From a bacterium (GTDB taxonomy: Bacteria > UBA10199 > 2-02-FULL-50-16 > JAJFLM01), in assembly GCA_965216315.1 (NCBI GenBank), contig CBDCFN010000016.1, positions 1,568,001 to 1,632,000 on the forward strand: a stretch of DNA of 64,000 nucleotides, read 5' to 3'. Positions within the stretch are counted from its first letter, which is position 1; each line of letters opens with the position of its first letter. The notes under the pieces were generated by a model. That model was not told the origin of the DNA. It saw nothing but the letters and a program-made list of their open reading frames with translations, and searched no databases. Shown piece after piece: positions 1-64,000 of this stretch. The position numbers and the translations under genes were made by a program.

Positions 1-635
1 ATCCGCTTAAATTAGAGCGGGATGAGTTTGACGACTATGCCTATCATGGGCTGATCGTGCACAAACCCACCAATCAAATCGCCTCATGCCTGCGCTTAGT
101 TCCGGCATCCGAATCACGGGGACTTCCGTTCGAGAAATACTGTCAGCCGAGTTATGATCCGGAATTGCTTACGGCAATGGGCTTAGAACGTTCAAGCATG
201 TGCGAAGTCAGCCGTCTCGTCGTCGACAAGGGATTCCGGCGCCGTAAAGGTGAAGCGGACTCTCCGCTCGGACAAACTACAGTATTTGACCTCTCATTGA
301 AAGGCAGACGTAACCTCCAACTCCTCGCCGTCTCAGCCCTCTTCGGAGCCATTGCCTTGACTGAATTGACCAAGCGGCGCAATATTTTCGCAATGATGGA
401 ACCTGTTCTCCACAAACTTCTCAATAAAGCCGGAATGCCCCTTTTTAAGGCCGGCAAAGACATCAACTATCACGGCATGCGCGCGCTCTACTACACCCGT
501 ACCGAGAACACGCTCGTTAACATGACACCGGAGTTCCGCGAACTCTACGAAGTCATCTATTCCTCATTGCTTCCAAATTTTATTGGAGCGCATTCCAACG
601 ATGCATCGCATGCTTTCAAAGCAAACCGCATTTAA
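1..635 (+). CDS. N-acyl amino acid synthase-like GNAT acyltransferase (PEP-CTERM/exosortase-associated type; OxzA-like), 5' truncated
   Basis: Frame is open to the window edge (PLKLERDEFDDYAYHGLIVHK...). E-x-DEFD, CLRLV, EVSRL-x-V, AMMEP-x-L and INYHG-x-R motifs are typical of this family. Confidence 0.75.
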   Translation, partial: PLKLERDEFDDYAYHGLIVHKPTNQIASCLRLVPASESRGLPFEKYCQPSYDPELLTAMGLERSSMCEVSRLVVDKGFRRRKGEADSPLGQTTVFDLSLKGRRNLQLLAVSALFGAIALTELTKRRNIFAMMEPVLHKLLNKAGMPLFKAGKDINYHGMRALYYTRTENTLVNMTPEFRELYEVIYSSLLPNFIGAHSNDASHAFKANRI

Positions 636-2592
636 CTATCAAGCTGCATTCACTCGTAACCTTGGCTGGGTCACGGAATGGGAGCAAGCTCGACTCCGTT
701 CTAAGCGCATCGCTATCGCGGGGATGGGGGGTGTTGGCGGAAGCCATTTATTAACTCTCACCCGCGCCGGCATTGGCGCCTTTAATATCGCTGACTTCGA
801 TACCTTTGAGCAGGCTAACTTTAATCGACAGGCAGGCGCCTCCCTGAGTCATATCGGACAGGCTAAAGTCGACGTCATGGCAGGAATGGCTCTTGATATT
901 AATCCGGAGCTCGACATTAAAAAGTTCCCTGATGGAATAAATGAAAACAATATGGAAGCCTTTCTAGAAGGTGTCGATCTTTTCATCGACGGCCTTGATT
1001 TTTTCGCCCTCGAGGCACGCCAACAAATATTTGCCCTCTGTGCCACAAAAAAGATCCCAGCGATTACGGCCGCGCCTCTGGGAATGGGGGCTGCTCTGCT
1101 TAATTTTCTCCCGAATCACATGACATTCGAAGAATATTTTCGTCTGGCGAGGCAATCTGAACCTGAACAGATCATCCGTTTCGTCATGGGCCTTTCTCCG
1201 GCCCTGCTCCAGATGCCTTATTTAGCGGATGATACGCGCGTTGATTTTAAGCAGCGTAAAGTTCCCTCCACACCCATGTCCTGCGAGCTGTGTGCCGGCA
1301 TCGCCGCCACGGAGGCCCTCAAAATCTTACTCCAGAGAGGCGAAGTAAAGTGTGCTCCCCATGGCTTTCATTTTGATGCCTATCGCAATGAACTGGTCAG
1401 CACTTGGAGACCGTGGGGCAATAGGAACCCGCTCCAAAAGTTGGGACTCACCATCCTACGCCGACGTTTTACAAAAGAAATGAGCGCGGCTGTCATCCAT
1501 GAGAGCACGGATGTTCCGGCTGCAACCGCTATTGATAGAATACTTGATTTGGCTCGCTGGGCCCCAAGTGGAGATAATCTCCAGCCTTGGCGCTTCTCAA
1601 TTGAGAACGAGAACCATTTTTCGATTACGAGTCAACAAAATGGAAATCTTAACGTCTATGACCTCAACGGATGGGCCAATCAGCTTTCACTGGGAACGCT
1701 GCTCGAAAATATCGCGATCGCCGCTTCCGCGGAAGGACTCCAGGCAACTTTCAAGGCTCAAGCAATCAAGGCACCTGGTGATCTTAAGGTGGACGTTACA
1801 CTGGCTTCAACTCAAACCGGTAAACCCAACCCCCTCCTCCCCTTTATTAAGGCGCGCTCGACTCAACGTCGCAAGTTGGAAACAATGCCGCTAAGCTCGC
1901 AACAACGCCAACGGCTCGAAGATGCTGTTCGTCCTAGCTTTCATATCCGTTGGTTTGAGTCTTTCGGAGATAAATGGCGACTCGGTCGACTCATTTATCA
2001 AAACGCTCAGATCCGCTTGACGATTCCCGAGGCTTATTCCGTTCACAATGATATCATTGAGTGGAATGCCCGCTTCAGTCAGAATCGTATTCCGGATCAA
2101 TCGATTGGATTAGACCCGTTAACGCTGCGTTTAATGCGATCCGTCATGAAGAGCTGGCAACGCGTCCAGTTTACCAGTCATTTTATGGGAGGCACTATTT
2201 TAAGTCGGCTCCAGCTTGATTTGATCCCCGCGCTTAAATGCAGCGCACAATTCATTCTCATGGCCGATAAAGTTCCGGTATCGTTAGATGATTACTTAAT
2301 GGCGGGACGAGCGATCCAGCGTTTTTGGCTCACGGCTACCCAGTTAGGATTACAATTACAACCTCAGCTGGCGCCGCTTATGTTTGCCTCTTATGTCCGC
2401 ACTAATCTCCGGTTTACCCGCAAGAAGAGCGCCTTGGCCAAGGCCAAGCGGCTGGCACGGCGGCTAGATCGCATTGTAGGACCAGAAAATATCGAAAAAT
2501 CCCTTTTTATGGGGCGCGTCGGCTTTGGTCGCGAACCTAAAGCACGTTCCTTGCGTAAACCACTTGCACAACTTTACAACACGACTAACTGA
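610..2592 (+). CDS. ThiF adenylyltransferase-nitroreductase didomain protein (OxzB-like oxazolone synthetase)
   Basis: N-terminal ThiF motifs (IAGMGGVG, IADFDTFEQANFNRQ) and C-terminal nitroreductase motifs (ARWAPSGDNLQPW, GRAIQRFWLTAT). The start could be 583, 601 or 610. Confidence 0.85.
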   Translation: MLSKQTAFNYQAAFTRNLGWVTEWEQARLRSKRIAIAGMGGVGGSHLLTLTRAGIGAFNIADFDTFEQANFNRQAGASLSHIGQAKVDVMAGMALDINPELDIKKFPDGINENNMEAFLEGVDLFIDGLDFFALEARQQIFALCATKKIPAITAAPLGMGAALLNFLPNHMTFEEYFRLARQSEPEQIIRFVMGLSPALLQMPYLADDTRVDFKQRKVPSTPMSCELCAGIAATEALKILLQRGEVKCAPHGFHFDAYRNELVSTWRPWGNRNPLQKLGLTILRRRFTKEMSAAVIHESTDVPAATAIDRILDLARWAPSGDNLQPWRFSIENENHFSITSQQNGNLNVYDLNGWANQLSLGTLLENIAIAASAEGLQATFKAQAIKAPGDLKVDVTLASTQTGKPNPLLPFIKARSTQRRKLETMPLSSQQRQRLEDAVRPSFHIRWFESFGDKWRLGRLIYQNAQIRLTIPEAYSVHNDIIEWNARFSQNRIPDQSIGLDPLTLRLMRSVMKSWQRVQFTSHFMGGTILSRLQLDLIPALKCSAQFILMADKVPVSLDDYLMAGRAIQRFWLTATQLGLQLQPQLAPLMFASYVRTNLRFTRKKSALAKAKRLARRLDRIVGPENIEKSLFMGRVGFGREPKARSLRKPLAQLYNTTN

Positions 2593-2999
2593 TAGCCCTG
2601 CTTCACCCATTTAACCAAGCTTGGATGTCCTTGAAATTCGCCGGCGAGGGGAACAGGCCCTGCTTTGACCTGCTCATGAACTTTGAAGGCGCTGGCACAA
2701 TAATCGCAGATAATCTGCGTTGCACCTGCATCACTCAGTTTCTTGTAGGCGCCATGCAGCTTATTCGCCGGATCGCGCAATTCTTTCGCCCAGGTGGTTC
2801 CAGCGCCATCAAACACCAAAGCGACTTCATAACCCGCATCCATTAATTCCTGACTATAAAGCAAGGCATGCAAGGCGCGCGCCATTCCTTCGTGAGACTC
2901 TGTTCCCGCCTGGAGAATCACTAGAAATTTCGGAGCGGCGCTTTGCCCACACGCAGCCAGCGTCATCGCTAACACCAGACTGAGAATCATTTTTTTCAT
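2574..2999 (-). CDS. DsrE-family lipoprotein
   Basis: Lipobox LAAC, LVFDGAG and CDYC motifs; strong RBS (AGGAGG). Confidence 0.7.
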   Translation of the reverse strand: MKKMILSLVLAMTLAACGQSAAPKFLVILQAGTESHEGMARALHALLYSQELMDAGYEVALVFDGAGTTWAKELRDPANKLHGAYKKLSDAGATQIICDYCASAFKVHEQVKAGPVPLAGEFQGHPSLVKWVKQGYQLVVL

Positions 3000-3075
3000 C
3001 GCTTTAACCTCCTTTTAAGGCACCACCCTAGTAAGACAGCTATGCGTCCGTCCGTCAATATGATAAGAAGAGAGC

Positions 3076-3396
3076 ATGGGTAAAAAACCGAAGAAATTAC
3101 AAGCATTTACCGTCAATCGCAGCCCGGAGCAGGTCCTTGATATCCTGAAAACTCAGGCCGAAACACGGGGCTATCGTCTCGAAGCAAGCCCCAAGGCAGA
3201 AGAAGATCTTCTACTCAGCGATGATGTCACTGCAATGAGCTGGGGTTTCTATTATTTCATCTATCTGACCGAACTGGATAAGCATTCCACTCGGATCGAA
3301 GTCGGTATTAAGAGTAAATTATTTCAGATCGGCCCTGTCGTCACCCGGCATCTACGCCAATGTTGTGAAACGCTCGAGGGACTACTCAGACAATAG
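3076..3396 (+). CDS. hypothetical protein
   Basis: 106-aa ORF filling the gap between genes; purine-rich upstream sequence; no recognised motif. Confidence 0.6.
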   Translation: MGKKPKKLQAFTVNRSPEQVLDILKTQAETRGYRLEASPKAEEDLLLSDDVTAMSWGFYYFIYLTELDKHSTRIEVGIKSKLFQIGPVVTRHLRQCCETLEGLLRQ

Positions 3397-5223
3397 TTAT
3401 TCCTGGTCTTTTCTTACCACCTTGCGAAAACTCGTCCTGAGCTCATCCTTTCTCATCCTAATGGTCTTCGGCGTGATCTCCACCCACTCATCCTCATCAA
3501 TCCATTCAAGTGCGTATTCTAGCTCTAAATCTTTAATGGGACTGAGTTTGGTCGAATCATCGCTACCTGCCGCACGTACATTCGTTAGTTTTTTCTCTTT
3601 GGTAGGGTTAACATTGAGATCATTTTGCTTATTAAACTCGCCGACTATCATACCTTCGTATACTTTTTCCGACTGACGTACAAACAATTTGCCTCGCGGC
3701 TGCAGGTTGAAGAGTCCATATTGCGCCGTAACACCGGCACGGTCAGACACCATTGCCCCGTTGGTACGGCTAAAGCGCTTCCCTTGATAAGGAATATAGC
3801 GTTCAAAAGAACTTGAATAAATGGCTTCTCCACGGGTTTCCGTCAGCATTTTGGAACGAATCCCGATGAGACCCCGTGCCGGCATTGAAAATGTCAATCT
3901 GACCCGTTGCGAACCCTCTAAGTTATCCATCATTTCCATGCGTCCACCGCGCTGTGATAACAATTCCGTCACCGTACCGACCATACTGTCTGGAATATCA
4001 ATAACCATATGTTCCTCAGGTTCCATCATCTGGCCATCTTGAGTCACGGGAATAATCTCCGGACGCCCGACCATCAACTCATAGCCTTCACGACGCAATT
4101 CTTCGAGCAGTATCACAAGTTGCAACTCACCCCTTCCCTTGAGCAAGAACACTTCCGGAGATTCAGTCTGTTCAAAACTTAAAGCCACATTCATAAGACA
4201 GGCCTTTTGCAACAACTCCTCCAATTTACGGCTTGTCACATAATCACCCTCTTGGCCGGCAAAAGGCGACGTATTCACCGAAATCCTGACAGCTACCGAA
4301 GGAGGATCAACATGAAGCCGCGGCAAAGGAATATTATGCGCTTCAGTCGTAATCGTATCGCCGATTTTCGGGGCCTCCGCGCCCGCTAACAACGCAATGT
4401 GTCCGGCACTCAAGCTGGGGACACGTTCCGTACTCAGCCCGGCAAAGCGCTCCAACGAAGTGACGGTGAATGGAATCGATTTATGGGCCTCATTAATCAT
4501 CACGACCCGTTCCCCTTCTTTGACCGAACCTGCCTCAATACGACCGATGGCCACCTGGCCGACAAAGGAACTATAGGTCAGATTGGTCACGAGCAGCTGG
4601 AAAGGAGCCTCTTCTTGTACCTGCGGCGACGGCAACTGGTCAACAATGGCATCGAGCAATACATTGAAATCGGAAGCGGTCTCACCCTTCACTGACGAAG
4701 CCCACCCTTCTTTGGCACTCGCGTAAAAAATACTGTATTCGACGTGCTCATCTGAAACGGCCACATCATAGAATAATTCGAGTATCTTCTCTTCGATCTC
4801 ATCAATACGTGCGTCGGGGCGGTCTACCTTATTAATAACCACGATAACTTTGATATCTCGTTCCAGCGCCTTGCGGAGGACGAAGCGTGTCTGTGGCAGC
4901 GGTCCTTCGGAAGCATCCACCAATAACAGCGCCCCATCGACCATAAAAAGCGCACGCTCAACCTCGCCCCCAAAATCAACGTGCCCCGGAGTATCAACGA
5001 TATTGATGTGAGTTCCTTTCCAATCAAAGGCGGCATTCTTGGCGGTAATCGTAATCCCCCGCTCTTTTTCAATATCGCCAGAGTCCATAACCCGCTCTTC
5101 AACTTGCTGATGAGCCTGAAACAGGCCTGCTTGTTTAAAAAGGCCATCAATCAGGGTTGTCTTCCCGTGATCAACGTGGGCAATAATGGCAAGATTGCGA
5201 ATCGCTGTAATACTCTGTGTCAT
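3397..5223 (-). CDS. typA: translational GTPase TypA/BipA
   Basis: [24 protein letters not shown] and the C-terminal [12 protein letters not shown] / [12 protein letters not shown] motifs. Confidence 0.97.
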
Positions 5224-5258
5224 GACAAGTCTCTATTAATACTTGATTGGAAGGATTT

Positions 5259-5840
5259 CTACAAATGGGGCTTGAGCCGACTGACCTCTTTATATCGAAA
5301 ACAGTCGACCGTATGATCGTTCACCATACCTACGGCCTGCATATGAGCGTAAATTATCGTAGAACCTACAAATTTAAATCCTCGTTTTTTGAGATCCTTA
5401 CTCCAGGCATCAGAAAGAGCTGTGGTGGCAGGAATCTGCTTAACTCGCTTCCACTTATTAATGATCGGTTTATTCCCTACAAAATTCCAACTGTATGCGG
5501 CAAAGCTACCAAATTCCTCCTGAATAGCAAGAAAACACTTGGCATTCGCAACCGCTGCCTCCACCTTGAGTCGATTACGAATAATGCCGGGATTGAGAAG
5601 TAATTTTTCAATTTTTTTTCGTGTGAAGCGAGCCACTTTTTGCGGATCAAAACCGGCAAAAGCCTTACGGTAATTTTCGCGTTTTTTGAGCACGGTAATC
5701 CAGCTGAGACCGGCCTGGGCCCCCTCTAAAATCAGATATTCAAAAAGTTTTTCATCCTGATCAACCGGTACACCCCACTCCTTATCATGATAATCAATAT
5801 ACAGATTATCCTCGCCCGGCCAGGTACAGCGCTTCTTCAT
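5259..5840 (-). CDS. tag: DNA-3-methyladenine glycosylase I
   Basis: RC-x-W, YHDKEWG, LEGAQAGLSW, IIRNRLK, GFKFVG and GMVNDH motifs; start moved to MKKRC. Confidence 0.95.
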   Translation of the reverse strand: MKKRCTWPGEDNLYIDYHDKEWGVPVDQDEKLFEYLILEGAQAGLSWITVLKKRENYRKAFAGFDPQKVARFTRKKIEKLLLNPGIIRNRLKVEAAVANAKCFLAIQEEFGSFAAYSWNFVGNKPIINKWKRVKQIPATTALSDAWSKDLKKRGFKFVGSTIIYAHMQAVGMVNDHTVDCFRYKEVSRLKPHL

Positions 5841-5930
5841 GCGCCCTTCATTAGAATAAGCCACAGGATAAATCAACATTGGACCTCTCTCTGGCCGGCT
5901 GTTAGTATAGCTCTCAAAGGGGGACTTCTC

Positions 5931-6515
5931 ATGGCCGATAATCAAAAAAAGAAACTTCCGCTGGGCCTTAAAATCGCTATTGGTGTCATCGCCTTTTTTG
6001 TCATCGCAGGCTTTGTCGTGAGCATCGGCCTTAATATGTTAGGAGGCCTCATTGCCACCAAGGGCGACAAAATACTTGAGAAAGGAGTCGAAAAATGGAT
6101 CGAGACTCAGGCATCACAAAACGATACCAAAGTCGATGTCGACTTCAGCAAAAAAGGTCTTGTCCTCAAAGATAAAAAATCCGGGGCCCAATTTGCCGTC
6201 CGTGCCGACAATGAACTCCCGGCCGGCTTTCCCAAGACCATCCCTCTGCCTAAAAACAGCAAAATTATCGGTTCCGTCACGATTGGACCGATGAAATCAG
6301 TCACATTAGAGACGGATACGGCCTTAGCCTCGGTGGCTAATTTCTACAAAGAGCAGATGCCGTCAGAGGGATGGAAGTCTATCATGCAGGCGACTCCAGA
6401 TGACCGCACATTTACGGCTGTATTTCGTAAGGGTCCGGAAAACTTGAGCGTTGGTATCTCGCATCGGCAAGACAAGACTCACGTTTCCCTGAACTATTCT
6501 GAGCTTAAAAAATAA
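5931..6515 (+). CDS. hypothetical single-pass membrane protein
   Basis: RBS AAGGGGG before ATG 5931; N-terminal TM helix; LPAGFP-x-x-IP and FYK...GW motifs of a periplasmic domain. Confidence 0.7.
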   Translation: MADNQKKKLPLGLKIAIGVIAFFVIAGFVVSIGLNMLGGLIATKGDKILEKGVEKWIETQASQNDTKVDVDFSKKGLVLKDKKSGAQFAVRADNELPAGFPKTIPLPKNSKIIGSVTIGPMKSVTLETDTALASVANFYKEQMPSEGWKSIMQATPDDRTFTAVFRKGPENLSVGISHRQDKTHVSLNYSELKK

Positions 6516-6535
6516 TATTCGCTGGTAAGATGTAC

Positions 6536-7777
6536 TTAGAGTTTCAGGAGTGCGGACTGATAAAGGTCCGCTTCAAAGGCTTCATTATTAGGATAAACTG
6601 TCCCAAACACACGTGTCCAAATGTCGGCTTTCTCCATGCATAAATACATGAAGACCTTACCGTGCCAGGGCTGCAGTGCCGCGTACATCTTTTGAAACAT
6701 CGTCACTTTGATATCATCAGGATAGGTAAATTTGCCCTTCGGATCGCGCGCCATCGTCATCTGCAGCATTTTCGTCGGCCGACCCCGCTCGCGGATGGCC
6801 TTCATGACCGGCTTGATGAATGTCACTGAACCCATTGAAATAAAAAGGACTTTTTCCGGACTTACGAGACCCTGCACGCGTTCCGCCAGTTGCGGATACG
6901 CCTCTTCCCAACCCTCATAATAGACCATCGGATGGAAATGAAAGCCGATACGGATCCCCTGCGCTGCAACGCGACAAGCCGCTTCCAGACGTCGGTCGAG
7001 GCTCGCCGTCAGTTTCTCTTCATTGGAAATGATCGTATCCGTGTTCAATGACCAGGTCAGGACAATGTTCTTAGGAACCGGATGATTCATGAAATAATCC
7101 ACGTTGTCTGACTTGGTCTTAAACTCTAATAATATATTAGGATGCCGCGCGGCAAAGCTGCACAAATCATCCAAGATACCATTACGGTTTCCCCACATCA
7201 GCGAATCGGAAGATTGTCCCGTACCAAAGTGATAGTACCGGGTGGGATCAATCTCTATCTCATTTAGCTTGCGACTCAAATCGGCATCAAAGGCAACACG
7301 ATCGCCATAGAAACTTTGAATCGTACAGTAATTACAGCCAAAACCACAGTTCTCAACCGCATCAATCGTATGCAGATTACAGCAGACAGTATCTTCGGAA
7401 TAGACCGGACAAATGCCATCAATCTTCTTATCCGATTGAACGGAGTCTAACCGGAGTGCCGGTTTGCTCATGGTACCTGTCGGCTGGCGATATGAAGTCG
7501 GTTCTTGCTGAATGGCCTTCATCCACTGGCGCATTGCCCTAAAGAGGGCTTTCTTTCGTTCCGGCGCCACCTGATGCGCGACATCGTGTTCCTGCGTTGC
7601 CCACCAGTTTGCCAACGGCTCTAACTGCCACTGCTGCGTATTCCGCGCCACCTCACAGAGCTCGCGAATTTCTTGATGAGTCAGCCGGTACTCGGTACCC
7701 AAGCCGCGAATAAACGCCTGATCATCACTATCTAAGGAATCGAACAAGGTATGCTGTATTTTTTCCGCAAAGCCCAC
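6536..7777 (-). CDS. spore photoproduct lyase-like radical SAM protein
   Basis: NCGFGCNYC cluster motif; GQSSDS, LEFKTKS, WSLN, GFHFHP and YLCME motifs resemble the SplB family. Confidence 0.8.
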   Translation of the reverse strand: MGFAEKIQHTLFDSLDSDDQAFIRGLGTEYRLTHQEIRELCEVARNTQQWQLEPLANWWATQEHDVAHQVAPERKKALFRAMRQWMKAIQQEPTSYRQPTGTMSKPALRLDSVQSDKKIDGICPVYSEDTVCCNLHTIDAVENCGFGCNYCTIQSFYGDRVAFDADLSRKLNEIEIDPTRYYHFGTGQSSDSLMWGNRNGILDDLCSFAARHPNILLEFKTKSDNVDYFMNHPVPKNIVLTWSLNTDTIISNEEKLTASLDRRLEAACRVAAQGIRIGFHFHPMVYYEGWEEAYPQLAERVQGLVSPEKVLFISMGSVTFIKPVMKAIRERGRPTKMLQMTMARDPKGKFTYPDDIKVTMFQKMYAALQPWHGKVFMYLCMEKADIWTRVFGTVYPNNEAFEADLYQSALLKL

Positions 7778-8406
7778 TACGTCTCCAGCAAAGCCGGCAG
7801 GTCAGACAGAAGTTGTGGATGGGCTACACCTTGCAAAACCAGCCGATAGATTTCATTGACCATCTCTCCCCGATCTAAATTTTCCGTCCCTAACAGCGAC
7901 TGATAGAGGACTTCTTTAACGCAACCCAGTAGTGATATCGCCAAGACATGATTATCTCCTGCCCTGACAAATCCCATTTCCTGCCCCTGTTTGAGACCGC
8001 GCCTCACCAGATCGAGAAGTTGACTATAAAAATGCTTGAGGCGCTCGTCCTGCTCTTCGTCGAGTCCTGCCGGAGCGCTAAACAGGAGTGTTGCCAACAA
8101 CGGTTCATCGAGCAGTAAATTAATCACGCGTTTAATATTACCCTTAATCTGATCGGGTATTTGATCGACGGCCTCGCGGGGCAAACGGCGAACTTCCCGC
8201 TGCACCTTCTCAAAGAGCTCGTCCATGATGCAGCCAAATATCTCTCGTTTACTCTTGAAATGGAGATAGAAAGTCCCGCGCGCCACATTCGCTTCCGCGA
8301 TGATATCCGAGACCTGGGCTTGATGATAACCCTTTTCGCCAAAAGCCTTGATAGCCGCATCCATCAGCTGGCGCCGGCGTTCCTCTTTAGATAAATTCGG
8401 GGTCAT
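7777..8406 (-). CDS. TetR/AcrR family transcriptional regulator
   Basis: HTH: AFGEKGYHQAQVSDIIAEANVARGTFYLHFKSK; start moved to MTPNL. Confidence 0.92.
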   Translation of the reverse strand: MTPNLSKEERRRQLMDAAIKAFGEKGYHQAQVSDIIAEANVARGTFYLHFKSKREIFGCIMDELFEKVQREVRRLPREAVDQIPDQIKGNIKRVINLLLDEPLLATLLFSAPAGLDEEQDERLKHFYSQLLDLVRRGLKQGQEMGFVRAGDNHVLAISLLGCVKEVLYQSLLGTENLDRGEMVNEIYRLVLQGVAHPQLLSDLPALLET

Positions 8407-8503
8407 TTCGGCGGCATCATGCAGGCCGAAAACCGGAAAATCAACTCTCCAGGCACTAAAATAGTCGCCAAATCCTCTCGAATTCGCTATTTCAAGAGCC
8501 CTC

Positions 8504-11500
8504 ATGAACATCTTCGGTCATATCTGTCAGTTTTGCATCCAAAACCGACGCCTTACTTTTCTCTTGTTTATTGGCGTCATTCTCTGGGGAGGTATCTCCT
8601 TCGTGATTATGCCCAAGCGGTATAATCCGGACATCACGGCACCCGCTTTCCAGGTCCGCATCTTATTTCCTGAGGCGACCGGCAAAGAAGTCTATGAACT
8701 CATCACGCGACCGCTAGAAAACGTGATCCATGAAATACCGGGAATCGATGAGATCTACTCTCAAAGTATTCATGGCGGAGAATCCCGCGTATCCGTCTTC
8801 TTTGAGGTCGGAGAAAACCCGGATGTGAGTAAGATCCGTCTCATCCAGAAGATTAACAGCAATCTTCAGCTTAAACCCGAAGGCGTTACTAATGTCGCTA
8901 TTGAAACCCTGGACCCTGACAATCTCCCGATCATGACTCTTGCGATCCGATCAAAGCAACTTGACCCAATTGAGCTTCGTAAACGAGCTTTTTTGATAAA
9001 AGATGAACTCAAGAAAATAGCTGGCACCTCGATCATTAATGTAGTTGGCGGCCAACGCCGTGACTTTCAAGTTATTTTAGACCCTGCCCGCTTAAAAGAG
9101 TATGAAGTCGCTTTAGACGATATCAAAATAAACCTTGCGGAGAAAAGTCTATTCCGCAGCCTGGGACACATAAAAACTCGCAATCAGCATACGCCTATTG
9201 AAACCAGTGGTACGATACGAAACGTTGACGAACTGTCCAATCTGATTATTTCTTCGAATGTTGAGCAGCAACTTAAGATTAAAGACATTGCAAAAGTCCA
9301 AATCGGCAGGCTGGAAACCGATTCCTACGTCAATTTCCACACCAAAGACGAAACAATCAGCGACGCGGTCTTCATCAGTATTGCAAAGAAAAAAGGCGGT
9401 AATATCACTAAAATCGCCCGAAACATCCGCACAGCAGTCACGGCACTCCAACAACAATCACCACTGCTTCATAATGTTACCATGCAGGTAATTCGTGATG
9501 AGGGGCGCGTTGCGTATGAAGAACTGCGCCGCTTGACTATCAATCTGCTCCAGGCGATCACGATTGTCCTAATCATTCTCTTCTTTTTCCTGAACATTAG
9601 AGCGGCGATTGTCGTTGCTATCAGCATACCGTTAACGTTATTGACCGTTTTCGGAATTGGCAACTTGGTCGGTTTCACCATTAACCGCATAACCCTTTTT
9701 GCTCTCATTCTGTCCCTGGGGCTTCTTGTCGATAGTGCAACGGTCATCGTAGAAAACATTGTTAGAAATAAAGCAGAACATCCTGACATGTCGAAACCGG
9801 CTGTTATTTCAATGTCTGTCGCTGAGGTTGGGATGGGTCTGTTTCTTGCCACAATCACGACGGTTCTTGCTTTTATTCCCATGAGATTTGTCACCGGCAT
9901 GATGGGACCTTATATGGGCCCATTACCTTTTTTTGTTTCTACCGCTCTTTTAGTCGCGCTTCTTTTTTCCTACACGCTCAACCCGTGGCTGGCCTACATT
10001 TTCTGCTCCCCCACCGGAACTAAAGGGAAGTCTCGCCCCTCCCTGGTGGAACGATTCGCCAACATGATTAGGGGCGTCTATCGCAGGTTACTGACCGCCT
10101 TGCTGGATTCTAAAACCAAACGCCGACTACTGATTGGCGCGAGCATCGTGCTCTTTTGTACCATTCTCACATTTCCAGCCCTAAAGTTATTACGATTCAG
10201 AATGCTGCCTAAGGCCGATCGTGAGCAAATTTATGTGTATCTAAATTTGCCAGATGGTGCCGGCGTGGAAAAGTCCAATGAGGTTTCCTCTTCACTGGCT
10301 GAGTTGTTATTAAAAAACGGCAATGTATTAAGCGTTCAAAGTTTTGTTGGCCAAGTGCCGATTCTTGACTTCAATGGCCTCTTTCGGGGTGCCAGTGCGA
10401 GACAATTACCAAATCACGTCACGTTGCGAATTAATCTGACTCACCCCTCCGATCGGAACCTTAGTTCGGAGGAGCTTGCTCTCCAATTCAGGGAAAATTT
10501 AGGCCCTATTATTTCTGGTGTACCGGACACACACTTTCAGGTCATAGAAGACCCGCCTGGACCCCCTGTTCGTTCAACATTCATGATCAAAATCAAGACG
10601 AATGATCCTAAATTATTAGAGAAAATTGCTCAAGAGGTTGCAACTTCGGTTCAGTTGATAGACGGTATTGAAGATATAGATACATCGCTTATCGACCCGC
10701 ATAAGAAATATTATCTTCGCGTTAACCTAGACCAAGCCGCTATATCGCAAATGAACACCCAGCTGATTGCTGAAATGTTGCAAACATTATACAGTGGCGT
10801 CCAGATAGGTATTTATCACAGTGACAGCAATGTCGAACAGGAATATATTACGCTAAAGTTTCCGCGTGAATATCGCACAAAAATTACCGAACTTGATCAT
10901 ATTTATCTCAACAATAAATTAGGCATTCCTATCCCGCTTAGCCGTTTTGTCAGTATAGATGAACAACCCTCTAGGCCGCATATACTTACGGATAATCGAG
11001 AAACTGTCGCTTATATTATGGCCGAAATGGGAGCACGCAGTGTCACCTACGCAGCTATCGATTTTCTTCGATGGTTGAATAATGATCGGCTCGACTCTGG
11101 ACAACTCCATAAAGTGGGGCTCATCAAGTCACAATTCAATGCTCCTGACGGCACGCCAATAAAAATTGAGCTGGATGGTGAGTGGAAAATGACACTGGAA
11201 GTCTTTCGCGATCTCGGCTTGGCAATGATCATCGCAATCGGCCTCATTTATATCGTTCTCGTCGCCCAATTCCGTTCCTATCGCATCCCGCTGCTCATCC
11301 TGATGACGATTCCACTGGCCTTTATCGGCGTCTTCCCGGGATTCGCCTTTTTATTCTGGGTCAATAGGATCTATTTCTCTGCAACATCCATGATAGGTGT
11401 CATCGCCCTCTCCGGCATAGTGGTCAACAATGCTATTATTCTGCTCGAGTATATTATTAATTTAATGAACACCCAGGGCGATTATAAGGCATCCATCATC

Positions 11501-11722
11501 GATGCCTGTGAAGTAAGAATGCGCCCTATCCTCCTGACCTCGCTTACAACAATACTCGGATCATTAACGATTGCGGGCGATCCCGTCTGGTCCGGCCTGG
11601 CCTGGTCGATTGTATTTGGCCTTTCCCTCTCAGCTATCCTTACGCTCATTATTTTCCCAACATTACTCTATCATTTTGTCGGCCCTCAAGAGTTCCAACG
11701 GGACGACAGCTGTAAAATATAG
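8504..11722 (+). CDS. RND efflux transporter permease (AcrB/AcrD/AcrF family)
   Basis: 1072 aa; GLLVDSATVIVENI, GIVVNNAIIL and RMRPILLTSLTT motifs; two large periplasmic loops. Confidence 0.93.
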   Translation: MNIFGHICQFCIQNRRLTFLLFIGVILWGGISFVIMPKRYNPDITAPAFQVRILFPEATGKEVYELITRPLENVIHEIPGIDEIYSQSIHGGESRVSVFFEVGENPDVSKIRLIQKINSNLQLKPEGVTNVAIETLDPDNLPIMTLAIRSKQLDPIELRKRAFLIKDELKKIAGTSIINVVGGQRRDFQVILDPARLKEYEVALDDIKINLAEKSLFRSLGHIKTRNQHTPIETSGTIRNVDELSNLIISSNVEQQLKIKDIAKVQIGRLETDSYVNFHTKDETISDAVFISIAKKKGGNITKIARNIRTAVTALQQQSPLLHNVTMQVIRDEGRVAYEELRRLTINLLQAITIVLIILFFFLNIRAAIVVAISIPLTLLTVFGIGNLVGFTINRITLFALILSLGLLVDSATVIVENIVRNKAEHPDMSKPAVISMSVAEVGMGLFLATITTVLAFIPMRFVTGMMGPYMGPLPFFVSTALLVALLFSYTLNPWLAYIFCSPTGTKGKSRPSLVERFANMIRGVYRRLLTALLDSKTKRRLLIGASIVLFCTILTFPALKLLRFRMLPKADREQIYVYLNLPDGAGVEKSNEVSSSLAELLLKNGNVLSVQSFVGQVPILDFNGLFRGASARQLPNHVTLRINLTHPSDRNLSSEELALQFRENLGPIISGVPDTHFQVIEDPPGPPVRSTFMIKIKTNDPKLLEKIAQEVATSVQLIDGIEDIDTSLIDPHKKYYLRVNLDQAAISQMNTQLIAEMLQTLYSGVQIGIYHSDSNVEQEYITLKFPREYRTKITELDHIYLNNKLGIPIPLSRFVSIDEQPSRPHILTDNRETVAYIMAEMGARSVTYAAIDFLRWLNNDRLDSGQLHKVGLIKSQFNAPDGTPIKIELDGEWKMTLEVFRDLGLAMIIAIGLIYIVLVAQFRSYRIPLLILMTIPLAFIGVFPGFAFLFWVNRIYFSATSMIGVIALSGIVVNNAIILLEYIINLMNTQGDYKASIIDACEVRMRPILLTSLTTILGSLTIAGDPVWSGLAWSIVFGLSLSAILTLIIFPTLLYHFVGPQEFQRDDSCKI

Positions 11723-11771
11723 CGATTTCCAATACTTGATTTACTAAGGCTCTTTACGTTACACAGCTTTG

Positions 11772-12164
11772 ATGGTGCAGAAATTAACCATGGTCGCATT
11801 GGGAGGCGGCGCGGGGGCCGTCTGTCGTTTTCTGTTATCGAGCTGGGTCCACCACCGAGTGGGTGTCAACTTCCCCTTTGGAACCCTTGTCGCCAATACG
11901 CTGGGCTGTCTCACCATCGGTTTTCTCCTAACCCTCTCTCATGACAAACTCCATATTGATACCCATCTATACGGGCTATTGATCATCGGTTTTCTGGGGG
12001 CTTTTACGACCTTTTCAACCTTCACCTTTGAAACGTGGAGACTCTTTGAGAACGGCGCGATGCTCCATGCCGGCCTTAATATTGCGGTGAGCCTTGCCGC
12101 CTGCTTTGTCGGTTTGGGCATCGGTATCATGACGGCCAAACTTCTCGAGGGAATGCTGGCATGA
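11772..12164 (+). CDS. crcB: fluoride efflux channel Fluc/CrcB
   Basis: GGGAGAVCRF, FPFGTLVAN and GFLGAFTTFSTF signatures. Confidence 0.95.
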   Translation: MVQKLTMVALGGGAGAVCRFLLSSWVHHRVGVNFPFGTLVANTLGCLTIGFLLTLSHDKLHIDTHLYGLLIIGFLGAFTTFSTFTFETWRLFENGAMLHAGLNIAVSLAACFVGLGIGIMTAKLLEGMLA

Positions 12165-13726
12165 TGAATTTTGCACGACGTAATTTGACCTTAGCGGTTG
12201 TCTTTTCCACAGGCGCCGCCATCCTTATCGTCGAAGTCGTCGCCACACGTATCCTCTCCCCTTATTTCGGTAACACGATATTCACTTTTTCAAGCGTCAT
12301 CGGCATCATCTTGGCGGCCCTCAGTTGTGGCTATTATATTGGCGGCATCTTAGCGGACCGCAAACCTACGCAGAGCCGGTTTTACAGCTTAATTTTGTTA
12401 GGCGGCATAAGTGTACTCCTCCTCAAACTCGCCATGCTCTTTATACTCCCCAAACTGGGTTACAGCCTTTCAATGATTCAAGGACCCCTCGTCCTGTCGC
12501 TCATTCTCTTCTTCTTGCCAGGCTTGTTGCTTGGAACACTCTCCCCATTCGCGATCAAGTTACAGCATGTCATGATGCCGGAAGAAGGTGTCGGCCGCGT
12601 TTCGGGACTTGTTTTCTTCTGGTCCACAGTCGGAAGCATCGTAGGCAGCCTAAGCGCGGGCTTCTGGCTCATTCCGCATTTCGGCGTAAGCGCTATTATC
12701 ACGACTGTCGGCGTATTTTTGGTGAGCCTGGGTGGTCTTGGCTTACTCATTACCGGAAAAAGAAAAATCATCACTGCCGTAAATATCTTTTTCGTCGGAC
12801 TGACCTTCGCTTTCTTTAATTTTATCATTCCGCACGGTATCGCGAGTAATATTTTGTATCACAAGGACGGCTACTACGAACACATTGCCATCAAGGATGG
12901 AATCTACAAGAAGCGGCCCATGCGTATGCTGATGCAAGACCTCAGTACAAACAGTGGCATGTATCTTGATACTGGCCTGATGGTCTTTGATTATACGAAG
13001 TATTACGAACTCTACCGAATCTTCACTCCCGAGCCGAAACATGCCCTCGCCATCGGTGGGGGGGCTTATTCGGTGCCTAAAGAGCTCTTGACCGCGCAGC
13101 CGGAAATTGTCATTGACGTCGCTGAAATCGAGCCATCGCTTTATTCGCTTGCCAAACAGTATTTTGGGCTTACACCGAGCCCTCAGATCAATAATTACAT
13201 CGACGACGGTCGCCGTTTCCTTCATGACACGACTGAGAACTACGATTTGATCTTCAGCGATGTCTATTTTTCATTCGCTTCCGTCCCCATGCACTGCACG
13301 ACGAAGGAATTCTTTCAACTCGCCGACGACAAACTCACTCCCAATGGCATTTTTATTGCTAACTTTGTCGGCAGCCTCTCTAAAAATGCGCGACCGCTCA
13401 TTCTTTCGGTGATCAAGACAATGAAAGACGTCTTTCCCCAACTCTATGTCTTTGCAATTATCAATCCGAATTCGGAAATCCCACAGAACTTTATCTTGGT
13501 CGGGCACAACAGCGAGGATTCCACAGTCCTCCAACGTGCTGATCTCTCGCAATTCACGAATCCTATTTTGCGTGATTTAAAGAGCAAACAATTACAGATT
13601 GGTCAGTTAGACTTAAGCCCCTACCCTGTTCTGACTGATGATTATGCGCCGGTGGAATATTTATCGGCTCAGGTAATTCGCCGTTATAATAAGATCATTC
13701 GCAAACAATCATTGCCCACGCTCTAA
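12161..13726 (+). CDS. membrane-fused spermidine synthase-like SAM-dependent transferase
   Basis: About seven N-terminal TM helices, then AIGGGAY, EIEP, DDGR, YDLIFSDV and LTDDYAPVE; overlaps the crcB stop (ATGA). Confidence 0.88.
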   Translation: MMNFARRNLTLAVVFSTGAAILIVEVVATRILSPYFGNTIFTFSSVIGIILAALSCGYYIGGILADRKPTQSRFYSLILLGGISVLLLKLAMLFILPKLGYSLSMIQGPLVLSLILFFLPGLLLGTLSPFAIKLQHVMMPEEGVGRVSGLVFFWSTVGSIVGSLSAGFWLIPHFGVSAIITTVGVFLVSLGGLGLLITGKRKIITAVNIFFVGLTFAFFNFIIPHGIASNILYHKDGYYEHIAIKDGIYKKRPMRMLMQDLSTNSGMYLDTGLMVFDYTKYYELYRIFTPEPKHALAIGGGAYSVPKELLTAQPEIVIDVAEIEPSLYSLAKQYFGLTPSPQINNYIDDGRRFLHDTTENYDLIFSDVYFSFASVPMHCTTKEFFQLADDKLTPNGIFIANFVGSLSKNARPLILSVIKTMKDVFPQLYVFAIINPNSEIPQNFILVGHNSEDSTVLQRADLSQFTNPILRDLKSKQLQIGQLDLSPYPVLTDDYAPVEYLSAQVIRRYNKIIRKQSLPTL

Positions 13727-13729
13727 CAT

Positions 13730-14398
13730 TTATCCACTATGCCGGATATCTTCGCCTTTAACGAGAAAGTTGACCTCTTCCGCTATATTGGTCGCGTGGT
13801 CCGCGACACGCTCTAAATGGCGCGAAATAATGATCAATCGCATGGCACGGCTGACCGCTTCCGAGTCTTTCTCCATTATACCCATCAGTTCCTCGAATAT
13901 CGTTGTTTCCAGCCCGTCTACTTCATCATCTGACTCGATAACATCTTGCGCGAGCTTAGGTTCTCCTTTAATGAAGGCATCCAGCGCTGTACGGACCATC
14001 GCCTCCGCTTTCTCGGCCATCAAAGGGAGATCCTTGTAAGGCTTGAGTGGTTCCTGTTTATTAAGCTCAAGGACCTGTTCACATATATTGACTGCAAGGT
14101 CGCCAATACGCTCTAAATCGGTGCTAATTTTCAGGCCAATCGTCACAAAGCGGAGGTCCGAAGCTGCGGGCTGATGAAGTGCTAAGACCATTAGACATAA
14201 ATCATCTACCTCTAACTCGAGTTTATTCACGTCCTTATCCGACAAAATAACCTCACGTGCGAGGTTAGAGTCCCTCTTTACAAGCGAGTTTATTGCTCGA
14301 ACAATCATTGACTCGACATCAGCGCCCATCCTCAAAATCATCTCTTTTAGTGAGCGAAGCTGTTGCTCATAATTTTCATCAGTATGTCTCGAAGCCAT
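13730..14398 (-). CDS. phoU: phosphate signalling protein PhoU
   Basis: QPAASDLR, DLERIGDLAVNI and LERVADHATNIAE motifs. Confidence 0.96.
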   Translation of the reverse strand: MASRHTDENYEQQLRSLKEMILRMGADVESMIVRAINSLVKRDSNLAREVILSDKDVNKLELEVDDLCLMVLALHQPAASDLRFVTIGLKISTDLERIGDLAVNICEQVLELNKQEPLKPYKDLPLMAEKAEAMVRTALDAFIKGEPKLAQDVIESDDEVDGLETTIFEELMGIMEKDSEAVSRAMRLIIISRHLERVADHATNIAEEVNFLVKGEDIRHSG

Positions 14399-14410
14399 AT
14401 ATAAACTCCT

Positions 14411-15187
14411 TTAGCCAAAACGACCCGTTATATAATCTTCCGTCTGCTTTTCTGAGGGGTTAGTGAAAAGATTTTTTGTTTCCCCATATTCAATCAGTTT
14501 TCCTATATAAAGAAATGCCGTTCTGTCTGAAACGCGTGCGGCTTGTTGCATGTTGTGCGTCACAATCATGATTGTATATTCCTCTTTCAACTCATGGATA
14601 AGTTGTTCGATTTTAGCCGTTGCAATCGGGTCGAGTGCCGAACAAGGCTCATCCATCAAGATAACTTCCGGCTGTGTCGCAATTGCTCGCGCAATGCACA
14701 GTCTCTGCATCTGGCCGCCAGATAAGCCAAGTGCGCTTTCATGAAGCCTGTCCTTGACTTCATCCCAGAGCGCGGCGGACTTAAGACTTTTTTCAACGAT
14801 TTCTGCGAGCATGGCCTTATTGTTTTTGCCAGCGACTCTTAGCCCAAAGACGACATTCTCAAAAATTGATTTTGGAAATGGATTATATTTTTGAAATACC
14901 ATTCCAACTCGCTTGCGCAAATCAATAACTTCTAGAGTTTTTGCATAAATACTTTCTCCGCCAAGGTGAATATCGCCGTTGTACCTAGCTCCCGCTACAA
15001 GATCGTTCATGCGATTGATATTTCTTAGCAACGTCGATTTTCCACAACCGGAAGGACCAATAAGCGCCGTAACCTGTCGCGCTGGAACCTTCATACTAAT
15101 ATCAAATAGGGCCTGTTTATCCCCATAGAAGAAATCGAAATTAACTATTTCGATAATCTTATCATTCACCGTACTAGAATGCGCCAC
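14411..15187 (-). CDS. pstB: phosphate ABC transporter ATPase
   Basis: [30 protein letters not shown] and the YITGRFG C-terminus. Confidence 0.97.
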
Positions 15188-16808
15188 TAGAATATCTCCT
15201 TCTTAACCGCTCACGGATAAATATCGCACCAATATTCAAAGTAAATATCAAAGCAATCAAGAGCAATGTTGTCGCAAACACCATCGGTTTCGCTGCCTCA
15301 GAATCGGGTGATTGAAACCCAAGATCGTAGATATGAAAGCCCAGATGCATAAATTTTTGATCAAGATGAATATAGGGAGCTATCATATTAAGGGGTAATT
15401 CCGGGGCTAACTTGACAACGCCCACAAGCATCAACGGGGCAACCTCTCCGGCCCCACGCGCCATTGCCAACACCATACCTGTAAGTATCCCCGGGCCCGC
15501 CGCAGGCAACACGATACGCTGAATAGTCTGCCATTTGGAAGCACCACAAGCGAGCGAAGCCTCACGCAATCCTTGACCCACGGCTGCCAAGGCTTCTTCG
15601 GTCGCTACGATGACGACCGGAACTGTCATTAACGCAAGTGTCAAAGAGGCCCACAGGAGGCCTCCTGTGCCAAAAGTCGGTGTAGGCAGTCGATGTGAAA
15701 AGAAAAATTGATCAATGGAACCACCGATTAAATAGACAAAGAAACCCAGTCCAAAGACGCCAAATACGATTGAGGGCACTCCCGCCAAATTATTAACCGC
15801 AATACGAACCATACGAACCCATAAGCCTTGCCTCGCATACTCCCTCAAATAAACGGCGGCTATGACCCCAAATGGGGTTACGGCTAGACTCATGAGAACA
15901 GTCATAATAAACGTTCCAAAAATAGCCGGAAATATACCTCCCTCCGTATTGGCCTCGCGCGGCTCCTCTATCAGGAAATGCCCCATATTTCGGAACATCA
16001 GACCCACTCTGGCGAGCCAACTTAGCTGGTTCGGATAGTATGTATGAAGAATTTGCCCAAGATGGAGCATCTTTTCTTCACCACTTGGCAACCAATAGCT
16101 AAGCCGAGCCGACACCTGCTCCTGTCTCAATTCCTTCGCCTTGGCAGCCAATTTTTCATACTGTTGCTGTAATTGTCTTTTTTCTTCTTCGAGCGAATTC
16201 AACCTTTGTTGTATCTCTGCCGTTAAAGTCCCTGACTCAAGTTTCTTTTGTTCATATCTTAGATTCTCGAGGCTATGGTTGATGCTACCGATGTCTATCC
16301 TCTCAATTTCTCTAATTTGATCCCAACGGGACTCAACTTCACTCACCAGTCGCTTTAACTCAGCATTGAACGTTGGCTGTTCTACCGAAATTTCCTTTCC
16401 ATCCGCTAAAAGTAATTGCTTGGGATACATGAGCGCATCACCATACTCCAAACGCTCCACGCTTAAAATATCTTTAGGGTAACTCTTTTTTAGGATATCG
16501 TTAGCATTTACGAATACAAAGCTCTGCCCGTAATCCTCCTTATTGCCAATGAATAATTGCCACTCTTCAACACCCTCTTCCGTAGTTTGCTCTTTGACTA
16601 ACTCGCCGGCTAGTTGCTCGCTGCCAATAGGGCTCTTTACTCCGGTTTTAAGTTGGATTTGAACGATTCGCTGCGGCCAAAAGGCTTCAAGGCCATTCAA
16701 GACGAGGACGGATAAAAGACCCACTACCATTATCAGTCCTAAGGCAAGGCCCATGCCGGTAAGCCAGACAAGATGTTCTCCTTGTTTTGATTTCCGCCTA
16801 AATATCAT
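15174..16808 (-). CDS. pstA: phosphate ABC permease PstA (long form with coiled-coil insert)
   Basis: [25 protein letters not shown] and [10 protein letters not shown] motifs. Confidence 0.93.
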
Positions 16809-19075
16809 AACGATTTGTACTTATTACGAATATGTTGTCGCAGTATCTCAGCTGCAGTGTTCAATATGAATGTCATTAGAAACAGAACCATCGCACCGAG
16901 AAACAATGTACGGTACAATGTCCCTTGAAATGGAGCCTCAGGCAATTCGACGGCAAGATTGGCCGACAAAGTTCGAAATCCCGAAAAAATATTAAAATCG
17001 CTAATAGGCGTATTGCCTGTTGCCATTAAAACAATCATTGTCTCACCAACAGCGCGACCGAGACCAATCATCACCGCTGAAAAAATTCCGGCCGCAGCAG
17101 TCGGAACGACAACACGCCAGGCTGTTTGCCAACGACTCGCTCCCAGCGCTAAAGCGGCTGAGCGTAAGGACATGGGCACAGATGACAAGGCGTCTTCGCT
17201 AATCGTAAAGATAATCGGTATAACAGCAAAACCCATTATAAATCCGACAACGAGTGAATTGCGTTGCTCGAAGCTCCCACCGGTAACCTGCGTCCACCAC
17301 ACGCGAAAATCCCCAAAAAAATAGCTCTCGAGAAAAGGACCGCAGGACCACGCAACAAAAGCAATAAAGATAAGGCATGGTATTAATACGAAGGCCTCCA
17401 TACCCTCGGGGAAAAACCTCCGCCAGGACTTAGGTACTTTTTGCCAGAGCTCCGCGATAAGAATAACAGACAGTGGCAATACAATGATGATAAGTAAAAT
17501 AGAAGGAACCTTATTTTCAATCAGTGGTGCTAACCATAGGGCTGCCAGAAATCCTAATATCACGGAGGGGAGTGATGCCATAATTTCCATGATGGGTTTT
17601 ACAAAACGCTTATAGTTAGGGCGCATAAACTGAGAGGTGTAAAGACCTGCAAGGAGTGCGATCGGTAAGGCAAAGATCATTGCATAGAATGTCCCCTTAA
17701 GTGTTCCGATCAATAACGGTATGATTGAAAGTTTAGGTTCGAAGGCATCTGAACCCCCAGTAGACTGCCAGGTATAAGTTGGCTCTGAACCCCCTTCATA
17801 CCAAATCTTTGAAAAAAATGCCCTCATACCTCCGGCAGGATGAGGGTCATTGATTGCATATAAGTGGAGTTGTGCTGATCGATCTAGAAAAACAAGGCGT
17901 TGATACTTGCGCGAAAGCACCCCTAATAAAGCATTAAAAGGTAGTTGCTCCGACCATCTAACCTCAGCCGTTGTACCGTAGCGAATAGATGCGTTGTCTG
18001 GTGTTCCCACAAGAATGGCCTTATTTCGCAAACTCTTGCTAAAGTAGCGCATCGGTCCCGGTAAAACTGGAAACTCTTTGGTGCGTTGAAAGACTCTCTG
18101 GGTGTGCCCGGGCGGAACTGATAAGCTATATAGATAATTAGTACCATCCGCGTGAGTCACATAGAGCGAGACCCCTCCCAGCAGGAAATCAAGTGAAGCG
18201 ATGCGAGAATCCTTGAACGTTTCAAAAGGCTTGAACTGCTGCCTTAATTGAACCTCTCCCTCATTATAGCGAAAGAAATAAAGCATTCCCTCCTGGGTAG
18301 TCACGATAACCGTATCCGCTGCTTCGTTTACTCGAATGAGCTGGGCTTCACCTCTGACCTGAGAGCTAATATCAATACGAGCGTCTACACTGAATTCTCC
18401 TTCGCTTAATAGAGAGCTTTCTTGTGAAAGACTGACAATTTGTATCTTCTGCTGCTGCCTTGACTTCGTAATAGCAGCAATAAGCTGAACCTCTTCAGCG
18501 GACCCATACGCCATATCAATGATATTTACCGGCTCCGCCACGTCTTCAACTAAACCATCACTTAGATCACTCGATTTCTCAAAATCATACCAAGGTGTCG
18601 CTGTTAATGAGTAGGTGACCTTACGCTGCTGCTTCCCATCAACTTCTGAATATTGAGGCTGATAAGCCAGCGACATAAGCGAAAACTTGGCATCCGTTGT
18701 GGCAAACACTATTGTTTGACTATCAGCATCATATACCATGCCTGCAACCGGTTCCCTGAATTCAATTGGAAGCGCAGCCGTCTGCATACCTGCTGAGCCA
18801 ACCAAATCGATAAAGTAGAGCTCCGCTTGAGACGTGAGGACGAAAGGCAGCTCTCCCCACTCATCAACCCCTAAAATTTCATACTGATCTGGTTTTATGG
18901 GGATCGACTTAATCGGCGTTATTTTAGCTGCCGCAAACAAGGGAATAACTTGCCACAAAATAAACAGAAAAATTGCAAGAACAGACGCAATGATGCCCGC
19001 TCCACCCACTTTAATAAGATGGGTCATGAGCTTATCTATAAAAAGAGTCGAATTTTTTATGCCAAGTAATTTCAA
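16805..19075 (-). CDS. pstC: phosphate ABC permease PstC (long form with periplasmic domain)
   Basis: WQSTGGSD-x-FEPKLS, KPIMEIMASLPSV and GRAVGETMIV motifs. Confidence 0.92.
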   Translation of the reverse strand: MKLLGIKNSTLFIDKLMTHLIKVGGAGIIASVLAIFLFILWQVIPLFAAAKITPIKSIPIKPDQYEILGVDEWGELPFVLTSQAELYFIDLVGSAGMQTAALPIEFREPVAGMVYDADSQTIVFATTDAKFSLMSLAYQPQYSEVDGKQQRKVTYSLTATPWYDFEKSSDLSDGLVEDVAEPVNIIDMAYGSAEEVQLIAAITKSRQQQKIQIVSLSQESSLLSEGEFSVDARIDISSQVRGEAQLIRVNEAADTVIVTTQEGMLYFFRYNEGEVQLRQQFKPFETFKDSRIASLDFLLGGVSLYVTHADGTNYLYSLSVPPGHTQRVFQRTKEFPVLPGPMRYFSKSLRNKAILVGTPDNASIRYGTTAEVRWSEQLPFNALLGVLSRKYQRLVFLDRSAQLHLYAINDPHPAGGMRAFFSKIWYEGGSEPTYTWQSTGGSDAFEPKLSIIPLLIGTLKGTFYAMIFALPIALLAGLYTSQFMRPNYKRFVKPIMEIMASLPSVILGFLAALWLAPLIENKVPSILLIIIVLPLSVILIAELWQKVPKSWRRFFPEGMEAFVLIPCLIFIAFVAWSCGPFLESYFFGDFRVWWTQVTGGSFEQRNSLVVGFIMGFAVIPIIFTISEDALSSVPMSLRSAALALGASRWQTAWRVVVPTAAAGIFSAVMIGLGRAVGETMIVLMATGNTPISDFNIFSGFRTLSANLAVELPEAPFQGTLYRTLFLGAMVLFLMTFILNTAAEILRQHIRNKYKSL

Positions 19076-19098
19076 TTTTTATCCCCTACGAAAAACAC

Positions 19099-19138
19099 AA
19101 TCGGTGAGAGCGATGCTTAACATCTGCTCCCACCGATT
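19099..19138 (-). terminator. stem-loop between pstS and pstC (terminator or mRNA stabiliser)
   Basis: AATCGGTG...CACCGATT stem with inner GAGC/GCTC and GATG/CATC pairs, followed on the minus strand by GTGTTTTT. Confidence 0.6.
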
Positions 19139-19194
19139 CGGAGAGTACTCAGGCTGCTAAGACACCTGAGACTTGAGGCCACCCTGGGTCAAGG

Positions 19195-20181
19195 CTATTG
19201 GGCTGCCAAAATTGTTACCTCTTTTGAGGCTATTTTCTCAGGCAATGGGAAATAGCCATCCTTAACGACAATTCTTTGTCCCTGTTGTGATTGTATAAAG
19301 CGAAGAAATTCAAAAGTTAGCTTATCCAACGCTTTTCCAGGTGCTTTATTGACGTAAATGTAGAGATAACGTGCAAGAGGATATTGCCCGCTTAAGGCCT
19401 TATCTGCCGTCGGCGCATAACAGTCACCCTTCTCCTTAACAGGTACAAATTTTACTCCCGAGGTCTTGTAACCAACACCCGAGTAACCAATTCCCGCGAT
19501 ATCACTAGAAACACCTTGCACAACCGCGGAAGAACCCGGCTGTTCCTTGACTGTTGACTTATAATCTCCTTTCTTCAAGACCTTCTTTTTGAAGAAGCCA
19601 TAAGTCCCCGAGGCACTATTGCGTCCATAAACCGAGAGAGGCCGATTTGCCCAGACACCTTTAAGCCCGAGATCTCCCCAAGTCTTGGCATCCTGGCCCC
19701 CTCTTTTGAGAGTACTTGAGAAAACAGAGTCTAACTGTTGCATGGAAAGACATTGGATCGGGTTATCCTTGTGAACATAGACCGCCAAGGCATCCACTGA
19801 AGTCTTAACTTGGGTAGGCTTATAACCGAATTTCTTCTCGAACGCATCCGTCTCCTTAGACTTCATGGCTCGGCTCATCGGTCCTAGTTGTGCCGTCCCA
19901 CTAATCAGGGCCGGGGGTGCCGTCGAAGAGCCTTTCCCTTCGATTTCAACGGTCACATTCGGGTAGATGGCCTTAAAGCCTTCTGCCCAATATGTCATCA
20001 GATTGTTCAGCGTATCAGAACCGATACTATTGAGTTTTCCTGAAACGCCGCTAGTCTGATCATAGGACTTTAATTTGGGGTCTAATTTGACGGTGCTTGC
20101 GTCGGCATTACTGCTAACTACAAGGCAAGCTACCGCCGCAAGAGTCACCGAGACTCGTTTTAGTTTATTTCCAAATCCCAT
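19195..20181 (-). CDS. pstS: phosphate-binding protein PstS
   Basis: Signal peptide; SIGSDTL, GKGSSTAPPAL, MSR, GRNSASGTYGFF and YPLARYLY motifs. Confidence 0.96.
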   Translation of the reverse strand: MGFGNKLKRVSVTLAAVACLVVSSNADASTVKLDPKLKSYDQTSGVSGKLNSIGSDTLNNLMTYWAEGFKAIYPNVTVEIEGKGSSTAPPALISGTAQLGPMSRAMKSKETDAFEKKFGYKPTQVKTSVDALAVYVHKDNPIQCLSMQQLDSVFSSTLKRGGQDAKTWGDLGLKGVWANRPLSVYGRNSASGTYGFFKKKVLKKGDYKSTVKEQPGSSAVVQGVSSDIAGIGYSGVGYKTSGVKFVPVKEKGDCYAPTADKALSGQYPLARYLYIYVNKAPGKALDKLTFEFLRFIQSQQGQRIVVKDGYFPLPEKIASKEVTILAAQ

Positions 20182-20232
20182 TATATTGTTACTCCATATT
20201 GATAGTTAAGATACATTTCTTCGCCACCTACG

Positions 20233-21381
20233 TTAGAATACAAACTGCAATTGATTCCGTACTCTAAAATCATCCTGATTCAGCGTCCCCCCGTTATTGA
20301 TCAGGTAGGCGACATCCGTTTGAAACTTAATTGGATGTCCTTTAATGAACCAGTTGAGTGACATCGCATACTCATGTTCATTAACAACCGCATTCGTGAA
20401 GAAAGTTGAAGCTCCACGAGCGGCAATTTCAAATATTTCAGGAACAATGAAATACCCGACCTGCATCAAATATCCCAAGTTTGTCAGCTTCGGAGCATCA
20501 TGAGTGCGAAGCATCATCGCAGCGGCCTGCAATGAGAACCCTTTATACTTAAAGCCAACATCAATTGTCCCATGACTTGTCTTGGTTCCCGCAGCCACGG
20601 TGCCGCCGGAAAATCCCAAATCATGTTCATTAAAGGCATAGGCAATCCCGACCCCTAAATCCGGATCTTCATGCCATTTCACATCCGATTCGGAACTCTT
20701 ATACTTCCCAAGAATGGGAAACTCAATCCGCGTCCCGAACAGCAGACCTTGGTTGACATTAAACGTGTTGGCTCCCGCACCGTTCATCGCGAAGATGTCA
20801 TAGCGAAAGTGCTCCCACGGATGACCATGGATCGAAACACCGATGTCACGTTTAAAAGTGAAATCTCCGGTCGATAAGGCGCGATCAACAAACTGCTGTT
20901 TTCCAGACGAGGTCAATTCTTGCTTCAAGAATGGGACTTTAAACTGACCAAAGCGAATCCCGATCCACTTGAGCGGTGTCCAATCGGCATAGGCATCTTC
21001 CAAGTCGAAAAGACCCGATGTCGACTCGCGCGTCACGACGGTTGTTCCACCAACCGAAGTCGTGCGCGTACTGCTCTTCGTACCAAAGGCGCCTTGAAGT
21101 TTAAACTTCAAGTTTGGGTTGAGGACATGACCCTTAAAGCTTAGCTTGGCCCTTCTGACCTCAAATGTATTGGTGTCAGCGACACTGTTCTCCCGGAGAG
21201 TGTACGTATGCCGCCCCTGAACCCGACCCGAGATGTTAACTTCGTTATTGCCGTCTTCCGACTTGACCTTAGTTCCCTTACCGACTTTGTAGCTGACCTC
21301 GACGGCCTCAACCGGTCCTTGCAAAGCAAAAACGGCCGCAACGGCTACCACTATTGCTAGAGCTGTTTTCTTATTAAACAT
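20233..21381 (-). CDS. phosphate-selective porin (OprO/OprP family)
   Basis: Signal peptide, F-x-VRRAKL, GQFKVPF, QFVDR, C-terminal Phe; lies directly upstream of pstS. Confidence 0.85.
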   Translation of the reverse strand: MFNKKTALAIVVAVAAVFALQGPVEAVEVSYKVGKGTKVKSEDGNNEVNISGRVQGRHTYTLRENSVADTNTFEVRRAKLSFKGHVLNPNLKFKLQGAFGTKSSTRTTSVGGTTVVTRESTSGLFDLEDAYADWTPLKWIGIRFGQFKVPFLKQELTSSGKQQFVDRALSTGDFTFKRDIGVSIHGHPWEHFRYDIFAMNGAGANTFNVNQGLLFGTRIEFPILGKYKSSESDVKWHEDPDLGVGIAYAFNEHDLGFSGGTVAAGTKTSHGTIDVGFKYKGFSLQAAAMMLRTHDAPKLTNLGYLMQVGYFIVPEIFEIAARGASTFFTNAVVNEHEYAMSLNWFIKGHPIKFQTDVAYLINNGGTLNQDDFRVRNQLQFVF

Positions 21382-21463
21382 TCATTCTCTCCTTATCCCT
21401 AGACCCCCTAAGGGCTAAACTGTTATTAAAAACTCTATTGGGGATGAACCTAGTATGCGGTGG

Positions 21464-21503
21464 GTGACGATATGATGGGGGGATTGTGACAATTGCGTGA
21501 CAA
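21464..21503 (-). promoter_or_regulatory. Pho box upstream of the porin-pst operon
   Basis: Minus strand TTGTCAC-GCAA-TTGTCAC (11-bp period) plus TCGTCAC 22 bp further downstream. Confidence 0.75.
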
Positions 21504-21587
21504 TTAAAAAGGCCTGGATGAGCCTGCAACCGCTAGGATTACAGCTCCCCAGGCCAGCAAACCGCTGATTCTGGCTATTTTTAGCAT
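21504..21587 (-). CDS. putative small hydrophobic protein (27 aa, MLKIARISGLLAWGAVILAVAGSSRPF)
   Basis: AAGGGAGG Shine-Dalgarno just after the stop of the upstream small ORF (short spacer to ATG); read directly from the sequence. Confidence 0.45.
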   Translation of the reverse strand: MLKIARISGLLAWGAVILAVAGSSRPF

Positions 21588-21596
21588 AGTCCTCCC

Positions 21597-21698
21597 TTAA
21601 TCCATTGAGAACACCGGTGTGCGCCCACCGGCTCCACTGCCCATGTACAGACCAAACAACATGGCCAGGGTTACTCGTCTTATCACGTTCATGATCAT
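21597..21698 (-). CDS. putative small protein (33 aa, MIMNVIRRVTLAMLFGLYMGSGAGGRTPVFSMD)
   Basis: AAGGAGA Shine-Dalgarno 6 nt before ATG, downstream of a Pho-box promoter. Confidence 0.5.
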   Translation of the reverse strand: MIMNVIRRVTLAMLFGLYMGSGAGGRTPVFSMD

Positions 21699-21740
21699 TA
21701 TCTTTCTCCTTTATTCTTTTTTCTTTATTATTCGGAGCGA

Positions 21741-21785
21741 AGGTTACCACTCATCAATGACAACTTAATGACATGTCAGTAACTT
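21741..21785 (-). promoter_or_regulatory. Pho-box promoter (three half sites and -10)
   Basis: Minus strand AAGTTAC-N4-ATGTCAT-N4-TTGTCAT-N10-TAACCT, matching canonical PhoB promoter geometry. Confidence 0.75.
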
Positions 21786-21804
21786 CTTTGAAAATTAAAG
21801 GATT

Positions 21805-22209
21805 TCAGCAGGCTGGCGGGCAAGTATAATGGGTCACAAATTCAAGCAACGAGGCCATCCCCATCTGCCCTTTAGGAAAGTAGGCATCGGCACCCAAACT
21901 AAGACCACGCCGAATATCCTCTTCGGTGCCTCGTGCGGACACGATGATAATAGGAATCTTTTTGAATTCAGCCGAGCTCTTGAGAAAGGCACAAAGCTCA
22001 AAACCATCGGGCGACGGCATCATGATATCGAGAATAATGCAGTCCGGCTTCTCTTCATTTGCCAAATTCCAGATTGCTTCGAGACCTGAAGTCGACGTGA
22101 TAACATTAAAGCCATATGTGCTTAAATTGTATTCCATTAATTCTAAAATATCGGGGTCATCATCGACAACGAGAACGGTTTGCTTATTTTGTTGAAATAA
22201 TTGAGTCAT
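21805..22209 (-). CDS. single-domain response regulator (receiver only)
   Basis: VLVVDDD, ILDIMMP and IIVSA motifs; no output domain. The start is 22209 or 22221. Confidence 0.88.
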   Translation of the reverse strand: MTQLFQQNKQTVLVVDDDPDILELMEYNLSTYGFNVITSTSGLEAIWNLANEEKPDCIILDIMMPSPDGFELCAFLKSSAEFKKIPIIIVSARGTEEDIRRGLSLGADAYFPKGQMGMASLLEFVTHYTCPPAC

Positions 22210-22216
22210 GAAGAGA

Positions 22217-22261
22217 CTCATAACAACGATCTGTTACATTCTGGTGACATGCACGTAATTA
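22217..22261 (-). promoter_or_regulatory. Pho-box promoter for the receiver-only gene
   Basis: Minus strand TAATTAC-N4-ATGTCAC-N4-ATGTAAC-N10-TATGAG-N7-ATG. Confidence 0.6.
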
Positions 22262-22280
22262 ATATGAAAAAAACCATACT

Positions 22281-24041
22281 CTAGCCTAGACCCAGCGTAA
22301 AAGAAAAACGTGACCCTGATCCTAATTGGCTCTCCGCATCGACTTGACCACCTTGCCCCTGCACTAAGTGCTTCACAATTGAGAGCCCTAATCCCGTGCC
22401 ACCAAGAGCGCGTGAGCGCGCCTTATCAACCCGATAGAAGCGTTCAAAAATATGGGGGAGATCCTCTTTGGGAATACCAAGCCCACTATCTTTGACTGAA
22501 ACTTCACAAAACCCATCGTCTGTCAGAGTCGAATATATGCGGATCGATCCTTTCTCTTCCGTATATTTGATGGCATTATCAATGAGATTACTGAGGATTT
22601 GGCGCAAAGCGGCAGGGTCCGCTTTGATCACCTGATCAGCTGGAACATCAATCTGAGTCTGAAGCTGTTTCTTTTCAAAACGTTCCTGAAAATCCCCCAA
22701 CACCGCCTCAATCACATCCCTTAGCTTAACGGATAACAAGGTAAGGTCACGGCGCCCCGATTCAATCTCGGAAATATCCAATATATCCTCTATTAAGTTT
22801 TGGAGTTGAGCTGCATTACTTTCAATCTTGGCTACGAAACGTTTTGCAGTACTTGCATCATCAAGGGCCCCGTTGCTTAGCGTTTCCGCAAAGCCTCTTA
22901 TACTCGTAAGTGGTGTCTTAAGCTCATGAGAAACGTTGGCCACAAACTCCTTACGAACATTTTCTAAGCGGCGCATCTCCGTCACGTCTTCCAAGACCGA
23001 TACAGACCCAACAATCGTTTCTAAACTCATTAAGGGAGCTGTCTGGACGTTGAGAAAGCGTTCTTGGGTCCCCACGAATAATTGGAGTTCTCTTACTTGT
23101 GGCCTCTTTTCTTCTAGGGTTCTCTGAACGGACTCATAAAGCTCCGTATTGCGTAATGATTCCACAATAGATTTTCCCTCTGGAGATATTTCGAGTTCGA
23201 AAATCTTAATGAGTGCCGGATTGACCATCGTTATTTCCCCTTTTTCATCCGTCACCAGGACCCCTTCGATCATACTGTCGAGAACCGCCTGCAATTGGTT
23301 TTTCTCGCTAAGTAAGGATGCGCGCTGGGCCTCCAAGTTAGCTGCCATTTCATTAATGCTCTTTGCTAGCGTTCCAAACTCATCTCGGCTCTGAGGAACG
23401 AGACGCTGACTCAGGTCACCTGCCGAAATTTGTTGGGCAACGCTTACCATCTCACTAACAGCTCGGCTCGCTCGACGTGAAATCAAGAAGCCCAATAGGG
23501 CGGCTAGAGCAAATGCCACTATAATGGCCAAAATAACCGATCTCTTAACCGCAGTTTCGGCCTTTTTGATAACTCTTAAGGGCAGTGAAACGCGCGCAAA
23601 TCCTCCTGAAACAGCTACCGCAACATACATCATATCCGTGTTAACGGTTGTCGAATAGCGTATTCGCATACCAAAAGCCTTATGAAGCGAATCTTGAACT
23701 TCCGGACGTTGCAGATGGTTCTCAATCTGAGGAAGTGCCGCCAAAGGAACACTGGAATCACCGAGTACACGCCCGTCAGCTGTAATAATCGTAATTCGGC
23801 TCTCTAGCTGACTCCCTAGCTCATCAGCCAATTGGTCTAACTGTTGGTAATCCCAGCTTCCCTTCGGGATATCTTTCAAGAGGTGGCGCACTAAAAACGC
23901 TTTTTCTTTTAGTTCGCTTTCCGTGTCTTGAATGAGAAATGAACGCAGATTTGGAACCAAATAGACATAAAGCGCAAAAAAGCTCAGCCCGATAATGACG
24001 GAAAAGGCCATAAAAAGGCGCCATAGGATTCTCGACTTCAA
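22281..24041 (-). CDS. phoR: phosphate regulon sensor kinase PhoR
   Basis: TM-sensor-HAMP-PAS layout; EFVANVSHELKTPLT, NLIDNAIKY and FYRVDKARSRALGGTGLGL motifs. Confidence 0.93.
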   Translation of the reverse strand: MKSRILWRLFMAFSVIIGLSFFALYVYLVPNLRSFLIQDTESELKEKAFLVRHLLKDIPKGSWDYQQLDQLADELGSQLESRITIITADGRVLGDSSVPLAALPQIENHLQRPEVQDSLHKAFGMRIRYSTTVNTDMMYVAVAVSGGFARVSLPLRVIKKAETAVKRSVILAIIVAFALAALLGFLISRRASRAVSEMVSVAQQISAGDLSQRLVPQSRDEFGTLAKSINEMAANLEAQRASLLSEKNQLQAVLDSMIEGVLVTDEKGEITMVNPALIKIFELEISPEGKSIVESLRNTELYESVQRTLEEKRPQVRELQLFVGTQERFLNVQTAPLMSLETIVGSVSVLEDVTEMRRLENVRKEFVANVSHELKTPLTSIRGFAETLSNGALDDASTAKRFVAKIESNAAQLQNLIEDILDISEIESGRRDLTLLSVKLRDVIEAVLGDFQERFEKKQLQTQIDVPADQVIKADPAALRQILSNLIDNAIKYTEEKGSIRIYSTLTDDGFCEVSVKDSGLGIPKEDLPHIFERFYRVDKARSRALGGTGLGLSIVKHLVQGQGGQVDAESQLGSGSRFSFTLGLG

Positions 24042-24736
24042 GATGCCTCCAAGCTCTCCCTAAAGCGATAGCCAACTCCACGCACTGTTTCAATATACGC
24101 ACCGGCGTCTCCCAGCTTCTCTCTGAGCCGCTTGATGTGAGTATCGACCGTCCGTGTCGTTAAGATCGCATCATAACCCCAGACTTGATCGAGAAGCATA
24201 TCCCTGCTCGCAACCCGACCCTGTGACTGATAAAGATATTGGAGCAAACGAAATTCTAGAGCCGTCATCTTTATATCGCTGTTACCAACACTAACTTTAA
24301 ACTTTTGAGGATCCACTGTAAGTATTCCGAACTGAAAAATTTTATTAACCTCTTCATTTTTCCGTGCCGACCCTGCCCGTCTTAGAATCGCCCTCACTCT
24401 CAGGATGAGCTCCCTCGTACTGAACGGCTTAGTAATATAATCATCGGCTCCAACTTCGAAGCCCACAATACGGTCGACTTCTTCACTCTTAGCCGTCAGC
24501 ATTATTATAGGGATATGCTTGGTTTTTTCTGTGGTTTTAAGATTGCGGCAGACTTCCAGTCCGTCCATATCAGGTAACATCAAGTCCAGTATTATGAGCT
24601 CTGGATTCATCTCCTGAGCCATTACTAGACCGGCCTTACCATTCTCACAAATTGTAACGTTAAATTTTTCTTGCTGGAGATTAAACTCGAGTAGCTCTGC
24701 TATATCTCTATCGTCTTCAATAGCTAAAATTTTCAT
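24038..24736 (-). CDS. phoB: OmpR-family response regulator PhoB
   Basis: Receiver plus winged helix (RTVDTHIKRLREKL, IETVRGVGY); coupled to phoR within the pst locus. Confidence 0.92.
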   Translation of the reverse strand: MKILAIEDDRDIAELLEFNLQQEKFNVTICENGKAGLVMAQEMNPELIILDLMLPDMDGLEVCRNLKTTEKTKHIPIIMLTAKSEEVDRIVGFEVGADDYITKPFSTRELILRVRAILRRAGSARKNEEVNKIFQFGILTVDPQKFKVSVGNSDIKMTALEFRLLQYLYQSQGRVASRDMLLDQVWGYDAILTTRTVDTHIKRLREKLGDAGAYIETVRGVGYRFRESLEAS

Positions 24737-24745
24737 ATAACATCG

Positions 24746-25420
24746 TTATTTGGCCCGAATCTCATCAAAAAAATCTATTTTTGTCACCGGCATGAAGATA
24801 CTCGTCGCTATATTGGCAAGATGGGCCAAGCTCCTTTTATAATATCGTGATAATACGGCATAGGCGACATGGTCTCCTCCTTGCTGAGCCAGCAAAAGGT
24901 CTTTGAGATTATCATCACAGAGCCTTTGCGCCTGATAAGATTGTTCAACCAATTCTTTGGCCTTGCCTGCATCTGAGTCACGGTAGGCTTCTATCACTCC
25001 TTTAAATAGGGAAGCAACACTGTCACTTATTTGTAACAATCGCCCATAAAACGGCTCTTCCTTCTCTATCTTGTTTTTGATCTCCACTACCTGATAAATA
25101 TTTTTCACGTAGTCGCCTACTCTTTCGGCATCCTTTGAAATACTCATTAATATCAGACATGAAGCGATGGGACCTTCACTACCCGATGCGACTAATTGAC
25201 TGACTATTTTGCGCCGAATCGTCTGCTCCAACATATTCAATTTGGCATCCCTCTTATAAAGAGTCTTCTTAAGATCTTCAACTTCCTTTCCTTCCAGAAT
25301 CACCCCTGTAATCGTGTTATACATATCCTGGCCAATATGAAGCATCTCCTGAAAGTCATTAGCGATTTCATCAATGAGGGTCTCTTCACCTTTCCAGACC
25401 TCAATCAGTTGTTTAAACAT
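24746..25420 (-). CDS. PhoU-domain protein
   Basis: EQTIRRKI, ISKDAERVGDYVKNI and R-x-LAHLANIA motifs. Confidence 0.85.
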   Translation of the reverse strand: MFKQLIEVWKGEETLIDEIANDFQEMLHIGQDMYNTITGVILEGKEVEDLKKTLYKRDAKLNMLEQTIRRKIVSQLVASGSEGPIASCLILMSISKDAERVGDYVKNIYQVVEIKNKIEKEEPFYGRLLQISDSVASLFKGVIEAYRDSDAGKAKELVEQSYQAQRLCDDNLKDLLLAQQGGDHVAYAVLSRYYKRSLAHLANIATSIFMPVTKIDFFDEIRAK

Positions 25421-25450
25421 GAGAAGACCTCCTAGATCTTAGTCTCTCCC

Positions 25451-26581
25451 CTAGAATGCCTTGGAAATCAGCATAACGCTAAAGGGAATAATGAAAAATA
25501 CCATTAATACAAAGATAACCGCAACCCGACGTTTCTCAAGCACACAGCCCCCCATCCAACGAGCCATCTTTAGGGGGATTTCCCTGATTGGCTTGAAAGG
25601 ATAAATGACGATGATTCCTGAAATATTAAAAAGGAGATGGACTAACGCAATCGTCAATCCTGCTTGAGTTCCCGTCAGGGCTGCCAACAAAGCCGTAACA
25701 GTTGTCCCGATATTGGCACCTAGAGTAATCGGAAAAGCCGTCTCCAGGGTGATAATCCCCCCGCCTAGCAGCGGGACAAGGAGTGATGTGGTGATCGAAC
25801 TGGATTGAACGGACACAGTTATCAGGATCCCAATCAACATCGTGATAATCGCACTTTTCGACAACGCTTTATCTAAGATATGGACGACACGCCCAATCAT
25901 AATCTTTTTAAGAAGTTTAACTAATCCGAAGAGACATAAGAATATCAACACGCAAGAGAGGATTATCAGCAGAACACCCTCAACCGTCCCAGAAAACGGG
26001 AGGCCTTCTATGACTAGCTTCTTGATATCCTTTGTCACATGACCGACGACGACCTTAATAGGACTCTTATATTTGAGCCCCCCTAGCCCATAGAACATCG
26101 CCGACAAGAAAGACGCTGATTTCTCTAAATAGCCTGTCATCAGCTCCAGGGGCAGAAAAATAGCAACCGCAATGAGATTGAAAAAGTCATGAATGGTGGC
26201 CCCACTAAAGGCGCGTCTAAATTCCTCGCGCTGAGAGACGTGCCCAAAAGAGACCAGTGAATTCGTCACTGTCGTACCAATATTCGCACCCATAATAATA
26301 GGAACCGCATTACCAACCGAGAGAATCCCGCCCGAAACAAGACCCACGACGAGTGACGTCGTGACGGAAGAGCTTTGCACCAGGACTGTCGCCAACACTC
26401 CGACAAACAGACCCGTGAAAGGATTCATATTGGCCGTGATCAGGGTATCTACAAAGTCTTTACCGAGTAGTTTAAAGGAAGATCCCAATAATTTAATCGC
26501 GACGAGGAAAACGAATAGGAGCGCGAGGACACCGACACCTCGAAGAACCGGCTTTAATATGGAATAACCTGCGTGCGGCAT
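25451..26581 (-). CDS. Na+/phosphate cotransporter (NptA family)
   Basis: Two QSSS...GANIGTT repeats. The start is uncertain; the ORF extends to 26659. Confidence 0.9.
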   Translation of the reverse strand: MPHAGYSILKPVLRGVGVLALLFVFLVAIKLLGSSFKLLGKDFVDTLITANMNPFTGLFVGVLATVLVQSSSVTTSLVVGLVSGGILSVGNAVPIIMGANIGTTVTNSLVSFGHVSQREEFRRAFSGATIHDFFNLIAVAIFLPLELMTGYLEKSASFLSAMFYGLGGLKYKSPIKVVVGHVTKDIKKLVIEGLPFSGTVEGVLLIILSCVLIFLCLFGLVKLLKKIMIGRVVHILDKALSKSAIITMLIGILITVSVQSSSITTSLLVPLLGGGIITLETAFPITLGANIGTTVTALLAALTGTQAGLTIALVHLLFNISGIIVIYPFKPIREIPLKMARWMGGCVLEKRRVAVIFVLMVFFIIPFSVMLISKAF

Positions 26582-26604
26582 GAGATGGGCGGCGAGTAGC
26601 ATGT

Positions 26605-26622
26605 GTGCCATTGAGGTGACAA
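26605..26622 (-). promoter_or_regulatory. possible Pho box upstream of the Na/Pi-phoU-phoBR unit
   Basis: TTGTCAC-CTCA-ATGGCAC with 11-bp period. Confidence 0.4.
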
Positions 26623-26683
26623 GTAGAAAATGGTAAATATTTCCTTTACTTATAACCATCCGTCCTTAATAGTTACACATTCC

Positions 26684-28066
26684 GTGCTGCAAGATATCGA
26701 CGCCCCACGCATTCTCAAAAAAGCCCTCAAAAACGGGGGCGATTATGCGGAAATCTACTTCGAAAATACCCACACCACCCAGATTATTGCCGAACAAGGT
26801 CGCATCGAGAAAGCCGTCGGCGGGCTCGATCAGGGAATAGGCATCCGGGTCCTCTATGGGGGCAAAACGGCCTATGCCTATACCACTGATCTCCGGCAAA
26901 AAGGCCTCGAGGAGCTTGCTGAGACGGTCGCTACAGCCGTCAAAGGGGATTCATTCAACAAAGATATTATACTCGCGGCCCAAGAAGCCCGTATCACCCA
27001 GTTGATCACAGATCCGCCTTCCAATCATGGCATCCCTGACAAGGTGGCGTTCGTCCGGCAGGCCGACAAGGTCGCGTGGGCTCAAGATAAACAGATTCAG
27101 CAAGTTAAGGTTGTCTATGGCGATATGGATAAAAAGGTAGAAATCGCTAATTCCTTAGGCGAGCTCATTTCAGATGATAGAACGTATGCCCTCTTCTTTG
27201 TGCAAGCGGTCGCTGTCGCCGGCGATGTCATGCAGACCGGCTACCACCCGGAAGGAGGGTTGGTCGGCCTGGAAATTCTGGAGCAACACCCCCCGGAAGA
27301 AATCGCTAAAAAGGCCGTTGAGCAGGCCCTGCTCATGTTAAAAGCGCGGCCGGCGCCGGGAGGAAGAATGCCCGTTGTGATTTCTTCCGAGGCGGGAGGC
27401 ACGATGATCCATGAAGCCGTCGGTCATGGACTCGAAGCCGACCTCGCCTGCGAAGGCATGTCGGTCTATCACGACCAAATAGGCCAACAAGTCGCCGCTG
27501 ACATTGTAACCGTTATTGACGATGCCACGATTCCACAAAAACGAGGTTCCTTTTCCTTCGATGACGAAGGAGTCCCAGCAGAGCGAACGATTCTTATCGA
27601 GAATGGCATCCTCAAAACCTACATGTTTGATCGTCGTTATGCCCTGCAGTCAGGAACAGCCTCGACAGGCAATGGCCGCCGCGAATCGTTTCGATGCCGC
27701 CCCATTTGTCGCATGACGAATACCATGATCGCCCCGGGTAAAGATGACCCCGAAGAAACGGTTCGCAGCACCGAAAAAGGCCTCTTTGTCCGCAAAATGG
27801 GCGGCGGCCAGGTCGATACCGTCAATGGCAACTTCGTCTTCGAAATCAATGAGGCCTACCTCATCGATAAAGGAAAATTAGGAGACCCGGTCCGTGGTGC
27901 CGTCCTGACGGGAACCGGCCCTCACGTCATCCAGAGTGTCGACCGCGTCTGTAATGATCTGGGCTTTTCGCTGGGAACGTGCGGCAAAGAAAGCCAAGGC
28001 GTTCCCGTCGGCGATGCCCAGCCAACGATTCGCATTCCGGAATTAACTGTCGGTGGCACTTCTTAA
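26684..28066 (+). CDS. tldD: TldD metalloprotease
   Basis: GIGIRV, HEAVGHGLEAD, STGNGRRES, RMTNT and GTCGK-x-x-Q motifs; GTG start assumed. Confidence 0.93.
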   Translation: MLQDIDAPRILKKALKNGGDYAEIYFENTHTTQIIAEQGRIEKAVGGLDQGIGIRVLYGGKTAYAYTTDLRQKGLEELAETVATAVKGDSFNKDIILAAQEARITQLITDPPSNHGIPDKVAFVRQADKVAWAQDKQIQQVKVVYGDMDKKVEIANSLGELISDDRTYALFFVQAVAVAGDVMQTGYHPEGGLVGLEILEQHPPEEIAKKAVEQALLMLKARPAPGGRMPVVISSEAGGTMIHEAVGHGLEADLACEGMSVYHDQIGQQVAADIVTVIDDATIPQKRGSFSFDDEGVPAERTILIENGILKTYMFDRRYALQSGTASTGNGRRESFRCRPICRMTNTMIAPGKDDPEETVRSTEKGLFVRKMGGGQVDTVNGNFVFEINEAYLIDKGKLGDPVRGAVLTGTGPHVIQSVDRVCNDLGFSLGTCGKESQGVPVGDAQPTIRIPELTVGGTS

Positions 28067-28705
28067 TTCAACCCACGAGATATTACGTCCCGCTTTTTTA
28101 CCATCGCGACGATAAGAATGGAATAACTCCTCCCGTTCATAGGTACAGAGTTCAATCAGATCAATGTTTTCAGCGAGGAGCCCCGCCTCCAATAGCGCCG
28201 ATTTATTGGCCGCAATGAGATCCAGTAGAAACTTGCCATTGCCTTTACTCGCCTTGAAGAGTTGATCGAAATGTTTACCCACATCTTCACCGACCTCGTA
28301 ATGGCGCATGGAAATACAAGGACCAATCGCCACCCGCATTAACTTTGGATCAGCGCCCTTTTCCTCCTGCATCTTCGTGACGACCTTGGCGGCAATGCCA
28401 GCAACCGTTCCTCGCCAACCGGCATGGACCGCCGCAATGTAGCCAATATCCGCTGCACTCATCAGGATGGGAACACAATCCGCTGTACGAATGGCAATAG
28501 GCTGGTTCTTTATATTCGTCATCACCGCGTCCGCCTCTATTGTCTCGGTCGCCGGCAAAACCTCGTAAGTCGTCAGATCGATGATCTGATCGGAATGGAC
28601 CTGTTTGCATCGCCATGGTGCCGGATCGGTTGGTAGAATTGAATCCTTCGTACCAAAACCGTGTTGGATATTGGAAATCTGATTTAATAATTGAGAATAA
28701 ATCAT
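28043..28705 (-). CDS. pgeF: peptidoglycan editing factor PgeF (YfiH)
   Basis: QVHS, TADCVPI, HAGWRG, GPCI and SYRR motifs. Confidence 0.93.
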   Translation of the reverse strand: MIYSQLLNQISNIQHGFGTKDSILPTDPAPWRCKQVHSDQIIDLTTYEVLPATETIEADAVMTNIKNQPIAIRTADCVPILMSAADIGYIAAVHAGWRGTVAGIAAKVVTKMQEEKGADPKLMRVAIGPCISMRHYEVGEDVGKHFDQLFKASKGNGKFLLDLIAANKSALLEAGLLAENIDLIELCTYEREELFHSYRRDGKKAGRNISWVELRSATDS

Positions 28706-28706
28706 G

Positions 28707-29672
28707 TTAAATTGATTTCAATAATTTCAACAGGTCCACCAAGTCAGCCGGTAACGGTGCCTCAAAGTGCATTTTTTCACCCGACTGCGGCTGATTAAAC
28801 TCCAATAATGCTGCATGCAACGCGGGACGCTCCAATTGTTTCAGCGCACTGCGCACGAACTCCGGCAAGGATTTACGCGTATCACGATTACCCCCGTAGG
28901 TCTTATCCCCCACAATGGGATGGCCCGCTTCAGACAAGTGCACGCGGATTTGATGAGTCCGTCCTGTTTGCAATATCACTCGTACACTCGAAAATAAGCC
29001 TCCGAAGGAATTTTCAACACTATACTCCGTAAGTGCGCGCTTGCCCGAACTCACGCTGGCTATTTTTTGTCGCTGCCGGGGATGACGGCCTAAATGCGAT
29101 TCAAAGGTACCACTCAATGGGGATAAAATCCCATGCACGAGCGCCCAATATTCTTTATAGACTTCTCTCGCTTTAAACTGATTCACTAAATTAAGTCTTG
29201 CACTCTCGGTCTTAGCAGCAACAAGAACCCCTGAGGTTCCTTTATCAAGTCGGTGAACAATCCCGGGACGGTCCGATCCCCCTACGCTGGCAATGGCAGG
29301 AAAATGGTAAAGCAAGGCATTGACTAAAGTTCCACTCGCATGCCCCGCCGCCGGATGAACCACCAGACCCGACGGCTTATTAATAACGATAACGTCATCA
29401 TCTTCGTAGAGAACATCAAGTGGTAACGCTTCCGCGACAAGCTCACTGCTTTTAGCTGCGGGGAGCTGGATTACGACCCTATCCCCCGCCTCTACGTTGT
29501 AACTCGGCCCGACGACCTCACCATTAACCTGAACGCCATCGGCCACAATGATCTTTTGAATCGCACTCCGAGATAAATCTTCAAGATTGGCCGCAAGATA
29601 GCGATCGAGCCGTTGTTTGCTTTCGCTCGCTTCAATTTCGAATTGGAGTAGACGCGTAGACTCGCTTCTCAT
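28707..29672 (-). CDS. rluD: RluA/RluD-family pseudouridine synthase
   Basis: S4 domain; NKPSGLVVHP, GIVHRLDKGTSG and TGRTHQIRVH motifs; adjacent to pgeF. Confidence 0.92.
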   Translation of the reverse strand: MRSESTRLLQFEIEASESKQRLDRYLAANLEDLSRSAIQKIIVADGVQVNGEVVGPSYNVEAGDRVVIQLPAAKSSELVAEALPLDVLYEDDDVIVINKPSGLVVHPAAGHASGTLVNALLYHFPAIASVGGSDRPGIVHRLDKGTSGVLVAAKTESARLNLVNQFKAREVYKEYWALVHGILSPLSGTFESHLGRHPRQRQKIASVSSGKRALTEYSVENSFGGLFSSVRVILQTGRTHQIRVHLSEAGHPIVGDKTYGGNRDTRKSLPEFVRSALKQLERPALHAALLEFNQPQSGEKMHFEAPLPADLVDLLKLLKSI

Positions 29673-30268
29673 TCCTGATCTAATTCAATATTCCAATAGG
29701 CAAAGTCAACGTGATTGAGAAACGGCAGCCACTCGCGATAGTGACCGTTTTTACGGGTATAGATACTCAGCGGCGTCCACCGTGGACGTTGCGGTAGGCG
29801 TATCAATTTCATACCGACTTCTTTGAGTAAATGCATTCCTTTGCGCCGATTGCATGAGAAGCAACTTGTAACAATATTATCCCAACAGGTGAGACCGCCA
29901 CGTGAGCGTGGAACTACGTGATCAAGATTGAGCTCCTTGCGGGGCAACTGCTTACCACAATATTGACACATATTGTGGTCTCTCAGGTAGATATTATGGC
30001 GTGAAAACCGAACCTGTCGTTTAGGGATACGGTCATAGGCCTGTAATAAAACGACACGGGGCACTCGAATGGCGCGATCAACCAGTCCAATCGACTCATG
30101 GTGTTCCTGAACCGACAAATCCGCCCAACTCTGATAATCAAAGGTCGCATACTGCTCATCAACGGCCCGCGCAATATCTTGATAGAGCATGGCAAATGCC
30201 CGTCGCACCGTAGTGATATCAACAGCAAGATAACTGTGATTGAGTACGAGTACGTTCGTATTGAGCAT
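29669..30268 (-). CDS. HNH endonuclease
   Basis: VLVLN, RD-x-x-x-CQYCG, DHVVPRSRGG and WDNIVTSCFSCN motifs. Confidence 0.92.
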   Translation of the reverse strand: MLNTNVLVLNHSYLAVDITTVRRAFAMLYQDIARAVDEQYATFDYQSWADLSVQEHHESIGLVDRAIRVPRVVLLQAYDRIPKRQVRFSRHNIYLRDHNMCQYCGKQLPRKELNLDHVVPRSRGGLTCWDNIVTSCFSCNRRKGMHLLKEVGMKLIRLPQRPRWTPLSIYTRKNGHYREWLPFLNHVDFAYWNIELDQE

Positions 30269-30349
30269 AAGAAGACTCCGTCTTCTTAAAAGTGCCTCAT
30301 TTAACCGCTAACAGCAAGGGCAAATCTAATTCGTAACGCGCAACGTCAT

Positions 30350-31276
30350 TCAGGTTTCCAACTGGAGAGAACCAATAAGCGCGTTTATATCCGAAATGTC
30401 TTCTTTAAGGAGATATTGCTCCAATTCAGCAACAAGTCGATAACATACCTGAGGATCAACAAAATTCGCTGTTCCGATTTGTACAGCCCGCGCGCCGACA
30501 ATCAAAAAGCGTAGTACATCGTTAAGGTCCATGATGCCACCGATGCCAATAACGGGAATCTTCACGGCCTTCACGGCCTCCCAGACCATGCGTAAGGCAA
30601 TCGGACGAATCGCCGGCCCCGACAATCCCCCCGTGATACGGGACAGGACGGGACGCTTGCTCACGACATCAACTTCCATGCCGGGTATCGTATTGATAAC
30701 TGACAGACTGTCGGCTCCTGCCGCTTCCATCGCCTTTGCCATTTCAGGAATCGATGGGGCGCTCGGTGATAACTTGACCATTACCGGGATTGTCGCCACT
30801 TGCTTGACGGCTTTAACCAGATCTGACGAGAGCTGTGGATCGACACCAAATTCCATCCCCCCCTTTTTGACATTGGGGCAAGAGACATTGAGTTCGAGGG
30901 CACTAATCCCATCGGCCTTTTCAAGCCTCTCCGCAAGCAATACGTAGTCATCAAAAGTTTCACCGAACACATTGGCGATAACCGTTGCCCCCGCCTTCCG
31001 CATAAACGGCAGTTTCTCTTCAATGAAACGGTCGATACCGACATTCTGAAGGCCGATACTGTTGAGCATACCGGCCGGTGTCTCTGCCAAACGCGGCATC
31101 GGATTCCCTTCACGCGGTTTGAGGCTAAGGCCCTTGGTACACACCGCACCTAATGAAGAGATATCGTAGAGTTCCTGAAATTCCTCTCCGTAGCCATAGG
31201 TTCCCGAGGCCGAAATGATCGGGTTCTTGATGATCACATTGCCAATGTCGACTTGAAGATTCGGTTTATTCGTCAT
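30350..31276 (-). CDS. pyrD: dihydroorotate dehydrogenase 1B catalytic subunit
   Basis: ASGT, NSIGLQN, ELNVSCPNV and GGLSGPAI motifs. Confidence 0.96.
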   Translation of the reverse strand: MTNKPNLQVDIGNVIIKNPIISASGTYGYGEEFQELYDISSLGAVCTKGLSLKPREGNPMPRLAETPAGMLNSIGLQNVGIDRFIEEKLPFMRKAGATVIANVFGETFDDYVLLAERLEKADGISALELNVSCPNVKKGGMEFGVDPQLSSDLVKAVKQVATIPVMVKLSPSAPSIPEMAKAMEAAGADSLSVINTIPGMEVDVVSKRPVLSRITGGLSGPAIRPIALRMVWEAVKAVKIPVIGIGGIMDLNDVLRFLIVGARAVQIGTANFVDPQVCYRLVAELEQYLLKEDISDINALIGSLQLET

Positions 31277-32040
31277 CTATGCCCTTCCCACTCAACGTCC
31301 TTCGCATCCATCACCGGTCCCTCAATGCAACTGCGAACATAATTGCCCTGTTTCGTTTTGACGACGCAACCCAGGCAGACACCAATTCCGCAGCCCATAT
31401 ACTCTTCCATCGAGACCGCACAGTCATACCCCAAACGCTGTGCCAGTTGCGCCGCTGCCTGCAGGAGTCCATGCGGCCCACAAACAAAAAATAGCGTCTT
31501 GTCTCCACTCGTCAATTGTTGTTCCAACAACTCGGTCACGTAGCCCTTATAACCAGACGATCCATCCTCGGTGCTAATATGCAAAGGGATTGCCGCCGCG
31601 GCAAAATCAGCTTGCAACAAGATATCCGCTTGAGAACGGGTCCCGTAATAAACTTCATATGCGATTTTTGCAGTTTTCAAATGCTGTCCCAACCCTAGCA
31701 TCGGTGCAATCCCATAACCTCCGGCAATACCGATCACGCGCGAATAGCCACTCCAGTCGAGGCCTTTTCCCAACGGAGCCTGAATGTTCAGTTCATGTCC
31801 ACTGCGGGCAAGGGACATCGCCCGCGTCACCGGCCCCACAGCTTTGTAGACAATATGAAAGTGATTTTGACTTTCCAAGCAGAGGCTAAAAGGACGCCGC
31901 ACTAAAATTTCACTATTGCCAGGAATCTGGACCATACAAAACTGTCCGGGCGTAAAAGACTCAAAAGGTTTTTCCAGTACCATCCGAAAGTAGCCGGCAC
32001 TGAGTTCGTCATTGGAAATAATTTTACAAGCTTGAATCAT
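31273..32040 (-). CDS. pyrK: dihydroorotate dehydrogenase electron transfer subunit
   Basis: RRPFS, GGYGIAP, CGP and MGCGIGVCLGC...C motifs. Confidence 0.93.
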   Translation of the reverse strand: MIQACKIISNDELSAGYFRMVLEKPFESFTPGQFCMVQIPGNSEILVRRPFSLCLESQNHFHIVYKAVGPVTRAMSLARSGHELNIQAPLGKGLDWSGYSRVIGIAGGYGIAPMLGLGQHLKTAKIAYEVYYGTRSQADILLQADFAAAAIPLHISTEDGSSGYKGYVTELLEQQLTSGDKTLFFVCGPHGLLQAAAQLAQRLGYDCAVSMEEYMGCGIGVCLGCVVKTKQGNYVRSCIEGPVMDAKDVEWEGHR

Positions 32041-32055
32041 AAGCGTCTTCTTGCA

Positions 32056-32502
32056 CTATAATTTCAACTGCATTACCAGCGCGTCTTCCTCATTATCTTG
32101 ATAGTAGCCTTTGCGTACATCAATCTGTTCGAAGTCGTGCTTCTTGTATAACTGGATGGCGGCCTGATTCGACTCGCGTACGTCCAAAAAAATCCGTTCA
32201 ACCTGTTTTTTCCGACCGTAATCGATTAAATAAGTCATCAACGCAGTGCCTACGCCTTGTTGGCGGGCTTGCTGCCCTACGGCAATGTTGATCACATGCA
32301 TTTCACTGTCAACATGCCAAAAATCAAGATAACCCAAGACGTCGGCGCCAGACTTCGCTACCATCATATGGGCTATCTTGAGGTCTAATTCCATCTGAAA
32401 AAGATTCTCAGAAAACGGCAACGGAAAGGAGACACGTTCAATCTCGAGGACCTGAGGCAAATCCGTTCGCTGCATGGGAACAATCTTAAGTTTATCACCC
32501 AT
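32056..32502 (-). CDS. rimI: ribosomal protein S18 alanine N-acetyltransferase
   Basis: HVINIAV, LDVRESN-x-x-AI-x-LY and RKGYY...EDALVM motifs. Confidence 0.92.
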   Translation of the reverse strand: MGDKLKIVPMQRTDLPQVLEIERVSFPLPFSENLFQMELDLKIAHMMVAKSGADVLGYLDFWHVDSEMHVINIAVGQQARQQGVGTALMTYLIDYGRKKQVERIFLDVRESNQAAIQLYKKHDFEQIDVRKGYYQDNEEDALVMQLKL

Positions 32503-32540
32503 CGCTTGAGAGGAGACCCTTATCTCTCTTATTTTTAAAG

Positions 32541-33881
<1,341 letters not shown>

Positions 33882-33939
33882 TCAATATTCGGACGACAGA
33901 CCAGGAACCTGGACTTTAGGACACCGTATCTGATAATTA

Positions 33940-35061
33940 GTGAATAGAGTCACCATGAAAGAAGCCAGTAAAAAAATCGAAACACTTACGGCAGAAGAGA
34001 AATCAATCGCACGCCATGTCCTCCTGGGTGAGTCTATCGTCGATAGCCTCCATCTCACTCTCGCGAAGCGTGAGGCTGTCGATCAATTTCTCAAAACCAA
34101 TGAATTCGACTGGAACGATTCTGAAGACCGCCGTCGCCTTCAGTCGATCCACAATGAAGCGGTTAGCTATCTCGAGTCAATATTGGTTCGACGCCTTGAC
34201 AAGAGTGTCGCCAAACCCGACGACATAAGAGAGCTTTTTAGCATCGCAGCGCAGGATGAATCAAACCGGCCCTTTCAACTCGATACTTTCCCGCCTTCCG
34301 AAGATTTGCCGTTAACCAAGCAAGCCTGCCTATTGCTCAAAGTCATGAATATCATTCACCATATTAATGGTCATGAACTGTTATACAGTTGTCCCATCAG
34401 TCGCCGGCAAATTGCCCAAAAAGTGGATGACAAAATTGGACGTGAACTCTCGCGACTTAAAGCCTCGGGTTTTCCGCTCACGTCTTTTGAAGGGGGACGA
34501 AAGCCCAAAGAGAGCCTTATTACCAAACTGCTGTGCAAGCGTACGACAATCGCCTCAAGGATTAACGACCGTTTGCGCTATCAGATTATCGTACCCGAGA
34601 AAAAAGACCTGGTTAGTCTCGTCGTCGAATTATTTAGTACGGTCTTACCCTGCAACTATCTCATGCCCGGCACGACGATCAATCAACTCATCGACCCGGA
34701 CTTGGTAATGAGCTCCCAGGAATTGATTTCTCATAAGGCGAGAGACATGGCCCATTCGATTGCGCGATCTGTTTCACATTTGCTACCCCACTCTCTAGAA
34801 GAAGTCGATTTCACCGGCAGTGACTATCGCATTCTCAAATTTGTTGTCGATGTCCCCGTGAGAATCGATACCCACACCGCGGCTATTAACGACTTACACA
34901 CGACTGAACTGGGAGTGATTATTTTTTCGCTGGTTGAAATGACACTCGTTGATGAAGCCACCCATGCGGCAAACCAGCGAGGTGCCAATGCGCACGATCA
35001 ATACAAGTCGCGTCAAAAACGGGGAGCCCTACAGCGCATGCTCGGGGGCAAACTCGAATGA
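33940..35061 (+). CDS. TIGR04552-like protein with RelA/SpoT-synthetase-like nucleotidyltransferase motifs
   Basis: GRKPKESLITKLL, INDRLR, DYRILKFVVDVPVR and VE...N-x-x-G-x-NAH-x-x-YK motifs. The start is 33940 or 33955. Confidence 0.7.
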   Translation: MNRVTMKEASKKIETLTAEEKSIARHVLLGESIVDSLHLTLAKREAVDQFLKTNEFDWNDSEDRRRLQSIHNEAVSYLESILVRRLDKSVAKPDDIRELFSIAAQDESNRPFQLDTFPPSEDLPLTKQACLLLKVMNIIHHINGHELLYSCPISRRQIAQKVDDKIGRELSRLKASGFPLTSFEGGRKPKESLITKLLCKRTTIASRINDRLRYQIIVPEKKDLVSLVVELFSTVLPCNYLMPGTTINQLIDPDLVMSSQELISHKARDMAHSIARSVSHLLPHSLEEVDFTGSDYRILKFVVDVPVRIDTHTAAINDLHTTELGVIIFSLVEMTLVDEATHAANQRGANAHDQYKSRQKRGALQRMLGGKLE

Positions 35062-35552
35062 GCGGCATCCTATTTGTTATTGGGATGGCCTTTGTCGTCG
35101 GCTTTTTACTTATTTTTGCAACATCGATGTCCGGCAAGAAGCGCTTTGATGGCATTGGCAAAATAGCCGACGATCAGCCACTCGTCTATGATCGCTTTAT
35201 TCGGGTTTGTAAAACCTTAGTCGAATCACTCAAACTTGAAATCGATAATATTGAACTTTCTCAAGACGAACAAACCATCGACATTTATGCACATAGCGCA
35301 ACACCGATTACTGGCTCTTCTTTTCTGATCCATGGGGCTTTGAAGACTCCTCAAGAACCCGTCTCTGCGGCGGAACTGGTTGAACTGTCGAGTGCGATTA
35401 TCCAGGACCGCTTGTCTAAAGGAATTTTCATTACGAATTCCACCTTTACCGAGGAGCTGCCCTCAATCTCGGAACTCGCGCCGATGGAATTTATCGATGG
35501 AAAGAAATTAGAAGAACTGGCGAAGAAATATAAGATCCCGCTGACAACTTAG
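35058..35552 (+). CDS. membrane-anchored Mrr-type restriction-endonuclease-fold protein
   Basis: N-terminal TM; IDIYA, KGIFITNSTFT and EFIDG-x-x-L motifs; ATGA overlap with the upstream gene. Confidence 0.7.
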   Translation: MSGILFVIGMAFVVGFLLIFATSMSGKKRFDGIGKIADDQPLVYDRFIRVCKTLVESLKLEIDNIELSQDEQTIDIYAHSATPITGSSFLIHGALKTPQEPVSAAELVELSSAIIQDRLSKGIFITNSTFTEELPSISELAPMEFIDGKKLEELAKKYKIPLTT

Positions 35553-35719
35553 AATTGGGTCATCCGGTCGTAGATCTTGTCGCGTTCACCCTTCTTGATC
35601 AAACGATCATTGGCAATGATCTCACGAACAGCCGAAAAAACCGTCGCAATGGTAAAAAAGAACATGATGACGAGGGCGATATTGTCGGGCTTGGTCAGGT
35701 TGGCGATAAAGTGTTGCAT
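35549..35719 (-). CDS. unannotated 56-aa membrane protein (KPDNI motif)
   Basis: MQHFIANLTKPDNIALVIMFFFTIATVFSAVREIIANDRLIKKGERDKIYDRMTQF; one TM helix; TTGACA-N17-TAGTCA promoter 9 nt upstream. Confidence 0.75.
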   Translation of the reverse strand: MQHFIANLTKPDNIALVIMFFFTIATVFSAVREIIANDRLIKKGERDKIYDRMTQF

Positions 35720-35856
35720 GGAGGGCGCTGACTAACACGCGTTCGCCAAGCTGTCAAATGGAGGGGTATTGACAAAGCCCTGCTTTTCAGTGCAGAAAGA
35801 CCCCTTCGATGTTCCAAAAACTTCTAAAATTCGAGTATTTAGAACATTTAGAACAA

Positions 35857-36648
35857 ATGGATCCTATTTGGTATTCCCTCGGCCCCCTCTTTGCTTTCAA
35901 CCTGCTGCTTTTAGCGACTTTAGCCTATTTTACCCTGACCTACGCCGAGCGAAAGACGAATCAAGCCGACATCGATAACAAAGAGCACAGCCGTCTACTG
36001 AGCCGCTTCCTTAAACAGTATTGGTACTGGTTTATTTCACCGGCCGAGAAGCTCTGTCTACGCTATGGAGTCTCTCCGAATGCCCTGACGCTAATGGGTT
36101 TCTTTACCTGTTGTGCCTCCGCTTATTTCTTTCACTTAGGCATGATCGGACTCGGCGGCTGGTTCATGATCTTTGGATCGACTTTCGATATGTTTGACGG
36201 TCGAATTGCCCGCCTAACGGGCAAAGAAAGCCCCTCAGGCGCCTTCTTTGACTCCGTAATGGACCGGTTCAGCGAGGCCGTTGTTTTCCTCGGCCTGGCC
36301 AGTTTCTACCGTAATACCTGGGTCCTCTACGCCATTTTCTTGGGCCTGATCGGCTCGATGATGGTCAGTTATACGCGGGCTCGTGGCGAAGGGATTGGTG
36401 TCGATTGTAAGATTGGGATTATGCAACGACCGGAACGCATCGTGTACTTAGGCGTCGGCTCCATCTTTAGCCCCGTATTCGCCTATTTCATCTCTTTCTT
36501 CTACCCGATGCGCTACGACTTCATGACCATCGGGGCCATCGCGATTATCGCTCTCCTGACCCCGTTATCGTCAGTGAGCCGCATGCGCTACATTATCAAG
36601 AAATCTGAAGCTCAGAACGCCAACCACAGCACCCCGGCGTCCGCCTAA
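35857..36648 (+). CDS. CDP-alcohol phosphatidyltransferase
   Basis: SPNALT, DMFDGRIAR-x6-SGAFFDSVMDR, SYTRAR-x-E and GIMQRPER motifs. Confidence 0.93.
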   Translation: MDPIWYSLGPLFAFNLLLLATLAYFTLTYAERKTNQADIDNKEHSRLLSRFLKQYWYWFISPAEKLCLRYGVSPNALTLMGFFTCCASAYFFHLGMIGLGGWFMIFGSTFDMFDGRIARLTGKESPSGAFFDSVMDRFSEAVVFLGLASFYRNTWVLYAIFLGLIGSMMVSYTRARGEGIGVDCKIGIMQRPERIVYLGVGSIFSPVFAYFISFFYPMRYDFMTIGAIAIIALLTPLSSVSRMRYIIKKSEAQNANHSTPASA

Positions 36649-38660
36649 CTGGGCAGGACAACTTGGCTACGATAAGTCGGTAATCCACCGTCATCCGGCA
36701 CATCATCATCCTGAGGCAATGCAATCTCCGGCTTATGTTCCGGCACTGGCATAGCCCGGTTGCCGGCATAGACACCGTGTCGACCGTGTTTCTTATACCA
36801 CTCACCGACATCCGCATTCTTGAACATATTTTCGATGATCTGACGCCAGCCCACTCCTGTATTGTAGGCACAGAACGAGATTTCACCGATTTGAGTGGCA
36901 TAAGGAATGATACACATTTCCGTCCGGCGGAAATCATAATTGAAGAGGTCTTGGAACCACATGCCGGCGACAAACATAAAGTGCCACTTGTCACGTTTGC
37001 GCTCCTTGCCTTCACCGTAATCTCCACCACCGAGACCACCGCCCGATTGCTTATCAAACTTGCGCAGTAACTCGCGCAAGCCAAAACCTTTGGGCGCCTT
37101 GGAAGGATTATAATTGCGCAACAATGACATCGCGACTTGTGCCTTCGTCAGGGCTTCACCGCGATTGGCATCCGTAATCGTTCCCATATCATTTAATAAC
37201 TGTTCCAGATCAAGAAACTCGCTCAACGGCCACCATTCTTTGGTTTCCTTGTTGACCAACAAACCCATAATCGTTCCGCAGTTGGGATGGCAGCCACACT
37301 TCAAGGTTCCCCAATCCGCCTCAGGGCCCTTCATCATGTCCGCCAAGTCGGAAAACGGTGCCGCTGCAGAAATAGGAAACCAATCACGCAAGGGTTCACT
37401 GATTCCCGTCTGGTTTTTAACGTCGTGCGCCAAGTGAGACAACGTATAACGTTGTTTTCTGCGATCTTCATCACTAATATCTTCATCACGCCCGGTAAAA
37501 GAGACCGGCTGAAACGCACAGAAGGTAATTTTATCGGAATTCTGCACGGCAAATTCGACGATTTTACCAACCTGGTCGTTATTAATCGTATTAACAATCG
37601 TTGTAACTAAAACGACATCGATACCGGCTTTCGCCAAGTTGGTAATCGCTCGCAGTTTCACATCAAACAGATTGGATATTTTCCGATGGGCGTTACTTTC
37701 GTTGCTCACCCCATCAAATTGCAGATACGCGATGCGCATTCCCGCTTCATAGGCTTTTTCGGCATACTCAGGATCTTGCGCAAAGCGAATCCCGTTGGTC
37801 GCCGCTTGAATACTGAAATAACCGATATCCTTGCAGTACTTAACCGCCTTGAGAAAATGGGGTGACAGCGTTGGCTCTCCACCGGAGAACTGTACGGACA
37901 TCTGACGCCGCGGCTTGATCTTCAGCGAGTTATCCAAAATTTCCTGAATCTCTTCCCAGCTCAATTCGTGGACATAGCCAACCTGATTCGCATCCATGAA
38001 ACACGGATCACACATCATGTTACAACGATTGGTGAGATCGACCGTCAGGACCGAACCGCGGCCGTACTTAACCGAACTACTGCCGTGGTTCCGCAACAGT
38101 GTCTCCGGAGATTTGAAATCGCGACCCGGATAGCGCCGCTCAATATTTTCTAAGAAGTCGACATCCATGGCCATGATGTCTTCAAAGTGCCCATGTTTTG
38201 GGCAATCCTTGACCATCCAGACCTCACCGTCCCGTTCAATAATCTGCGATTTGATTTCGCCAGGATTTCCCTCAATCAGCTCCGTATAATCGCGATCACC
38301 CGCAATGATTTCTTCCCGCACTTCCTTCACACAACGAGGACATAAAGAATCGGTCTCACGCGGCCAACCCAGCGGCGGTTTGGTCTTCTCATGGCTTTTC
38401 AACAAAGGGGCCGGCGCCCATTTCGGCTGAAAAGGCTTGCCTTGTCGATATTTGTTAAAGAACTGAAAGGTCGGCCACGCGACACGAGCACTTGTACTGA
38501 TGACATGTTCGATCGCCCGCTGAAATATTCCCGGCTCCGGATAGGCCAACCAGCCCCCTTCAGGGGTCATGCTCGAAGGAACTGCCTCAACAGGAGCTCC
38601 CTGTTGCGTCTTCAGCACCTCTGCTTGCATCTTTTCGAGTTCTTTGCGGGCTACAGCCAT
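36645..38660 (-). CDS. radical SAM protein, tetraether lipid synthase (Tes/MJ0619) homolog
   Basis: TDSLCPRC...KDCPKHG metal site, DLTNRCNMMCDPCF, QFSGGEPT, YLQFDG, FQPVSFTGR, HPNCG and ISFCAYN motifs. Confidence 0.85.
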   Translation of the reverse strand: MAVARKELEKMQAEVLKTQQGAPVEAVPSSMTPEGGWLAYPEPGIFQRAIEHVISTSARVAWPTFQFFNKYRQGKPFQPKWAPAPLLKSHEKTKPPLGWPRETDSLCPRCVKEVREEIIAGDRDYTELIEGNPGEIKSQIIERDGEVWMVKDCPKHGHFEDIMAMDVDFLENIERRYPGRDFKSPETLLRNHGSSSVKYGRGSVLTVDLTNRCNMMCDPCFMDANQVGYVHELSWEEIQEILDNSLKIKPRRQMSVQFSGGEPTLSPHFLKAVKYCKDIGYFSIQAATNGIRFAQDPEYAEKAYEAGMRIAYLQFDGVSNESNAHRKISNLFDVKLRAITNLAKAGIDVVLVTTIVNTINNDQVGKIVEFAVQNSDKITFCAFQPVSFTGRDEDISDEDRRKQRYTLSHLAHDVKNQTGISEPLRDWFPISAAAPFSDLADMMKGPEADWGTLKCGCHPNCGTIMGLLVNKETKEWWPLSEFLDLEQLLNDMGTITDANRGEALTKAQVAMSLLRNYNPSKAPKGFGLRELLRKFDKQSGGGLGGGDYGEGKERKRDKWHFMFVAGMWFQDLFNYDFRRTEMCIIPYATQIGEISFCAYNTGVGWRQIIENMFKNADVGEWYKKHGRHGVYAGNRAMPVPEHKPEIALPQDDDVPDDGGLPTYRSQVVLPS

Positions 38661-38833
38661 GGATTGCCTCCTGGTTGACTCGTTACGTTTTCAATGTTCA
38701 GAATCTTCTAAATAGCTAATATCATTGAGGAAAATTTGAGTGGGTGTACCAACGCCCACCCGCGCTGTCAATGTTTATTTCACGACGGATCCCTTGCTTA
38801 AGTCAGAGGGGAAGATTAGAGTCAGGGCTGGCT

Positions 38834-39193
38834 ATGAGCGCCCTGATTGAATTAAAAAAAAATAAGGTCTTTTCGCTCCTCGAAGCACAGGACCTGCTCC
38901 CCTTGATCAGAAGGATTACCGGAGATGCCGTCGAGCAAGTCACGCTCCTCGAAAACCAAGTCCATCAATTAGCCACCCATTCGGAGGAACGAAGCCAATT
39001 GGAAGGAAAACTTAATGGCATTGTCCGCCGCTGGGCTGACAAAGTCAGCAAATTGGGAGCGGTCCCCAAGGGTTTTTGGCTCGTCGACTTTGATAACGGG
39101 GAGGGATATTATTGTTGGAAATATGGGGAAGAAGACGTTAAGTTTTTCCACGAATACTCAACGGGTTTTAGCGGACGCACGAGAATCAACTAG
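38834..39193 (+). CDS. DUF2203-like protein
   Basis: FSL-x-EA-x-x-LLP, LVDF, YYCWKYGE and FHEY-x-x-GFSGR motifs. Confidence 0.8.
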   Translation: MSALIELKKNKVFSLLEAQDLLPLIRRITGDAVEQVTLLENQVHQLATHSEERSQLEGKLNGIVRRWADKVSKLGAVPKGFWLVDFDNGEGYYCWKYGEEDVKFFHEYSTGFSGRTRIN

Positions 39194-39881
39194 TTAAGCT
39201 CTCCAAGCGCGGCAATAGTGACACATTAATATCGTTAATCCCTTTCAGAATCATATCCGCCGCTTTCATTTCTTTTTTAGAATAACTCGTGGTCACTCCG
39301 ACGCACGGCATTTTGGCCCGATGTGCCGCCGTTACTCCCCAGTGAGAATCTTCAATGACAAGACACTCACTGGCACGTAGTGGCCAATCAGGTGAAAATA
39401 TATTTTGATTGAGCCAATTCAATGCGCGCAAAAACCCGTCCGGATAAGGCTTGCCCCGCTTCACGTCTTCCGCGCTGACGATAAAACTAAAATAATCTTT
39501 GAGGTCGGCCCGCCTTAATGGAGCCACGATTTCTTGCCGCAAGGCTCCTGACACAACGGTAATCGGGTAGCGTCTCGACAACATTTTAATCACACGGCCG
39601 GCCCCCGGCATGAGAACGTTATTCTTTCTTAACCAATGCTGAAGCACGCGGGCCTTATGTTTCATCAGCTGAGAGAGTAATTTATTGGTCAAACGACTGC
39701 GCTGGTCCTGAAAATACCGTTTAAAAAAGGCAATGTCGTCATAGCCTAAATAACGTGCATAATAGGTTTTTTTGCTGAGAGTATGGCCGACATCGCGAAG
39801 AACCGTTTGAAACCCCATGAAATGGGCCGGCTCCGTGTCCGCAATGACCCCGTCAAAGTCAAATAAAATGGCTCGCAACAT
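39186..39881 (-). CDS. HAD-IA family phosphatase
   Basis: FDFDGVIADTE, GKPYPDGF and IEDS-x-x-G motifs. Confidence 0.9.
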   Translation of the reverse strand: MLRAILFDFDGVIADTEPAHFMGFQTVLRDVGHTLSKKTYYARYLGYDDIAFFKRYFQDQRSRLTNKLLSQLMKHKARVLQHWLRKNNVLMPGAGRVIKMLSRRYPITVVSGALRQEIVAPLRRADLKDYFSFIVSAEDVKRGKPYPDGFLRALNWLNQNIFSPDWPLRASECLVIEDSHWGVTAAHRAKMPCVGVTTSYSKKEMKAADMILKGINDINVSLLPRLESLTS

Positions 39882-40354
39882 CAGGAGTAGCTGATCCCTA
39901 AAATTTCGAATTCTCGTGGACCGCCGGGCGTTTGGACAGTCACGGCATCGCCCTCTTCCTTCCCTATCAAAGAACGCGCTATCGGAGAATCGACCGAAAT
40001 CTTCCCCTTGCTCACATCGGCTTCTACGGCACCAACGATCTGATAAGTTTTTTCCTCTTCGCTTTCTTCGTCCATCAAGCGCACGGTCGCACCAAACACA
40101 ACTTTGTCGTGATCTAAAGTTGATGGGTCAATCACCTGTGCCTCGGCGATATTATGTTCAACCTCGGCCATCTGAGCCGCGATCATCGCCTGTCTCTCCT
40201 TAGCGGCATGATACTCGGCATTCTCCGATAAATCGCCATGTGAACGTGCAACCTCTATATCTTTGATATTTTGGGGCCGCTCCACCGATTTGAGCTGCTT
40301 TAAGCGCTCCGTTAAAGCCTTATATCCCTCCGGTGTCATTGGAACCTTCGCCAT
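39881..40354 (-). CDS. greA: transcription elongation factor GreA
   Basis: HGDLSENAEYHAAKE and ISVDSPIARSLIGK motifs. Confidence 0.97.
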   Translation of the reverse strand: MAKVPMTPEGYKALTERLKQLKSVERPQNIKDIEVARSHGDLSENAEYHAAKERQAMIAAQMAEVEHNIAEAQVIDPSTLDHDKVVFGATVRLMDEESEEEKTYQIVGAVEADVSKGKISVDSPIARSLIGKEEGDAVTVQTPGGPREFEILGISYS

Positions 40355-40371
40355 AAATTACTCCTGAAATG

Positions 40372-40923
40372 TTAAGTCGATCTATTCCACGGAACGTCTG
40401 GTTGGCCCGATCGTTTATTCAGTAGTCGCGCCATCACAAAAACACAGTCCGATAGTCGATTGAGGTATTGTACAATAGCGGCGGATATATCAACATCCTG
40501 CATGAGCGCAACCACATCGCGTTCCGCTCGCCGCACCACTGTTCTCAGAATATGTGCCCGAGCCGCACCCTCCGAACCACCCGGCAAAATGAATCCTGTC
40601 AGCGCTTCCAGCTCCGCCTCCCAGGCATCAATAGCCTCCTCAAGCTCTTTGACATCTGGTTCATCAACAATCTGCGTACGTCCTTCAAGCCGTTGTCGCT
40701 CCGGAGTCGCTAATTCGGCACCTATATTAAAAAGGACATGCTGCGTCCGCTCCAACAGATCATCGATATCTTGATCCAAACCCAAGACACGTACCCAGCC
40801 GACATAAGCGTTGAGCTCGTCAACCGTTCCATAGGCCTTCAAGCGCGCATGGGCCTTAGAGACCCGTTCCCCGCCAAAGAGACCTGTTTCACCGCTATCC
40901 CCGGTCTTGGTATAGACTTTCAT
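40372..40923 (-). CDS. ATP:cob(I)alamin adenosyltransferase (PduO type)
   Basis: KVYTKTGD-x-G-x-T, GTVDELN, RRAER and YLNRLSD motifs. Confidence 0.93.
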   Translation of the reverse strand: MKVYTKTGDSGETGLFGGERVSKAHARLKAYGTVDELNAYVGWVRVLGLDQDIDDLLERTQHVLFNIGAELATPERQRLEGRTQIVDEPDVKELEEAIDAWEAELEALTGFILPGGSEGAARAHILRTVVRRAERDVVALMQDVDISAAIVQYLNRLSDCVFVMARLLNKRSGQPDVPWNRST

Positions 40924-40949
40924 AAGGCCACATTATATAGCATCTTCAC

Positions 40950-41840
40950 ATGCGTCAATCCATAGAGATCCCGACTTCATTGCCATTTTCGCAACGCTAT
41001 TGCCGTAAGGTCTGCCAAGAGAGTGACTCCAATTTCGTCAAAACATTTCGCTTTTTACCGAAACATCGCCGCCTCGGCTTTGAGGCCTTTTATGCTTTTT
41101 GTCGCCTCGTCGACGATGCCGTCGATGAAGCCCCCTCCCTTGAAGTGGCCGCAACCGAACTCGAACTTTGGACACGCGAGGTCAACGCAATTTATCAGGG
41201 CGACCCTCAAACCCCAGTCGGACGCGCCCTCGCCCCCGTCATCAAACGTTTTGATATCCCACGCCAATACGTCGATGACCTTGTCGATGGGTGTCGAATG
41301 GACCTGACAAAACATAAATATGAATCTTTTGAGGAACTCAAAGAATATTGTTACCGGGTCGCTTCGTGCGTCGGACTGGTTTGTCTTCATTTGTTTGAAG
41401 CGGATCTTTCTGAAAAAACTCAAACCGCTGCTATCTCATTAGGGTATGCCGTGCAGCTTACGAATATCTTGCGTGATGTCGCTGCAGATCTCCGGCAAGA
41501 TAGACTCTATTTGCCTATGGAAGATCTACGTCAATACCAGTTAACGCCCGAGGACTTACACCAAGTCAATGGGTCTCGCGATCGACTTATCAATCTTATT
41601 GAATTTGAAATTGGAAGAGCACGCGACTTCTATCAAAAAGCATGGTCCGGATTTCCAACCACAAAAAAACAAAATCGGCCCCTATTGACCGCCCACATGA
41701 TGGGTAAAATTTACGAAAACATATTAGATAAGATTGAGAGGCACCCACTACGAATTTTTCGGGAAAAAGTGGGGCTCTCGACCTGGCATAAACTGCGCAT
41801 CAGTATTGGCCTCGCGGCGCGCTTTTATAACCCACTATGA
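40950..41840 (+). CDS. squalene/phytoene synthase family protein, HpnD/CrtB-like
   Basis: YAFCRLVDDAVD, YCYRVASCVG, QLTNILRDV-x-x-D and RLYLP motifs. Confidence 0.88.
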   Translation: MRQSIEIPTSLPFSQRYCRKVCQESDSNFVKTFRFLPKHRRLGFEAFYAFCRLVDDAVDEAPSLEVAATELELWTREVNAIYQGDPQTPVGRALAPVIKRFDIPRQYVDDLVDGCRMDLTKHKYESFEELKEYCYRVASCVGLVCLHLFEADLSEKTQTAAISLGYAVQLTNILRDVAADLRQDRLYLPMEDLRQYQLTPEDLHQVNGSRDRLINLIEFEIGRARDFYQKAWSGFPTTKKQNRPLLTAHMMGKIYENILDKIERHPLRIFREKVGLSTWHKLRISIGLAARFYNPL

Positions 41841-42847
41841 CACTCGAAGAAATCCTCAAAGGAGTCTCCCGTTCATTCTACTTAAGCCTGCGCTTTTTAC
41901 CGCGCCGGGTTCGAACCTCCATGAGTCTTGCCTTTCTTGTCTGCAAAGCCGCTGATACCATTACCGATACGCGGCTGATCCCGCGAGAGCAAAGGCTGGC
42001 GATGTTAGCAGACTATCGGCAGCTCTTTACCGAAAGCCCTGACACGACTTACTTTGAACGCTTGAAAAAAGACGTCGCCGTTGCCGCTGATAATATCCAC
42101 GAAAAGCAACTCTTACTGCAGCTACCGGACCTCTTCAGCGCACTCAATGAATTAACCGCTCACGATCAGGAACATATCGCTTCACTGGCCACCGAACTGA
42201 CCCATGGCATGATATTTGATCTGACCCGTTTCTCCGGAGAAGACGCCAGCGAAATGCAGTTTCTTTATACCGACAAAGAATTAGACGACTATACTTACTA
42301 TGTCGCCGGCTGCGTTGGGCTTTTCTGGACGCGCATCTTGCGGGAACACTTCAAATTTGCGCGTGGCTGGGATCGGGAACTAATGAAGGAAATCGGCATC
42401 AACTTCGGCAAAGGCCTGCAGATGGTCAATATCTTACGAGACTTGCCGCGTGATCTCCAACAAGGTCGCTGCTATCTGCCGAGTGAGGCCCTACAACAGC
42501 GAAGCCTCGCTCCCCACCATTTACTGGACTCAGCTTCGTTAGAGCTAGTGAAACCTTATCTCCAACAACTGCTCAAACGGACCCGAGACTATTTGGCATG
42601 CGGCCGCCAATATGCCGGGGCGCACCCCTTGCACACCTTAAGACTCAAATGGGTTGTCCTCTTACCAATGAAATTGGGATTTCAGACCTTGGACTTGCTG
42701 GAAAAATCTGACTCTTGGCTGGACCCAGATGTCGTCCTCAAAGTCTCCCGCCCGCAGGTCTATCGGACGATGTTGACGGCATTTCTCAGTAGTTTCCGCC
42801 GCAAAGGGATCGCCAGACCTCTAACGGCACCGCCCTACGCCACCTGA
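41837..42847 (+). CDS. squalene/phytoene synthase family protein (squalene-synthase-like)
   Basis: VSRSFYLS, ADTITD, YTYYVAGCVG, LQMVNILRD and GRCYLP motifs; ATGA overlap with the upstream gene. Confidence 0.88.
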   Translation: MTLEEILKGVSRSFYLSLRFLPRRVRTSMSLAFLVCKAADTITDTRLIPREQRLAMLADYRQLFTESPDTTYFERLKKDVAVAADNIHEKQLLLQLPDLFSALNELTAHDQEHIASLATELTHGMIFDLTRFSGEDASEMQFLYTDKELDDYTYYVAGCVGLFWTRILREHFKFARGWDRELMKEIGINFGKGLQMVNILRDLPRDLQQGRCYLPSEALQQRSLAPHHLLDSASLELVKPYLQQLLKRTRDYLACGRQYAGAHPLHTLRLKWVVLLPMKLGFQTLDLLEKSDSWLDPDVVLKVSRPQVYRTMLTAFLSSFRRKGIARPLTAPPYAT

Positions 42848-42948
42848 TAAGCCCCTGATAACCAACAAAAATTTGCGAATCTTTGCGAAAATTAGCAACT
42901 TTCAGGCTCCCGCCGCGATAAATTAGCTGCGTATTGGAGGTGTGTGCG

Positions 42949-43677
42949 ATGGGTGACAATCAAATCAACGCTGCGGGCTATCAATCTAACATCACTGGCA
43001 ATGAATCGTTAAGCTGGGCGGTCGCCGAAGAGACGACGATCGAGAGCTGCGAACTCGGCAAGACGTATGTCTTCCGGGATGGCGATACGCTCTGGGACAG
43101 CACTGACGGCAATGTCTCGCGTCTCAATGCCACACTCTTCTTGAATCATGAGCATGCCAGCGGAACTCTCAGGGAACGCTTGGGTATGGGGGAGACTCTA
43201 CTGGATGGAGATACCCTGTGTATCCCGAAGGCTCTCGGGGATTTTAATGACCTAATGGTAACTCAATTTTCCGCCTGGGGAGAACACGCTAACTCGACCT
43301 ACATGATTACGAGGCACAGCGTGAGCCTTTCCGGACAGGATCATGATCTCATTATTACTGTTGACCAGGTGGACGACTCATACGTCTGCGACGGAGACTT
43401 ACGCTATGAATATGACTCGCCTCATTATCGCGTTAGAATTTCCATTCAGTCTGATCATGAACAGACCTCTTTTGAGACCCGAATATCGGGTGATGGTCAT
43501 GAGGAAGTCTATAATCGAGCATTAGAACAAGTCTACTTGGCACGCATCAACGGAAAGTTACAACTCACCGGCGGCACAGGTCTTGAATTGCGTTATCCGG
43601 ATAATTTCATGCACGGGCTGAATGAGTATTACGACTACAGAGTCACAGAACCTGGGACATGCACTCTAAACTTCTGA
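42949..43677 (+). CDS. hypothetical protein with possible LysM-like segment
   Basis: GGAGG RBS; YVFRDGDTLW...GDTLCIP resembles LysM boundaries. Confidence 0.6.
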   Translation: MGDNQINAAGYQSNITGNESLSWAVAEETTIESCELGKTYVFRDGDTLWDSTDGNVSRLNATLFLNHEHASGTLRERLGMGETLLDGDTLCIPKALGDFNDLMVTQFSAWGEHANSTYMITRHSVSLSGQDHDLIITVDQVDDSYVCDGDLRYEYDSPHYRVRISIQSDHEQTSFETRISGDGHEEVYNRALEQVYLARINGKLQLTGGTGLELRYPDNFMHGLNEYYDYRVTEPGTCTLNF

Positions 43678-43716
43678 TTATTTCAGCTGAAAGATCACTT
43701 TACTAAAAAATTGAAA

Positions 43717-43750
43717 GGGCGAACCATGCGGCCAAGCCGCAGGTCCGCCC
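43717..43750 (-). terminator. hairpin between convergent genes (REP-like terminator)
   Basis: GGGCGAACC-A-TGCGGC-CAA-GCCGCA-GGTCCGCCC; T-rich tail on the minus strand. Confidence 0.6.
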
Positions 43751-43769
43751 CTTCTCCCCCTAAGTAAAC

Positions 43770-45464
43770 TTAGCGGACATTCATCATGTCTTCAGGGCAC
43801 TGGATCACTTTGATATGGATCGTGATCGTCTCGTACTTCACCTCATTATGAGGGAAGGTATTGACGTCGGCCTCAAAAGTGACCGTCGTCGTGCCTATAC
43901 CCGTCGGAGTGATCGTCACACTTCCCGGGTCATTCTGCAGACCGATCGTGGCGACACCGTCATCGTCGGTCTGAGGATTGCGAACATTGGTCGAGTACTG
44001 GAAGCCACGCTGCCAGCTCATATCTTCTTCGCAAATGCAGATTACGAGATAGTAGACGTTGTCACCGGCGTGACGCAGCTTGTACAAGTCTTCAACACCC
44101 GCATTGTCGAGTCCCGCAAAGGGATCCGCCGGATCGACAACGGGGACTTTCTTCGGAGCACCGGCCGGGTCAGCGGCGGCTTCCTCTTCACACTTCGGTT
44201 CACAGTCAATGACCGTGACGTAGATCGTTCCAGAGACCCAATCCGTATTGGCGATCGGAAAGGTATGGGTGAGCGCTTCGAAGGTCACGGTCGTCGTTCC
44301 TACTTTGCGCCCACGAATCGCGACCGTTCCCGGATCATTGGTCATGCGAACACCGGCGGTAAACGGATTGGAATTGCCCCCGTTACGTAGTGACGTCTGC
44401 CACTTAAAGCCGCGATACCAGGTCTTCCCTTTACAGATAACCAGCTTGTAAGAGTTAGGACCAATCTTTTTCAATTTACCGATATTCTTCTTATCGATTC
44501 CGGGCTTACCGTCACCGTCAGGATCCGGATTGTCGGCATCGTCATCATCACCTGGCGCCGGACAAGGCTCATCACCATCGTCATCAGGATCAATGAGCTT
44601 ATCCGGATCAAAAGGATCATTGAAATCCTCCGGGCCGTCAGGATCTTCCGGAGGTAAAACGGGAGGGAAAAGCGGCGGATAAACCGTATCGTCGATTTCC
44701 ATCTCATTCATCGGAATATTCTGATAGTAATAGTCTTCCGTTTCTCCTTCTGCGAATTCACCGGTCCCATCCCAACCGTCAGGATAGGCACTTTCATCAA
44801 TCGGACGTTCAGAAAGAGTTACACGGTACCAAATATCATGGGTCTGAGAGCCCATCGTCGCAAACGGTGTCAACACGCGTTCGGAAGTGCCCGGCGCGAC
44901 ATGAACAGGATGGTTTTTCACGACCCACTCTTCTGTTCCCGTAGAAGTGGCATCATTCCATTCGAGATCACGATTCCAATCGGCTAACACGTTAATATAA
45001 CGCAATTGATCCGTCGCACCGGCAGCAACCGAAACAACGACCGGAAGCTGATATTGTCCTCCAGCGGGCAGCAACCCAATAAACAACCCATCGTCATAGC
45101 GGTCTTGGTCGGGATTTTCATCGAGATTAGGTTCCCCATCCGGGTCGCTCGGATCGGTCGCATCATCCTCGGCGCTGCTTGGCAGCGAACCATCTGCGAG
45201 AAAATATCCCAATGCAGACTGCGTCGTATCCAAATGACGCGCCCCATTGCTAGCGAGTTTGGTTGGAAACTTGGCACCGCTGACAGTCCCCGTATCATCG
45301 CGATCATCCGGAGCATCCCCGTAATCGGCGACGCTTTCAGCGGCAGCTTCCGGGCTTGTCAGGACTTTCTCCGCTTCAGGGCAGGCGGTTAAAGAAAAAA
45401 GCAGGACGAGGGAAATTCCTCCCGTCATCAATTTGTCGTAGAGTCTTCTGGTCTTGGCTAACAT
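43770..45464 (-). CDS. surface lipoprotein with GEVED domain, acidic linker and two C-terminal Ig-like repeats
   Basis: Lipobox LTAC; DYGDAP, DWNRD and GETEDY motifs; duplicated NDPG-x-V...GTTTVTFEA unit. Confidence 0.75.
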   Translation of the reverse strand: MLAKTRRLYDKLMTGGISLVLLFSLTACPEAEKVLTSPEAAAESVADYGDAPDDRDDTGTVSGAKFPTKLASNGARHLDTTQSALGYFLADGSLPSSAEDDATDPSDPDGEPNLDENPDQDRYDDGLFIGLLPAGGQYQLPVVVSVAAGATDQLRYINVLADWNRDLEWNDATSTGTEEWVVKNHPVHVAPGTSERVLTPFATMGSQTHDIWYRVTLSERPIDESAYPDGWDGTGEFAEGETEDYYYQNIPMNEMEIDDTVYPPLFPPVLPPEDPDGPEDFNDPFDPDKLIDPDDDGDEPCPAPGDDDDADNPDPDGDGKPGIDKKNIGKLKKIGPNSYKLVICKGKTWYRGFKWQTSLRNGGNSNPFTAGVRMTNDPGTVAIRGRKVGTTTVTFEALTHTFPIANTDWVSGTIYVTVIDCEPKCEEEAAADPAGAPKKVPVVDPADPFAGLDNAGVEDLYKLRHAGDNVYYLVICICEEDMSWQRGFQYSTNVRNPQTDDDGVATIGLQNDPGSVTITPTGIGTTTVTFEADVNTFPHNEVKYETITIHIKVIQCPEDMMNVR

Positions 45465-45524
45465 GCTTGGCTCCTTTGTCGGGTGATAAACTATGGACCC
45501 ACGGTCCTTTCACGACAACAATAG

Positions 45525-45540
45525 TGCAAGCCTCGTGCCA
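45525..45540 (-). promoter_or_regulatory. sigma54 (-24/-12) promoter
   Basis: TGGCAC-GAGGC-TTGCA exactly matches the consensus; AT-rich upstream tract at 45541-45650. Confidence 0.8.
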
Positions 45541-45650
45541 AAAATTTTATGGATGTAATATATTGATTTTATTAATATTCTCTTAATTGGACAGGTTAAA
45601 ATATATAAAAAATATTCATTTTTAATAAAAATTAATCTTAAAAATAGACA

Positions 45651-46079
45651 TCATGGGCCCGCTTCCGTCGTACTTTTGATCTCCCCAAACTGAGTCACGC
45701 GCCACTTGCCGGCGTGCAAGGCGACCTTGACGTAGCTTTTACGATGAAAGGCGTCGATCCCCTCGGGCTTCACCACAACCTCATAAACAAAACGCTTAGC
45801 CCCTTCAGGAGCCTCTAGCGTCTTTTTTAACTCCGCTTGGATATGGGGGCGCTTTGTATCACCGCTAATCGCTTGCCCTTCCCGCAAGGTCAGTTCCTGT
45901 TTGAGCGTTTCACAGGCCAGCCCCTCACAGTACGCCAGCGATTGTTTAATATCCGTATCCACGTAATAGGCCTGAACAAAGGCATTGGCCACCTCGACCG
46001 CATCCCGACCCATTTTGGGACCCGCCGAACAGGCCTGCGCGCAACAAAGAACCACTATCCACGCAATGAACTTACCCAT
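45651..46079 (-). CDS. hypothetical exported protein or lipoprotein
   Basis: Signal-like N-terminus with Cys; RBS AGGGGA. Confidence 0.65.
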   Translation of the reverse strand: MGKFIAWIVVLCCAQACSAGPKMGRDAVEVANAFVQAYYVDTDIKQSLAYCEGLACETLKQELTLREGQAISGDTKRPHIQAELKKTLEAPEGAKRFVYEVVVKPEGIDAFHRKSYVKVALHAGKWRVTQFGEIKSTTEAGP

Positions 46080-46090
46080 GGTATCCCCTG

Positions 46091-46780
46091 CTAGCCTAAA
46101 CACTCCTTATAATGAAGGATAGGCCAGCCTTTTTTCTCGGCAACACGTAATAATTTCTTATCTGGATTCACTGCATGAGGGTGGCCCACGGCCTCCAACA
46201 GCACAATATCATCAATGTTATCCGAATAAAAATAACAGTCCGCTAAGGATACCTTTTCTTGCTCCGCGATAAGGCGAGCGACGTCCAGTTTCCCGTCCCC
46301 GTAGGCAAGTGGCTCTTTAACCGTACTTTGCAAGACACCATCGCGAATCTCCGGTGCCGGCGCATAATCGGCATTTACACCCAGATAGTCGCCGAGCACT
46401 TTGACCGTCATATAGGGGGCCGCCGTCACAAAGTAAGAGTTATGCCCCTTATCTTGGTGTGATTTCACTAATTCAATCGCCCCTCGATACAATCGCGGCT
46501 TGATATCTTCCGTAAAACATTCACTACCGATCTCTAACACGCGTTCGAGTGGCCAGCCGGCCATATCACCCAAGACAAGCTCATACATCTTTCGCACGTC
46601 TCCGTGATAGATTGTACTTACAGCTTTATAGAAGATTGCCTTGGCAATGCGACGCTTTCGAATCGCACCACAGCGCATTAAACGCAGTGTCGTATAATAA
46701 CCGCTATACCCATCAACAAGCGTCTTATCGACGTCAAATAATGCAACTTTTTTAGGGGCTCGCATCTCGCTATGGAGCAT
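46091..46780 (-). CDS. HAD-IB family hydrolase
   Basis: FDVDKTL, YSDNIDD-x-x-LLEAVGHP and VNPD motifs. Confidence 0.9.
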   Translation of the reverse strand: MLHSEMRAPKKVALFDVDKTLVDGYSGYYTTLRLMRCGAIRKRRIAKAIFYKAVSTIYHGDVRKMYELVLGDMAGWPLERVLEIGSECFTEDIKPRLYRGAIELVKSHQDKGHNSYFVTAAPYMTVKVLGDYLGVNADYAPAPEIRDGVLQSTVKEPLAYGDGKLDVARLIAEQEKVSLADCYFYSDNIDDIVLLEAVGHPHAVNPDKKLLRVAEKKGWPILHYKECLG

Positions 46781-46802
46781 TCAATTCAATCCTTATGGAA
46801 AC

Positions 46803-47372
46803 TTAGTCGAGAGTGGCGCGACGCAGGATATCGATGTCCACTTTTTTACCTTGATAGAAGTCATCAAATATTTGGCTGGCAAGACTATAAAAACCCATTA
46901 GTAGATCAAGCTGCAACTTCATGAAATCCGCATCTTGGCGATCGTCACCAGTAATTTTGACAGTCGATGTTTCGAGATCCGAGCGGCACTCTTCAATAAT
47001 GCGCAAACTGTGCTCAATACCGTCGCGCACCCGATCGAAGAAGCCTTTGATGAGCTTTCGAGGATAGTCGCGCACGGCCTCGTAATAATCTCGACGACTG
47101 CCCTTAACCCAAACCTTACGAACCATACCCTGCTCTTCTAACAGTCGAATATTGACACTAACATTTCCCTTGGAGGTCTTCAGAAAATCACATATTTCAT
47201 CCAGGGATAGTGGCTGACGCATCATGAATAGCAAGGCATAGATCTGACCGCCTACCTTATTGACCATTCCCAACATGTTTGCAGAGATCTTCCCAGAACT
47301 CTCTATGAACGATTCCAGCGTCTTCTGTAATTCATCACTGATCGTTTTATTGATGGAAGGCTCAGCGGGCAT
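46803..47372 (-). CDS. GbsR/MarR family transcriptional regulator
   Basis: GQIYALL, LSLDEI, SKGNVS and GSRRDYY motifs. Confidence 0.85.
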   Translation of the reverse strand: MPAEPSINKTISDELQKTLESFIESSGKISANMLGMVNKVGGQIYALLFMMRQPLSLDEICDFLKTSKGNVSVNIRLLEEQGMVRKVWVKGSRRDYYEAVRDYPRKLIKGFFDRVRDGIEHSLRIIEECRSDLETSTVKITGDDRQDADFMKLQLDLLMGFYSLASQIFDDFYQGKKVDIDILRRATLD

Positions 47373-47421
47373 TGAGCGAGGAATAGCAGCGGCTTAGCAG
47401 GATGTCAAACCTGCCCGCGGC

Positions 47422-47466
47422 AAAAAAAAGCCCCGTGAGATAGCCAAAACCGCTATCTCACGGGGC
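47422..47466 (-). terminator. Rho-independent terminator
   Basis: Perfect 15-bp stem GCCCCGTGAGATAGC/GCTATCTCACGGGGC followed by T8 on the minus strand. Confidence 0.9.
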
Positions 47467-47490
47467 AAAAAAACAAATAATCACTAGTAA

Positions 47491-48258
47491 TTACGATCCG
47501 ACTTTGAAGCTTGCATCGGCATTAGCCGCCGCACCGGCAGTCACTTTCACCGCCTTCGTCTGTTCGCCAAACTTCTCATGCCAAATTTTCACCGTATAAT
47601 CGCCGGCAGGAATATTCTTAATTTCAAATTTTCCATCGGCCTTCGTCGTTGCAAAGAAAGGATTCTTAGCAACCAAGGCATAAGCCGTCATCCACGGGTG
47701 AACATCGCATTTGAATTTAACGATATTGCCGGCCTTATTAAACTTATGCTTGATTGGGGCCATGCCTTGAAACATCGCCCGATTAAAACAAGTCGCCGTC
47801 CCTTCAAAGCAATGAACATTGTGCAATGTCTTGTCACTGTTTTTAATTTCCAGGGGTTGTCCGTCATAAAGCGCCAAGACATGGGGCGTATATTGACAAC
47901 CTTTTTGGTCAAGGACCACAGGAGTTTCGGGCGTCTTGAATTCGCCCTTCACTTCGTCCAGATAAACAATAACATTCGCCAACTCACCCGCGGCGCCAAC
48001 AACAACCTCTTCACTCGGAACCGCTGCACTATGTGCCTGCGCACAAACCGGATCCGCCTTCATATTAATAGGCCGCATTTTAGGGGCTGTCCCTTCTAAT
48101 TTTATCGTGCCTGTGATGGAACCGTTCGCACCACCGGCTGCAGCCGCCGGCGCCGGGGTATCCGCCGCCTTAACCTGAGTATCAGATCCCATACCACAGC
48201 CAATTGCGATAATAGCAGCCATGGCAATCCCTACATAAAACTTATTTTGATATTTCAC
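47491..48258 (-). CDS. cupredoxin-like / carboxypeptidase-regulatory-like domain lipoprotein
   Basis: Lipobox AIGC; DQKGCQYTPHV, NSD-x-x-LHNVH, CDVHPWM and WHE motifs. Confidence 0.8.
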   Translation of the reverse strand: MKYQNKFYVGIAMAAIIAIGCGMGSDTQVKAADTPAPAAAAGGANGSITGTIKLEGTAPKMRPINMKADPVCAQAHSAAVPSEEVVVGAAGELANVIVYLDEVKGEFKTPETPVVLDQKGCQYTPHVLALYDGQPLEIKNSDKTLHNVHCFEGTATCFNRAMFQGMAPIKHKFNKAGNIVKFKCDVHPWMTAYALVAKNPFFATTKADGKFEIKNIPAGDYTVKIWHEKFGEQTKAVKVTAGAAANADASFKVGS

Positions 48259-48340
48259 GCTCAACTCCTCTCGTTAAAAAAATCCCGAAAAAACTAGCAG
48301 ACCGCCATTTAGACGTCAAGAGAGCCCCTCTCGAAGTATC

Positions 48341-51034
48341 CTAGCTTTTCCCCTTACCTTTCTTCGCCTTATTCACCTTCGGTTTGGTACTCGCTTGTGA
48401 TTTACGCGTAATTTTAAGCATATAATCCGCTATCGCCTGCGCCTGTTTTTCCACATCGCCCCCGAGTATATTGGGTGGACCGGAACCGGGCTCTGGCAAA
48501 AAGGCCGGCATTCTCACGCCGGGAGTAAACTGCTGCGCATTCTGCACCCAAGGCGCGATAAAGTCCGGCCGAATCCGTTCCGGTATCATATTCAGATCCG
48601 GCCCCCACATAGACTTTGGACCTGAAGGTGTTTTACTGCCCTGCACATGGCATGAAAAGCAGCTGAAATACTGTCCCGAAACCAGCGCCTCACCCGCGGC
48701 CAACATCTCCTCTGAGGCAGGCTCGTCCGGCAAAGTTACAAAGATATCTTCCTTATTATCGAGATAAGCAAAGTACTTCACCAACGTCTCCGTGTCTTCA
48801 TCATTGAAATCAAAGCTCGGCATTCGAATATCCAACCACGGGCGAATCTTCGTCTTGCCCGGATCCTTCAGGAAGTGAAACAACCAGTTCGGTTGGACCT
48901 TGGCCCCTTGGCCTGCAAGGTTGGGCGGAGCCGCACTGGGATCATCGTAAAGATTGGCAATATCACCGCCTTCGCCTTCAATCTGGTGACATCCGACGCA
49001 ATTCAAGCGTCGCGTCAAACGCCTCCCCTCATCAATCACCCGCTGATTAGAGCTGAGAGCCGAAGGAATATATTTTTCAGGGGGCGTATATCCCCGCAAG
49101 CCCTTAAGGAAAACAACGAGCGCCTTAATCTCATCATCCTTGAGCGGAAATTGAGGCATCACACTTGAAGCCCGCGTATGTACATAAGTCCGGGGATTTT
49201 TAATTTTATTATAGATCCAATCTTCCCAGGTATGTGGTATATCCGTGTCACCAAAATCCAACTTATCAGTTGTCTTTAGCCCAATCGATGACAGATCAAC
49301 GGATAATTTTGAGAGTCGCTCGGTCCCCTTGATGTCATGACATCCATAACAACCACGCTGCGTAATCAGCAGGTAACCTTTATCTTTATTTTCAGGATTA
49401 CTGAGTGCCGCGCGAATCGCCTCGTCGTCACTGGGTTTCTCACCCTTTGTAGCCAGATATGCCGTAATATCCGCAGCCTCCTGCTTCGTCAGGCGAAGCC
49501 GCGGCATGCGTGCTGTCGCATGATAGCTCTTCGGATCTTGGATCCAATTGTATACCCAATCCGCATTGGTTTTTTCCATAATGCGATCGAGGGTAGGCGC
49601 AAAAGCCGCTCCTTTATCTTCAAGACTGTGGCAGCCGAAACAACCAACTGCGCCAAATAATTTCTTCCCATTCTCCGCATTACCCGTACCCGGATAAGCT
49701 CCAAAGGGGTATTGGTAGTCACCCGATGCCTGCATCAGATAACTGGCAATCTGCGTCGCTTCCTCTTTGTTAACCTTCGCCTCGGGCATGCGCGTATGGG
49801 GATCATACGAACTTGGCTTCAATATCCACGGAACAATCCACTCAGGATTAATCTTGGCACCGACGTTTTCCAGTGACGGTCCCGCCTTGGGATAGTCTTC
49901 CAGTCCATTGACGTTATGGCAACCAACACAACCCATTTCCGCAAAAAGTCGCTTCCCCTTGATGGCGACGGGAGCATGTTCCAGGTTCCACTGATCGCCG
50001 TGACATTTGTGACAAGAAGATTGGACGTAATCTCCCCGCAACAGCGGGTTGAGCCAATGATGCTCAAAACCATGGGCAAAATCATCATGTCCAAAGGGTT
50101 CGTGTTTGATTTGGGTCGCACGGCCTTGCCCCCAGTGGCAGGTCGTGCAACCAAATTTATCGACAGGATGATTCTTGAGAAGCACATCGCGATGCGGATG
50201 CGTCCTGTGAAGCTTATTCTCCGCGTTCTCAAATCCTTTGCGATCAATCGCCGTATGACACGTCATGCAACGATCCACTTTACCCCACTCGACAACACCG
50301 ACAATCCCTAAATCAGGAATAACAACCTGTTTTATCTCGGTCCCTCTTCCGCTAATCGTATCCAAGCGCCGCTCGATAGTGCGCAACGGGGCAAAATGAT
50401 CTTCTTTGGCCTTCACCCAGCGCGCCACTTCGTTGTCGTATTTTGCCACCTTATCAGCGACAATCTTCAGCTCGGCAGCCGCCTTTTCAACCTCTTTACC
50501 AAGGCGCGCTATTTCCTCCTCAAGCTCCCAATATTTTTTTTCATACGGCTTATAGTCTTTGCCTTGGTGCTGGTGATGTTTCCAATGATAATAAATTTCA
50601 TCTTGATCAGCCTTAGCAAAGCCCCTCGTTTGGTTGATATCTTCGTATGCGATAGTCAGCTCGTCCCGCTCCTTCAGGAGTTTTTTATAGTCGGAAGATT
50701 CTTGTGCAATCTCGGCTTGTTCCAGTTTTAGCCCAACTTGTCTCAATGAAAGTTTTTTAGGATCGTTTGGCAATTCATCGACGGTCTTTCCCTTAAACTC
50801 TTCTTCGCGTTTTTTATCCGCCGCCTCGATCTTGGCCTTCAAGTCATCATATTCTTTTTGCACCAAGCCGTACTCGTACTTATTAAAGGCATTCTGAATC
50901 CCTTTATAGGTACGGCGAATAAAGGCGTCATCAATCATTGCATAGACGGAGATAACGAAAAATAATGAGCCGAGTAAGAATAAATACTTACTCATCGAGC
51001 GCTTTTCGACGGGATCTTTGTGTTCTTCAGCCAT
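48341..51034 (-). CDS. membrane-anchored octaheme cytochrome c of a Rieske/cytochrome b complex
   Basis: Eight CxxCH motifs (CMTCH, CTTCH, CHKCH, CVGCH, CFGCH, CYGCH, CVGCH, CFSCH); N-terminal TM and coiled coil. Confidence 0.9.
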   Translation of the reverse strand: MAEEHKDPVEKRSMSKYLFLLGSLFFVISVYAMIDDAFIRRTYKGIQNAFNKYEYGLVQKEYDDLKAKIEAADKKREEEFKGKTVDELPNDPKKLSLRQVGLKLEQAEIAQESSDYKKLLKERDELTIAYEDINQTRGFAKADQDEIYYHWKHHQHQGKDYKPYEKKYWELEEEIARLGKEVEKAAAELKIVADKVAKYDNEVARWVKAKEDHFAPLRTIERRLDTISGRGTEIKQVVIPDLGIVGVVEWGKVDRCMTCHTAIDRKGFENAENKLHRTHPHRDVLLKNHPVDKFGCTTCHWGQGRATQIKHEPFGHDDFAHGFEHHWLNPLLRGDYVQSSCHKCHGDQWNLEHAPVAIKGKRLFAEMGCVGCHNVNGLEDYPKAGPSLENVGAKINPEWIVPWILKPSSYDPHTRMPEAKVNKEEATQIASYLMQASGDYQYPFGAYPGTGNAENGKKLFGAVGCFGCHSLEDKGAAFAPTLDRIMEKTNADWVYNWIQDPKSYHATARMPRLRLTKQEAADITAYLATKGEKPSDDEAIRAALSNPENKDKGYLLITQRGCYGCHDIKGTERLSKLSVDLSSIGLKTTDKLDFGDTDIPHTWEDWIYNKIKNPRTYVHTRASSVMPQFPLKDDEIKALVVFLKGLRGYTPPEKYIPSALSSNQRVIDEGRRLTRRLNCVGCHQIEGEGGDIANLYDDPSAAPPNLAGQGAKVQPNWLFHFLKDPGKTKIRPWLDIRMPSFDFNDEDTETLVKYFAYLDNKEDIFVTLPDEPASEEMLAAGEALVSGQYFSCFSCHVQGSKTPSGPKSMWGPDLNMIPERIRPDFIAPWVQNAQQFTPGVRMPAFLPEPGSGPPNILGGDVEKQAQAIADYMLKITRKSQASTKPKVNKAKKGKGKS

Positions 51035-51041
51035 TGTTAAT

Positions 51042-51111
51042 AGGGGCTAGCGTCGCCCCCTCCACAAGGAGACCTTGCGGAGCCTCCCCCTCTCGCTCGC
51101 GTTGCTCGCTA
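51042..51111. repeat. 70-nt structured repeat, copy A (intergenic)
   Basis: Near-identical to 51940-52010; central hairpin CAAGG-AGA-CCTTG. Confidence 0.85.
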
Positions 51112-51142
51112 TATCTGAGGTTTGTTCGGGTTAGTATTGTCA

Positions 51143-52051
51143 TTATATATTTAAGTTAATCCACGGGAATTTGACGATATATTTAATGTTAAAACTCCAA
51201 CGCAACAGCATTTTGACGACGGTTCCCATCATGGTCAGCCATAAAAAAGCAACGATGCCATAGCGTACCACCCCAAGCTTCTGGATCGTTTCAAAACGCT
51301 TCACGCCCCATAAATAGAACGGAATCGCGAGCCCATAGTACAAACCAATCAACAGGGTGCCAAAAATCGCCCCACCCCAGTCACCGCGCAGGAAATCAAT
51401 CCCCGACACCTGAGCGACCAGTACGTTTAAATCTACATTCGTCAGCGCCACGACCTTGTGAGCGTCCCACTCCTGCCAAGGCATAAAGAAGTTCCAACCC
51501 GGACCCCGCATGAAGGTCCCGACAAAGATCAGCATGATCCAGAGGACGAGAAACCCGAAATTGAAGGTCAGCATGGCAAACGGCCGATCGCGGAAAGTAT
51601 AGTAGCCATTGCCCTTCGGATTGACGTCCACGTAAGGAATTACCATCAGGCCGATGATGATAAAAGTTGGCAGTACGACGCCAGCAAACCAGGGATCAAA
51701 ATAAACCAACATCTCCTGTAGGCCGAGAAAGTACCAAGGCGCCTTGGACGGGTTCGGTGTATTGGTTGGATTGGCGGGTTCCTCGAGTGGCGCATCGATA
51801 AAAATAGACCACACCGTCACGGCAATCAGGGTCAGCAGGCCGATGACGAACTCGACTTTTACGAGGTGAGGCCAGGTATGCACCTTGTCCTTCGACAAGG
51901 CCGCAGCTGGCGGCATCTTCGGCGGAACCGGGACCTTAGAGGGGCTCGCGTCGCCCCCTCCACCGGCAGAGCCGGACGGAGCCTCCCCCTCCCGCTCGCT
52001 TTGCTCGCTAGGCTTCGCCACTGCTTCTGGAATTATTGTTTCTTCTGCCAT
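51143..52051 (-). CDS. cytochrome b6 subunit IV-like protein (C-terminal half of split cytochrome b)
   Basis: TWPHL, APLEEPANP-x-x-TPNPSKAPWYFLGLQE and PYVD-x-NP motifs. Confidence 0.88.
   Translation of the reverse strand: MAEETIIPEAVAKPSEQSEREGEAPSGSAGGGGDASPSKVPVPPKMPPAAALSKDKVHTWPHLVKVEFVIGLLTLIAVTVWSIFIDAPLEEPANPTNTPNPSKAPWYFLGLQEMLVYFDPWFAGVVLPTFIIIGLMVIPYVDVNPKGNGYYTFRDRPFAMLTFNFGFLVLWIMLIFVGTFMRGPGWNFFMPWQEWDAHKVVALTNVDLNVLVAQVSGIDFLRGDWGGAIFGTLLIGLYYGLAIPFYLWGVKRFETIQKLGVVRYGIVAFLWLTMMGTVVKMLLRWSFNIKYIVKFPWINLNI
51940..52010. repeat. 71-nt structured repeat, copy B (in frame within the CDS)
   Basis: Homolog of 51042-51111; central hairpin CCGGC-AGA-GCCGG; encodes SEQSEREGEAPSGSAGGGGDASP. 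Confidence 0.85.
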
Positions 52052-52053
52052 AA

Positions 52054-52857
52054 TCACAACGGTCCGGATATTCCCCCGTCCTTACGGACGCGCCAGAAAT
52101 GTACGATGATGAATACCGCCGTTGCGACGGGTATAAATATGCAATGTAAAACGTAAAAACGCAGCAAGGTCGGCGCACCGACAACGGTTCCACCGAGCAG
52201 TACAGAACGCGCATCGTAGCGCGGCGTGATAACCCCCGTTAAGGCCTGCATCTGTTCCGCCATCGGGCCCTCATGACCGGCCAAGGGTGTAGCGCGCGCC
52301 ATATTTGTTCCGACGGTCACGGCCCAGATCGATAACTGATCCCAAGGCAAAAGATACCCGGTAAAGCTCAGCAAGAAGGTTAAAACTAATAAGATAACCC
52401 CGATGATCCAGTTGAACTCACGGGGGGGCTTATAAGAACCCGTCAAGAATACCCGAAACATGTGGAACATCACCATCATGACCATCAAATGGGCCGACCA
52501 GCGATGCATATTCCGCATGACCATGCCGAAAGGCACGTCAAACTGCAGATACTTCATGTCGACGTAGGCATATTCAGCAACCGGACGATAATAAAACATG
52601 AGAATAATGCCCGTAACCGTCAGGATAATAAAAAACAGGAAGGTCAATCCGCCCGCACACCAAGTATAGTTAATCTTAATAGAGTGACGACGCACTTTAG
52701 AAGGATGAAGATGCAAAAATACATTAGACGCCGTCATCAAGATACGATTACGCCCGGTATCTTTATAACCATGGCGAAAAATTGACTTCCAGACGTCCGA
52801 AGTCACAATCTGGCGACGAATTTCATCGGCCTTAGCCTTAAGCTCTACGAGACTCAT
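52054..52857 (-). CDS. qcrB: cytochrome b6-like subunit (N-terminal half)
   Basis: [34 protein letters not shown] and TLLRFYVLH motifs. Confidence 0.92.
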
Positions 52858-52876
52858 ATCAACCCTACTTCCCCAA

Positions 52877-53419
52877 TTACGAATACTTTACGAACGAACC
52901 AGGTTTTCCCCACTCGCCTTTTTCATAGCGATACTTTTTACTTTTATCGACCAGTAACTCACCCTCGTCGTTAACCCATATTTTCAAGCGTTCCAGTGGT
53001 CGCGGCGCAGGCCCTTCAAAATTAATCCCTTTTTTAGTAAAACCACTTCCATGACAGGGGCATTTAAATTTACTCTCGAGACTAAGCCACCGCGGGGTAC
53101 AGCCGAGATGGGTGCAAATCGCTAAGAGCGCAACAATTTCAGTCGGCGTGCGTTCGATCCAAACTCGATATTCCGTCTTGTATTTTTCGCTGACTTCACC
53201 GACGACGTAATCCTCAGGCCGACCGACTTTAACGATGGGTGAGGGTTCGAACAAAACCCGTGGAAACATGAAACGAAGAAACGCCAGGAGTCCGAGCCCA
53301 ATACCACCCAAAAAAGCACCCCAACCCGCAAAGCCAAAAAAATCACGGCGCGTCCACAGATTGCGTTCGTCGCGATCCTTTTTGAGCTGTCCCGATTCTG
53401 GGATAGTACTGCCCGACAT
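52877..53419 (-). CDS. qcrA: Rieske iron-sulfur subunit
   Basis: Tat motif TRRDFF; CTHLGC, CPCHGS and GPAPRPL motifs. Confidence 0.94.
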
Positions 53420-53477
53420 AACTTAGCTAACCCCTTGGAATTACTAGTAATTTTACACTGAGGCCGAAAGCGCTGAC

Positions 53478-53505
53478 ATACTAGCAATCTGACCTTTATT
53501 GTCAA
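53478..53505 (-). promoter_or_regulatory. sigma70 promoter of the Rieske/cytochrome b operon
   Basis: TTGACA-N16 (ending TGC)-TAGTAT. Confidence 0.55.
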
Positions 53506-53528
53506 GAATATGGGGCATTTGGCCTGAT

Positions 53529-54458
53529 TTAGCTCATAAAAACGACTGATCTGAGTACTTGACTCGCACTTTTTCCGACATCCACCCACTGGAGCTCCGG
53601 CTCTCCACGCAACCAGGTCAGCTGGCGTTTCGCATAGTGACGACTCGCTTGTTGGATCGCCGGAATCACTTGGTCCGCTGGGCGGACGCCCTCAAAAAGT
53701 TCGCGCCATTCACGATAACCAATGAGTTGAAATGCCGCGACCGCGCCACCCCATTTATCGAAAAGCCGTTGCGCTTCAGCTTGCCAACCTGCCGCAACCA
53801 TTCGCTCCACTCTCTCATTCACCCGCTTATAGAGCTCTTCGCGTTCACGCTGAAGCCCTATCATGACGTATTCATAGCGATGCTCTTGAAAGCGATGCGC
53901 CTGTTGATGATCTGAAATAGTCGTGCCGGTCTGCTCGTAAACTTCTAAGGCCCGCACGAGCCGAACGGGATCATTGGGATGAATGCGCTGGGCGGCTTCT
54001 GGATCAACTTCTTTAAGCCGGGCATGGAGCGCGCTTCCACCCTGCTGCTCAAATTCTTGTTGAAGTCGTTCTCGAATTTGCGGCTCAGGATCGGGCCCGC
54101 CAAACAGGCCCCGTAATAAGGCCTTTATATAGAAGGCTGTCCCCCCCACAACGAGCACCCGTTTGCCACGCTGGTGAATCTCTTGAATCGCCTGATCCGC
54201 TGCCCGCTGCCAGATCATCGCATCGGACTGAACATCGGCATCCCAAAGATCGATACAATGATGAGGGATACGAAGCTGCTCCTCTGCACTCGGCTTGGCC
54301 GTTCCAATATCGAATCGCCGATAAACCTGTCCCGCATCAGCACTCACAATCTCGGCATCCATCGCCTCCGCCATCTCAAGCGCCAATTCCGTCTTGCCGA
54401 CGCCCGTCGGACCACAGAGAATCAATAGTTTTTCCGCTATAGACACAGTATCCCGCAT
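53529..54458 (-). CDS. miaA: tRNA dimethylallyltransferase
   Basis: GPTGVGKT, DIGTAKP, VGGT, RALEV and YAKRQLTW motifs. Confidence 0.95.
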   Translation of the reverse strand: MRDTVSIAEKLLILCGPTGVGKTELALEMAEAMDAEIVSADAGQVYRRFDIGTAKPSAEEQLRIPHHCIDLWDADVQSDAMIWQRAADQAIQEIHQRGKRVLVVGGTAFYIKALLRGLFGGPDPEPQIRERLQQEFEQQGGSALHARLKEVDPEAAQRIHPNDPVRLVRALEVYEQTGTTISDHQQAHRFQEHRYEYVMIGLQREREELYKRVNERVERMVAAGWQAEAQRLFDKWGGAVAAFQLIGYREWRELFEGVRPADQVIPAIQQASRHYAKRQLTWLRGEPELQWVDVGKSASQVLRSVVFMS

Positions 54459-54476
54459 ATATTATGTTTAAAATCG

Positions 54477-56411
54477 ATGCCTACCAAAGAGATTTCAAGC
54501 TCTCAGAAGGCGGCCACAAAGGGACGAAACGCCCTGATGCGCATTGGCATGTGGTTCCAGCGCAATTGGCTCCGCTTTAAGCGCTGGATGACCAATTACC
54601 TTAAAAGTAAGGCCAAGAATTTCCCGACAATCCCCCCTAAATCACGGCGCAAAGTCGTCGAAGAGATAATCCGAAATCCCGTTTTTATCAAGGCAACGGA
54701 GCAATTTGTAAGGGAAACCGGTTTCTCGGCCGATGAAGTCCAGGAAAAAGCCCGCGAGTACGTCAAAGAGATTGCCTCGGACCTCAACTACCTCAGCTTT
54801 CCACTCTGGGACGTTCTGCTAACCTGGGTATTCAACAAACTCTATGACGGTCTCCTTATAGATGAAGAGTCACTCGAAAAAATAAAGGCTCATGTCGGCA
54901 AGGCCCCTATTGTATTCGTCCCCAACCATCGCTCACACATGGACTATTTGTTGCTCTCTTATGTATTTTATTACCGGCAACTCCCGATGCTTTATATCTG
55001 CGCGGGAAAAAATATGAATTTTTGGCCGTTAGGAACATTGTTTCGCAAATCAGGCGCGTTTTTCATCCGGCGCAGTTTTGAAGGGAACCGGCTCTACCAG
55101 GCAGCGCTTTACTCCTACCTTCATTATCTACTCAAGGAAAAAGCTTTATTGGAATTTTTCATTGAGGGAACACGGAGCCGAACCGGCAAACTGCTTTCTC
55201 CCAAGCTCGGCATCTTATCGCTTCTCGTCAAGGCCTTTCAAGAGCAGGAAGACATCAAAGACGTCGTCTTCGTTCCCACGTCTGTCGTCTATGAATCGGT
55301 GATCGAAGAGAGAACTTACGAAAGCGAATCTCAGGGCAGCACCAAAAAAAATGAGAGTATTTGGGACGTTTTTCGCATCCGCAAGTATCTACGTGGCCGC
55401 TACGGCAAGGTTTATATCCGTTTTGCGGAACCGATCTCGGTTAAAGAGCTGCCGGCAACACAAGGTGAAGACGAAAGCGATCTGTTTGTTCCGCGACTCG
55501 CCAATAAAATTGGTTATGCCATCAATAGACACACAGTCGTCACTCCGACTTCGTTGGTTGCTATGTCTATTCTCACTCATGCCAATCCCGTCATTACTCG
55601 CGATGAAATTGAACTGCGCTGTAATCGTTTTCTGGATTACTTAAAATATAAGAACGCGCCCGTTTCCGACCTGATCATCAAACATCCTAAGGAGACAATT
55701 GAGGCCGCTATCGAGCAGTTTGTCCACTCGCGCGTCTTAAAGGAGCATGAAGATGATGACGGCATTTTTTACCGGCTTCCTCATAGTCGCCGCCGTAATC
55801 TCGAATTTTACAAGAATACCGGGGTTCATTTTTTTACATCGGCCGCCGCCGTTGCAAACATCCTGAATGCCGAGGAGTCCGCGCTCGTCTCTCAGCAGAG
55901 AATCGAGTCCGATATTGTTTTTTTACGTGATTTATTCAGTGACGAGTTCCGCTTTAGCAGCAGGAAAAGCCTGCATGAGCACATCAGCGCCATACTCGAC
56001 TTTTTTACCCAACAGGGCATCATCCATCAGGAAGGAACGGATTATCGTGTCAATCCTGACAAGCATCTGCTCCAGGAATATGCCGCCCTGATAGACAGCA
56101 CTCTCTCATTTTATTGGGGCCTCTTTAAAGTCATCTCTAATCTTCCAGATGAGAGCTTTAGCGAAGCGGATATAGTCAATCGATTACAAGATCGAATCCG
56201 CCTCCTCCTGATGCGCCACTTCATAATGCGGCAGGAAGCCATCTCGACTTTCTCGGTCCGTAACGCCTTACAAACCTGCGTGCGTTTCGGTTTTCTTGCG
56301 ATGGAAAAGGAAACGTCGGGTCGTCGCGTGCGCCGCCGTTACAAAAAAGCCGACAACCCGCAACTCCATGAATTCATCGCACATCTGCAACGCTACGTCA
56401 GTGCGACCTAA
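54477..56411 (+). CDS. plsB: glycerol-3-phosphate acyltransferase (PlsB/GPAT/DHAPAT family)
   Basis: NHRSHMDYLL, GAFFIRRSF and FFIEGTRSRTGK motifs. Confidence 0.88.
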   Translation: MPTKEISSSQKAATKGRNALMRIGMWFQRNWLRFKRWMTNYLKSKAKNFPTIPPKSRRKVVEEIIRNPVFIKATEQFVRETGFSADEVQEKAREYVKEIASDLNYLSFPLWDVLLTWVFNKLYDGLLIDEESLEKIKAHVGKAPIVFVPNHRSHMDYLLLSYVFYYRQLPMLYICAGKNMNFWPLGTLFRKSGAFFIRRSFEGNRLYQAALYSYLHYLLKEKALLEFFIEGTRSRTGKLLSPKLGILSLLVKAFQEQEDIKDVVFVPTSVVYESVIEERTYESESQGSTKKNESIWDVFRIRKYLRGRYGKVYIRFAEPISVKELPATQGEDESDLFVPRLANKIGYAINRHTVVTPTSLVAMSILTHANPVITRDEIELRCNRFLDYLKYKNAPVSDLIIKHPKETIEAAIEQFVHSRVLKEHEDDDGIFYRLPHSRRRNLEFYKNTGVHFFTSAAAVANILNAEESALVSQQRIESDIVFLRDLFSDEFRFSSRKSLHEHISAILDFFTQQGIIHQEGTDYRVNPDKHLLQEYAALIDSTLSFYWGLFKVISNLPDESFSEADIVNRLQDRIRLLLMRHFIMRQEAISTFSVRNALQTCVRFGFLAMEKETSGRRVRRRYKKADNPQLHEFIAHLQRYVSAT

Positions 56412-56540
56412 CGCCAACGAACGCACCGCCTCCGCACATCCCCTCAGCGTCAGGAATCAGTGTGATTAAATAATAGGCAAAGTGAAGAACTAGTGATTTT
56501 ATAAACGAAAAAATTCTCGGCTCGCGCCCCAGCTAATAAG

Positions 56541-56655
56541 TTATCCACAGAAAATGGGGACAACTCACAGCCCAAAATCGCTAAAAATGCACTGATTATA
56601 CGCACTTAGAGTGACCATACATGACCATACATGACCATACACAGCTTTATCCACA
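56541..56655. promoter_or_regulatory. DnaA-box cluster
   Basis: TTATCCACA at 56541-56549 and 56647-56655; inverted degenerate box TGGGGACAA at 56555-56563. Confidence 0.55.
56612..56641. repeat. perfect 10-bp tandem repeat x3 (TGACCATACA)
   Basis: Directly visible in the sequence. Confidence 0.9.
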
Positions 56656-56666
56656 GCACATCTTTT

Positions 56667-56738
56667 GGGTCGACACATAGGTCGACCCCTACGTATAAAG
56701 AAGACCTATGCTGTAGGGGCAGACTCATGTGTCTGCCC
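56667..56738. repeat. inverted doublet of GTAG-type REP elements (REPIN-like)
   Basis: GTAGGGGTCGACCTATGTGTCGACCC (minus, 56667-56692) and GTAGGGGCAGACTCATGTGTCTGCCC (plus, 56713-56738). Confidence 0.75.
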
Positions 56739-56759
56739 TTTTATCAAAGGAGATTCCCC

Positions 56760-57908
56760 ATGCCAGAAGCTTATATCGTTGATGCCTGTCGGACCCCGCG
56801 CGCCAAACGCAAAGGTTCCTTAAGTTTCACTCACCCGATTGATGTCGCGGTCACGCCCCTCAAGGCCATTGTGGAACGGAACCAACTCGACCCCGCCCTC
56901 GTCGAAGATGTCATCTTTGGGTGTGTCTCCCAGCGAGAAGAGCAAGACAACGTCATCGCCCGCGAAGCCATTTTGGCCGCCGGCTTTCCGGAATCCGTGC
57001 CTGGATTTACGATCAATCGCTTCTGCGCCTCGGGACTCACGGCTTGTAATATGGCGGCTCATACGGTCATGGCGGGACAGGCGGACCTGGTCGTTGCCGG
57101 CGGCGTTGAACACATGACGCGAGTTCCGATGAATATTAATTTTGATATGAAAGGCTCGCTCCTTGCCGAACGCTATCCGAAACTTGTCCCGCAAGGCGTC
57201 AGCGCCGAGATGATTGCCGAAAAGTATCAGTTCACGCGCGATGAACTCGACGGCTTTGCAGTTGAAAGTCAGAAGCGCGCGGCCGAGGCATGGGAAAAAG
57301 GTAAGTTTGATCGCAGCATTATTCCCGTACAGGCCAAAGGGGAAGACGGGGCACGTTTTGAATTTAAACAAGACGAGCACATGCGTCCCGGCACGACCAA
57401 AGAAGCGCTGGCGGGCCTTAAGACTATCTTCAAGGAAGATGGCGGCGTCATCCACGCCGGCAACTCTTCAGGCATTGTCGACGGCGCCGCCGCGGTCATG
57501 TTTGCCTCTAAAAAGGCGTGTGAGCAATACGGGCTCAAGCCGCGCGCTAAAATCACCTCCACGCAAACCATCGGGTCGGAACCCATTATCATGTTACTCG
57601 GACCCATCCCCTGCACCGAAAAAATCTTGGCTAAAAGTGAGCTCAACATCGGTGACATCGATCTCTTTGAGGTCAACGAGGCCTTCGCACCGGTTCCGCT
57701 CGCGTGGTCCCGTGACATGAAGGCGTCGCTTGAGAAGACGAACGTCAATGGCGGGGCCATCGCCCTTGGGCATCCCCTCGGCGCAACCGGAGCGATGTTG
57801 TTGGGAACCTTGCTAGACGAATTGGAAGCCCAGGATAAAAAACGCGGTCTTGTAACCCTATGCGTTGGACTTGGTATGGCGAGTGCAACGATAATTGAAC
57901 GAGTGTAA
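56760..57908 (+). CDS. acetyl-CoA C-acyltransferase (thiolase)
   Basis: INRFCASG, EVNEAFA, NGGAIALGHPLGATG and LCVGLGM motifs; AAGGAG RBS. Confidence 0.95.
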   Translation: MPEAYIVDACRTPRAKRKGSLSFTHPIDVAVTPLKAIVERNQLDPALVEDVIFGCVSQREEQDNVIAREAILAAGFPESVPGFTINRFCASGLTACNMAAHTVMAGQADLVVAGGVEHMTRVPMNINFDMKGSLLAERYPKLVPQGVSAEMIAEKYQFTRDELDGFAVESQKRAAEAWEKGKFDRSIIPVQAKGEDGARFEFKQDEHMRPGTTKEALAGLKTIFKEDGGVIHAGNSSGIVDGAAAVMFASKKACEQYGLKPRAKITSTQTIGSEPIIMLLGPIPCTEKILAKSELNIGDIDLFEVNEAFAPVPLAWSRDMKASLEKTNVNGGAIALGHPLGATGAMLLGTLLDELEAQDKKRGLVTLCVGLGMASATIIERV

Positions 57909-58013
57909 GGCCCAACGTAATCGGTTGTGAACGAGGATCGGATTCATTCCGTCCGAGTGGAACCCTATTCGGGGTTTGGGGGTGTTGGGCGCAGCACACA
58001 CCCCCATTATGAA
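57909..58013. mobile_element. putative miniature structured element between duplicated thiolase 3' ends
   Basis: 105 nt with several hairpins, flanked by 45-nt imperfect direct repeats. Confidence 0.4.
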
Positions 58014-58058
58014 GTTGGACTTGGGATGGCAAGCGCGACGATTATTGAGAGGGTGTAG
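58014..58058 (+). repeat. second copy of the thiolase 3' end (VGLGMASATIIERV*)
   Basis: Matches 57864-57908 at 36 of 45 nt; all differences are synonymous. Confidence 0.9.
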
Positions 58059-61000
58059 CAGCGGATCGAAGCCGTTCATAGGCCTCACTTTCGTACCAAC
58101 TCTTTAACTCTTGCGTGATGACACCGCGGATGCGATCGGCAGAGACCACCGCTGTAAAAGAGCCATCGGCCTCCGCGCGCTCTAAGGTACTCATCCACCC
58201 AATCACGGTATCAACCATTTTTTCAGCCAATATACCCGCTTCCGATTCAGGCCGCCCTTGTTCAATCAGAATATGGGTCATCTGCCGCACCGTCGCCTTG
58301 TAAAATCCAATCCCCTTCCAACCCTTGGCATCCAATACCGCTTCATAAGAAGAAGGATCCGCGTAGACCTTAATATGACCTGCATCGGCTAGCGTTTCCA
58401 GTTTACGGAGATCAACCTCAGTCCCATCTTCTAACGGAACCTTCAATTTCATCCCCAATTCTTTCGCTACCGTGACCTTCATACCGCCTAGTACTTTCTT
58501 ACGTGGGCCAGCCCAAAGATAGACAGGGGCGGGATGATTGACAATGGCCGATAACAACCGCGCCCCATTCTGACCACTACCCGCCACCGACCGCGGATCA
58601 TATCCCGACGCCGCCAAATCACCGACAATGGGCACCCAGGGAAAGTGTTGGGTCATGAACTCGATAAAGCTGGCTAAGTCACCCGCCCCGCGCGGACTCA
58701 GTGTCATCGGTGGATTCCAGTTGAGGTCCTTTCTTGTCAGCTTATTGCCATCCGCATCATAAACTTCGCGGTCAATGTACTGAATGTCGCCCGCTTCATC
58801 CCGGGGAAATTCCATGATCATCTGGGCGCCAACGCCGGCGACGGGAAAGCCGCTCATGCGTGCCATCCCGGCGATGGCATAATGATCCGTGTCAGAAATG
58901 CGATTAAAGGTCCCGGCATCAAAAAGGGCTTCCAACTCGTCGGCCACATCATAGTTGCCACTCTGGGGATCAACCGGCAGACCAAGCTCCTTTCGTTCTT
59001 GATTCACGCGCGTTACGGACGCCTCAATACGGGCATTGATGTCATTTGATCCACGCGGCGTGAAAGGTCTCACCTCTGAAACGATTTCACTCAGCTGCTC
59101 CCAGCTATAAGGTTGTGTAATATCGGGTATGGTTTGGTTGGCCGGGTCGTCCAAGCCCTTTAACACGGCAAGCAAGGCATCCACTTCCGAATGAGCGACT
59201 TGAGTCGTCAGGCCTTCGGCCTTCATGCGGTTGGCCCCGCCTAATTCGATGGTATCGAAGAAGAGTGCCTGTCCGAATATATTGTTAATCGCATCGGCTC
59301 CCGTCAGCAACATGACAGCGCCATCTAATAAGGCACGCTCCGCCGCGCTCATTTCGTCTTCCCGAAGCTCGTTGTTCGGATCGCCTCGCTGAATGCGCAT
59401 GGCACGTGCCAGGATGTAAAGGTACATCCCGATGCCAACTACGGTCACGCGATTGCGGCCGCGCCCTTTCCCTCCCAGCACCGCACTAAACGTCGGAACT
59501 TCTGCAGCCGCTCGGGCCATCGCGCCCGCAGTCAAACCCGATCCCAATAAACTTTTTTGATTCACGCCACCTTGCAACAAACTACAGGGCCGAAAATTGG
59601 ATTGACCCTCCGCTCCTTCCCAATCTCCTTTAAAGACCTCCTGCCATGACGCTGCACCCAAGGCACGAACGACGGCCTCGACCTGCTTCGCCGTCAGATA
59701 AATATCCTCGCCAGTCTCATCACTGCTCAAACGCGCAGGCTGACCCGGATGACGCGGAATCAGCGCGTGAGGCAGGGCCATTTGCGCGCCGGGAGTTTCC
59801 GCCAAATAAATCGGCGGATACCCCTGTTGCCGGGCATATTCCATCGCCAGCCAAAAAAACTTGGCACTTTCAATATCAACCGCGGCTCTTTTGGCCACAG
59901 GATGAGTTGGGTCGTTCCCAATCACCACGCAAGTGATCCCTTCCGGGTGGTTCGGAAGTTTCAATCTCACCTGAAAAGCCGCTACCCCGGTCGGATTAAG
60001 CCCAGCGGGACGCCGGCCAATCCGAAAAAGGCCTTCATCATCGATATACATCTCTCGAATCGCATCCATGTCGAGTGGCGGCGCCGGTGATCCGACATCT
60101 TCCCATAATTTTTCATAGGCCTCGGGTAAAAGCCTTTGCACACGGTCATAAACAAACACCCCACCTAGATTTTTCGCCAAAGTCCGCCGTTTATCGATTG
60201 GAGATTTATCCTCCATTTGTTCTTCGGCATCACGGTAATCATCATCCGGGCTTAAATGAATATTACCCGTACGAAGCATGCGTTCTAATACATTGCGCCG
60301 AACCAAAACCCAACGTCTTCCACTGGGTGTCTCCGCCGAGACAATATACCGTACACTGACGAGGGGTGAACCGATATCAGTATCACTTATAAAGGTCAGG
60401 GCAGTTACACGTCGTGGCGGCATTCTCTCATCTAAGCTCACTTCAAGGCGGGCCTGAATCACAAGTTGTTCTAAATCGATGCCCGCTCGATCATAGGAAG
60501 ATTCTCTCGCAAAGGCGGCCATTAATTCTTCCCAGACAGCAGGAGTTTGATACTGAACACCTTCGACATAGATTCTCATGCGTTGCCATTGAGAAACTTC
60601 ACCCGTCTCCAACTGACGGTGCAATTCCTCACTCATGCGGCGATGGCGCCTCAACAGTCCGGGCATTCGGCCGTGCTTAGACACCAAGGCATCATCCGGG
60701 GCCAGTAAATACGAAGCCATATAAAGAGATGTTTGGTCGGACTGACTGCTATGGAGACGCAAGATCAACGCCGTTTTCACCTCAAAAGGCTGCACATAAT
60801 CAATGTGCCGGTAGTTGCCCAGACGTTGCAATCCGTAGCGATGCCCAAAGGCCGGATCGATCCCGAGCAATGCGGGATCTACCGCAAATGAGCGCTCGCC
60901 GGGCAATGTAATATGGTAACCCAAGCGAAATTTTTCCTGATCATAGCGCACCCGGTTACGTAGAGTAACGTATTGAGGCCTGTTACCCCGTCCCCGATCA

Positions 61001-64000
61001 ATCACAAAAGTCAGGCGCCACACTCGATCACGAATGGAATCCCATTCCGGTGATTCAACAATACTATTAAACACGTTGTTTAAATGTGCCGCGCGGTCTT
61101 GAATAGGATCTTCTCGACTTGTCGGACCGCGCGCCATCCTGACGGATCCAGAAAAAATCTTATCCGGTACGATAATTTTTATCGTCCTATCATCGCTAAT
61201 GGTCCGGCTATCATCCTTTACTTGTGCGAGTATCGTGCGATACGCGTCTTCGAGAGTTTCCCGGTGAACAATATAATGATAGTGGCATTGGGCGTAACGT
61301 CTATCCCCTTCGACGCGCTTCATATCCTTGACAACAGCGCGACGCAGCTTCGGTGATAGCTGAACGACTTCCGGAATATCATAACCTCGCGCCTCCATCG
61401 GGCGCAGAAACTCTATTTCCGCAGCGAGGTCCTGCACTTCGGGTGTCCAGCGCGTATGCGGCCTCAAGAAGCGCAATAACCGCCCGAGCATGGGATAGGG
61501 AGATCGTGATGTAACGCGAATCAGGGCCTGGCGTTCCGGATCACCTGGATTACGCTGCGCCGCCTCTTCAAATGTCGCGATAAATTGTTGTTCGATGAAA
61601 CGTCGAAACGGACCGCGCGCCAATGGAGCCAACGCAACTAGGTCCTCGACAATCTGCGCCATCGTTCGTGCACTATCTGCATCATAGCGCGGCAAAGCGA
61701 GCACAAAGCCCTCCGCTTTATCTCCCTGGACATAAAGTCGACGTCTCTGTTGTGACTCCAGCACCCCAACCCGCATACCCGCTGTATCGTGGCTTAAAAA
61801 ATGTCCTTCGAGAAGATGTCGTGACCCAAGAGGAAGCTGTCGTGGTTGAAAGGATACCGACTCGACTCGGCGACCACTGTAGTCGAGTAGTTGCAAATGG
61901 AGATTGCGATTTTCTTTCGCGGCACGTTCGACCTTGAGATGGAATAAAAGAGGTACGCTCGCATCCTGCTCTCCATCAAGCCCGCGCCACAAGGGAAACA
62001 AAGTCGCAACCGGCTGCCCATGCTCATACAAGACGACATTATCAATATTAATACGCCCATCGACTTCCGTGATGACAGGCCATACCTCAAACTTCTTGCG
62101 CAAAGCCCGTATGCCGAAAAGTCGATGCCAACGGCCCCGCTGACTCGCTAAAGCATGTGCAAGAGGTCCCGAAGCGATTGAGTCATCTCCACGTAAGAGC
62201 CGTTGATATAATGCAACAGCGCCATCGTCACCGTCTATGACGGTCAAGACCGTATTCCTGAAGCCACTCTGTTCCGGACTCACGACAAACCGATTATCCT
62301 CGTCCGCCCTCGGCGGAAAGCGCTCCATAAGTCCTGCACGTTGGTGGCCCTGTTCTAATAAAACCGGAATCGTTCTGATCAGAGCCAAGCGCTCCGGATC
62401 CAGCAGCGCCCTAAGCTCAGCATCTTGATGAAACGTCTCAAAACGTTGGGGGACAGATTCGGGAAGATTATCCGGTAGCTGCGTCACCCAATCATCATAT
62501 AGTTTGCTTTGCCTGAATGAATCGATCTGACTGAGTGTTCCGCGTAAAGTCACTGCATCGTTGGCATCAACGTCTCGCAACGTCTCATGGAAACGCCACG
62601 GTTTCAGGGCAAAAACCCAGCGTAACAGATGACGCCAAACATATTTGAGGCCCTCTCGTTCTTGCCGACTGGTAGAATTCTGATACTCCTTATCTATTGC
62701 CATCATCTCGGTGACGACATGTGGCAGGGCTTGCACGAGCGCCGCAAGAGCTTGAGGCGTGTGCTCGCGTTGCGCTCGTTCAACGATGCCCACAAGACGG
62801 GTTCGATTGAGTCCCCTCTCCAGGAGAGCCGGCATATCCACTCCCCAACGAACGTGGCTTCGTACCATACGTTCTGCGGCACTACTGCGGCCACTCCGAA
62901 ATGGCGTTGTTGTACCGCGACGATGCGTCAGCCACATAAAACTGATCGGATAAGTCAGGCCATCGAGCTCTGCATAGAGTTCTTTTGAAAACACCCCACC
63001 CTGCGCTTGGTTTGCTTCAGTAATCCGCTGCATGACGTCTTGCTGAACCGCTGCAGCGACGACAGCGCGAATCAACGAATTAACTTCACTGAACTGATGC
63101 GGTGGCTGAAAAAATTCACTCAAACGTCGTTCATGGAGTTGTAAGACTTGGGCATCCCAACGAAAGCTAACGGCGGGTCGAGCTTCCATCTTAATCGGCT
63201 CATCGCGCGAATCTATTGTCATCAATTCTGTGTAAAGGGCCTTCCCCTCCCAAATGATCTGAAGCGTCATCTCTCCAAGATCATCACAATCTGGAGCTGA
63301 TAACGCACGACCGTAATGCGACCACTCAGCAACGAACTCTGGCCAGGCCATTGCTTTCAATTGCTCAACATCATTCTTCGCGATAAGCCCTCTAAGATAG
63401 CGTTGGACCGCGTGAGCGGCATAGAGACGCACCAATAAATCGCAGCGAGTGACCTGTTTGGGTAATTGAAAGAAGAGCTTGAGGCGCTCTTGGCCAAGAG
63501 GATGCGGTCCAAAGTCATAGGGGCCGAGTCGCGGCAACAGGTGGTCTCCATTGAGCCATGTGTCGGCACCCTGAGTGAGGCGAACAACATAACTCTCTTC
63601 AGCCTCACTTGACCCTGTCTCTGCAGCGATTTCCGGATAGATAAAGGAAGGAACAATCGCACGTCGGGCTCGTGCGAGCTGACCGATAATAGCAACATAT
63701 GTTTTCCCATACTGCGGTGATGTTTCAGCCTGAACCAGCTGAATTGATAAAGCGCTCGCCTCCCGCGCCGCAGCGCGAACCGTGTCGACATCAATAGCAC
63801 GGTCGATACATCCTAATTGTAAGTTAACGAGCGGTAAGAGCTGTCGATTAAATTCATTGGCTTGAGTTATCGAGAAGGACTCACCGTGGAGGAGTGATTC
63901 GGCACGATCAAGGCGGGCGATGAGTTGCGGTCGATGAAGTGTAGCGAGACTCGCACTCGCTAGTTGAAGCGAACCTGATGACAGCCCCTGCAAAGCCTGA
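58042..64000 (-). CDS. giant protein (>1983 aa, 5' truncated) with eukaryote-type ACC central and carboxyltransferase domains
   Basis: Frame is open to the window end. KRR...GGVFVYD, G-x-N-x-x-GV-x-AF...P-x-HP-x-G...VIGNDPT, EYAR-x-x-G-x-P-x-IYLA-x-x-x-GA, GSGL-x-AG, VGIG-x-YL and LLTGADAIN...ELGG motifs. Confidence 0.75.
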   Translation of the reverse strand, partial: QALQGLSSGSLQLASASLATLHRPQLIARLDRAESLLHGESFSITQANEFNRQLLPLVNLQLGCIDRAIDVDTVRAAAREASALSIQLVQAETSPQYGKTYVAIIGQLARARRAIVPSFIYPEIAAETGSSEAEESYVVRLTQGADTWLNGDHLLPRLGPYDFGPHPLGQERLKLFFQLPKQVTRCDLLVRLYAAHAVQRYLRGLIAKNDVEQLKAMAWPEFVAEWSHYGRALSAPDCDDLGEMTLQIIWEGKALYTELMTIDSRDEPIKMEARPAVSFRWDAQVLQLHERRLSEFFQPPHQFSEVNSLIRAVVAAAVQQDVMQRITEANQAQGGVFSKELYAELDGLTYPISFMWLTHRRGTTTPFRSGRSSAAERMVRSHVRWGVDMPALLERGLNRTRLVGIVERAQREHTPQALAALVQALPHVVTEMMAIDKEYQNSTSRQEREGLKYVWRHLLRWVFALKPWRFHETLRDVDANDAVTLRGTLSQIDSFRQSKLYDDWVTQLPDNLPESVPQRFETFHQDAELRALLDPERLALIRTIPVLLEQGHQRAGLMERFPPRADEDNRFVVSPEQSGFRNTVLTVIDGDDGAVALYQRLLRGDDSIASGPLAHALASQRGRWHRLFGIRALRKKFEVWPVITEVDGRINIDNVVLYEHGQPVATLFPLWRGLDGEQDASVPLLFHLKVERAAKENRNLHLQLLDYSGRRVESVSFQPRQLPLGSRHLLEGHFLSHDTAGMRVGVLESQQRRRLYVQGDKAEGFVLALPRYDADSARTMAQIVEDLVALAPLARGPFRRFIEQQFIATFEEAAQRNPGDPERQALIRVTSRSPYPMLGRLLRFLRPHTRWTPEVQDLAAEIEFLRPMEARGYDIPEVVQLSPKLRRAVVKDMKRVEGDRRYAQCHYHYIVHRETLEDAYRTILAQVKDDSRTISDDRTIKIIVPDKIFSGSVRMARGPTSREDPIQDRAAHLNNVFNSIVESPEWDSIRDRVWRLTFVIDRGRGNRPQYVTLRNRVRYDQEKFRLGYHITLPGERSFAVDPALLGIDPAFGHRYGLQRLGNYRHIDYVQPFEVKTALILRLHSSQSDQTSLYMASYLLAPDDALVSKHGRMPGLLRRHRRMSEELHRQLETGEVSQWQRMRIYVEGVQYQTPAVWEELMAAFARESSYDRAGIDLEQLVIQARLEVSLDERMPPRRVTALTFISDTDIGSPLVSVRYIVSAETPSGRRWVLVRRNVLERMLRTGNIHLSPDDDYRDAEEQMEDKSPIDKRRTLAKNLGGVFVYDRVQRLLPEAYEKLWEDVGSPAPPLDMDAIREMYIDDEGLFRIGRRPAGLNPTGVAAFQVRLKLPNHPEGITCVVIGNDPTHPVAKRAAVDIESAKFFWLAMEYARQQGYPPIYLAETPGAQMALPHALIPRHPGQPARLSSDETGEDIYLTAKQVEAVVRALGAASWQEVFKGDWEGAEGQSNFRPCSLLQGGVNQKSLLGSGLTAGAMARAAAEVPTFSAVLGGKGRGRNRVTVVGIGMYLYILARAMRIQRGDPNNELREDEMSAAERALLDGAVMLLTGADAINNIFGQALFFDTIELGGANRMKAEGLTTQVAHSEVDALLAVLKGLDDPANQTIPDITQPYSWEQLSEIVSEVRPFTPRGSNDINARIEASVTRVNQERKELGLPVDPQSGNYDVADELEALFDAGTFNRISDTDHYAIAGMARMSGFPVAGVGAQMIMEFPRDEAGDIQYIDREVYDADGNKLTRKDLNWNPPMTLSPRGAGDLASFIEFMTQHFPWVPIVGDLAASGYDPRSVAGSGQNGARLLSAIVNHPAPVYLWAGPRKKVLGGMKVTVAKELGMKLKVPLEDGTEVDLRKLETLADAGHIKVYADPSSYEAVLDAKGWKGIGFYKATVRQMTHILIEQGRPESEAGILAEKMVDTVIGWMSTLERAEADGSFTAVVSADRIRGVITQELKSWYESEAYERLRSAATPSQ

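Follow-up and report, generated by a model that had tools for sequence, protein, structure and literature searches.

A 64 000 bp stretch of bacterial DNA (positions 1,568,001 to 1,632,000 of contig CBDCFN010000016.1, assembly GCA_965216315.1; hereafter the window) ends in a giant gene whose product resembles part of a eukaryote-type acetyl-CoA carboxylase (ACC), and the question raised by this locus is what such a protein is, and what it may do, when the biotin-dependent parts of the enzyme are missing from it. Textbooks present the single-chain ACC as an "all-in-one" enzyme, and we know of no role for its large central domain outside the full enzyme. The protein described here (P0002) is very probably a rare offshoot of the eukaryote-type single-chain ACC, which keeps only AC3-AC5 of the central domain and the carboxyltransferase (CT), and in which BC, BT, BCCP and a recognisable CDN are, with the same high probability, replaced by a region of ~800 aa without known fold.

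Gene and domain organisation

The ORF of P0002 was listed in the window as 58042..63993/64000 on the (-) strand, and inclusion of the genome sequence past the window placed the start ATG 17 nt beyond its end, giving an intact frame for 1991 aa (Table 1). The giant ORF of >1983 aa, claimed in an earlier note made on the window alone, was thereby confirmed, and all motifs quoted in that note were located and assigned residue numbers. GC and GC3 of the gene were typical for its genome. The protein is predicted to be most likely soluble; the suggestion that it is possibly secreted was not sustained, as no hydrophobic signal or membrane segment was found (maximum 19-residue hydropathy 1.52).

Table 1. 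Position of the P0002 gene, its domains and motifs, and the adjacent genes in the window.
Feature	P0002 residues (aa)	Window position (strand)	Basis or remark
PlsB-type glycerol-3-phosphate acyltransferase, 644 aa		54477..56411 (+)	Pfam Acyltransferase + GPAT_C
Convergent thiolase, 425 aa		56631..57908 (+)	Pfam Thiolase_N + Thiolase_C
P0002 gene, CD-CT protein	1-1991	58042..64000 (-)	ATG at 64017; stop codon 58042-58044
N-terminal leader	1-100	63718..64000 (-), runs to 64017	Resembles leader of upstream ACC-BirA protein P0003
Predicted all-helical region, unrecognised	101-570	62308..63717 (-)	AF2 secondary structure only
Predicted beta-rich region, unrecognised	575-775	61693..62295 (-)	DSSP on low-confidence AF2 model
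ACC central-domain part AC3-AC5 (CDL, CDC1, CDC2)	802-1274	60196..61614 (-)	hhalign, VIA-align
Motif IDPAFGHRYGLQRLGNY	1053-1069	60811-60861 (-)	Within ACC central-domain part
ACC-type CT, N and C lobes	1275-1991	58045..60195 (-)	PDB profile search, VIA-align, Foldseek, tree
Motif KRR..GGVFVYD	1276-1291		
Motif AGLNPTGVAAFQV	1338-1350		
Motif VVIGNDPT	1364-1371		
Motif EYARQQGYPPIYLA	1393-1406		
Oxyanion hole 1, in TPGAQM	G1410-A1411	59785..59790 (-)	Invariant column, 12/12 rows of alignment A3
Motif GSGLTAG	1492-1498		
Motif VGIGMYL	1527-1533		
Motif LLTGADAINNIFG	1570-1582		
Motif ELGG	1591-1594		
Oxyanion hole 2, in VLGGMKV	G1844-G1845	58483..58488 (-)	Invariant, 12/12 rows of alignment A3

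Central domain and carboxyltransferase

The profile of the P0002 family was matched to ACCs by hhalign with a probability of 100 and E 1.3e-54 over 1009 collinear columns, spanning residues 810-1980 of P0002 against ACC central domain and CT. In a PDB profile search, the best match was the CT of yeast ACC (1uyr, E 7.7e-48), whereas PCC beta reached only E 9.3e-5. The AF2 model behind the ACC identity (pLDDT 80.3, pTM 0.73) had the yeast ACC holoenzyme as its top Foldseek match (5csk_B, E 9e-55). By VIA-align, the AC3-AC5 part superposed on that of yeast (5cs4_A, residues 1036-1493) with Z 28.9 and an rmsd of 3.3 Å (378 aligned), and on 5i6e with Z 28.1; the CT, which has the crotonase-like double-lobe fold of the Carboxyl_trans superfamily, matched 1uyt_C with Z 27.1 and human 4asi_C with Z 27.6, against Z of about 20-21 for PCC beta, AccD6 and GcdA. 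The likeness to ACC far exceeds chance.

Profile checks were strongly in favour of ACC by hhalign and PDB search, but Pfam was weak: Carboxyl_trans (PF01039) scored 17.6 bits on P0002 alone, below its cut-off of 22.3, and 26.6 bits when flanking in-frame stretches were included, and ACC_central gave no whole-protein match, with E 0.045, under the cut-off, for aa 800-1270 alone. On the orthologues P0005 and P0006, Carboxyl_trans scored 52 bits, above the cut-off.

In the CT tree, the P0002 family formed a 100/100 clade within the single-chain ACC group, on a long branch (stem 1.68). All ACC-type CTs, the P0002 family included, were split with 100/100 support from the three CTs of PccB type that its genome also encodes. 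An ordinary bacterial CT of the PccB/AccD type was rejected on this split and on the weak PCC beta match. As the CT groups with single-chain ACCs, the earlier reading of a eukaryote-type ACC central part and CT in the C-terminal ~1190 aa is supported by hhalign, structure and tree alike. The presence of a eukaryote-type ACC in a bacterium is in itself no novelty, being already described in 2019 (PMC6491548), and such single-chain enzymes are common in this bacterial class, where full BC-BT-BCCP-ACC_central-CT genes occupy the same locus in relatives.

N-terminal region and missing biotin domains

The absence of a visible biotin domain was borne out by Pfam, motif and profile searches. Pfam gave no match to Biotin_carb_N, CPSase_L_D2 or Biotin_carb_C in P0002 at E<=1, and no BC was recognised when the N-terminal 810 aa were compared with the ACC profile (E 0.59) or with the ACC-BirA proteins P0003 and that of genome G031 (E 0.066). 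Neither a Pfam Biotin_lipoyl match nor AMKM or MKM was found anywhere in the protein, and a genome-wide PF00364 scan matched P0003 and not the P0002 ORF. The unrecognised region upstream exists as claimed, but comprises ~800 aa instead of ~900 aa, and is mostly helical; no CDN was recognised, because the AF2 model of this part is too poor.

The leader of P0002 shares ~86 aa with that of P0003 (BLASTP 24/86 identical, E 2e-4, alignment A1), with a Smith-Waterman score of 80 versus 27.9 +/- 4.8 for shuffled sequences, none of 500 being as high. No further copy was found in the genome, and none of the three other members of the family has the leader. The region of aa 101-570 returned no match in Pfam, PDB or ESM Atlas, and only its secondary structure was used because model confidence was low (pLDDT 44.6). 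Within it, a diverged tandem module of ~105 aa was identified (aa ~173-250 and ~293-375; score 61 versus 26 +/- 4.1 for shuffles, 0/500 as high; hhalign self-hit E 4.5e-4), which was clear in the orthologue P0005 (278 versus 26.9 +/- 4.7). Sequence searches with aa 575-775 likewise gave no match, and the local pLDDT of about 60-72 in the beta-rich region was limited to aa 570-670.

Active site

Carboxyl transfer has been described as depending on two glycine oxyanion holes, the second of which stabilises carboxybiotin (10.64898/2026.02.06.704326), and both are invariant in P0002 and its aligned homologues. Hole 1 corresponds to SGAR of ACC, with Arg replaced by Gln. Conservation in the family peaks in a stretch of 50 aa (aa 1801-1850), where identity is 63% compared with about 32% over the full length; this stretch comprises the active-site loops of the C lobe and contains hole 2. 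In the N lobe, LTG..N and LGG are retained. Among the CT columns invariant in canonical ACCs, P0002 keeps 54/89 and has 35/89 changed; alterations in the family include SGAR Arg to Q/K/W, YKTA Lys to D/E, and RGFSGG to SGYDPR. The biotin-side C lobe is remodelled, with the family-specific invariant motifs AA.GYD, SG..GARL.SA and LGGM.VT, and loops so altered yet so strongly conserved suggest a changed carrier or substrate preference.

Distribution and genomic neighbourhood

The family is very rare, with three other sequences found and about five known overall. Orthologues were present in two of the 93 genomes of the class. Identity to the three other full-length members was 31-33%, and most of the 257 invariant residues fell within CD-CT. 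The second genome, G077 (95% complete), encodes the orthologue P0005 without the leader, with unrelated genes upstream and with no single-chain ACC in the assembly, and the family therefore needs no P0003-type partner. Two ordinary BC/BCCP sets are encoded in G077, and in both G077 and the P0002 genome (G000) the BC and BCCP genes that stand apart from ACC adjoin PccB-type CT genes of their own.

The next gene upstream of P0002, outside the window, encodes P0003, a complete single-chain ACC of 2588 aa fused to a biotin ligase (BC, BCCP with EVMKIE, ACC_central, CT and BirA). It lies on the same strand, separated by a 103-nt gap without terminator-like T-run, and is a simple local candidate for supplying the missing biotin domain, invisible from the window. 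The CT of P0002 was no closer to that of P0003 than to those of other ACCs (BLASTP E 0.004, versus 3e-27 to the ACC of G025).

Convergence on a thiolase, pointed out in the earlier note, is correct, but a gene-specific partnership is not supported: the same thiolase and PlsB follow the ordinary ACC in relatives without a P0002-type gene, and are thus inherited ACC-locus synteny. The thiolase is 65-82% identical to those that follow the ACC in G002 and G031 and the P0002 orthologue in G077, and a PlsB orthologue stands beside the thiolase both in G002 (52% identity) and in G031 (40%). With an AMP-binding ligase, these genes form a neighbourhood of lipid and CoA-ester metabolism. Across the class, ACC is linked to thiolase and PlsB, and in some members also to a fungal-type FAS I.

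Functional interpretation

The explanation favoured here, tentatively and with the balance slightly against it, is that P0002 is a free-standing carboxyltransferase receiving carboxybiotin in trans. The protein would dimerise via its CT domain, as all ACC-type CTs do, bind acyl-CoA in the N lobe, which is well preserved, and use carboxybiotin on the BCCP of another polypeptide as its source of CO2; dimerisation, catalysis, donor and substrate are proposed with the same reserve. In this genome, the obvious donor would be P0003, which bears a BCCP and is co-directional at 103 nt, with a leader common to both proteins (0/500 shuffles), and the two together could carboxylate a second acyl-CoA or move carboxyl groups between CoA esters. 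An active CT is consistent with the invariance of both oxyanion holes in 12/12 aligned sequences, the retained N-lobe motifs, the conservation peak at aa 1801-1850 and the intact ORF, although the canonical columns lost and the Pfam Carboxyl_trans score below cut-off count against it. P0003 as the donor is countered by G077, where the orthologue occurs without single-chain ACC, leader or related upstream genes, and by G031, which has an ACC-BirA fusion and no P0002-type protein.

The same tandem arrangement and common leader would also suit a non-catalytic pseudo-subunit, pairing with a full ACC (here P0003) via the CT or the leader and serving as its scaffold or regulating it, negatively or positively; this is unlikely. 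It could, for example, form half-ACC heterodimers whose BC domains cannot dimerise. An analogy is offered by the BADC proteins, which resemble BCCP but carry no biotin and regulate the plastid ACC of plants, in that a paralogue of one ACC part, itself catalytically incomplete, may join and modulate the complex; BADC, however, derives from BCCP and not from CD-CT, and belongs to the heteromeric ACC type. The 35/89 changed columns, SGAR Arg and YKTA Lys among them, and the Pfam score point in this direction. The CT active site sits at the dimer interface (PMC11735997), and heterodimers would therefore alter activity; for yeast ACC, a link between BC dimerisation and activation has been described (PMC4833862). 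Against a pseudo-subunit stand the invariant oxyanion holes and the active-site loops as the most conserved part of the family, the G077 orthologue without any single-chain ACC, and the lack of a special likeness of the P0002 CT to that of P0003 over those of other ACCs.

A biotin-independent acyl-CoA enzyme with a re-tooled CT fold, e.g. a decarboxylase of malonyl-CoA or another carboxyacyl-CoA or a CoA-ester-handling enzyme, would need no BCCP; P0002 itself contains none, and G077 has a family member but no cognate ACC. The CoA-side N lobe keeps ACC motifs while the biotin-side C lobe is the remodelled part, and the neighbours belong to lipid and CoA-ester metabolism. Oxyanion hole 2, which stabilises carboxybiotin, is still invariant, however, and the neighbourhood is inherited from the ACC locus and did not arise with this gene in particular. 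Literature searches turned up no earlier case of an ACC-type CT that works without biotin, and to our knowledge none exists; we regard this reading as quite improbable.

P0002 might, on another reading, be the CD-CT half of a two-polypeptide eukaryote-type ACC, either a survivor of the pre-fusion enzyme from which the eukaryotic single chain later came, or a secondary, working split. With BC and BCCP supplied in trans, here by P0003, this is a distinctly long shot; if true, the carboxylase would be two-headed, one biotin carrier feeding two CT sites of different kinds. It is more doubtful still that the family makes malonyl-CoA with separate BC and BCCP proteins, as G077 might indicate, in which a CD-CT protein occurs with BC and BCCP encoded by genes of their own and a single-chain ACC is missing: those genes adjoin their own PccB-type CT genes in both G077 and G000, and in G000 a complete ACC is encoded by the adjacent gene. 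The tree is compatible with a deep branch of the family inside the single-chain ACC group, and PMC6491548 cites an earlier proposal that the enzyme arose by fusion of BC-BCCP and CT units; the long family branch and the changed substrate-side residues argue against a two-polypeptide ACC. A decaying, functionless remnant of a duplicated ACC gene, in line with the lost BC and BCCP, weak Pfam scores and orthologues in only 2/93 class genomes, is scarcely credible because full-length orthologues are conserved, with invariant residues mainly in CD-CT, and the frame is open for 1991 codons with a confident AF2 model.

Comparison with known carboxylases and implications

P0002 resembles the eukaryotic single-chain ACCs (yeast Acc1, human ACC1/2) in having AC3-AC5 followed by a two-lobed CT, collinear in sequence and fold, with the CT N-terminal motif KRR..G..F.YD and both oxyanion holes, and differs in lacking BC, BT, BCCP and a recognisable CDN, in the ~800 aa present instead, and in its remodelled biotin-side loops. 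Eukaryotic CD-CT constructs that were crystallised (5i6h, 5cs4, 1uyt) are laboratory fragments, whereas P0002 is a natural stand-alone protein. With SACE_4237 of Saccharopolyspora erythraea, reported as a complete multidomain "eukaryotic-like" ACC and shown to be essential (Livieri et al. 2019, PMC6491548), and with the ACCs of its own class, P0002 shares a bacterial origin, an ACC-type CT and, as far as AC3-AC5 go, the ACC central region, but it lacks their ATP-using and biotin-carrying halves and forms a long-branched clade of its own. Actinobacterial AccD/PccB beta subunits, e.g. in the mycobacterial LCC, share one BC-BCCP alpha subunit (10.64898/2026.02.06.704326); like them, P0002 would be a CT-only chain with two glycine oxyanion holes taking carboxybiotin from the BCCP of another chain, but its CT lineage is split from theirs (100/100) and its 1991 aa include central-domain modules and a novel N-terminal region.

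A CD-CT unit can thus persist alone, as a natural and conserved protein without BC and BCCP. This bears on the evolutionary assembly of the eukaryote-type ACC from BC-BCCP fused with a CT unit, on whether a biotin carrier in trans can serve ACC-type CTs, and on the role of the central domain when there is no BC to position. Together with the ACC-biotin ligase fusion, the class-wide linkage of ACC, thiolase and PlsB, with FAS I in some members, points to an unusually eukaryote-like lipid toolkit in this uncultured, Myxococcota-labelled lineage.

Gene features and domain composition

P0002, the 1991-aa protein under study, is encoded on the minus strand by a reading frame that stays open between 58042 and the end of the window (G000:C16:1568001-1632000), and its ATG start was located in the genome (source genome G000, 2.96 Mb, 98% complete) 17 nt further on, at window 64017; the computed mass and pI of the product are ca. 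224 kDa and 6.2. GC (0.527) and GC3 (0.511) were typical of G000, in which the means for ORFs ≥400 aa long are 0.517 ± 0.041 and 0.555 ± 0.073, respectively. All motifs quoted in the earlier note were found in P0002, and the lack of a biotinylation motif was borne out, with neither AMKM nor MKM in the sequence. The suggestion of possible secretion, like that of a membrane location, was dropped on the absence of both a hydrophobic signal (signal peptide) and a membrane segment.

A Pfam scan of the whole protein gave a sub-threshold Carboxyl_trans match at aa 1561–1728 (17.6 bits, cut-off 22.3) and no match to ACC_central, biotin carboxylase (BC) or Biotin_lipoyl, and the NCBIfam scan returned 0 families. 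Piecewise Pfam scanning returned ACC_central for aa 800–1270 at E 0.045 and no credible match for the first 850 aa.

Coordinates of the features identified in P0002, at its locus and in relatives
Feature	Location	Strand	Description
P0003	L002:7121-14887 = window 64121-71887, outside window	(-)	2588-aa ORF, single-chain ACC-BirA
Hairpin in P0003–P0002 gap	L002:7043-7069 = window 64043-64069	(-)	Perfect 10 bp, G+C-rich, 7-nt loop
FAS I in G027	L023:11145-20000	(+)	
FAS I in G011	L024:3-4727	(-)	
P0002 rigid body 1	Model 5-475, aa 804-1274		Yeast AC3-AC5 1036-1493: Z 28.9, rmsd 3.3 Å, 378 aligned
P0002 rigid body 2	Model 472-1192, aa 1271-1991		ACC CT domains, Z ~27

Central and carboxyltransferase modules

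Profile-profile comparison of the P0002 family with seven full acetyl-CoA carboxylases (ACCs) resulted in a probability of 100 and an E-value of 1.3e-54 over 1009 collinear columns, aligning P0002 residues ~810–1980 with the second half of the ACC central domain (CD) and the carboxyltransferase (CT), and the stretch IDPAFGHRYGLQRLGNY, which the earlier note had compared with yeast ACC, fell on the corresponding ACC segment. In the PDB profile search, CT of yeast, human and Chaetomium ACC ranked on top (E 7.7e-48 to 5e-32), when PCC beta reached only E 9.3e-5. The AF2 model of aa 800–1991, built from 12 aligned sequences, had a pLDDT of 80.3 and a pTM of 0.73. In Foldseek, its best matches were the holoenzyme of yeast ACC (E 9e-55, ~1260 columns), human ACC1 and crystal constructs of Chaetomium CD-CT. 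By VIA-align the model consists of two rigid bodies (Table), the first of which corresponds to CDL-CDC1-CDC2 in the nomenclature found in passages of Hunkeler et al. (PMC4833862); for the second, PCC beta, AccD6 and GcdA (Z ~20–21) came behind ACC CT. The eukaryote-type central segment and CT that had been read from the sequence were thus upheld by profile comparison, Foldseek and VIA-align alike, and P0002 is securely identified as an ACC-derived CD(AC3-AC5)-CT protein without BC or biotin carrier (BCCP).

Homologues and CT phylogeny

When whole P0002 was queried against 5.8 billion proteins in a word-indexed search (7999 scored candidates), only the protein itself and a fungal ACC (E 2.8e-13) were returned. 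With the CT region alone, a single genuine relative was recovered: P0005 (1783 aa, E 1.4e-132), which is 34% identical to P0002 over 1505 aa and corresponds to genome G077 of the same class, where the gene is spread over two contigs. An exhaustive HMMER search of 1.84 billion representatives with aa 1–1200 gave three proteins at E≤0.001; besides P0002, these were P0006 (1687 aa) and P0007 (1770 aa). The four family members align end to end apart from the P0002 leader, P0005–P0007 being 31–33% identical to P0002, and share 257 invariant residues concentrated beyond aa 1000.

Of 93 genomes of the class searched with the family profile, G000 (2896 bits) and G077 (2292 + 142 bits) alone gave matches of the full-length type; in the other seven genomes past E 1e-30, the match was to ordinary ACC ORFs and confined to the N lobe of their CT (119–147 bits). 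According to passages of PMC6491548, single-chain ACCs that include a central region have been on record from bacteria since 2019. In the open-access literature, no CD-CT protein without BC and BCCP, nor an ACC paralogue or pseudoenzyme of that kind, was found described, and queries on ACC with FAS I and Myxococcota, or on PF08326, gave nothing relevant.

The CT tree (22 rows, 633 columns, IQ-TREE, LG+C20) was sampled without actinobacterial SACE_4237-type ACCs, and one partial dinoflagellate row was left out. The four family members formed a clade (100/100) on a long stem (1.68) within the single-chain ACC group, which was split from the three PccB-type CTs of G000 at 100/100, and the CT is accordingly not of the ordinary PccB type. 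Inside the ACC group the placement of the family is a polytomy; the best tree set it as sister to the ACC-BirA pair with 36/29 support, and the program flagged a meeting of long branches. The CT of the G025 ACC (L022:1-7137 (-)) shared 51–55% identity with those of animal, fungal and protist ACCs, and G025 and G011 grouped with the nine eukaryotic sequences at 94/100. These sequences hint at a close tie, possibly through transfer, of eukaryotic ACC to this class of bacteria.

The N-terminal region and leader

The N-terminal ~800 aa of P0002 gave nothing significant against the ACC profile (E 0.59) or against the upstream neighbour P0003 (E 0.066). With the N-terminal 810 aa no Pfam match was obtained, the best PDB sequence match had E 0.65, and ESM Atlas returned no usable match. 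The AF2 model of this part (pLDDT 44.6) was unreliable and too poor for a fold search; its low-confidence secondary structure showed helices as far as aa ~570 and was rich in beta strands at 575–775. The helical part of P0002 and P0005 contained a tandem module of ~105 aa, plain in P0005, where it scored 278 vs 26.9 ± 4.7 for shuffles; in P0002 it has diverged (61 vs 26 ± 4.1). Also noted were L052:1-699 (-) and P0005 aa ~44–148 and ~176–280.

A leader of ~86 residues was common to P0002 and P0003 (24/86 identical, E 2e-4; Smith-Waterman score 80 vs 27.9 ± 4.8, with 0/500 shuffles as high). Its likeness to the leader of the G031 protein did not reach significance (58/500 and 88/500 shuffles as high). 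Complex prediction for the two leaders (P0003 1–172 with P0002 1–110) scored 0.01, with the predictor verdict 'no answer', and speaks neither for nor against a leader complex. A genome-wide targeting tag was ruled out, as tblastn of G000 gave no further copy.

The upstream ACC-BirA gene

P0003 adjoins P0002 directly upstream on the same strand, 103 nt apart. Its Pfam content makes it a fusion of a complete single-chain ACC with a biotin-protein ligase (BirA): Biotin_carb_N, CPSase_L_D2, Biotin_carb_C, Biotin_lipoyl (EVMKIE at 892), Carboxyl_trans and ACC_central (E 5e-11) are joined at the C terminus by BPL_LplA_LipB and BPL_C (GRGRTG at 2379). With P0003 as query, such a fusion was identified in 2/93 class genomes, the other being G031 (47% identical), and no close relatives were present in the genome-contig database. 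G000 holds a separate BirA gene besides the fusion. The fusion gene of G031 is overlapped at its 3′-end by another BirA-like ORF, which stands alone (258 aa; L021:10605-11381 (+)).

The intergenic hairpin is not followed by a T-run and could be an RNA stabiliser, a processing site or an attenuator; promoter and terminator scans stayed at chance level (15 vs 12.6 expected and 17 vs 17.4, respectively).

A gap in the P0003 N lobe in the MAFFT alignment had raised the idea of complementary degeneration, in which P0002 would retain the CoA-side lobe and P0003 the biotin-side one, the two forming an obligate heterodimer. This was rejected because the P0003 N lobe is collinear with PccB-type CTs by hhalign and merely compact, and because G031 and G077 each hold only one of the two proteins.

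Locus history and gene sets

An AMP-binding CoA ligase gene lies upstream of P0003, and a convergent thiolase and a PlsB-type acyltransferase downstream of P0002. Orthologues of the latter two face the ordinary ACC in G002 (82% and 52% identical to those of G000) and the ACC-BirA in G031 (67% and 40%), and therefore the P0002 gene is in the ancestral ACC slot or has taken it over. The convergence on the thiolase, pointed out earlier, is explained by this inherited synteny, and the thiolase was dropped as a partner specific to P0002. The G077 orthologue of P0002 converges on that thiolase too (66%), and a serine resolvase immediately past it (L036:5308-5928 (-)) hints at past rearrangement of the locus.

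In G027 and G011, the ACC gene is directly followed by a fungal/CMN-type FAS I gene (Table), with Pfam domains including Fas1-AflB-like_hel, FAS_meander, SAT, MaoC, Acyl_transf_1 and Fas_alpha_ACP. Genome scans of G000 found neither a FAS I gene of this type nor AccA/AccD-type genes; the set comprised three PccB-type CTs, two BC genes and the separate BirA, and those of G077, G031 and G002 were similar. Elsewhere in the window, at 48341-53419 (-), lies an unusual cluster for a bc-type complex, in which genes for a Rieske protein and for a split, b6/petD-like cytochrome b are followed by that of a multihaem cytochrome c of 897 aa.

CT active site and readings of function

Tentatively, we favour a free-standing carboxyltransferase served in trans by a BCCP, that of P0003 in G000. 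According to passages of 10.64898/2026.02.06.704326, enzymes of this class need two glycine oxyanion holes to transfer the carboxyl group, and the corresponding P0002 residues G1410-A1411 and G1844-G1845 were invariant in 12/12 aligned sequences, likewise the N-lobe LTG and LGG. From 89 aligned positions identical in five canonical ACCs, two of them alignment-edge columns, 54 were kept in P0002, 39 in the whole family, and 49 in the P0003/G031 pair; a regulatory pseudo-subunit is a possible, somewhat unlikely reading. The changes cluster on the biotin side, where the YKTA Lys is D/E and RGFSGG has become SGYDPR, and the SGAR Arg is also replaced (Q/K/W). As a further reading, a biotin-independent CoA-ester enzyme appears rather unlikely, and one half of a split or pre-fusion ACC is improbable. 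The remodelled C-lobe loops are also where conservation within the family peaks over a 50-aa window (63% identity vs ~32% overall), a pattern that agrees better with selection on the site for a changed task than with a dead site; a decaying remnant is very improbable.

As a free-standing carboxyltransferase, P0002 would have its BCCP supplied in trans, by P0003 in this genome. In G077, no single-chain ACC was found with P0003 as query and the genes upstream of the CD-CT gene are unrelated, which argues against an obligate tie of the family to a P0003-type partner.
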